Made by a program: the position numbers and the translations under genes | Source of the DNA: a virus | Lineage: Duplodnaviria; Heunggongvirae; Uroviricota; Caudoviricetes | Virus record (IMG/VR): IMGVR_UViG_2690316285_000013 | Reading direction: 5' to 3' (one strand) | DNA length: 6,310 nucleotides | Notes under the pieces: generated by a model | Database searches by the model: none | What the model was told of the DNA's origin: nothing | What the model saw: only the letters and a program-made list of their open reading frames with translations | Shown here: positions 1-6,310 of the stretch, piece by piece | Numbering within the stretch: position 1 is the stretch's first letter | How the letters are laid out: the number at the start of each line of letters is the position of its first letter

Positions 1-31
1 AAAACACTATCAATAAGTTGGAGTCATTACC
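1..31 (+). mobile_element. IS1 right terminus (last 31 bp including the terminal inverted repeat); the element body lies left of the window
   Basis: Positions 1-31 (AAAACACTATCAATAAGTTGGAGTCATTACC) match the 3' end of IS1 as I recall it. The boundary is ambiguous by 1-2 bp because the flank continues with CC. No transposase ORF is inside the window. Confidence 0.7.
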
Positions 32-131
32 CCAATTTTTTACGTACGTAAACCACTAAATGATATTTGCGAGAATGCTACCGAGTATTGAAAACACCAC
101 TACAAATACATAAGCAAATCCCAACAAATAA

Positions 132-774
132 CCAACAAATAATTTCCAGTGTTATTTTTAGCCGGTTTAAATTGAACCTTCAAATTATAGAGCACTTATA
201 AATAACAGCCGTTAATATAAATTGGCTAATAGATTTATTTTTATTCAGCCAAGAGCCATGAATAGGATTCGATAGAAAAAAGTTCAGATAAAAATAGAGA
301 TCTACTTCACAAATCAAACGAGAAACCAAAACTTACATCTTGAAATAATCACATTGATTAGATGAATATTTATCGCGCAGTGACATCATTTTTTAATAAT
401 AGTTCAAAAAAAGGGCTCACGATGAAAAAATTAACAGTGGCAATTTCTGCTGTAGCTGCATCAGTACTGATGGCGATGTCTGCTCAGGCAGCTGAAATTT
501 ATAATAAAGACAGTAACAAGCTGGATCTGTACGGGAAAGTTAATGCTAAGCACTACTTCTCCTCTAATGATGCAGATGATGGTGATACTACTTATGCCCG
601 TCTTGGCTTCAAAGGTGAAACCCAAATCAACGATCAACTGACTGGTTTCGGTCAGTGGGAATATGAATTCAAAGGCAACCGCGCTGAATCTCAAGGTTCC
701 TCCAAAGATAAAACCCGTCTTGCCTTCGCTGGCCTGAAATTCGGTGACTACGGCTCCATCGATTACGGCCGTAA
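132..774 (+). repeat. Copy A of a 643-bp perfect direct repeat (porin upstream region plus the first 353 nt of the porin CDS)
   Basis: Base-by-base comparison shows 132-774 is identical to 1671-2313 (offset 1539). Copy A ends at the N-run, so its true extent is unknown. Confidence 0.9.
422..774 (+). pseudogene. 5' fragment (118 codons) of the NmpC/OmpD-family porin gene, interrupted by the N-run
   Basis: Same ATG, ribosome-binding site (AAGGG) and signal peptide ([25 protein letters not shown]) as the intact copy at 1961. The reading frame runs into N at 775, and the sequence after the N-run (1140 onward) does not match the porin 3' region. It may be a truncated copy or an assembly artefact. 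Confidence 0.45.
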
Positions 775-1139
775 NNNNNNNNNNNNNNNNNNNNNNNNNN
801 NNNNNNNNNNNNNNNNNNNNNNNNNNNNNNNNNNNNNNNNNNNNNNNNNNNNNNNNNNNNNNNNNNNNNNNNNNNNNNNNNNNNNNNNNNNNNNNNNNNN
901 NNNNNNNNNNNNNNNNNNNNNNNNNNNNNNNNNNNNNNNNNNNNNNNNNNNNNNNNNNNNNNNNNNNNNNNNNNNNNNNNNNNNNNNNNNNNNNNNNNNN
1001 NNNNNNNNNNNNNNNNNNNNNNNNNNNNNNNNNNNNNNNNNNNNNNNNNNNNNNNNNNNNNNNNNNNNNNNNNNNNNNNNNNNNNNNNNNNNNNNNNNNN
1101 NNNNNNNNNNNNNNNNNNNNNNNNNNNNNNNNNNNNNNN
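775..1139. other. Run of 365 undetermined bases (N): an assembly gap or masked sequence
   Basis: Directly visible. ORFs in the track that cross it (X residues) are not interpretable. Confidence 0.95.
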
Positions 1140-1226
1140 CGGATTGTTCAGGCTCCAATAGGTTGAGTATGCCGTATTTATTTTCCAAAATAAAAATCGA
1201 TGCTGTTGCTCCTTCATAAAATACTT

Positions 1227-1669
1227 TTACTCTCTGGACGCTTTTCTTAGCTCTCTTGGTGTTATCTTAAAACGATTATGGAACCTTTCAGTAAAACGAG
1301 AAGGACACTTGTAACCATTTTCCCTGGCAATCTCGCTGATGGGTTTTACTGTCGTTTGTATAGCAGACAACGCATTATTTAACCTCACGTCGTCCAATAT
1401 ACTTTGAAAACTTACTCCCTCGCTTGCCAGACGGCGATGCAATGTGGAAACAGAAATGTAGAGATATCTCGCTACCTTGTTTGCTGTCCATTTTGTTCCA
1501 GGTTCGGATAGCATTAGGTTATAACAACGACTTATTAATGATTGTTTACTATCTGATAAAAGTAAACAATTAACATGATGTGCTCCTAATGAAAGTAGAA
1601 CGCCCATTGCTAAGTGTTCCTGAATTTGCGTTGAGAAGCCTCGGGAAATAGATGTTTTTAGTTGCTCCC
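1227..1669 (-). pseudogene. 3' fragment of an AraC/XylS-family transcriptional regulator gene (C-terminal helix-turn-helix domain); the 5' part is missing at the junction at 1670
   Basis: The minus-strand translation (...[83 protein letters not shown]...) has the typical two-HTH AraC C-terminal signature. The frame stays open upstream of the listed Met all the way to the N at 1670 (…[23 protein letters not shown]…), so the gene is truncated by the junction and has no real start. It may be a ybcM-like prophage regulator, but I cannot confirm identity from memory. Confidence 0.6.
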
Positions 1670-1670
1670 N

Positions 1671-2313
1671 CCAACAAATAATTTCCAGTGTTATTTTTAG
1701 CCGGTTTAAATTGAACCTTCAAATTATAGAGCACTTATAAATAACAGCCGTTAATATAAATTGGCTAATAGATTTATTTTTATTCAGCCAAGAGCCATGA
1801 ATAGGATTCGATAGAAAAAAGTTCAGATAAAAATAGAGATCTACTTCACAAATCAAACGAGAAACCAAAACTTACATCTTGAAATAATCACATTGATTAG
1901 ATGAATATTTATCGCGCAGTGACATCATTTTTTAATAATAGTTCAAAAAAAGGGCTCACGATGAAAAAATTAACAGTGGCAATTTCTGCTGTAGCTGCAT
2001 CAGTACTGATGGCGATGTCTGCTCAGGCAGCTGAAATTTATAATAAAGACAGTAACAAGCTGGATCTGTACGGGAAAGTTAATGCTAAGCACTACTTCTC
2101 CTCTAATGATGCAGATGATGGTGATACTACTTATGCCCGTCTTGGCTTCAAAGGTGAAACCCAAATCAACGATCAACTGACTGGTTTCGGTCAGTGGGAA
2201 TATGAATTCAAAGGCAACCGCGCTGAATCTCAAGGTTCCTCCAAAGATAAAACCCGTCTTGCCTTCGCTGGCCTGAAATTCGGTGACTACGGCTCCATCG
2301 ATTACGGCCGTAA
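1671..2313 (+). repeat. Copy B of the 643-bp perfect direct repeat (part of the intact porin locus)
   Basis: Identical to 132-774. It is preceded by a single N at 1670. Confidence 0.9.
1879..1908 (+). promoter_or_regulatory. Candidate sigma70 promoter for the porin gene (TTGAAA -35-like hexamer, AT-rich -10 region about 18 bp downstream)
   Basis: TTGAAA at 1879-1884 and GAATAT/AATATT near 1903-1909, about 50 nt upstream of the ATG at 1961. The -10 match is weak and the call is by eye only. The same motif sits in copy A at 340-370. Confidence 0.2.
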
Positions 2314-3043
2314 CTACGGTGTAGCATACGACATCGGTGCGTGGACTGACGTCCTGCCAGAATTCGGTGGTGACACTTGGACTCAAACAGATGTGTTCAT
2401 GACTGGTCGCACCACTGGTGTTGCAACTTATCGTAACAACGACTTCTTTGGTCTGGTTGATGGTCTGAACTTTGCTGCTCAGTATCAGGGTAAAAATGAC
2501 CGCACTGACGTAACTGAAGCTAATGGTGATGGTTTCGGTTTCTCCACTACTTATGAGTATGAAGGATTCGGTGTAGGTGCAACCTATGCTAAATCTGACC
2601 GCACTAATAATCAGGTTATCTACGGTAACAACAGCCTGAATGCATCTGGTCAAAATGCTGAAGTATGGGCAGCTGGTCTGAAATATGATGCGAACAACAT
2701 CTATCTGGCTACCACCTATTCTGAAACCCAGAACATGACTGTTTTTGGTAATAACCATATTGCCAACAAAGCACAAAACTTCGAAGTAGTTGCACAATAT
2801 CAGTTCGACTTCGGTCTGCGTCCGTCCGTTGCTTACCTGCAATCTAAAGGAAAAGACTTGGGTGCGTGGGGTGATCAGGACCTGGTTGAATATATTGATG
2901 TAGGTGCAACCTATTACTTCAACAAAAATATGTCCACTTTTGTTGATTACAAAATCAACCTGATTGATAAGAGCGATTTCACGAAAGCATCTGGCGTTGC
3001 TACCGATGATATCGTTGCTGTAGGTATGGTTTACCAGTTCTAA
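1961..3043 (+). CDS. nmpC: Outer-membrane general porin of the OmpC/OmpF superfamily, closest to the prophage-borne NmpC/OmpD/Lc group (360 aa precursor)
   Basis: ATG at 1961 with AAGGG 8 nt upstream. The N-terminus is a classic signal peptide ending AQA/AE, followed by the porin hallmark [17 protein letters not shown] and PEFGG and a C-terminal VYQF beta-barrel signal. It lies next to lambdoid Q, as nmpC does in DLP12. The ORF-track start at 1901 (MNIYRAV...) is an upstream in-frame extension without a ribosome-binding site and is rejected. The gene symbol is less certain than the family. Confidence 0.85.
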
Positions 3044-3067
3044 TTTGATTACTAAAAGATATGTTGC

Positions 3068-3114
3068 GGGAGGCTTTGCCTCCCCAATATATAAGTGGCT
3101 CCCTCAAGCCACTT
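3068..3114 (+). terminator. Two adjacent stem-loops downstream of the porin gene (GGGAGGC-TTT-GCCTCCC at 3068-3084; AAGTGGCT-CCCTCA-AGCCACTT at 3093-3114)
   Basis: Perfect 7-bp and 8-bp inverted repeats seen directly. Neither is followed by a clean T-run, so terminator function is uncertain. They could also be a Q-utilisation or other regulatory element for minus-strand transcription. Confidence 0.3.
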
Positions 3115-3180
3115 CCTTTAGGAGCACAACCTTGCTTCTAACTATATAAACCTTCTGTTATATATTACCCTTTATTTTTG

Positions 3181-3214
3181 GGGGCGTTGCAACGCCCCAT
3201 TTTTAATAATTTTT
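3181..3214 (+). terminator. Rho-independent terminator (GC-rich palindrome GGGGCGTTGCAACGCCCC followed by ATTTTTAATAATTTTT)
   Basis: GC-rich hairpin followed by a T-rich tract on the plus strand, between the convergent porin (stop 3043) and Q (stop 3232). The T-run favours plus-strand termination of the porin transcript. Confidence 0.5.
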
Positions 3215-3231
3215 AGTAAACAATTGGCATA

Positions 3232-3615
3232 TTAATTAGAGTTATTAACAACGATATCCATCTCTAACCGGATATCTAATGCCATTAACATCCCTTCAAT
3301 TATGCCCTCAGCCTTCTGTAACCTTTTCCCGATATAACCATCAGAGCAGCAATGCTTACCTGCCAGTGACATGAATGTCATACCGACTACATAATAATCT
3401 ACTAATAAATCGTGCAAATCGCTGTTGTTCTTTTTCAGACGGGCCATGCACCCGCAAATAATCATCGCGTCATCGTCACAACATTGCGGGCGAGATTTTA
3501 CTTTTGAAGTAATTAATCCCTTAAAACCGGCGGCAATGGACGACCAGGTCACATCTTCATGATTATTAGCCGCCCACGCTCCCCAACGCTCAAGAACCAT
3601 CTGAATATCACGCAT
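3232..3615 (-). CDS. quuD: Lambdoid late-gene antiterminator Q (127 aa)
   Basis: The translation ([31 protein letters not shown]...[18 protein letters not shown]...) matches the DLP12/phage-82-type Q family as I recall it. ATG at 3615 with GGAG 8 nt upstream. The ORF-track start at 3630 uses TTG with no ribosome-binding site and is rejected. Confidence 0.8.
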
Positions 3616-3700
3616 CAACTTACTCCACAAAAATCAGACCAGAACGCCAATTACAAGCAAAAATCAACAAAACAGTATTAGTTGATTGTTATCTCTGACT

Positions 3701-3841
3701 TCATACTCCTGCTCCTGTCAGGGTTTTGGCGTAATTCTTCAGTATTCGGTAATCGGTCAAAACAGAACCGGGGAAACGATATAAGCGCAGATGCCCCCAG
3801 CGGTGGCGAAGAAGTTCTGCCATATAAAACTCAAACATCAT
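3701..3841 (-). CDS. ylcG: Small 46-aa protein, YlcG-like, translationally coupled to rusA (ATGA overlap)
   Basis: Minus-strand [49 protein letters not shown], which I translated by hand. Its start ATG (3841-3839) overlaps the rusA stop (3840-3838). The size and position between rusA and Q match ylcG of DLP12, but identity is not verified. It is not in the supplied ORF track. Confidence 0.4.
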
Positions 3842-4200
3842 TCATTCCCCATTTCGGTGATGGTCAGTTCCAGCCTCCCACCTTTGGTAACAGGCATCTT
3901 CACAACGCGGTAATCAACGACCTGAGCATCATCCAGCCAGAAACCTGCTTTGGTGAGTGCGTCAAAAGCGGCTTTTTGCAGATTATCCAGGTCACGGCGA
4001 CGGCGATCCGGCATGTGGCACTCAATACGGATTTTCACTGGCATAGCCAGGCCGATATCCAGCATTGCGTTTTTAATGATTCGGGTGACGTTATCGCGGT
4101 ATGCCTGCCCTTCTGCGCTGATGTGTGTGCGCCCGCGATTATGGCGGTAATAGCGGTTATTGCTCGGAGGCCAGGGTAATGTGATGCTGTAGGTATTCAC
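3838..4200 (-). CDS. rusA: RusA Holliday-junction resolvase (120 aa)
   Basis: [23 protein letters not shown]... and the acidic catalytic region [18 protein letters not shown]...WLDDAQV match RusA. The start codon is GTG at 4200-4198, overlapping the ybcO stop. Confidence 0.85.
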
Positions 4201-4487
4201 GCCTTAATAACCCCCTCTTTCAGCCAGATAACCTGCGTTCTCGCCATACCTTCCAGCGCGCATTCTTTTGCATACTCAGCATCGACAAAATATGTGCGGC
4301 GGTCGATTTCGTCGTGACAGGCAGAACATGCAATGGTGGCAATCAGGTCTGGCGGTTTGATACCGGTACCGCACAATCCAGCCAGCCGGATATGTGCCAG
4401 TACTGACGTTTCAGGATTGCCATTACATACGCCAGGGATTCTTACCTGGCATTCCCGACCACGCGCTGCTTTTCTCAAATCAGCCAT
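4197..4487 (-). CDS. ybcO: YbcO-like Cys-rich protein (DUF1364; putative prophage nuclease), 96 aa
   Basis: ATG at 4487 preceded by AGGAGG (plus-strand TCCTCC at 4491-4496). The protein [23 protein letters not shown]...CSACHDEID is Cys-rich. The ORF-track start at 4526 is a 13-codon upstream extension and is rejected. The start overlaps the ninE stop by 8 nt. Confidence 0.7.
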
Positions 4488-4650
4488 GATTCCTCCTTGC
4501 TGCCAGTCGCAACCATTTTTTATCAACCAGGCTAGCGGTATATCCGAGCAGTGTTGGTATTTCGGATGGCTTCAGCTCAGGCTTACGCTTACGACGATTT
4601 GATACTCTGTAGATGTGCCCGTTCATGACACGAATAAGCGGTGTAGCCAT
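4480..4650 (-). CDS. ninE: NinE-like small protein (56 aa)
   Basis: Hand-translated minus-strand [59 protein letters not shown]. Its ATG (4650-4648) overlaps the ninB stop (TAATG), and its position between ninB and ybcO matches lambdoid nin regions. It is not in the supplied ORF track. Confidence 0.6.
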   Translation of the reverse strand: MATPLIRVMNGHIYRVSNRRKRKPELKPSEIPTLLGYTASLVDKKWLRLAARRNHG

Positions 4651-5105
4651 TACGCCTCCTGCTTATCGCGCAGCTGCTGGTATTCACAGCTCTGCGGAAT
4701 TGTCAGGTGGCAGCCGATATTCATCGCCCAGGCTTCGACTTTGCACAGGAAGATGTACATCTCGCCGGTTTCCAGCTCTGACGTATGGCGGAGGGATTGG
4801 ACGGTGGTGACCTCGCCGGACACGACATCTACACGGTCTTTGCTTTCGTAGCCGAGATAGGTGTGCTTCATCGCGTCTTTGACCCACTCAGGCGTAGCGA
4901 AGGTCTTGCCGCGGGCGATGAGATATTCGCTGATCTCCGTGTACCACATGTGGCTGAGCGCGTTCTGCGACAGGCTGCGCTTCTCGCGCCACGGCTTAAC
5001 CTGCAGGCGTAAGCATTGCCCGGCATCCAGCAATGGCTGAATCTGCTGGCCGATGGCCGCGAAGTTACCGCGATGGAGTTTGATGCCGTCTACTGGCAGA
5101 GTCAT
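4650..5105 (-). CDS. ninB: NinB/Orf-family recombination mediator (151 aa; YbcN-like)
   Basis: ATG at 5105 with GGGAGG upstream. Length and motifs (RSLSQNALSHMWYTEISEYL) are consistent with the lambda NinB family. It is the first long gene of the minus-strand operon. Confidence 0.8.
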   Translation of the reverse strand: MTLPVDGIKLHRGNFAAIGQQIQPLLDAGQCLRLQVKPWREKRSLSQNALSHMWYTEISEYLIARGKTFATPEWVKDAMKHTYLGYESKDRVDVVSGEVTTVQSLRHTSELETGEMYIFLCKVEAWAMNIGCHLTIPQSCEYQQLRDKQEA

Positions 5106-5197
5106 ACGGCCTCCCTAACGGAAACCGCAGAATGCAGAAAATCGCAGGTGCATTTCTGCATCTGTGACAAGGTGATGAGTTCAGATTGTGGTCGCAT
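5102..5197 (-). CDS. Small 31-aa ORF, translationally coupled to ninB (ATGA overlap); possibly ylcH-like
   Basis: Hand-translated MRPQSELITLSQMQKCTCDFLHSAVSVREAV. It has an AAGGGGA ribosome-binding site 6 nt upstream, and its stop overlaps the ninB ATG. It is very short, so this is a low-confidence call. Confidence 0.3.
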   Translation of the reverse strand: MRPQSELITLSQMQKCTCDFLHSAVSVREAV

Positions 5198-5216
5198 TTA
5201 AGTCCCCTTAAATGCG
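5132..5216. promoter_or_regulatory. Two inverted repeats upstream of ninB (ATGCAGAAA-12 bp-TTTCTGCAT at 5132-5161; CGCATTTAA-GTCCCC-TTAAATGCG at 5193-5216)
   Basis: Perfect 9-bp arms seen directly. The second repeat encloses the ribosome-binding site of the small ORF. Candidate roles are operator, RNA structure or an early-operon terminator of the tR2 type, with no clean U-tract. Confidence 0.3.
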
Positions 5217-5369
5217 CAGAAGTCACCGGAGTTGTTCAGGCTCCGATGAGAGGATTATGGCGGATTGATTACGATAAATCAAAACTATCTTGAAGCCAAA
5301 ACAGTGATCTTCGCTTTAAAAACCTTGTATACTTTCACCTAATCACAGCCAGAACTATGGATCTAACCA

Positions 5370-5747
5370 ATGACCAACAAAGAAAACAAAGATAAATATA
5401 TTAACAAGTTCAAGAAAGAGCTTTCAAAATATATACAACCAACTGCTGGAGTGGACATTCAATTATTTAACTCTAAGGATGGTGGTGGTGTAATTAAAGC
5501 CACTTTGAATAGAAGTGGAAAAAGAAAATCATCTATTGCTGGTAATTTTACTAAATTAGGTGAGGCAATTACCTCGAGTGGGCAGAGGGTTTTTGGTGGT
5601 GATCTATCAAATGTGAATTTTTACGGAACAAATACGATTTTTGATGGAGATACAATATTTTTAATTAAATCACCTGATTCAGAGGAGTGGTCATCACAAA
5701 AAGCTTCCAAAGACGTAGAGGGCATCGTATTTGGAGGGAAAAAATGA
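5370..5747 (+). CDS. Hypothetical hydrophilic protein, 125 aa, Lys- and Gly-rich, no signal peptide or transmembrane segment; first gene of an AT-rich two-gene cassette
   Basis: ORF from ATG 5370 to TGA 5745-5747, with an in-frame stop 2 codons upstream, so it is not a fragment of a longer frame. The ribosome-binding site is weak (GGA about 9 nt upstream). Base composition is much more AT-rich than the adjacent nin genes. I recognise no family. Confidence 0.55.
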   Translation: MTNKENKDKYINKFKKELSKYIQPTAGVDIQLFNSKDGGGVIKATLNRSGKRKSSIAGNFTKLGEAITSSGQRVFGGDLSNVNFYGTNTIFDGDTIFLIKSPDSEEWSSQKASKDVEGIVFGGKK

Positions 5748-6172
5748 TTAACATTACTACTAAGGATGGCACTCAAGTCAGTGGTGAAGTAAGAGATCTA
5801 GTAATTCTTCTTGAAACTGATGGAAAAACGGTGTCTGATTATTTGCAGCCAATCCCTCCCAAAAAAGATACACACTGGAGCATGATTTTCATTCCGGTAG
5901 CAATTTATATACTACTTAATCTTGTATACATTATTGCTCACCCATTATTTCCTGAAAAATATCTAAAAACATCAACATCTATATTTCTATTCATTTCCTT
6001 CATATTAAGTGCAATAGTAGCATATTTTGTTTTCCATAAGCATAAATCTGCCACTCTATCCATATGCAGCTTAGTGTTCTTAGTGTTAATTGTAGGTGCT
6101 AACGTAGGGTTTATCAGTTACAGCGACCTAACACAAAAAGCGACGCAAAAATTAGATAGTTTGTCTAAATAA
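5744..6172 (+). CDS. Hypothetical small integral membrane protein, 142 aa: about 45-aa hydrophilic N-terminal domain followed by three predicted transmembrane helices and a charged C-terminal tail
   Basis: ATG at 5744 overlaps the upstream stop (ATGA), with a strong GGAGGG ribosome-binding site 5 nt upstream. Hydrophobic stretches: WSMIFIPVAIYILLNLVYIIAHPLF, TSIFLFISFILSAIVAYFVF, LSICSLVFLVLIVGANVGFISY. The ORF-track start at 5687 is a non-ATG extension inside the upstream gene and is rejected. Confidence 0.6.
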   Translation: MINITTKDGTQVSGEVRDLVILLETDGKTVSDYLQPIPPKKDTHWSMIFIPVAIYILLNLVYIIAHPLFPEKYLKTSTSIFLFISFILSAIVAYFVFHKHKSATLSICSLVFLVLIVGANVGFISYSDLTQKATQKLDSLSK

Positions 6173-6279
6173 TTATGTTGCCATGCGAAGTATGCATGGC
6201 TGCATGTCTGCCTTCCATTTAAAATGGGCTAAGACCTATAACCCTAAATATTATTCTTTATTATCTTCTTTACCACTTC

Positions 6280-6310
6280 GGTGATGCTGCCAACTTACTG
6301 ATTTAGTGTA
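6280..6310 (+). mobile_element. IS1 left terminus (first 31 bp including the terminal inverted repeat); the element continues right of the window
   Basis: GGTGATGCTGCCAACTTACTGATTTAGTGTA matches the IS1 left end as I recall it. It is in the same orientation as the IS1 end at 1-31. Confidence 0.7.

Follow-up and report, generated by a model that had tools for sequence, protein, structure and literature searches.

The 6,310-nt stretch of DNA analysed here (hereafter the window) holds an intact prophage porin gene and a Q/nin gene module between two IS1 ends. This raises the question of whether the segment is a composite transposon of the Tn9 type or a draft-assembly sequence that broke in IS1 repeats, both of which had been put forward in the original prediction. 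For this, the ends of the window were aligned by blastn-short to an annotated IS1A of E. coli CV839-06 (L002 7946-8713, flanked by the 9-bp target duplication TGAATAGAA). Each terminal 31-mer was identical to an IS1A end at 31/31 positions (E about 1e-12 per end), with the IRL (GGTGATGCTGCCAACTTACTGAT...) at 6280-6310 and the IRR (...ATCAATAAGTTGGAGTCATTACC) at 1-31. Both termini lie on the plus strand, so the two IS1 copies are directly oriented, as had been claimed, and no further IS1 sequence was found between the two window ends. The idea that the terminal 31-mers look like IS1 by chance, or stem from another element, is excluded by these exact matches to annotated IS1A ends and by related assemblies, which continue from both junctions into complete IS1 copies with InsA/InsB domains. 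The features of the window are listed in Table 1.

Table 1. Features of the 6,310-nt window, with strand and supporting evidence.
Feature	Position	Strand	Evidence or remark
Last 31 nt of IS1 (right terminus, including IRR; end of left-hand IS1)	1..31	+	Equal to IS1A nt 738-768, exact
Inner copy of the 8-bp target-site duplication CCAATTTT of the left IS1	32..39		Comparison of outer and inner flanks
essD-porin intergenic region and 5' part of porin gene (copy A)	32..774	+	Colinear with L001 4001-4744
Run of 365 N, read as scaffold gap	775..1139		Five other assemblies of this locus have no counterpart
ybcM fragment (DLP12 AraC-family gene; 3' part and downstream DNA), 530 bp, out of place	1140..1669	-	Identity to the ybcM of many E. 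coli genomes is 100%
Single N where ybcM meets the porin-upstream region	1670..1670		9-nt microhomology tcccaacaa at the joint
Second copy of 132-774 (copy B), running on into the rest of the porin gene	1671..2313	+	0 mismatches in 643 nt
Prophage porin, 360 aa, NmpC/OmpD/Lc type	1961..3043	+	Pfam Porin_1, E = 3e-153
quuD	3232-3615	-	RefSeq annotation of colinear L001
ylcG	3701-3841	-	RefSeq annotation of colinear L001
rusA	3838-4200	-	RefSeq annotation of colinear L001
ybcO	4197-4487	-	RefSeq annotation of colinear L001
ninE	4480-4650	-	RefSeq annotation of colinear L001
ybcN	4650-5105	-	RefSeq annotation of colinear L001; Pfam NinB matches YbcN
Unannotated gene, 125 aa	5370-5747	+	"Hypothetical protein" in L001
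Unannotated gene, 142 aa	5744-6172	+	"Hypothetical protein" in L001
Last 29 nt of replication protein P gene, cut by right IS1	6251..6279	-	P CDS (L001 8682-9395) aligns from window 6251; match ends at the IS1 boundary
Inner flank of right IS1, TACCACTTC	6271..6279		Not duplicated beyond the right IS1
First 31 nt of IS1 (left terminus, IRL; start of right-hand IS1)	6280..6310	+	Equal to IS1A nt 1-31, exact

Both IS1 junctions were found, exact, in five independent assemblies, namely L013 (CP104423), L015 (CP049179), L018 (CP029794, Shigella sonnei 4303), L022 and L024 (IMG/VR), and every assembly with the junctions shows one common genomic context. L018, the closest match, is 100% identical to positions 1-774 of the window (32-774 corresponding to L018 6202-6944) and differs by one base from positions 1671-6310. 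When compared with the related assemblies, the window has a single private SNP, at 3088; as this position is intergenic, no window-private protein variants were found. Complete IS1 copies at the junctions are known from the related assemblies, the window itself containing just 31 nt at each end: a full 768-bp IS1 is present at both sites in L013, L015, L022 and L024 and at the left site also in L025, and at the right junction the IS1 runs on in all five assemblies. A complete IS1 encodes InsA and InsB, with InsAB' made by frameshift, and the copies at the two junctions carry the Pfam domains Zn_ribbon_InsA, HTH_Tnp_IS1 and DDE_Tnp_IS1. L018 is an Ion Torrent, reference-guided assembly in which the IS1 copies are garbled, and it was dropped as evidence on IS1 structure. 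From IS1 to IS1, the segment measures 4709-4710 bp in L013, L015, L018 and L024; in L022, where additional one-base gaps occur, it measures 4705 bp.

Among the genes enclosed by the two IS1 copies, the porin is annotated as OmpC in L001 and as OmpD in lambdoid phages, and the minus-strand genes from quuD to ybcN form a late-regulation and nin module, with the Pfam families found. The products of the two unannotated genes gave neither a Pfam match at the curated cut-off nor a PADLOC hit; a sub-threshold 7TM-type Pfam match, the only one obtained for the 142-aa product, suggests that this protein may be located in the membrane.

The left IS1 arose by simple insertion, which for IS1 is characterised by a direct target duplication of 8-9 bp. 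In L013, L015, L018 and L022 the left junction reads ...cataaCCAATTTT, IS1, CCAATTTTttacg, and at this site the uninterrupted reference L001 reads cataaccaattttttacg, showing that the element has its own 8-bp target duplication, CCAATTTT. The letters of the inner flanks had been read accurately in the original prediction (32-40, CCAATTTTT; 6271-6279, TACCACTTC); the nine nucleotides given on the left exceed the true duplication unit, however, and its observation of unequal inner flanks, while true, is uninformative, since it is the outer flanks that decide. Native prophage DNA, colinear with L001, lies outside the left IS1. Because the left IS1 has its own duplication and the DNA outside it is native prophage, the cargo is still in its original place. 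This copy arrived independently of the right one, landing in the essD-porin spacer and creating the 8-bp duplication. The DNA beyond the window ends is predicted to read ...CATAACCAATTTT on the left and CGCTTGCAG followed by cscK' on the right.

No target duplication surrounds the right IS1, whose inner flank is TACCACTTC and whose outer flank is CGCTTGCAG. In L013, L015, L018 and L022 the outer flank (cgcttgcag...) is the 3' end of cscK, followed by cscB; in E. coli E2865 the csc locus is found at 3.27 Mb and the porin flank at 0.63 Mb, about 2.6 Mb apart. The 9-mer CGCTTGCAG, which adjoins the IRR of the right IS1, recurs, as its reverse complement, on the IRL side of a third, inverted IS1. 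Because the partner of this 9-mer sits on the third IS1, the right IS1 is the product of an IS1-mediated rearrangement and connects gene P of the prophage with the csc sucrose locus. A simple adjacent deletion was rejected, as the outer flank maps to csc, which lies 2.6 Mb off in the E2865 genome of E. coli, and as the two copies of the 9-bp duplication are split between the right IS1 and an inverted one. A one-step duplicative inversion was likewise rejected, as the IRR flank of the third IS1 is not the remainder of the P gene. The 20-kb loci did not contain this remainder and the TACCACTTC partner that belongs to it, and the other flank of the third IS1 is unrelated DNA; the rearrangement history therefore had more than one step and is only partly reconstructed. 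As to the order of events, we infer that the right IS1 would first have inserted, separately from the left copy, into the 3' end of gene P, and would later have rearranged with an IS1 in cscK, either by recombination between IS1 copies or by duplicative inversion. There are three IS1 copies within 20 kb of L013, and IS1 is highly multi-copy in Shigella. The view of the locus as IS1-rich and rearrangement-prone is supported.

Is the bracketed segment then a transposon? A functional composite, in which the direct IS1 pair mobilises the porin/Q/nin cargo and the segment came to its site by transposition, would fit the direct IS1 pair, its outer ends intact, around the segment in L013, L015, L022 and L024, as well as the difference of only one base between the left and right copies over the shared positions, but is very improbable: the outer flanks (CCAATTTT on the left, CGCTTGCAG on the right) form no duplication around the unit, the left copy has a duplication of its own with colinear native prophage DNA outside, the 9-mer partner of the right copy is on a third IS1, and a 2.1-kb IS21-family element splits the right IS1 in the same four assemblies. 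A search for the IS1-bounded segment on plasmids and at other loci, which had been proposed as a check, found none: the left and right junctions occurred in 0 of 5,426 complete E. coli genomes, the left junction gave 0 matches in an exact-pattern scan of species-representative genomes, and at least 80% of the unit was covered by none of 72,556 plasmid and none of 50,697 phage records. Thus the Tn9-like interpretation stands for the layout of two direct IS1 copies and falls for the origin as a mobile unit, as there is no shared duplication and native prophage lies outside; the layout formed in place and is not a transposon that moved. It is also very improbable that the IS1-porin-Q-nin-IS1 block, although assembled in place, is a still-active Tn9-like element in S. 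sonnei; if it were, an intact phage porin gene and a Q antiterminator could be carried onto plasmids or elsewhere in the chromosome.

The other suggestion, of a draft contig broken in IS1, agrees with the 31-nt ends, the N gaps and the real IS1 at both sites in relatives. With equal 31-nt IS1 overhangs at both ends, a run of 365 N, a single N and a mismatch-free 643-nt duplicate, the window is very probably a short-read draft scaffold from Shigella sonnei or a very close relative, in which the interior of a degraded DLP12-type lambdoid prophage was broken at two genuine IS1 copies. Since IS1 is multi-copy in this genome, the assembler would have been unable to cross the two copies, and the sequence would stop one k-mer (31 nt) inside IS1 at both ends. 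The suspicion that 31 bp is k-mer sized agrees with the equal depth at both ends and the N gaps; the k-mer size itself (k = 31, or k-1 = 31) and the S. sonnei origin of this window are what we infer. In 6298 of 12488 index blocks, the longest contig example with the 125-aa protein was just 2-5 kb, which fits a 4.7-kb IS1-bounded contig as a routine product of short-read assembly. Shigella chromosomes contain 229-348 IS insertions, 46-73% of which are IS1 (PMC7373316). Under a Poisson model with 100-200 IS1 copies in 4.8 Mb, about 5-18 neighbouring IS1 pairs in direct orientation within 4.7 kb are expected.

The original prediction described a 6.2-kb segment, a length that is inflated by 1539 bp (775-2313): in the five other assemblies 4.7 kb lie between the IS1 copies, and this anomaly had gone unnoticed. 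The extra 1539 bp are most likely a scaffolding artefact, in which a small contig may have been mis-scaffolded, with subsequent gap filling, leaving the N gap, the ybcM fragment and the duplicated porin 5' region. A real, strain-specific duplication or insertion within the IS1-bounded segment is unlikely. Copies A and B show no mismatch in 643 nt, N characters fall at both joints, and the block, including the ybcM fragment, is absent from the segment in L013, L015, L018, L022 and L024, although one of these assemblies is otherwise only one base different from the window. The pattern of the ybcM/porin joint gave 0 matches in an exact-pattern scan of 185,579 species-representative genomes. Native ybcM reads on across the joint position as ...gttgctccc/aacaatat, and the 9-nt microhomology at the joint could, in favour of a real block, also have come from illegitimate recombination. 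Also in its favour, a look-up of the truncated 126-aa YbcM found E. coli remnant loci adjoining fliE, where ybcM' normally sits, and such loci have a native order of porin 5' fragment, quuD' fragment and ybcM' (about 82% identity to the window), which makes recombination between two DLP12-type remnants conceivable; the truncated YbcM protein is, however, mostly found on contigs of less than 2 kb (251 of 375 blocks), as expected of a small repeat-bounded contig of the kind that scaffolders misplace. A native adjacency of ybcM and porin was also considered, as L011 has ybcM' beside a porin, and was rejected, as the L011 porin is a different gene (68-80% similar) and the flanks mismatch. Any porin duplication or ybcM-porin adjacency read from this window would most likely be an assembly artefact; the true length of the IS1-bounded gene set is 4.7 kb, and its order lacks the ybcM fragment.

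DLP12 is a defective lambdoid prophage of E. coli K-12 with the genes essD, nmpC, quuD, ylcG, rusA, ybcO, ninE and ybcN, in which IS5 interrupts nmpC. The window shares with it the gene order and names over 1961-5105 and a porin module degraded by IS elements. It differs in having an intact porin and, as its IS elements, an IS1 copy on either side of the module; two unknown genes replace the ybcM/ybcL side, and the arm with the replication, immunity and integrase functions no longer lies next to it. Tn9 has the layout IS1-cat-IS1, with its IS1 copies as direct repeats, and the locus resembles it in having a direct IS1 pair around a few kb of non-IS DNA. Unlike in Tn9, the unit here lacks a flanking duplication, its cargo still runs on into native prophage at one end, the databases searched yielded no second copy at another site or on a plasmid, no selectable cargo is evident, and most assemblies examined have a further IS within the right IS1. 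The result serves mainly as a caution: the IS1 bracket does not mark the enclosed genes as mobile cargo. The window resembles contigs that de Bruijn graph assemblers break at multi-copy repeats, both in the equal, k-mer-sized depth of its ends within the repeat and in the N-filled scaffold gaps and duplicated gap edge.

IS1 is the commonest IS in Shigella, where its copies disrupt unrelated loci or link them together (Hawkey et al. 2020, PMC7373316; Seferbekova et al. 2021, PMC8072062). An individual description of this joint between a DLP12-type remnant and csc was not found in the literature. The window is an ordinary outcome of IS1 proliferation in Shigella, the biology of which is already known, and adds one more documented case of a Shigella prophage eroded first by IS1 insertion and then by IS1-mediated rearrangement, a process well described genome-wide. 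In line with the IS1 insertions and rearrangements reported for Shigella (PMC7373316, PMC8072062), the locus combines one simple insertion with a duplication, one recombinant copy without, and an IS-in-IS insertion, and shows no substantive difference from them.

The first bases of the window read aaaacactatcaataagttggagtcattacc and its last bases ggtgatgctgccaacttactgatttagtgta. Compared with the annotated IS1A of E. coli CV839-06 (L002 7946–8713, flanked by a 9-bp duplication TGAATAGAA), positions 1–31 matched the last 31 nt and positions 6280–6310 the first 31 nt, in both cases at 31/31 and on the plus strand, and the window held no IS1 sequence besides these two ends. The original prediction of directly oriented IS1 termini at both ends was thus confirmed, a chance match being impossible. 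The reference copy itself lies inside the 125-aa gene of this pig ETEC strain (L002 7937–8722, duplication TGAATAGAA) and is an independent insertion, so the same prophage segment was struck by IS1 separately in another lineage.

Both window junctions were found exactly in four long assemblies reached via look-up of the 125-aa protein, L013 (CP104423), L015 (CP049179), L018 (CP029794) and L022; L024 and L025 came in addition from a scan of IMG/VR. The window was 100% identical to L018 over 1–774 and differed from it by one base over 1671–6310; L018 derives from assembly GCA_002073875, which is Shigella sonnei 4303 (PMC6201595), and given this near-identity the window very probably comes from S. 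sonnei or something very closely related. The sole window-private base is at position 3088 (T, vs C in L001, the uninterrupted E. coli reference, L013, L015, L018, L022 and L024), in the porin–quuD intergenic region directly after a GC-rich hairpin. Ion Torrent reads, assembled with SPAdes and scaffolded along a reference, underlie L018 (PMC6201595), which accounts for the internally deleted or garbled IS1 copies (L018 5738–6200 and 10911–11731) in the 'complete genome' CP029794 and makes its repeat structure untrustworthy. IS1 structure was taken from L013, L015, L022 and L024.

In these four loci, a full 768-bp IS1 in plus orientation finishes at window position 31, with the outer flank ...cataaCCAATTTT and the inner flank CCAATTTTttacg, the uninterrupted E. 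coli sequence at this site being cataaccaattttttacg. This left copy is a simple insertion with an 8-bp target duplication, one base less than the 9-mer originally quoted as the inner left flank; outside it, native prophage lysis genes carry on. The right IS1 begins at 6280 after TACCACTTC, within the 3' end of gene P, and its far side reads cgcttgcagtaacggcg..., i.e. the cscK 3' end and then cscB, genes of the sucrose locus. In E. coli E2865, the csc locus lies at 3.27 Mb and the porin-side flank at 0.63 Mb. The csc locus is broken (L013/L015 13812–18440; L023 8719–9009): the cscK 3' end and cscB adjoin the right IS1, whereas the inverted 5' part of cscK stands beside a third IS1, itself inverted, approximately 3.6 kb further on. 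On its IRL side the third copy carries the reverse complement of the far-side 9-mer of the right IS1, CGCTTGCAG, and next to it the 5' part of cscK. Because this 9-mer is common to both copies, the target duplication of one cscK insertion is divided over two IS1, the mark left by an inversion or recombination that IS1 mediates. The other flank of the third IS1 does not match the remainder of the P gene, so there was more than one event. The right IS1 is also split, in L013, L015, L022 and L024, by an IS21-family element with IstA/IstB genes and TGTCA...TGACA ends, an IS-within-IS insertion; in L015 (region 10910–13812) it is 2131 bp long and inserted after IS1 nt 231 with a 4-bp duplication.

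Among 5,426 complete E. coli genomes searched by megablast, 46 were colinear with window 32–6280. RefSeq annotation of the best genomes, L001 and L002, identified the genes and, with them, the inside of a DLP12-type lambdoid prophage (see table). The porin-to-ybcN module is common to inducible lambdoid phages (90–95% identity), and this homology stops near 5284, just short of the 125-aa and 142-aa genes, whose products gave no Pfam match over the cut-off and no PADLOC hit. Compared with the window, L018 and E. coli, one base is missing at window 5768 in L013, L015, L022 and L024 (at about 10399–10412 in L013, L015 and L024); the 142-aa gene is frameshifted by it and is not called in L013, L015 or L022.

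Features in and next to the window (window coordinates)
Feature	Position	Strand	Remark
essD	beyond left end		RefSeq annotation
Run of 365 N	775–1139		
530-bp piece	1140–1669		100% identical to DLP12 gene ybcM
Single N	1670		
Second copy of 132–774	1671–2313		0 mismatches in 643 nt
Porin gene	1961–3043		RefSeq annotation
quuD, ylcG, rusA, ybcO, ninE, ybcN	spanning 3232–5105	minus	RefSeq annotation
Two hypothetical genes, 125 aa and 142 aa	5370–6172		co-oriented; between ybcN and P
Replication gene P, last 29 nt	6251–6279		

The colinear stretch in reference genomes is only ~4710 bp, the window being longer by 1539 bp (775–2313). Native ybcM reads on as ...gttgctccc/aacaatat, and the window's joint of ybcM to the porin upstream region coincides with a 9-nt microhomology, tcccaacaa. 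This joint occurred in 0 of 185,579 species-representative genomes, and the block was missing from 5/5 other assemblies of the exact locus. It is probably a small contig put in the wrong place, with the gap then filled, and the seeming second, truncated copy of the porin is thus probably not real. A small remnant of DLP12 type sits next to fliE in many E. coli genomes (L003–L010 and L012, e.g. L003 8689–11102). Besides emrE-like and ybcL genes it contains ybcM as a pseudogene (126-aa ORF), ~95 nt of quuD and a 5' piece of a porin gene with ~82% identity to the window; IS200/IS605-type genes come after these.

A 4.7-kb stretch between two directly oriented IS1 copies is a real layout, and the Tn9-like arrangement originally proposed stands to that extent. 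That the block is a composite transposon, still active, is unlikely and supported by nothing found here. The outer flanks of the left and right IS1 share no duplication, and the left side is still joined to native prophage, so transposition as a unit did not hold up. Moreover, neither junction was present in complete E. coli genomes (0/5,426), the context was identical in every junction-bearing assembly, and a search for the IS1-bounded segment yielded no occurrence on plasmids (72,556 records), in phages (50,697) or at other loci. Direct IS1 pairs are also expected by chance because IS1 is so numerous in Shigella, whose chromosomes hold 229–348 IS insertions, 46–73% of them IS1 (PMC7373316); under a Poisson model with these IS1 numbers, roughly 5–18 direct-orientation pairs within 4.7 kb are expected per genome.

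The other original reading, an assembly break in IS1 repeats, is favoured by the equal 31-nt IS1 ends, the N gaps, the artefactual duplicate and the short contigs carrying the 125-aa protein (longest contig only 2–5 kb in about half of the index blocks holding it). Sequence comparison thus supports the assembly break as the correct alternative, with the IS1 copies at both sites being real; the exact assembler and k value behind the window ends are inferred.

At the place of the 125-aa and 142-aa genes, K-12-type DLP12 carries ybcM and ybcL. Tn9 has a similar direct IS1 pair around a segment, but the defining tests for a transposed unit fail here. The expansion of IS1 in Shigella, the rearrangements that go with it and the ending of contigs in IS copies are already known.

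Follow-up and report, generated by a model that had tools for sequence, protein, structure and literature searches.

In Escherichia coli, the nmpC/Lc locus of DLP12-type prophages consists of a leftward essD, a rightward porin gene, and a leftward series comprising quuD, ylcG, rusA, ybcO, ninE, and ybcN; in intact prophages of this type, ybcM follows ybcN-ylcH and lies ~2.3 kb further right than the porin. In strain K-12, nmpC is presumably disrupted by IS5. The window analysed here, a 6,310-nt stretch of DNA from a Caudoviricetes record (IMG/VR record IMGVR_UViG_2690316285_000013), follows the same gene order, and its porin upstream region is 99% identical to that found in K-12 strains at ~576 kb, the position of DLP12. 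It differs from the DLP12 type in that the porin gene is intact, in that an IS1 lies 390 nt upstream of the porin ATG, and in that two AT-rich open reading frames (ORFs) stand past ybcN instead of ybcM/ybcL.

The window further differs in carrying the porin upstream region and the start of the porin gene twice, around a fragment of ybcM. Comparable duplications have been described as assembly errors. The false duplications catalogued by Ko et al. (2022 Genome Biol 23:205; PMC9516828) resemble the window in that identical copies occur on one scaffold with gaps between them, such gaps between duplicated pairs being a hallmark of false duplications that arise through gap filling or assembly errors, and in that the outcome is a false partial gene gain, which in the window would be a 5' porin fragment. 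They concern diploid vertebrate assemblies in which heterozygosity is the main cause, whereas the window derives from a haploid bacterial genome rich in IS elements and prophages, in which the misplacement of a 530-nt contig is apparently the trigger. Campbell-type integration and microhomology-mediated tandem duplication also resemble the window, in that they produce a direct repeat around an insert, perfect identity of the copies, and short homologies at the ends. Unlike the products of these processes, the window gives way to N at either inner edge of the repeat, its insert would comprise only ~0.9 kb of chromosomal ybcM, and the arrangement occurs in no other genome searched.

Here we show that the underlying locus is an ordinary, known one, namely an NmpC/Lc-type porin gene within a lambdoid prophage remnant that IS1 bounds on both sides, and we argue that the 643-nt repeat is very probably a false duplication from the scaffolding or gap filling of a short-read draft, not a product of biology. 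If annotated as it stands, the scaffold would yield a truncated porin gene, a duplicate porin upstream region, and an adjacency of AraC and porin genes, all of them spurious; the last might be misread by an annotator as a regulator-target pair. The value of the case lies mainly in this caution for annotation.

Organization of the window

Positions 132-774 (copy A) and 1671-2313 (copy B), both on the plus strand, are identical base for base, as a first-pass annotation of the window had stated. Direct comparison within the window gave 643 matches in 643 nt, and a repeat finder returned the same pair (132-774 and 1671-2313) with a spacing of 1539 nt; a perfect match of this length excludes a chance origin. 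Copy A comprises 290 nt of porin upstream sequence followed by the porin ATG at 422, codons 1-117, and 2 further nt, so that it stops inside codon 118 at a run of N, again in agreement with the first-pass annotation. Copy B comprises the same 643 nt, with its ATG at 1961, and runs on into a complete porin gene. Positions 32-131 flank copy A only and belong to the intergenic region between essD and the porin gene; this stretch is what naturally adjoins the repeated segment on its left.

The only non-ACGT characters in the window are a run of 365 N (775-1139), which represents a scaffold gap of probably estimated size, and a single N at position 1670, which marks a contig join across which no sequence was read. 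A lone N may be the way in which certain scaffolders denote a negative gap that they could not resolve. The window is composed, in other words, of three sequence blocks parted by an estimated-size gap and a 1-N join, and the edges of the duplicates coincide with these gap characters on one and the same scaffold: the inner edge of copy A is the exact start of the 365-N run, and the inner edge of copy B lies directly 3' of the single N. The repeat can be extended in neither direction, given that the A at position 131 faces the N at 1670 on the left and that copy A meets the N run on the right.

The 11-mer CCAACAAATAA occurs twice in tandem at 121-142, just upstream of the porin regulatory region. 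Its second unit constitutes the first 11 nt of the repeat, and the left edge of the repeat falls exactly between the two CCAACAAATAA units. The tandem is kept in 19 of 19 IMG/VR copies.

Both ends of the window lie within IS1. Positions 1-31 (plus strand) are the last 31 nt of IS1 (right terminus) and match the end of the annotated IS1A in L002 at 100%, while positions 6280-6310 (plus strand) are the first 31 nt (left terminus); each is a probable scaffold end. The element was recognized as IS1 by the identity of the termini to annotated IS1, of which the window holds 31 nt on each side, and by the closed chromosome CP049179.1 (L036), in which a complete IS1 occupies the left site as a simple insertion with an 8-nt target duplication, CCAATTTT. 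Because the window breaks off 31 nt inside IS1 at either end, it looks like a whole short-read scaffold, its ends resembling the contig ends of a k-mer assembler. In L036, IS1 copies of like orientation stand at either end of the prophage fragment (5840-6610 and 11319 onward); the left one is inserted in the essD-porin intergenic region, and the right one truncates the gene for replication protein P at its 3' end.

Comparison with gap-free relatives

Neither IS1 insertion junction of the window was detected in any of 5,426 complete E. coli genomes; the closed chromosome CP049179.1 and one IMG/VR contig (L016) have both. Given the absence of these junctions from the 5,426 genomes, L036 and L016 can be regarded as true lineage relatives of the window, and the IS1 sites suggest an IS1-rich, possibly Shigella-like lineage. 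With 3 substitutions separating each of them from the window, the relatives do not represent the same isolate.

When positions 132-1670 are removed, the remaining 4,771 nt are collinear with both CP049179.1 and L016, with 3 substitutions and one 1-nt indel relative to each of these independent, gap-free assemblies. The loci of both relatives contain 0 N, and the repeated segment is single-copy in each, as judged by 40-mers taken from its start, middle, and end. Copies A and B fall on one single place in L016 and L036, and window positions 1-774 and 1671-6310 map to one overlapping stretch in both. No ybcM was present in either relative within the sequence retrieved around the locus.

Boundaries of the repeated segment

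Neither edge of the repeat is a natural homology boundary. About 2,450 complete E. coli genomes contain 32-774 as an unbroken stretch. A segment spanning 32-331 runs through the 131/132 edge in 2,397 of the 2,399 complete-genome records in which it was found, with a median of 1 and a maximum of 2 copies per complete genome, and a 200-nt probe placed across 2313/2314 is likewise uninterrupted in 2,511 of the 2,513 complete-genome records that it matched; the porin-bearing region as such occurs at a median of 1 and at up to 3 places per complete genome. The left flank of copy A is present in all IMG/VR contigs that bear the start of the segment (19/19), and a different base at position 131 was seen in none of the IMG/VR copies. 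Variants at the 19 IMG/VR loci first diverge at repeat coordinates 63-719, and never at 644.

Natural origins considered for the two edges did not hold. Copy-number variation of the 11-mer was rejected as the source of the 131/132 edge because the one-unit allele is absent from IMG/VR, and a paralogue with another left flank was rejected because none exists in IMG/VR or among the complete genomes. The onset of allelic divergence among porins was likewise rejected as the source of the 774/775 edge, the variants diverging elsewhere.

Two IMG/VR contigs from different lineages (L017 and L033) end at window-equivalent 194/195, i.e. 63-64 nt into the repeated segment. These ends were considered as a sign of a graph branch at 132, which was rejected because L017 spans whole IS copies; they probably reflect a provirus-boundary call, not a contig break.

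Origin of the ybcM fragment and its junction

The 530-nt block between the two gaps (1140-1669, minus strand) comprises 87 nt of 3' flank and the C-terminal 443 nt of the 798-nt ybcM gene, which amounts to the C-terminal ~147 of 265 codons. That this sequence is unrelated to porin and represents an AraC-family fragment had been proposed in the first-pass annotation, and the proposal holds: the piece gave Pfam HTH_18 and HTH_AraC matches, consistent with YbcM of the AraC family, and matches the ybcM of numerous complete genomes at 100% identity. The DLP12-type ybcM is only 89% identical to the window piece. The allele with 100% identity sits in the islet between yedK and fliE, in the order yedK - IS200/IS605 remnant - ... 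- ybcM - ybcL - emrE - fliE (L005).

The yedK-fliE islet (L005 6368-7885; likewise L002, L006, L008, L009, and L013) is itself a decayed DLP12-like prophage remnant. The blocks directly before ybcM include a porin-upstream-like block 82% identical to window 85-462, together with a quuD 3' remnant (corresponding to ~window 3234-3330) and a ybcN-upstream remnant (~window 5123-5270). Copy A, the gap, and ybcM were considered as a version of this islet, which was rejected on the grounds that the islet block stops at window-equivalent 462, that copy A reaches 774 as true porin coding sequence, and that the spacing does not fit.

At the join, true ybcM reads ...GCTCCC-AACAATAT and the window reads ...GCTCCC-N-CCAACAAATAA; the ybcM side ends in ...GTTGCTCCC, and the far side of the N starts with CCAACAAATAA. 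The bases at the join (CCC-N-CC) are a clean fit to neither parent sequence and do not form a clean microhomology product. The junction of ybcM with the porin upstream region was found in 0 of 5,426 complete E. coli genomes, and was likewise absent from GTDB species representatives, IMG/VR, and JGI metagenomes. An apparent match in KMi029 was rejected, as it consists of two non-collinear pieces of the yedK-fliE islet.

Each end of the ybcM piece lies 4 nt inside a short exact match to the prophage part of the window (1140-1143 on the left, 1666-1669 on the right). The left match extends over 17 nt and equals window 5215-5231; the right match is the 9-nt TCCCAACAA, equal to window 119-127, and CCAACAA recurs at 132-138. 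It is unlikely that short matches at both ends arose by pure chance. They suggest a recruitment of the ybcM piece driven by similarity, either computationally or, less likely, through a real template switch.

The ybcM gene is a recurrent site of contig breaks in draft assemblies. Several NCBI draft contigs (L006, L009-L013, and L015) stop at one base in ybcM, window-equivalent 1608, and in L006 a run of N begins at this position. Assembly breaks in ybcM could be caused by paralogous ybcM or by an IS insertion.

A genuine adjacency of an AraC-family fragment and a porin, unrelated to the junction in the window, exists in Logan contig L014 (SRR933397_270). At 7361-9867 of this contig, a 5'-truncated ybcM is fused to sequence upstream of a porin of the yedS type, with hchA-hprSR-hiuH-msrPQ alongside, an arrangement which implies that the region from ybcL through the fli region has been deleted. 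L014 was rejected as a natural counterpart of the AraC-porin adjacency in the window because its porin is of the yedS type (68-80% identical) and because its ybcM break lies 57 nt further on than that of the window, which makes it a different junction.

Origin of the duplication

The first-pass annotation had offered either a real, recent duplication or a mis-assembly or scaffolding join. The second of these is favoured; gap-free relatives that share the same IS1 sites and are single-copy speak against the first. A false duplication is indicated by several findings taken together: gap-free genomes of the same lineage have one porin start and no AraC-type fragment beside it, gap characters stand at both inner edges, the ybcM piece is foreign and comes from another islet, the junction of ybcM with the repeat is absent from all collections searched, and the repeat edges are not natural boundaries. 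The true locus would be single-copy, with the order IS1, 100 nt, porin upstream region, porin, quuD to ybcN, two small ORFs, and IS1. A stray 530-nt ybcM contig from the yedK-fliE islet would have been set between two pieces of this locus, and the same reads or the same contig would then have been used on either side of ybcM, such that 643 nt were written twice. Copy A would thereby lengthen the left piece into the residual 365-N gap, and copy B would lengthen the right piece up to the 1-N join. The software step responsible could be gap filling from both sides, or the use of one contig twice.

It had also been proposed that a second active porin promoter would drive transcription into the gap region. 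This is not supported, given that the relatives are single-copy and that the junction of ybcM with the porin upstream region occurs in no other sequence searched. The promoter of copy A is likewise at most putatively intact; a consensus scan of the 290 nt upstream of the porin (1671-1960 in copy B) returned no sigma-70-like promoter. This upstream region has a GC content of 29% and is complete relative to that of the relatives.

Other explanations were weighed against a scaffolding error. Two real loci, e.g. in two lambdoid prophages, might share the 643 nt, with a single contig used twice and mis-linked to ybcM. Such a collapse of a true repeat, which agrees with the wording 'collapsed repeat' in the first-pass annotation and with the recurrence of porin-bearing lambdoid prophages at up to 3 places per genome, is improbable, in that most complete genomes carry the upstream region only once, the lineage relatives are single-copy in the sequence retrieved around the locus, and no natural variant becomes identical at 132 or ceases to be so at 775, so that the repeat edges do not lie at identity boundaries between paralogues. 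Under this reading, the copy number would be real and only the displayed arrangement false. Nor do we find it at all likely that the N runs mask real sequence into which copy A continues: masked stretches are mentioned for one sequence collection, but scaffolders typically produce features such as a one-base N exactly at a repeat edge and an odd-length run of 365 N, the window is collinear with a closed genome once collapsed, and 365 nt are too short either for the rest of the porin or for the 4.4 kb that separate codon 118 from the usual ybcM-type sequence. This last explanation is barely credible.

The perfect identity of the copies would also fit a real local rearrangement, in which a microhomology-mediated event, a template switch, or a single crossover with a small circle put a ybcM segment upstream of the porin. 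The pattern at the ends of the piece would suit a microhomology-mediated event, with ybcM ...GCTCCCAACAA facing TCCCAACAA at window 119-127 and CCAACAA at 132-138 on one side and the 17-nt match on the other. A true junction, however, gives rise to unique k-mers through which short reads assemble; here an N stands in its place with no clean microhomology join, the other side is an open 365-N gap, and neither novel junction is read through by continuous sequence. The junction, moreover, occurs in no collection searched, and neither it nor the duplication is found in related genomes, those with the same IS1 sites included. We therefore consider a real rearrangement very improbable, and the same holds for its consequence, a duplicated porin promoter and 5' end that leaves a truncated porin with its own upstream region. 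Its most specific form, a private and very recent template switch that joined 530 or more nt from the ybcM islet to the porin upstream region at TCCCAACAA/CCAACAA and was half-resolved by a short-read assembler, is no less improbable. Were the duplication real after all, it would offer a modest case of rearrangement through microhomology in a genome that is IS-rich and Escherichia/Shigella-like.

Porin locus and prophage context

With the duplication regarded as an error of scaffolding, the locus itself conforms to known prophages. The complete gene at 1961-3043 (plus strand) encodes an intact NmpC/Lc-type prophage porin of 360 aa with a full-length Porin_1 domain (PF00267; E = 3e-153, 510 bits; PHROG 410) and is encoded, as in lambdoid prophages, between Q and the lysis cassette. 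Many prophages encode an identical protein at a site bounded by the holin and Q antiterminator genes. The genes quuD, ylcG, rusA, ybcO, ninE, and ybcN (3232-5105, minus strand), assigned by Pfam and the RefSeq annotation of L003, constitute the Q and nin region of a DLP12-like lambdoid prophage; quuD matches Phage_antitermQ, and the ybcN gene is ybcN/NinB-like. In complete genomes, the block reads essD (leftward), porin (rightward), quuD to ybcN (leftward), two ORFs (rightward), and replication protein P (leftward), and the sequence 1671-6310 is contiguous there at 99.5-99.9%.

At 3181-3198 (plus strand), ~140 nt downstream of the porin stop codon, a GC-rich hairpin precedes a stretch of T (GGGGCGTTGCAACGCCCC ATTTTT). 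From its sequence, this element is likely to be an intrinsic terminator that separates the porin gene from the convergent quuD.

The two overlapping ORFs (5370-5747 and 5744-6172, plus strand; 125 and 142 aa; 34% GC) run against the nin genes, in place of the DLP12-type ylcH-ybcM-ybcL, and belong to PHROG 18061 and 16940, both of unknown function. Neither gave a significant Pfam domain or a PADLOC match, and the 142-aa ORF gave only a sub-threshold match to 7TMR-DISM_7TM. Judged by its sequence features, the two-ORF cassette at 5370-6172 appears moron-like. In both L016 and L036, the second ORF (5744-6172) is apparently frameshifted by a 1-nt indel.

What the first reader, a model, noticed from the sequence alone, without database searches (positions are those of the whole stretch)
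1140..1669. Orphan 3' fragment of an AraC-family regulator gene embedded between the two porin-promoter copies, with a flank paralogous to the ninB upstream region
The minus-strand AraC-type reading frame is open from the N at 1670 to its stop at 1227-1229, so it is a C-terminal gene fragment with no start. Its 3' flank (1140-1226) shares a near-identical core (TTGTTCAGGCTCC) and extended diverged similarity with 5226-5290 upstream of ninB. This looks like a piece of a second, related lambdoid prophage (ybcM-ylcH-ninB-like region) juxtaposed by recombination, or a chimeric assembly of two paralogous prophage copies.
Basis: partly seen in the sequence, partly recalled or inferred. Interest (0 to 1): 0.5.

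Follow-up and report, generated by a model that had tools for sequence, protein, structure and literature searches.

The report
ybcM gene piece in scaffold gap
The "orphan AraC regulator fragment" is the last 146 codons of the well-known E. coli gene ybcM, sitting as a 530-base block fenced by N's inside a draft scaffold, so its place between two identical porin promoters is most likely an assembly construct rather than biology.

Summary
The minus-strand frame 1669->1227 is open. It encodes residues 120-265 of the 265-aa AraC-family protein YbcM, 100% identical to the common allele. The 3' flank is truly homologous to the region upstream of the ninB/ybcN-type gene (score 24 against 8.5 +/- 1.3 in shuffles).

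The fragment is an island of 530 bases between a 365-N run and a single N. On either side lie two 100% identical copies of one 643-nt porin segment (132-774 = 1671-2313).

Close relatives carrying the same two IS1 junctions have one porin locus and no ybcM there. These are the complete chromosome CP049179.1 and an IMG/VR contig.

The ybcM|porin-upstream junction was not found in 5,426 complete E. coli genomes, the GTDB, viral or metagenome contigs, or a 5.8-billion-cluster protein set.

In thousands of E. coli, ybcM lies intact downstream of a paralogous porin, or a remnant of one, in a DLP12-derived island.

Best reading (about 0.6): two paralogous prophage remnants sharing an identical stretch were threaded into one scaffold. 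A real microhomology-mediated rearrangement (7-nt CCAACAA at the junction) is not excluded (about 0.25). Low interest.

The parts
1..31 (.). Terminal 31 nt of an IS1 copy (right inverted repeat); the left end of the record.
   Evidence: Identical to the end of an annotated IS1A in L003. In CP049179.1 (L036) a full 768-nt IS1 ends here, with an 8-bp target duplication CCAATTTT.
32..421 (+). Natural upstream region of the nmpC-type porin (essD-porin intergenic region), copy 1.
   Evidence: Contiguous 99.5% match of 32-774 to the K-12 DLP12 nmpC region.
132..774 (+). Duplicated 643-nt block, copy 1: porin upstream from position 132 plus the first 353 nt of the porin gene (ATG at 422). It ends at the N run.
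   Evidence: 100% identical to 1671-2313 (D1).
775..1139 (.). Run of 365 N (scaffold gap or masked sequence).
   Evidence: The length fits neither known island variant.
1140..1226 (-). 3' flank of ybcM. It is the remnant of the ybcM-ylcH-ybcN intergenic region and is paralogous to 5227-5284.
1227..1669 (-). 3' 443 nt of ybcM: codons 120-265 plus the stop. It holds the whole AraC-type HTH DNA-binding domain and lacks the N-terminal half and the start codon.
1670..1670 (.). Single N joining the ybcM block to the second porin-upstream copy.
   Evidence: The junction was not found in any collection searched.
1671..3043 (+). Duplicated block copy 2 (1671-2313), continuing into the complete 360-aa nmpC/OmpC-type porin gene (1961-3043).
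3232..5105 (-). DLP12-type late-regulation and nin module: quuD 3232-3615, ylcG 3701-3841, rusA 3838-4200, ybcO 4197-4487, ninE 4480-4650, ybcN/NinB-family gene 4650-5105.
   Evidence: RefSeq annotation of the 99.5% identical ETEC1731 locus; NCBIfam and PHROG hits.
5123..5284 (.). Region upstream of the ybcN/ninB-type gene. It is homologous to the natural sequence downstream of ybcM and is the paralogue of 1140-1196.
   Evidence: 5123-5270 matches the island sequence next to ybcM in EcN and E2863 at 72-73%. The natural flank aligns with score 54.
6280..6310 (.). First 31 nt of a second IS1 copy (left inverted repeat), in the same orientation as the IS1 at the left end; the right end of the record.
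   Evidence: Sequence read directly. The IS1 starts at the same point in L036 and L016.

Best explanation
Shown: block 1140-1669 is genuine ybcM sequence, the last 146 codons plus 87 nt of 3' flank.

Inferred: its position is a product of scaffolding a short-read draft genome, probably a Shigella-like E. coli lineage rich in IS1.

The source genome probably holds two paralogous DLP12-type remnants.
- (i) An IS1-bounded remnant carrying the porin, quuD, rusA and a ybcN/ninB-type gene. This is blocks 1-774 and 1671-6310, which overlap and together describe one locus.
- (ii) The usual ybcM island, in which a porin or porin remnant lies upstream of, and convergent with, ybcM.

The two loci share an identical 643-nt stretch (132-774). 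Contigs were extended through that repeat from either side, and read pairs that map to both copies linked them. The scaffolder then laid them out as A - gap - ybcM piece - N - C.

On this reading the fragment is not an orphan gene, nothing regulatory follows from its position, and the tandem 'second porin promoter' is a by-product.

The homology between the flank and the ninB-upstream region is real. It is ordinary shared ancestry of the ybcM-ylcH-ybcN junction of DLP12-like prophages.
For: - The fragment is bounded by N's on both sides, and the two flanking porin copies are 100% identical with identical limits.
- Window 1-131 plus 1671-6310 is collinear at 99.9% with a gap-free IMG/VR contig (L016) and with the complete chromosome CP049179.1 (L036). 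Both have the same two IS1 junctions and no ybcM within the stretches held here (about 6-8 kb to either side). Relative to them, window 132-1670 (1,539 nt) is extra.
- A 141-nt query across the 1669|N|1671 junction finds no place covering 80% or more of it in 5,426 complete E. coli genomes. The junction pattern has 0 hits in GTDB genomes, IMG/VR and JGI metagenome contigs, even when 0-30 unknown bases are allowed. No junction-spanning ORF exists among 5.8 billion protein clusters.
- A real truncation would yield a 126-aa product from the ATG at 1607. That product is on no contig longer than 200 kb.
- The fragment is 100% identical to intact ybcM at its usual locus.
- In EcN-type genomes a full porin lies upstream of and convergent with ybcM, in the same order and orientation as block A -> gap -> block B. 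Most such genomes also carry a second porin locus (places_in_record = 2).
- The record ends in exactly 31 nt of IS1 on each side, as contigs of short-read assemblies do.
- False duplications separated by assembly gaps are a documented class of assembly error (PMC9516828).
Against: - No reads are available, so the artefact is inferred and not shown. The source record itself was not found.
- The right end of the ybcM block and the start of block C share an in-register 7-nt microhomology, CCAACAA (9 nt, TCCCAACAA, with the neighbouring 11-mer unit). Random break pairs give this with P of about 0.002.
- The left end of the block falls inside a 17-nt exact match to 5214-5230. A plain mis-scaffold does not predict either coincidence.
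- The 365-N gap matches neither island variant seen: 1,144 nt in the EcN type, and a porin remnant ending at position 462 in the E2863 type.
- No island allele with a porin 5' segment identical to 132-774 was found among the genomes and loci compared here.
Confidence: 0.6

Rival explanations
1. The arrangement is real. A 1.5-kb segment holding a second copy of the porin 5' block, about 365 nt of unknown sequence and the ybcM 3' fragment was inserted or duplicated just upstream of the prophage porin. The mechanism would be microhomology-mediated recombination or template switching between the prophage remnant and the ybcM island, joining at CCAACAA. The N's then only mark junction bases that a short-read assembler could not resolve, because both segments are two-copy repeats. 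The product would be a truncated ybcM able at most to express a 126-aa protein consisting of the DNA-binding domain alone.
For: - In-register 7-nt microhomology at the B|C junction, P about 0.002 by simulation.
- The left end of B lies inside a 17-nt exact match with 5214-5230.
- The identical limits of both copies (132 and 774) are what a true two-copy repeat produces.
- Position 775 is a third codon position, where alleles commonly diverge.
- The internal ATG at 1607 leaves the HTH_18 domain intact.
Against: - Both junctions are N's, and the blocks share no k-1 overlap.
- Neither junction exists in 5,426 complete E. coli genomes or in any contig collection searched.
- The closest relatives have a single copy.
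- The 126-aa product appears on no contig longer than 200 kb.
- No sigma-70-like promoter was found in 1140-2000.
- The model needs at least two independent non-homologous events.
Confidence: 0.25
2. ybcM really is truncated at 1669/1670 in the source strain by an insertion sequence. That is why the contig stops there, but the neighbour shown in the scaffold (the porin upstream region) is still a false join.
For: - The lineage is IS-rich. IS1 lies at both ends of the record, and IS2 and another transposase gene lie nearby in relatives.
- ybcM is often disrupted in public assemblies: the 126-aa product is listed in 375 blocks of the collection.
Against: - The right end of block B carries no IS terminal sequence, whereas both outer ends of the record carry 31 nt of IS1.
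- Public contigs ending at 1667-1669 (29 blocks) are no more frequent than at control positions 1655 (16 contigs read; block count not given) and 1640 (38 blocks).
Confidence: 0.1

Closest known systems
YbcM (b0546), the AraC-family putative regulator of cryptic prophage DLP12, and its allele in the yedK-fliE island (WP_000879833.1)
   Same: The fragment is 100% identical to residues 120-265 of the island allele and 94% identical to K-12 YbcM. It has the same C-terminal HTH_18 / HTH_AraC domain and the same 3' flank.
   Different: Only the C-terminal 55% is present. There is no N-terminal domain, no start codon, and no ybcL or emrE neighbours. It is bounded by N's.
The DLP12 ybcM-ylcH-ybcN junction of E. 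coli K-12
   Same: Both 1140-1197 and 5227-5284 align to the same K-12 segment downstream of ybcM, so the two window regions are paralogous copies of that intergenic region.
   Different: In the window's prophage remnant the ybcM side has been replaced by two plus-strand genes of unknown function at 5370-6172.
The yedK-[porin -> <- ybcM-ybcL-emrE]-fliE island, a DLP12-derived deletion remnant present in most E. coli
   Same: Porin followed by convergent ybcM, in the same order and orientation as block A, the gap and block B. The ybcM allele is the same, at 99.6-100%.
   Different: The island's porin region is only 82-90% identical to 85-774. The spacing differs from 365 nt. The window's left flank (IS1 plus 32-84) belongs to the other locus.
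False duplications flanking assembly gaps (Ko et al. 2022, Genome Biol 23:205, PMC9516828)
   Same: Identical duplicated copies separated by gaps, and absent from better assemblies of close relatives.
   Different: That paper describes vertebrate assemblies. Read depth and pair discordance, its other criteria, cannot be tested here.

Membership tests
AraC/XylS family transcription regulator | C-terminal DNA-binding domain of about 100 aa with two helix-turn-helix motifs | tested here: met
   Pfam HTH_18, 62.7 bits against a cut-off of 33.6, residues 66-142. HTH_AraC, 27.9 bits against a cut-off of 26.6.
AraC/XylS family transcription regulator | A complete protein with an N-terminal sensing or dimerisation domain and its own start codon | tested here: not met
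   Only residues 120-265 of 265 are present. No start codon lies between the upstream stop and the ATG at 1607.
YbcM orthologue | Near-identity to YbcM over the aligned length | tested here: met
   146/146 to WP_000879833.1 and 137/146 to K-12 YbcM. The DNA is at least 99% identical in 2,649 complete genomes.
YbcM orthologue | Native synteny: ybcL and emrE upstream, with ylcH-ybcN or a porin remnant downstream | tested here: not met
   The window has an N followed by porin upstream sequence where the ybcM 5' half and ybcL should be.
   All named equivalogs fall far below their cut-offs, for example GadX at 40 bits against 500 and YdeO at 33 against 348.
Assembly false duplication or mis-scaffold | Identical copies separated by gap characters | tested here: met
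   132-774 equals 1671-2313 with 0 mismatches. N runs lie at 775-1139 and 1670.
Assembly false duplication or mis-scaffold | The duplication is absent from gap-free or finished assemblies of close relatives | tested here: met
   L016 and the complete chromosome CP049179.1 have one copy, with the same IS1 junctions, at 99.9% identity.
Assembly false duplication or mis-scaffold | Read depth and discordant read pairs over the duplicated copies | not testable with these tools
   No reads are available and the source record was not found.
Microhomology-mediated rearrangement (illegitimate recombination or template switching) | Short shared sequence exactly at the novel junction | tested here: inconclusive
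   7-nt CCAACAA in register, P about 0.002. However, the junction base is an N and the blocks overlap by only 2 nt.
Microhomology-mediated rearrangement (illegitimate recombination or template switching) | The junction sequence is read through in at least one assembly | tested here: not met
   0 hits in every collection searched.

The most novel reading that the evidence does not exclude
In the source strain a ybcM 3' fragment, templated from the ybcM island, was really inserted together with a second copy of the porin promoter and 5' region immediately upstream of the prophage porin. The join would be a microhomology-mediated (CCAACAA) template-switch or duplication event. That would give a natural example of complex prophage-to-prophage patchwork and a possible AraC protein made of the DNA-binding domain alone.
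Probability: 0.2. Interest if true: 0.3.

Novelty: not a real feature. Interest (0 to 1): 0.1.

Why it matters
The value is mainly quality control. Taken at face value, the record would produce three false annotations: an orphan AraC regulator, a truncated second porin gene and a tandemly duplicated porin promoter. It would also suggest a recombination event between prophages that is probably not there.

The real biology underneath is already known. DLP12-type remnants in E. coli and Shigella are mosaic paralogues that share identical stretches. The ybcM-ylcH-ybcN junction survives in diverged form upstream of the ninB/ybcN-type gene.

If the junction proved real, it would be a modest, strain-specific example of microhomology-mediated prophage patchwork.

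Tried and rejected
- Finding the source record or an independent copy of the junction. Exact and gapped junction patterns gave 0 hits in GTDB genomes, IMG/VR and JGI metagenomes. The IS1|porin junction pattern gave 0 hits in GTDB and metagenomes and two IMG/VR contigs, neither with N's nor ybcM.
- Looking up products that run through the N's. 422-1219 and 1570-1734 are not on record. A protein search with the junction-spanning 54-aa ORF found nothing.
- 'A lineage has an IS at 1669.' Rejected: contigs ending at 1667-1669 (29 blocks) are no commoner than at control positions 1655 (16 contigs read) and 1640 (38 blocks).
- L013, where a porin lies divergent from a 126-aa ybcM ORF, looked like the window's junction. 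Its porin is unrelated and only ybcM matches.
- A chimeric left junction (5111-5230 joined to 1144-1263). The best full-length hits are only 87%, which is simply the natural island.
- A second porin allele diverging exactly at 132 and 775, or a single-unit variant of the 11-mer repeat, which would explain the block limits. None was found among K-12, EcN, L035 and L037 or among the loci whose sequence matched the anchor used.
- The idea that L017 ends 63 nt past position 131 because of a k=64 repeat overlap. Not supported: its other end shows no such signature, and the contig runs through IS1 and IS2.
- A promoter and terminator scan of 1140-2000 found nothing.

Full report
**Anatomy of the window.** The 6,310-base record falls into three blocks separated by N's.
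- Block A (1-774) starts with the last 31 nt of an IS1. The natural upstream region of an nmpC-type porin follows (32-421), then the first 353 nt of the porin gene.
- A run of 365 N follows (775-1139).
- Block B (1140-1669) is the finding.
- A single N sits at 1670.
- Block C (1671-6310) restarts at the equivalent of position 132. It carries the whole porin gene (1961-3043).
- On its minus strand, block C carries quuD, ylcG, rusA, ybcO, ninE and a YbcN/NinB-family gene. Two plus-strand genes of unknown function follow, then the first 31 nt of another IS1.
- Positions 132-774 and 1671-2313 are identical at every base.

**Check of the observation.**
- The minus-strand frame 1667->1227 is open for 146 codons and ends at the stop 1227-1229.
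- Upstream of the N the frame stays open, but it has no start codon before the internal ATG at 1607.
- The product matches Pfam HTH_18 (E=4e-17) and HTH_AraC. It also matches positions 120-265 of the 265-residue family phrog_6899.
- It is 100% identical to residues 120-265 of YbcM WP_000879833.1 and 137/146 identical to K-12 YbcM.
- The 530 nt are at least 99% identical in 2,649 complete E. coli genomes. Identity to the K-12 DLP12 allele is only 89%.
- The 3' flank resembles 5227-5284, with a 13-nt exact core and 72% identity over 53 nt. The alignment score is 24 against 8.5 +/- 1.3 in 2,000 shuffles, none of which reached it.
- The homology is real. One K-12 segment just downstream of ybcM aligns to both regions. 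The natural flank, followed further left than the window's N's allow, aligns to 5123-5284 with score 54.

**Where ybcM normally lives.**
- In K-12 it lies in DLP12, in the order ybcL-ybcM-ylcH-ybcN-ninE-ybcO-rusA-ylcG-quuD, followed by nmpC on the other strand.
- In most other E. coli the allele seen here lies in an island between yedK and fliE.
- In EcN-type genomes the island reads porin (plus strand), a 99-nt quuD remnant, a diverged copy of the ybcN-upstream region, then ybcM-ybcL-emrE on the minus strand.
- In E2863-type genomes the porin is deleted down to its first 41 nt.
- So 'porin, then convergent ybcM' is a natural arrangement of a paralogous DLP12-derived remnant. Genomes that have it usually carry a second porin locus as well (places_in_record = 2).

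**Is the window's arrangement real? Evidence against it.**
- Two close relatives carry the same two IS1 junctions: an IMG/VR contig without N's (L016) and the complete chromosome CP049179.1 (L036).
- In both, window 1-774 and 1671-6310 map onto one collinear locus at 99.7-99.9%. Both window copies show the same SNPs relative to them, and no ybcM lies in the stretches held.
- Relative to these, window 132-1670 is 1,539 extra positions. They consist of a perfect repeat, N's, and a piece of a gene that has its own locus elsewhere.
- The junction 1669|N|1671 is covered in none of 5,426 complete E. coli genomes.
- It has no hit in GTDB representative genomes, IMG/VR or JGI metagenome contigs, even allowing 0-30 unknown bases.
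- It gives no ORF in a 5.8-billion-cluster protein set.
- A real truncation would make gene callers report the 126-aa product. That product occurs on no contig longer than 200 kb.
- The record ends with exactly 31 nt of IS1 at each side, as short-read contigs ending in repeats do.
- Duplications separated by gaps are a recognised class of assembly error (PMC9516828).

**Most likely mechanism (inferred).** The source genome holds two paralogous loci, the IS1-bounded prophage remnant and the ybcM island. They share an identical 643-nt stretch (132-774).
- Contigs were extended through that repeat from each unique side. This gives two contigs that both contain 132-774 with exactly the same limits.
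- Read pairs from the island's porin remnant to ybcM then link block A to block B. Their orientation matches the natural island.
- Blocks B and C were juxtaposed with a non-positive gap estimate, written as a single N.
- On this reading ybcM is not an orphan and nothing regulatory follows from its position.

**What this does not explain.**
- The right end of block B and the start of block C share an in-register microhomology, CCAACAA. With the adjacent 11-mer unit it is TCCCAACAA. Random break pairs give 7 nt or more with P of about 0.002.
- The left end of block B falls inside a 17-nt exact match to 5214-5230.
- The 365-N gap matches neither island variant seen.
- No allele identical over 132-774 and diverging at 131 and 775 was found among the genomes and loci compared.
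- These points keep a real microhomology-mediated insertion or duplication alive as a rival (about 0.25). It has no positive support from any other genome.
- A third possibility is an IS cutting ybcM at 1669. It is not supported. Block B carries no IS end, and public contigs do not end at that position more often than at control positions.

**Comparison with what is known.**
- The fragment is ybcM, not a new AraC relative. Named AraC equivalogs all score far below their cut-offs.
- The published information on YbcM found here is thin. One paper lists it as a prophage-encoded single-target regulator whose target is its own operon (PMC8249747).

**Verdict.** As a biological feature (an orphan regulator fragment between duplicated promoters) it is most probably not real. 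The underlying sequences are well-known DLP12-family genes. Interest is low.

Noticed in passing
window 1-31 and 6280-6310; L036 6843-7610 and 12319-15221: The record is bounded by two IS1 copies in direct orientation. In the finished relative, the left IS1 is a simple insertion with an 8-bp target duplication (CCAATTTT) in the essD-porin intergenic region. The right IS1 cuts the 3' end of the replication gene P, has no matching target duplication, and appears to be interrupted itself by a roughly 2.1-kb insert holding a transposase gene (Pfam rve). This points to IS1-mediated deletion or rearrangement of the prophage.
   Followed up: partly
window 121-142 (and 1671-1681): An 11-bp unit, CCAACAAATAA, is tandemly duplicated in the porin upstream region. 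Block C starts exactly at the second unit. Every natural allele that matched the anchor used also has two units, with point differences.
   Followed up: partly
window 5370-5747 and 5744-6172 (plus strand): Two overlapping genes of unknown function (125 aa and 142 aa) occupy the place that ybcM-ylcH holds in DLP12. By eye the second has three hydrophobic stretches. They match only phrog_18061 and phrog_16940 (unknown function), with no NCBIfam or PADLOC hit. This looks like a moron-type cassette. Relative to CP049179.1 the window has one extra G at 5769, inside the second gene; no gene is called there in that genome.
   Followed up: partly
L015 (EcN) 6338-8719; L001 (E2863) 6368-7885: The yedK-fliE island carrying emrE-ybcL-ybcM is a deletion derivative of a DLP12-like prophage. 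It retains a 95-99-nt 3' remnant of quuD and a 72-73% diverged copy of the ybcN-upstream region. It exists in at least two deletion variants: one with a full porin, one with only the first 41 nt of the porin.
   Followed up: partly
loci L005-L014: The 126-aa C-terminal YbcM product (ATG equivalent to 1607) is listed in 375 blocks of the public collection. In some longer contigs ybcM is split into separate ORFs (L006, L007). In several others the contig simply stops at or one base past that ATG. Disruption of the ybcM 5' half may therefore be common.
   Followed up: no
window 2305-2400 compared with L004, L015, L035 and L037: nmpC-type porin alleles are mosaics. The upstream region and the first 115-140 or so codons are near-identical between alleles. 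Divergence begins at different points between about 2305 and 2389. Identical stretches of several hundred nt between paralogous porin loci in one genome are therefore to be expected.
   Followed up: partly

What the first reader, a model, noticed from the sequence alone, without database searches (positions are those of the whole stretch)
5226..5369. Composition and homology breakpoint upstream of ninB marks the left junction of the AT-rich insertion
The sequence 5226-5290 (CGGAGTTGTTCAGGCTCCGATGAGAGG...) is a diverged homologue, roughly 65-70% identical by eye, of the 3' flank of the AraC-family fragment at 1140-1200 (CGGATTGTTCAGGCTCCAATAGGTTGAG...). In the 1140 block that flank follows the stop codon of an AraC-type gene. 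At the equivalent place here there is no AraC reading frame on the minus strand, and the sequence becomes AT-rich and carries the two novel plus-strand ORFs. This suggests the regulator normally found upstream of ninB has been replaced by foreign DNA, with a junction around 5290-5330. A possible promoter for the cassette lies here (TGTATACT at 5326-5333, extended -10-like).
Basis: partly seen in the sequence, partly recalled or inferred. Interest (0 to 1): 0.45.

Follow-up and report, generated by a model that had tools for sequence, protein, structure and literature searches.

The report
Prophage cargo joint beside nin-operon leader
The interval is a real joint in a lambda-like prophage where a rare AT-rich two-gene cargo cassette abuts a widely conserved promoter-plus-structured-leader that heads the nin (ybcN to Q) operon; the joint is ordinary phage mosaicism, but the leader RNA appears undescribed.

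Summary

- **Homology.** 5227-5270 is homologous to 1140-1182. Both are copies of one conserved module, not "the 3' flank of AraC".
- **Composition.** GC falls from 0.54-0.60 to 0.33-0.36 across the interval.
- **Joint.** Homology to K-12 DLP12 and phage 82 stops exactly at 5284/5285.

**The module (5284 down to 5106, minus strand).** It comprises:
- a sigma-70-like promoter, TTGATT-17-CATAAT, within a TTGATT-N6-AATCAA palindrome;
- hairpin 1, with a covarying stem and a conserved UGAAC loop;
- the conserved tail GACUUCUGCGC;
- hairpin 2, which holds the ribosome-binding site and start codon of a 31-aa ylcH-like ORF;
- ybcN.

In about 116 distinct phage copies the sequence 5' of TTGATT is unrelated (73 flank types). 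Published Term-seq data place an RNA 3' end 7 nt after hairpin 1 in K-12, so the module probably acts as promoter plus attenuator. Lambda has terminator tR2 at the same position.

**The cargo (5285 to about 6250).** It is an antisense two-gene cassette (125 aa soluble, 142 aa three-helix membrane protein). It lies between P and ybcN in 46 of 5,426 E. coli genomes. The pair is conserved in distant bacteria, and its function is unknown.

ybcM is simply another cargo of this slot, not the normal occupant.

The parts
5265..5284 (-). 5' edge of the conserved nin-operon module. It holds the -35 hexamer TTGATT (5282->5277) inside the palindrome TTGATT-N6-AATCAA (5282->5265). The mosaic joint lies between 5284 and 5285.
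   Evidence: Promoter scan. Phage 82 record X92588 annotates the same hexamers as putative -35/-10. Homology to K-12 and phage 82 ends at 5284. Information content drops from more than 1.2 bits to about 0.1 bit just 5' of TTGATT in 116 distinct copies. The palindrome is kept through changes on both halves in phi80 (TTGATA..TATCAA) and in E2863 (TTTATTTT..AAAATAAA).
5254..5259 (-). -10 hexamer CATAAT, 17 bp from the -35.
   Evidence: Variant modules carry other -10-like elements (TGTTATAAT, TACAAT, CATACT) at the same distance from hairpin 1.
5223..5249 (-). Hairpin 1 of the leader: UCAUCGGAG / loop CCUGAACAA / CUCCGGUGA. Proposed attenuator stem.
   Evidence: RNA fold z = -4.7 for the whole leader. 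Seven of its 10 pairs show compensatory changes and 93.5% of cells are paired; for both hairpins together 94.0% are paired, against 26-38% when the partner column is slid. RNAalifold predicts it independently. U-G and G-U wobbles are common, which fits only this strand.
5214..5222 (-). Conserved single-stranded tail (GA)CUUCUGCGC. The RNA 3' end predicted from K-12 data falls at 5217/5216.
   Evidence: Nearly invariant in the unbiased set. Term-seq 3' ends at K-12 572349/572350 fall within ...GGUGACUUCUG^C (PMC7815308, supplementary files 1 and 3). Coordinates were mapped.
5193..5216 (-). Hairpin 2: CGCAUUUAAG-GGGA-CUUAAAUGCG. It places the Shine-Dalgarno-like GGGGA in the loop and the ylcH-like AUG (5197-5195) in the 3' arm.
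   Evidence: Perfect 10-nt inverted repeat. It corresponds to 'IR4' in the phi80 record. By my reading, seven different stem versions all pair and the GGGA loop is constant.
5102..5197 (-). ylcH-like 31-aa upstream ORF. Its stop overlaps the ybcN start (ATGA).
   Evidence: ORF list. It is the counterpart of K-12 ylcH and phage 82 orf33. By my reading, the reading frame is kept in three diverged versions, with indels in multiples of three. No Pfam, PHROG or NCBIfam hit.
4650..5105 (-). ybcN (NinB/Orf family), the first long gene of the nin operon.
   Evidence: Pfam NinB PF05772 E=3.6e-5. Annotated 'YbcN family protein' in E. coli A7.
5285..5369 (+). Cassette-specific 5' region, including the -10-like TATACT at 5328-5333. 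It is a possible but unproven promoter, divergent from the nin promoter.
   Evidence: No homology to K-12, phage 82 or the phage collection beyond about 5284-5291. Not reported by the promoter scan. Not conserved at nucleotide level in the diverged cassette family; a TATAGT sits at a similar distance there.
5370..5747 (+). Cassette ORF1, a 125-aa soluble protein of unknown function.
   Evidence: PHROG 18061, E 9e-85, unknown function. No hit in Pfam, PADLOC, NCBIfam or PDB. 111 distant relatives of about 125 aa in a profile search. AF2 model is poor, pLDDT 58.
5744..6172 (+). Cassette ORF2, 142 aa: a small N-terminal domain plus three predicted membrane helices. Its start overlaps the ORF1 stop (ATGA).
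   Evidence: PHROG 16940, E 2e-96, unknown function. AF2 helices at 44-68, 71-100 and 103-141. It always follows ORF1 in Enterobacteriaceae prophages, and an architecturally similar partner follows distant ORF1 relatives.
6175..6244 (.). Convergent terminator-like region between ORF2 and P: an inverted repeat at 6175-6205 and a minus-strand hairpin plus T-run at 6244->6226.
   Evidence: Consensus matches only.
6251..6279 (-). Last codons of replication gene P, cut off by an insertion sequence.
   Evidence: E. coli A7 annotation transferred (P at L001 7252-7965, which is window 6251 onward). 100% match to P-bearing genomes up to 6280. Homology to phi80 gene 14 begins about 30 nt inside the P 3' end.
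6280..6310 (+). Terminal inverted repeat of a multicopy insertion sequence (IS1 left end). The matching IS1 right end is at 1-31.
   Evidence: The last about 30 nt match 56,484 places in 4,339 E. coli genomes. An annotated IS1A lies in the same cassette region in strain CV839-06. The name IS1 comes from my memory of its terminal sequence.
1140..1226 (-). Decayed copy of the same module downstream of the ybcM stop. The mask of Ns begins inside hairpin 1.
   Evidence: 100% identical to the E2863 ybcM flank. In the alignment this copy has CATACT for the -10, a 1-nt deletion in hairpin 1, and ATA in place of the ylcH ATG.
1227..1669 (-). 3' part of ybcM (AraC family), truncated at 1669.
   Evidence: tblastn gives 94% identity to K-12 YbcM residues 120-265.

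Best explanation
The interval straddles the boundary between two independently inherited units of a DLP12-like lambdoid prophage.

Left of 5284, read on the minus strand, is the conserved control module of the nin operon. In order it contains:
- a sigma-70-type promoter (TTGATT, 17 bp, CATAAT) whose -35 region is part of a palindrome;
- a leader that begins with a covarying hairpin carrying a conserved UGAAC loop;
- a conserved CUUCUGCGC tail;
- a second hairpin that encloses the ribosome-binding site and start codon of a 31-aa upstream ORF (ylcH-like);
- ybcN, translationally coupled to that ORF, followed by ninE-ybcO-rusA-ylcG-quuD.

The module most likely fires constitutively but ends most transcripts about 30 nt downstream, 7 nt past hairpin 1. 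That would keep the recombination genes and the Q antiterminator silent in the lysogen. It sits where lambda has terminator tR2.

Right of 5284 is one of many alternative cargoes of the slot between replication gene P and the nin operon. Here the cargo is a roughly 1-kb AT-rich cassette of two overlapping genes on the opposite strand (a small soluble protein and a small three-helix membrane protein). It is presumably expressed from its own promoter in the lysogen, and its function is unknown. My best guess is a membrane-acting exclusion or abortive-infection type accessory.

The similarity to 1140-1200 exists because that block is a decayed copy of the same module sitting behind a different cargo (ybcM).

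Shown: the homology, the position of the joint, the variability of the flank, the covariation, and the 3' end in K-12. Inferred: promoter activity, attenuation in this window, cassette expression and cassette function.
For: - Joint: homology to K-12 DLP12 and phage 82 runs from ybcN to 5284 and stops. Phage hits end at 5283-5291.
- Context: in E. coli A7 the same sequence lies P - cassette (antisense) - YbcN - NinE - YbcO - RusA - YlcG - QuuD - OmpC.
- Frequency: 46 of 5,426 complete E. coli genomes carry the whole stretch, while 2,778 carry the ybcN side.
- Other cargoes sit at the same joint.
- Boundary: it is sharp in 116 distinct copies, with 73 flank clusters.
- Promoter: scan hit; the same hexamers are annotated in X92588; alternative -10 elements sit at a fixed distance in variant modules, and in some phages a canonical intrinsic terminator lies directly 5' of TTGATT.
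- Structure: 94% of cells paired vs 26-38% when slid; 95 compensatory cells vs 33 in shuffles (0/500); 10 of 19 pairs with double changes. RNAalifold agrees. Fold z = -4.7.
- 3' end: Term-seq ends at K-12 572349/572350, 7-8 nt after hairpin 1 (PMC7815308). That study's filter kept the site only if a transcription start lies upstream.
- Silent operon: rusA in DLP12 needs an IS-supplied promoter (PMC4118853).
- Lambda has tR2 at the equivalent position.
- Cassette: the pair is always together and antisense in Enterobacter, Klebsiella and E. coli prophages, and paired in Pseudoalteromonas and in uncultured bacteria.
Against: - No transcription start has been mapped at the predicted site; I could not read the dRNA-seq data.
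- The K-12 3' end has a low read count and could be a processing or degradation product protected by the hairpin.
- The tail CUUCUG is a poor U-tract for an intrinsic terminator.
- The Term-seq data are from K-12, whose hairpin 2 and ylcH version differ from the window's.
- Nothing explains why the hairpin-1 loop is conserved.
- The first viral scan fixed the loop and tail by design. The second was anchored in the ylcH core and so sampled only modules that keep that core.
- The cassette has no mapped promoter, no recognisable domain, and low-confidence structure models.
Confidence: 0.7

Rival explanations
1. One reading: an AraC-type regulator (ybcM) is the ancestral neighbour of ninB/ybcN, and it was deleted and replaced here by an insertion of foreign AT-rich DNA.
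For: K-12 DLP12 and many E. coli genomes have ybcM directly upstream of the module. The cassette is AT-rich and rare, in 46 of 5,426 genomes.
Against: ybcM is itself cargo, in a block with emrE, ybcK and ybcL. Functional phages with the same module carry quite different neighbours. There are 73 flank types among 116 copies. In intact prophages the cassette lies directly between P and the module with no AraC remnant.
Confidence: 0.1
2. The inverted repeats are DNA operators for a phage or host regulator, as the phage 82 record suggests ('possible regulator-binding site'), and not RNA structures.
For: X92588 annotates the hairpin-1 repeat as a possible regulator-binding site. The TTGATT-N6-AATCAA palindrome over the -35 looks like an operator and keeps its symmetry in variants.
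Against: The stems of hairpin 1 are wholly different in different phages while pairing is kept. U-G and G-U wobbles are frequent, and these would be A-C mismatches on the other strand. The loop is conserved rather than the arms. An RNA 3' end maps 7 nt after the stem in K-12. The -35 palindrome may still be an operator; that part is not excluded.
Confidence: 0.15
3. The module has no promoter of its own. Hairpin 1 plus its tail is simply the tR2-equivalent terminator for transcripts coming from PR, and the -35/-10-like hexamers are conserved for another reason.
For: It occupies the same position as lambda tR2. The 3' end lies at the canonical distance from the stem. The DLP12 operon is silent.
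Against: Both hexamers and their 17-bp spacing are conserved while the spacer varies. Unrelated variants supply a consensus extended -10 (TGTTATAAT) at the same distance. Some phages place a canonical terminator immediately upstream of TTGATT, which would make a second terminator 60 nt later redundant. K-12 DLP12 has no PR or replication genes upstream, yet the 3' end passed a filter that requires an upstream transcription start.
Confidence: 0.2
4. The similarity between 1140-1200 and 5226-5290 is a chance match.
For: Alone it is 34 of 44 matches, E=0.01 within a 6.3-kb self-search.
Against: Both stretches align in register with the same module in K-12, phage 82, phi80, HK639, CobraSix and 4A7, over about 180 nt for the full-length version of the 1140 block.
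Confidence: 0.02

Closest known systems
Phage 82 / DLP12 orf33(ylcH)-orf151(ybcN)-rusA-Q operon upstream region (GenBank X92588; cited as reference 18 in PMC4118853)
   Same: Same module at 75% identity. The putative -35 (TTGATT), -10 (CATAAT) and inverted repeat annotated there are all present at 5223-5282.
   Different: That record treats the repeat as a possible protein-binding site. It does not describe an RNA structure, a 3' end, or the role of the module as a recurrent mosaic boundary. The window carries the alternative hairpin 2 / ylcH version, shared with phi80, HK639 and CobraSix.
Lambda tR2, the intrinsic terminator between ren and ninB
   Same: Same genomic position, immediately upstream of the first nin gene. 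It also blocks transcription into nin and Q unless RNA polymerase is antiterminated (for the sequence; the function is established knowledge).
   Different: There is no sequence similarity. tR2 is a plain GC hairpin with a T-run and has no promoter, second hairpin or upstream ORF. The module's tail is U-poor.
Morons and the variable 'ren slot' cargo of lambdoid phages (e.g. lambda ren; DLP12 emrE-ybcK-ybcL-ybcM)
   Same: An AT-rich, autonomously oriented gene set inserted between conserved operons, present in a minority of related prophages, with a sharp boundary at a conserved regulatory sequence.
   Different: The cassette's promoter and terminator are not demonstrated. Its two proteins have no relatives of known function.
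Lambda RexA/RexB (a soluble protein plus a small multi-helix membrane protein expressed in the lysogen)
   Same: Only the architecture and lifestyle: two adjacent genes, one soluble and one roughly 140-aa polytopic membrane protein, transcribed against the lytic operons of a lambdoid prophage.
   Different: No detectable homology (no PADLOC or Pfam hits). ORF1 is 125 aa against RexA's 279 aa (from memory). ORF2 has three predicted helices rather than four. No functional data exist.
5' UTR attenuators with upstream ORFs found by Term-seq in E. coli (PMC7815308)
   Same: A 3' end inside a 5' UTR shortly upstream of a small ORF. The K-12 copy of this very site is in that study's tables.
   Different: The site is listed but not analysed there. 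Its mechanism (intrinsic, Rho-dependent or processing) is undetermined.

Membership tests
Lambdoid moron / variable cargo in the replication-nin slot | Lies between the replication genes (O/P) and the first nin gene of a lambdoid prophage | tested here: met
   In E. coli A7 the order is P, cassette, YbcN. The same slot is used in Klebsiella and Enterobacter prophages. In the window P is cut by an IS at about 6280.
Lambdoid moron / variable cargo in the replication-nin slot | Present in only some otherwise related prophages, with alternative DNA at the same joint | tested here: met
   46 vs 2,778 of 5,426 genomes. Alternative cargoes. 73 flank clusters.
Lambdoid moron / variable cargo in the replication-nin slot | Base composition differs from the flanking phage genes | tested here: met
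   GC 0.30-0.40 vs 0.50-0.60.
Lambdoid moron / variable cargo in the replication-nin slot | Own promoter and terminator allowing expression from the repressed prophage | tested here: inconclusive
   There is only a -10-like TATACT with no -35, and the scan did not report it. Terminator-like repeats follow ORF2. No expression data.
   tblastn of YbcM against 5200-6310 gives best E=1.8.
Sigma-70 promoter | -35 and -10 hexamers with 16-18 bp spacing, conserved among relatives | tested here: met
   TTGATT-17-CATAAT, 9 of 12 matches. Conserved while the spacer varies. Variant -10 elements sit at the same place.
Sigma-70 promoter | A mapped transcription start | not testable with these tools
   Support is indirect only: the K-12 3' end passed a filter requiring an upstream TSS. 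The dRNA-seq paper is not held.
Intrinsic terminator / attenuator | Stable hairpin whose pairing is under selection | tested here: met
Intrinsic terminator / attenuator | U-rich tract directly after the stem | tested here: not met
   The tail is ACUUCUGCGC, with 3 U in the first 7 nt. The terminator scan did not call hairpin 1.
Intrinsic terminator / attenuator | RNA 3' end 7-9 nt after the stem | tested here: met
   Met for the K-12 homologue only: Term-seq ends at 572349/572350, with the stem ending at 572342/572343. Not measured for this window.
N-utilisation (nut) site | boxA upstream of a boxB hairpin with a five-base GNRA-like loop closed by a Watson-Crick pair | tested here: not met
   The loop is 8-10 nt with a conserved UGAAC, and the positions that would close a GAACA pentaloop vary. 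The conserved linear element lies 3' of the hairpin, not 5'. The module is shared by phages with different antitermination systems (phi80 with N, HK639). The comparison with boxA/boxB consensus is from memory.
Any Rfam family | Covariance-model match | tested here: not met
   No hit at gathering score in the whole window. Only chance-level hits (E above 1.7) in 4900-5500.
Known anti-phage defence systems (PADLOC) / RexAB-like exclusion | Sequence homology of either protein to a catalogued system | tested here: not met
   No PADLOC hits at E<=1. No Pfam hit above threshold, and no NCBIfam or PDB hit.

The most novel reading that the evidence does not exclude
The roughly 30-nt hairpin RNA made from the nin promoter is not just an attenuator. 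On this reading it is a specific recognition element, carrying its conserved UGAAC loop and CUUCUGCGC tail and shared by lambdoid phages with different N, Q or put antitermination systems. It would be the binding site for a host or phage factor, or a small trans-acting RNA, that decides when the recombination genes and the Q antiterminator are switched on. That would make it a previously undescribed control point in the lysis-lysogeny circuit.

Separately, the two-gene cassette could be a new small membrane-acting phage-exclusion system, whose relatives occur as the same gene pair in distant bacteria.
Probability: 0.2. Interest if true: 0.6.

Novelty: new member of a known kind. Interest (0 to 1): 0.4.

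Why it matters
The joint shows concretely how lambdoid prophages swap accessory genes. A short conserved regulatory module acts as the fixed edge against which dozens of unrelated cargoes are exchanged. This explains why unrelated genes (ybcM, an esterase, a Pol III theta homologue, this cassette) all appear 'upstream of ninB'.

The module is present in about half of complete E. coli genomes and in many Enterobacteriaceae phages. It has clear RNA covariation and a measured 3' end in K-12, yet no Rfam family and no described function. It gates rusA and the late-gene antiterminator Q, so it bears on prophage silence and induction timing.

The cassette adds a small conserved gene pair of unknown function to the list of candidates for lysogen-expressed exclusion or defence functions.

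Tried and rejected
- **Rfam.** Searches of 4900-5500 (permissive) and of the whole window (gathering) found nothing real.
- **Protein libraries.** Pfam, PADLOC, NCBIfam and PDB-sequence searches of both cassette proteins gave nothing above threshold. PHROGs only confirmed two 'unknown function' families.
- **Structure.** AF2 models were low confidence (pLDDT 58 and 68). A Foldseek search of the ORF1 model against viral structures gave no hit with E<=0.001, and I discount it. I ran no further search on such models.
- **IS1/P junction.** An exact-pattern search in representative genomes found nothing, so the source organism is not identified. A Shigella sonnei fragment is 100% identical to ORF1.
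- **Badly designed scan.** My genome-collection scan with TGAACA-N7-12-GACTTCTGCGC was poorly chosen. At 17 specified bases most of the 120 rows are chance matches in unrelated phyla. Only 3 (Lelliottia, Enterobacter, Huaxiibacter) passed a check for the rest of the module. It says nothing about host range.
- **Loop complement.** I looked in phi80 for a sequence complementary to the hairpin-1 loop (TTGTTCAGG) as a possible kissing partner and found none.
- **boxB reading.** I considered a nut/boxB-like reading of hairpin 1 and rejected it (see membership test).
- **Transcription start data.** I could not obtain the K-12 dRNA-seq data, and the ROSE supplement has no entry.
- **Literature.** Searches for ylcH, nin-region promoters and the phi80 inverted repeats gave no description of the module beyond the GenBank annotations.
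Full report
**What the window is.**

- On the minus strand it carries the DLP12/phage 82-type nin operon: quuD 3232-3615, ylcG 3701-3841, rusA 3838-4200, ybcO 4197-4487, ninE 4480-4650 and ybcN 4650-5105. The porin gene nmpC/ompC lies on the plus strand.
- Both ends of the window are ends of a multicopy insertion sequence. I recognise the terminal sequences as IS1.
- Bases 132-774 repeat 1671-2313 at 100% identity and are separated from the ybcM fragment by runs of N. Bases 32-774 are 99.5% identical to K-12 nmpC and its upstream region. The first 1,670 bases therefore look like a scaffold or masking artefact, and the '1140 block' cannot be assumed to sit next to the rest.

**Checking the observation.**

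- The in-window match is 1140-1182 vs 5227-5270, 77% over 44 nt, E=0.01.
- It becomes secure through intermediates. Window 5004-5284 aligns without a break to K-12 DLP12 (ybcN, ylcH and the 85 nt upstream of ylcH) and to phage 82, at 75% identity, E 1e-45 to 1e-48.
- The intact version of the 1140 block (E. coli E2863) aligns in register with the same about 180 nt.
- GC drops from 0.54-0.60 to 0.33-0.39 across the interval.
- No YbcM-like frame exists in 5200-6310.
- Homology to K-12, phage 82 and all phage records stops at 5283-5291, most often at 5284.

So the homology, the composition break and the missing AraC frame are real. The joint lies at 5284/5285.

**What lies to the right.**

- In E. 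coli A7 the same DNA (99.8%) sits in an intact prophage as P, then two hypothetical genes on the opposite strand, then YbcN.
- 46 of 5,426 complete E. coli genomes have the whole stretch. 2,778 have only the ybcN side.
- In the window P is cut about 30 nt from its stop by the insertion sequence. Relative to phi80, homology resumes about 30 nt inside the 3' end of P. The cargo therefore spans roughly 5285-6250.
- It encodes ORF1 (5370-5747, 125 aa) and ORF2 (5744-6172, 142 aa), overlapping by ATGA.
- Both belong to PHROG families of unknown function and match nothing in Pfam, PADLOC, NCBIfam or the PDB.
- ORF2 is predicted to have a small N-terminal domain and three long helices. The ORF1 model is poor and its fold search was uninformative.
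- The pair is always together, always antisense to the early-right operon, and always in the replication-nin slot in diverged Klebsiella, Enterobacter and E. coli prophages. There the neighbours on both sides differ: DUF1367 instead of YbcN, and various small genes instead of P.
- A profile search finds 111 more distant ORF1 relatives. In three contexts examined (Pseudoalteromonas, an uncultured bacterium and a metagenome contig), a 128-138-aa gene follows at once. In two of the three it has the same N-domain-plus-helices layout as ORF2, at about 20% identity.
- The cassette is thus a real, conserved, mobile gene pair of unknown function.
TATACT has the TG in the wrong register and no -35, and the scan does not report it. 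The upstream 85 nt are not conserved in the diverged cassette family, although a TATAGT lies at a similar distance there.

**What lies to the left: the more interesting half.**

- Read on the minus strand, 5284-5106 is a module found upstream of the first nin gene in many lambdoid phages (phage 82, DLP12, phi80, HK639, CobraSix, 4A7).
- Two scans of the viral contig collection gave about 200 instances and 116 distinct copies. One scan was anchored on hairpin 1 and the other on the ylcH core.
- In these copies the sequence 5' of TTGATT carries about 0.1 bit per position and falls into 73 unrelated clusters. The module itself is well conserved.
- The neighbours differ from phage to phage, so this is a recurrent recombination boundary. 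ybcM is one cargo among many, not the normal occupant.

**Anatomy of the module** (window coordinates, minus strand):

- -35 TTGATT (5282-5277), within the palindrome TTGATT-N6-AATCAA.
- 17 bp of spacer, then -10 CATAAT (5259-5254). The phage 82 GenBank record annotates the same elements as putative signals.
- Hairpin 1 (5249-5223).
- The tail CUUCUGCGC.
- Hairpin 2 (5216-5193).
- A 31-aa ylcH-like ORF (5197-5102) whose stop overlaps the ybcN start.

**Evidence that the hairpins are RNA structures.**

- In the scan that did not constrain hairpin 1, its stem appears in many wholly different versions that all pair. Examples are GUCGCAGUCGG/CCGGUUGCGAC, UGCUGAUGG/CCAUUGGUG and GCCGCCGG/CCGGCGG. 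The loop keeps UGAAC, and a -10-like element (CATAAT, TGTTATAAT, TACAAT, CATACT) stays 6-8 nt upstream.
- On 41 distinct sequences the two-hairpin structure has 94% of cells paired, against 26-38% when the partner column is slid. It has 95 cells with changes on both sides, against 33 in shuffles (0 of 500 reach it). Ten of 19 pairs show compensatory change.
- RNAalifold predicts the same helices.
- The frequent U-G and G-U pairs fit only the sense strand.
- Hairpin 2 occurs in seven stem versions with a constant GGGA loop and the ylcH start codon in its 3' arm. It looks like a translational gate for the upstream ORF.
- The window's leader folds far better than shuffled sequence, z = -4.7.
- No Rfam family matches.

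**Function of the module.**

- A published Term-seq data set for K-12 MG1655 lists curated RNA 3' ends at 572349 and 572350 (+). These fall in ...CUCCGGUGACUUCUG^C, 7-8 nt after hairpin 1 and 19 nt before ylcH (PMC7815308, supplementary files 1 and 3; coordinates mapped).
- That study kept a 5' UTR 3' end only if a mapped transcription start lay upstream of it. This agrees with the predicted promoter but does not prove it.
- rusA in DLP12 is known to need an IS-supplied promoter for expression (PMC4118853).
- Lambda has the intrinsic terminator tR2 at exactly this position.
- Some phages place a canonical terminator immediately upstream of TTGATT.
- Taken together, the best reading is a promoter whose transcripts mostly end about 30 nt downstream, gating the nin-Q operon.
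- Weak points: the tail is U-poor, the read counts are low, the 3' end could be a protected degradation product, and nothing yet explains the conserved loop.
- A boxB-like reading fails, because the would-be closing pair is not conserved and the linear element is on the wrong side.
- A pure DNA-operator reading does not fit hairpin 1, but remains possible for the -35 palindrome.

**Verdict.** It is the head of the nin operon, not the tail of an AraC gene, and the regulator is not the default occupant of the slot. As a junction the finding is ordinary lambdoid mosaicism. The added value is a sharply bounded, widely distributed promoter-leader module with strong covariation and a measured 3' end, and a conserved two-gene cargo of unknown function.

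Noticed in passing
window 1-1670: 132-774 is a 100% copy of 1671-2313. It is followed by a 365-nt run of N, a 530-nt ybcM fragment and a single N. Bases 32-774 are 99.5% identical to K-12 nmpC and its upstream region. This looks like a scaffold or masking artefact, so adjacency of the ybcM block to the rest is doubtful.
   Followed up: partly
window 1-31 and 6280-6310: Both ends of the window are termini of a multicopy insertion sequence (IS1 by my recollection). The right-hand copy truncates replication gene P about 30 nt from its stop. A 100%-identical ORF1 fragment is recorded from Shigella sonnei, which would fit an IS1-rich genome.
   Followed up: partly
L010 2297-3980 (GCA_030132385.1): In one prophage a colicin-like gene and a colicin-immunity-like gene (both weak Pfam hits) sit in the same slot, between NinB and the two-gene cassette. 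The slot can therefore hold several cargoes at once.
   Followed up: no
L005-L014, about 4316-4400 (upstream of the DUF1367 gene): Prophages whose nin operon starts with a DUF1367 gene have a shorter leader. By eye it has a -10-like GATAAT, then a 4-5-bp hairpin with loop CCUGAACAA, CCUGAGCAA or UCUGGACAA, then the ribosome-binding site, with no ylcH. The UGAAC-loop hairpin may be more general than the module described.
   Followed up: partly
L041 (two matches, 10631 and 13038) and L040: Some viral contigs carry two copies of the module about 2.4 kb apart, so it can head more than one gene block in a single phage.
   Followed up: no
P0013 (ENA metagenome protein, 127 aa): Its C-terminal 50 residues are 100% identical to ORF1, joined to an N-terminal pentapeptide-repeat region. 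It is probably an assembly chimera or frameshift, but could be a fusion.
   Followed up: no
P0104 (447 aa): [quoted passage not shown] This is the only functional hint found for the ORF1 family.
   Followed up: no
window 5265-5282 (minus strand): The -35 hexamer is half of a palindrome, TTGATT-N6-AATCAA. Its symmetry is kept through changes on both halves in phi80 and in the decayed E2863 copy. It is a candidate operator overlapping the promoter.
   Followed up: partly
window 3181-3198: A perfect 18-nt palindrome (GGGGCGTTGCAACGCCCC) followed by a T-run lies downstream of nmpC. The homologous K-12 site (one base different in the loop) is listed as a Term-seq 3' end at 574366(-), antisense to quuD (PMC7815308 supplementary file 1).
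   Followed up: no
window 5125-5161 (minus strand, inside the ylcH-like ORF): CACAGATGCAGAAATGCACCTGCGATTTTCTGCAT is nearly invariant at nucleotide level, including third codon positions. It forms a 9-bp inverted repeat and two terminator-like hits, so it may have an RNA- or DNA-level role besides coding.
   Followed up: no

Follow-up and report, generated by a model that had tools for sequence, protein, structure and literature searches.

The window, by which we mean the whole stretch of 6,310 nucleotides that was analysed, carries a cassette of two overlapping genes, here called gene A and gene B, between the nin genes of a lambdoid prophage and the remains of its replication gene P. The cassette and its flanks comprise the following features:

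5214-5284, minus strand: left boundary, outside the cassette; homologue of the putative promoter/regulator-binding site of phage 82 upstream of orf33/orf151 (ybcN)
5286-5369, plus strand: cassette leader with a conserved -10-like hexamer TATACT at 5328-5333 (four-copy alignment)
5370-5747, plus strand: gene A, 125 aa, ATG start (ORF listing)
5733-5738, plus strand: ribosome-binding site GGAGGG of gene B, within the 3' end of gene A (read from the sequence)
5744-6172, plus strand: gene B, 142 aa, ATG start (ORF listing)
6174-6206, unstranded: stem-loop directly after the gene B stop (folding energy and conservation in diverged copies)
6251-6280, minus strand: right boundary, outside the cassette; last 30 nt of replication gene P (annotation transferred from E. 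coli A7 and extent of the prophage match)
6280-6310, unstranded: IS1 terminal inverted repeat GGTGATGCTGCCAACTTACTGATTTAGTGTA (repeat count in E. coli genomes)

The nin genes ybcN, ninE, ybcO, rusA and quuD lie to the left of the cassette on the minus strand. The TGA of gene A and the ATG of gene B share 4 bp (ATGA) and the GGAGGG box lies upstream of this ATG with a spacing of 5 nt, so that both the coupling and the ribosome-binding site proposed in a preliminary description of the window were confirmed in the sequence. The ORF listing also contains an alternative start for gene B, a GTG at position 5687 that would yield a protein of 161 aa. We regard the ATG at 5744 as the conserved start because the homologues begin with MINITTKDG, the RefSeq protein is 142 aa long and the same 4-bp overlap is seen again in different phyla. 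At ~800 bp the pair is unusually compact. The reported AT-richness relative to the neighbouring prophage genes was evident as well: the GC content is 0.341 for gene A, 0.336 for gene B and 0.347 for the region 5286-6250 compared to 0.501 for the nin genes (3232-5105).

At the composition of the cassette stop codons are expected to account for ~7.4% of all codons, and hence the chance of an open frame is ~6e-5 for 125 codons and ~2e-5 for 142 codons. We compared both genes with copies whose nucleotide identity to them is 86-88%, 69-74% and 68-70% and obtained pairwise dN/dS values of 0.07-0.11 for gene A and 0.07-0.19 for gene B. Strong purifying selection acts on both genes. Their conservation and the dN/dS values rule out spurious ORFs, and together with the chance estimate they bear out the earlier view that this is a real coding pair with homologues under purifying selection.

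In an alignment of four diverged enterobacterial copies the motif GTATAMT (TATACT, TATGAT or TATAAT) is kept ~36 nt upstream of the ATG of gene A, and Klebsiella-type copies show TGnTATAGT in the leader. A consensus scan of the leader called no promoter site, and the leader has no convincing -35 element. The similarity to phage 82, HK639 and lambda-like phages stops at window position 5284, which gives the left boundary. The stem-loop after gene B has a folding energy of -16.6 kcal/mol (z -2.9) in the window copy. Equivalent stem-loops in three diverged copies range from -22.7 to -27.5 kcal/mol (z -6.1 to -6.7); the sequences of the arms differ between the copies and the pairing is kept. On the plus strand the stem-loop is not followed by a U-tract. 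It is likely to be a terminator or 3' stabiliser and may work in both directions. A search of the whole window against Rfam gave no match.

To the right of the cassette gene P ends with a TAA at 6253-6251 and the rest of the gene is removed by IS1. The tail of the window from position 6280, which we take to be an IS1 end, matches 56,484 times in E. coli genomes with a median of 9 per genome. The cassette had been placed between the nin operon and IS1. The nin side of this placement stands, but the cassette does not touch IS1 directly as 30 nt of P lie between them. Nor can IS1 be read as a sign of acquisition: intact relatives have P and ybcN flanks with the whole P gene beside the cassette and IS1 absent, and in another strain IS1 lies inside gene A. 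As the relatives do without IS1 we dropped the reading of the pair as IS1-borne cargo, and the presence of IS1 beside the cassette is incidental.

In these intact relatives, which are lambdoid prophages, the pair has replication gene P on one side and ybcN/ninB on the other and runs antisense to the early-right (pR) operon. The distance to the repressor genes is ~3 kb. In lambda, ren sits between P and ninB, and the cassette thus occupies the slot that holds ren in lambda. Klebsiella/Enterobacter-type prophages carry it in the same slot despite differing replication (O/P, DnaB or DnaC type) and nin modules, and one of them has a colicin-like gene, an immunity-like gene and DndB at this hotspot. 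The flank is matched in 2118 E. coli genomes, of which only 46 carry the cassette; among complete E. coli genomes it was found in 46 of 5426. An AT-rich, coupled pair that is an optional insert in lambdoid prophages agrees with the accessory cargo that had been suspected here. With tblastn we detected no match to A and B among 50,697 cultured phage records, none to A and its remote relative P0140 among 72,556 plasmids and none to P0140 among the same phage records. Degenerate copies occur in both forms: B is broken and A intact in L007, L015, L051 and L056, whereas A is broken and B intact in L002 and L054. As either partner can be lost, these copies give no clear signal of B toxicity.

The cassette shares several properties with morons (Hendrix; e.g. 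HK97 gp15). It is an optional insert between conserved phage genes, present or absent at one position among related prophages (flank in 2118 genomes, cassette in 46), its base composition deviates from that of its surroundings (GC 0.347 vs 0.501), and it has candidate regulatory signals. Overall it looks like a classic moron, with a promoter and terminator of its own and expression in the lysogen being putative. It differs from typical morons in having two coupled genes, in running against the direction of the operon and in being conserved far outside phages.

Protein A (125 aa) is basic (pI 9.5) and soluble. It has no hydrophobic segment on the Kyte-Doolittle scale, as expected from its description as a hydrophilic protein. 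Its family consists of ~125-aa proteins with the motif F-x-G-T-N ... I-x-L-I-K-D ... W ... A-x-x-D-V. The AlphaFold2 model has a low confidence (pLDDT 58.5) and an a-b-b-a-b-b-a topology. We found no recognisable DNA-binding domain in A of the kind used for autoregulation. The protein matches phrog_18061, which PHROGs lists as function unknown, and judged by its sequence gene A founds a family without annotation.

Protein B contains three hydrophobic segments (47-65, 79-97 and 106-124, Kyte-Doolittle), and its low-confidence AlphaFold2 model (pLDDT 67.7) has three helices at 44-68, 71-100 and 103-141. Both agree with the three transmembrane (TM) helices given in the preliminary description, and the product of gene B is a predicted inner-membrane protein with three TM helices. 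The N-terminus forms an acidic soluble mini-domain of ~38 aa, and this conserved N-terminal domain has a pI of 4.2-6.1 across the B proteins. TM2 is followed by a basic loop (HKHK, or RFK in remote relatives), and the C-terminal tail is short and amphipathic. The basic loop after TM2 and basic residues before TM1 would place the acidic N-terminal domain in the cytoplasm and thus in the same compartment as A. In PHROGs the protein matches phrog_16940 (function unknown), and its Pfam matches are all sub-threshold and stem from the TM composition.

Scans of both window proteins against Pfam, NCBIfam and PADLOC returned no family match, and in PADLOC-DB v2 (5027 models) neither of them had a match at E <= 1. 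We extended the search to the relatives: 79 A proteins gave four single chance-level matches to PADLOC, and the Pfam scan of the same 79 A and of 23 B proteins gave only noise due to TM composition (7TMR-DISM, below cut-off). Profile searches of PDB sequences yielded only matches with E >= 0.01, which is chance level. Fold searches with the models of A and B, both of which were built from shallow alignments, returned generic matches only. Housekeeping and phage structural or lysis families were among those that a homology check might have revealed, and neither protein matched any described family. By these searches A and B belong to no described family and their PHROGs entries are unannotated ("unknown function"), in agreement with the earlier failure to assign them. 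The accessions of the pair are WP_000182282.1 and WP_000608370.1. No paper turned up in literature searches by accession, UniRef ID or PHROG number, those on lambdoid hotspots and defence found nothing specific, and the accessions are absent from the DefensePredictor supplements.

An exhaustive HMMER search of 1.84 billion representative proteins identified relatives of A in 111 clusters, spanning E. coli prophages to cyanobacteria and Bacteroidota. A scan of genome contigs with the enterobacterial profile gave no match. At ~30 remote loci from at least 10 phyla, namely those with enough downstream sequence, a small B-type TM protein follows A, in most cases overlapping it by 4 bp. At two loci, L068 and L072, the partner is a variant whose N-terminus differs and which has two hydrophobic segments. 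The enterobacterial B is homologous to the remote partner proteins (hhalign probability 97.7%, E 1.4e-12), and the identity matrices of A and B are correlated with r = 0.93 (Mantel 0/2000). A and B are thus shown to be co-inherited as a unit across phyla. Besides these two genes there is no flanking ORF that recurs between the remote loci, and for this reason we dropped the idea of a third conserved component. The preliminary description had considered the pair the strongest candidate in the window for an undescribed system. We agree that the pair is a good candidate, and a better one than could be known from the window, since it is kept as a unit across many phyla.

The surroundings of the remote copies are diverse. 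Two copies are located in prophages (L024 and L069), one on a plasmid-like, mobilisable contig with MobC and a relaxase (L067) and one between IS transposases on both sides (L059). Another is part of an island with BrnA, Gp49/HTH and Ymh (L029), one has an Xre-MbcA antitoxin nearby (L021), and in L043 the second gene downstream is PDC-M49A, which PADLOC lists as a candidate defence gene. In L060 the pair lies exactly between the mod and res genes of a Type III system, on the same strand. Several further loci are found amid housekeeping genes (ValRS, a CLC channel, EgtD, a transporter). With six neighbours per locus a few defence matches are expected by chance. A neighbourhood survey, as the preliminary description had proposed, thus confirms that mobile and defence-type contexts occur, but an enrichment in defence genes is not statistically established and several settings are of the housekeeping kind. 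As circumstantial evidence, such contexts are typical of conflict systems. In one cluster of relatives (P0104) a full-length A domain is fused to an HNH endonuclease (PF01844, 48 bits). The fusion is confined to this single cluster and is one ORF on two contigs of 1.67 kb. It suggests effector swapping.

The best explanation for the cassette is an autonomous two-gene moron that represents the enterobacterial branch of an ancient, patchy and horizontally mobile two-protein module. As to its function, we tentatively favour a new two-component conflict system in which a cytoplasmic sensor or regulator (A) is paired with an effector in the membrane (B), resembling RexAB in logic and not in sequence; we would put its chances somewhat below even. 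A would sense or regulate in the cytoplasm and would act on the acidic cytoplasmic N-terminal mini-domain of B, the three-helix inner-membrane effector. Upon a trigger, e.g. phage infection, B would impair the membrane, and this would abort the infection or arrest the cell. Such a scheme follows the logic of lambda RexA/RexB and of other defence systems with small TM effectors but uses unrelated proteins. We infer that A and B interact, that B damages the membrane and that the pair acts against phages. Circumstantial support for a role in abortive infection, exclusion or toxicity, as the preliminary description had suggested, comes from the moron-like layout, from mobile and defence-type contexts and from the A-HNH fusion. 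A broader version, which we consider slightly less probable, would be a previously undescribed anti-phage abortive-infection system of many phyla in which a new sensor domain of ~120 aa (A) is combined with interchangeable effectors, usually the three-helix membrane protein and occasionally HNH, and which lysogens would express as a moron to exclude rival phages.

Among known systems RexAB comes closest in layout. It also consists of two adjacent genes of a lambdoid prophage that encode a cytoplasmic protein followed by a polytopic inner-membrane protein of ~140 aa, and the proposed logic of sensor and membrane effector is shared. RexA has 279 aa and RexB 144 aa with four TM helices, compared to 125 aa for A and three TM helices for B. 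The Pfam and PADLOC scans of A and B detected no RexA/RexB family and there is no sequence similarity; the relatives likewise contained no Rex family (79 A proteins in Pfam and PADLOC, 23 B proteins in Pfam). Furthermore, RexAB is located in the immunity region next to and co-transcribed with cI, whereas the cassette lies antisense in the gap between P and ninB. CBASS, Pycsar, retrons and Thoeris type II resemble the A family in joining a sensor-type module to a small TM protein or a nuclease (HNH in the fused relative). In contrast to them the pair has no cyclase, reverse transcriptase, TIR or other signalling enzyme and consists of only two small proteins without a PADLOC match.

The order of the genes, the 4-bp coupling and the small sizes are also found in many toxin-antitoxin (TA) operons, and in GhoS/GhoT (type V) a small soluble protein likewise precedes a small membrane protein in a compact mobile operon. 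B could accordingly be a membrane-damaging toxin and A, which is translated first, its antitoxin, in which case loss of the pair would harm the cell and stabilise the carrier and there would be no dedicated anti-phage role. The patchy mobile distribution, the copies among TA genes (L029 and L021), the copy on the mobilisable plasmid-like contig and the excess of degenerate copies without B over those without A (4 vs 2) fit such an addiction module. We nevertheless consider it unlikely. Neither protein matches a TA family (no TA or HTH/RHH domain of Pfam or NCBIfam, as would point to type II, was found in A or B) and A lacks a recognisable DNA-binding domain. The pair is not homologous to GhoS/GhoT, and GhoT is a 57-aa peptide whereas B has 142 aa, three TM helices and a conserved soluble N-domain. 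L002 and L054 keep B with a broken A, though polarity could silence B in these copies, and the A-HNH fusion joins A to an effector, an arrangement more in keeping with a sensor than with an antitoxin. Doubtful to a similar degree is an accessory role outside any conflict, where the membrane protein and its cytoplasmic partner would modulate e.g. signalling, envelope stress or a transporter of the host and contribute to lysogenic conversion or fitness. Remote copies amid housekeeping genes, the strong sequence conservation and the lack of a detectable toxin or defence domain in A and B are consistent with this. On the other hand, the pair is extremely sparse (46/5426 complete E. coli genomes), its neighbours are not conserved, it recurs on mobile elements and inside a restriction-modification operon, and the HNH fusion is hard to reconcile with a housekeeping role.

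Superinfection exclusion, with B in the inner membrane of the lysogen blocking incoming phage DNA (cf. Sie, Imm, HK97 gp15) and A as an accessory, would suit a prophage moron that encodes a small inner-membrane protein and is oriented antisense, as expected for expression in the lysogen. However, the pair is also found outside prophages and in many phyla, its cytoplasmic partner A is strictly co-conserved, A is fused to an intracellular nuclease in one relative, and PHROGs gave no match to an annotated exclusion family. We therefore judge exclusion to be quite improbable. The preliminary description had further suggested an orphan Rhs/CdiA toxin tip (A) with its membrane immunity protein (B), or an immunity gene for a pore-forming bacteriocin. 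The general layout, in which a small polytopic membrane protein comes after a small soluble one, is all that the pair has in common with these, and the colicin-like gene pair at the same hotspot in L038 consists of separate genes. A has its own ATG and leader and no toxin domain or pretoxin motif. The upstream region is ybcN, on the other strand, with its promoter region and contains no rhs/cdiA remnant. At the ~30 remote loci nothing recurs beside the pair, and none of the tested neighbours is a delivery gene. Colicin-type immunity fares no better, as B does not match Colicin_im (PF03857) or related families at E <= 1 and none of the 23 B relatives does at E <= 0.01. Both suggestions conflict with the anatomy of the cassette and are very improbable indeed.

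Should the pair prove to be a module for defence or a toxin, two protein families without database annotation, including a new sensor-type domain, would join the bacterial conflict repertoire. The P-ninB gap of lambdoid prophages would then be an accessory or defence hotspot like those known from P2 and P4. The pair works, or at any rate is maintained, in hosts as far apart as Enterobacteriaceae, cyanobacteria and Bacteroidota. Since both genes are very small and the E. coli copy comes from a model host, the hypothesis is directly testable. The carriers include uropathogenic E. coli 536 and F11, enterotoxigenic E. coli ETEC1731 and ETEC1747, the probiotic-product strains A0 34/86 and M-17, and Shigella sonnei, Enterobacter and Klebsiella, and the pair could affect the phage susceptibility of clinically relevant lineages.

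The window is a fragment of a DLP12-like lambdoid prophage, as judged by the annotation of its relatives. Between the replication gene P and the ybcN/ninB-like gene it holds a cassette of two genes, A and B.

Features of the window (phage genes and porin from ORFs and the annotation of relatives)
plus strand: porin gene, nmpC/ompC type
3232-3630, minus strand: quuD-like Q
3838-4200, minus strand: rusA
4197-4526, minus strand: ybcO
4480-4650, minus strand: ninE
4650-5105, minus strand: ybcN/ninB-like gene
5214-5284, minus strand: ybcN upstream stretch; its phage 82 homologue, which precedes orf33/orf151 (ybcN), is a putative promoter and 'possible regulator-binding site'
about 5285: left cassette boundary, where homology to phage 82, HK639 and lambda-like phages ends
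5370-5747, plus strand: gene A, 125 aa
5744-6172, plus strand: gene B, 142 aa
6251-6253, minus strand: right cassette boundary, stop codon of P
6280-6310: IS1

The preliminary description of a coupled, AT-rich two-gene cassette was accurate in its coordinates, the ATGA overlap of A and B, the GGAGGG site (5 nt upstream of the ATG of B), the AT-richness (GC 0.34 in A and in B versus 0.50 in the nin genes) and the three transmembrane segments. The hydrophobic segments of B lie at residues 47-65, 79-97 and 106-124, and A has none. At the composition of the cassette the chance of an open frame this long is ~1e-5 to 1e-4. Pairwise dN/dS values of 0.07-0.19 indicate purifying constraint on both genes; the copies compared have nucleotide identities of 86-88%, 69-74% and 68-70%, and dS is near or at saturation in the more distant pairs. 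Long invariant stretches are found in both protein alignments. Genes A and B are thus real and constrained.

None of the libraries searched has an annotation for either protein family. For A we found nothing in Pfam, NCBIfam or PADLOC, and the A-family profile and its members had no match in Pfam, PADLOC or the PDB sequences. For B, Pfam, NCBIfam and PADLOC returned only sub-threshold matches driven by transmembrane composition. PHROGs contains exact-length families for the two proteins (phrog_18061 and phrog_16940), both of unknown function. The RefSeq entries from E. coli A7, WP_000182282.1 and WP_000608370.1, are both "hypothetical", as are all copies of the exact A and exact B sequences, which each occur on at least 1000 contigs, many from Shigella sonnei, E. 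coli and Enterobacter. By tblastn, A and B were absent from 50,697 deposited phage genomes and A from 72,556 plasmids. A literature search gave no paper naming the two accessions, nor are they among the entries of the DefensePredictor supplements. By the tests applied the pair belongs to no known system. In general terms it is of a familiar sort, both a prophage moron (an optional insert between phage genes) and a two-component module of a cytoplasmic and a small membrane protein.

An alignment of four diverged copies shows a conserved GTATAMT element ~36 nt upstream of the ATG of A, which in the Klebsiella-type copies takes the extended -10 form TGnTATAGT. The cassette leader contains no convincing -35, and a promoter consensus scan made no call there. 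All four copies have a strong stem-loop after the stop codon of B (dG -16.6 kcal/mol for the window copy and between -22.7 and -27.5 for the others), whose outer arms vary in sequence and keep their pairing. As there is no U-tract after it on the plus strand, the hairpin could be a terminator for either direction or a 3' stabiliser. Rfam detected no RNA family in the window. The putative signals and the deviant composition together give the cassette the anatomy of a moron.

At ≥99% identity the cassette is present in 46 of 5426 complete E. coli genomes (0.85%), and 2118 E. coli genomes have only the short flank adjoining ybcN in common; the 5214-5284 stretch itself is common to about 2100. A 72%-identical copy of this stretch lies at 1144-1196, adjoining a ybcM-like ORF. 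In the E. coli A7 prophage the order on the transcribed strand is cI-like repressor, cro-like gene, YdaT, O, P, the cassette on the opposite strand, ybcN, ninE, ybcO, rusA, ylcG and quuD. Diverged copies (A/B protein identity 76%/66% and 67%/66%) occupy the same slot in Klebsiella/Enterobacter-type prophages, antisense in every case, and these prophages differ in their replication modules (O/P, DnaB-type, DnaC-type) and nin genes (NinB or DUF1367). The slot between P and ybcN/ninB, which corresponds to the position of ren in lambda, behaves as an accessory-gene hotspot. In one of these Klebsiella/Enterobacter-type prophages (L038) the P-ninB gap that houses the cassette also holds genes for a colicin-like pore-former, a colicin-immunity-like protein and a DndB-like protein (5665-7348 and 9850-10971), which suggests a general cargo hotspot. 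The adjacent IS1 had been read as a sign of acquisition. In the window, IS1 removed P except its last 30 nt, and in E. coli CV839-06 (L002 7331-8028) gene A is interrupted by a different IS1A copy and B is intact, so that IS1 is irrelevant to the arrival of the cassette.

An exhaustive HMMER search of 1.84 billion representative proteins with the enterobacterial A profile yielded relatives in 111 clusters (50% identity), almost all 120-135 aa long. Their alignment defines a core of Y10, G39, F84-x-G86-T87-N, an invariant K100 in L-I-K-D, W107 and D115. Remote loci were located by exact look-up of single proteins and a scan of one genome per species. Named organisms are Nitrospira, Neptuniibacter, Nitrosomonas, Salinisphaerales, Thiohalobacter, Syntrophaceae and other Deltaproteobacteria, Acidobacteriota, Synechococcus, Alphaproteobacteria, Thermodesulfobacteriota, Myxococcales, Saganbacteria, Gemmatimonadota and Bacteroidota (Mariniflexile, Bacteroides, Flavobacterium). 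At about 30 loci where the sequence extends far enough beyond A, a gene for a B-type small membrane protein comes after it, usually with the same 4-bp overlap. The typical remote B begins with ~38 soluble acidic residues (consensus MK-G--EG-pEEi--l--nGl-l-dY---P), continues with three hydrophobic helices, the loop behind TM2 being basic (R-F-K), and ends in a short amphipathic tail; the partners in L068 and L072 are variants with another N-terminus and two hydrophobic segments. Profile-profile comparison established homology between the enterobacterial B and the partners at remote loci (probability 97.7%, E 1.4e-12, 111 columns). Across 29 loci the pairwise identities of A and B correlate with r = 0.93 (Mantel 0 of 2000), and when the 118 flanking ORFs of 22 loci were compared all-against-all by BLASTP, no gene proved common to different loci. 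The system therefore consists of exactly two genes. A and B are co-inherited and self-contained, an ancient pair that moves together. It is rare yet phylogenetically very broad, a pattern typical of horizontally mobile conflict genes.

Neighbours of the pair outside enterobacterial prophages
L024: metagenomic prophage with integrase, lysozyme, holin, HNH and terminase
L069: phage-like contig with Phage_rep_O
L067: plasmid-like contig with MobC/NikA and relaxase
L059: pair flanked by two transposase genes
L029: island with BrnA, Gp49/HTH and a Ymh protein
L021: Xre-MbcA/ParS antitoxin nearby
L057: DUF4062 protein adjoining the pair
L043: PADLOC candidate PDC-M49A two genes downstream
L060 (uncultured Bacteroides): pair exactly between mod (3966-5963) and res (6872-9916) of a Type III restriction-modification operon, same strand, short spacers

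Other copies lie among housekeeping genes (ValRS, CLC channel, EgtD, a transporter). These mobile and defence-type contexts are suggestive only, because with six neighbours per locus some defence matches are expected by chance. On L069, a 545-aa ORF (258-1895) directly upstream of an A homologue with an N-terminal extension shows by eye a GHKL/histidine-kinase-like ATPase motif (…DNGCGM…) and has no Pfam hit on record.

One relative of A is a fusion. In P0104 (447 aa) the A domain is complete (residues 7-119, E 2.7e-6), and behind it come an HNH endonuclease (PF01844, 48.1 bits, E 1.3e-12) and a C-terminal region with no assignment; two metagenomic contigs of 1.67 kb, from different runs, each encode the protein as one ORF (L065/L066 246-1589). 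Being usually paired with a membrane protein and sometimes fused to a nuclease, A may resemble the sensor or regulatory modules of effector-swapping conflict systems, a likeness at which this one cluster on short contigs hints.

Low-confidence AlphaFold2 models, which rest on shallow alignments and predate the deep family, gave for A a pLDDT of 58.5 and a pTM of 0.61 (topology a-b-b-a-b-b-a, disordered middle) and for B a pLDDT of 67.7 (short b-hairpin and helix, then three long helices). Under the positive-inside rule, the basic loop after TM2 (HKHK or RFK) and basic residues before TM1 place the N-terminal domain of B probably in the cytoplasm and its tail outside. A, with neither signal peptide nor hydrophobic segment, is predicted to be cytoplasmic. 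Enterobacterial A proteins are basic (pI 9.5-9.7), and their B partners have an acidic N-domain (pI 4.2-4.5).

We tentatively favour a conflict system in which A would bind or control the N-domain of B, and B would be a membrane-acting effector. The pair, antisense in the prophage, would be expressed in the lysogen and may act against superinfecting phages via abortive infection or growth arrest. Lambda RexA/RexB, to which the cassette proteins are unrelated, follow the same logic. A plain addiction or toxin-antitoxin module seems unlikely to us, and a membrane function outside any conflict similarly so. The degenerate copies do not discriminate between readings, as B is frameshifted or deleted next to an intact A in four (L007, L015, L051, L056) and A is broken next to an intact B in two (L002, L054). 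Superinfection exclusion at the envelope is a still weaker candidate. The preliminary description had offered an Rhs/CdiA tip or bacteriocin with its immunity protein as an example; the anatomy of the cassette contradicts such a pair, which we regard as very improbable.

At another locus, in an alphaproteobacterial MAG (L049, ~6384-6760), the B frame is intact and lies in frame behind the stop of A, but none of the start codons ATG, GTG or TTG stands where B should begin; the cause may be an assembly error, readthrough or decay of the copy. In the window, the promoter and 5' part of the nmpC/ompC-like porin gene are duplicated (132-774 and 1671-2313, 643 nt, 100% identity). The first copy runs into a run of Ns (775-1139, 365 nt), and an AraC-type ybcM-like ORF (1227-1607, minus strand) lies between both copies. 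The arrangement resembles an assembly artefact (scaffold gap or duplication) more than biology. Finally, an ImmA/IrrE metallopeptidase and DUF4411 pair adjoins the repressor in the E. coli A7 prophage (L001 13508-15156) and is a further accessory module, possibly of defence type.
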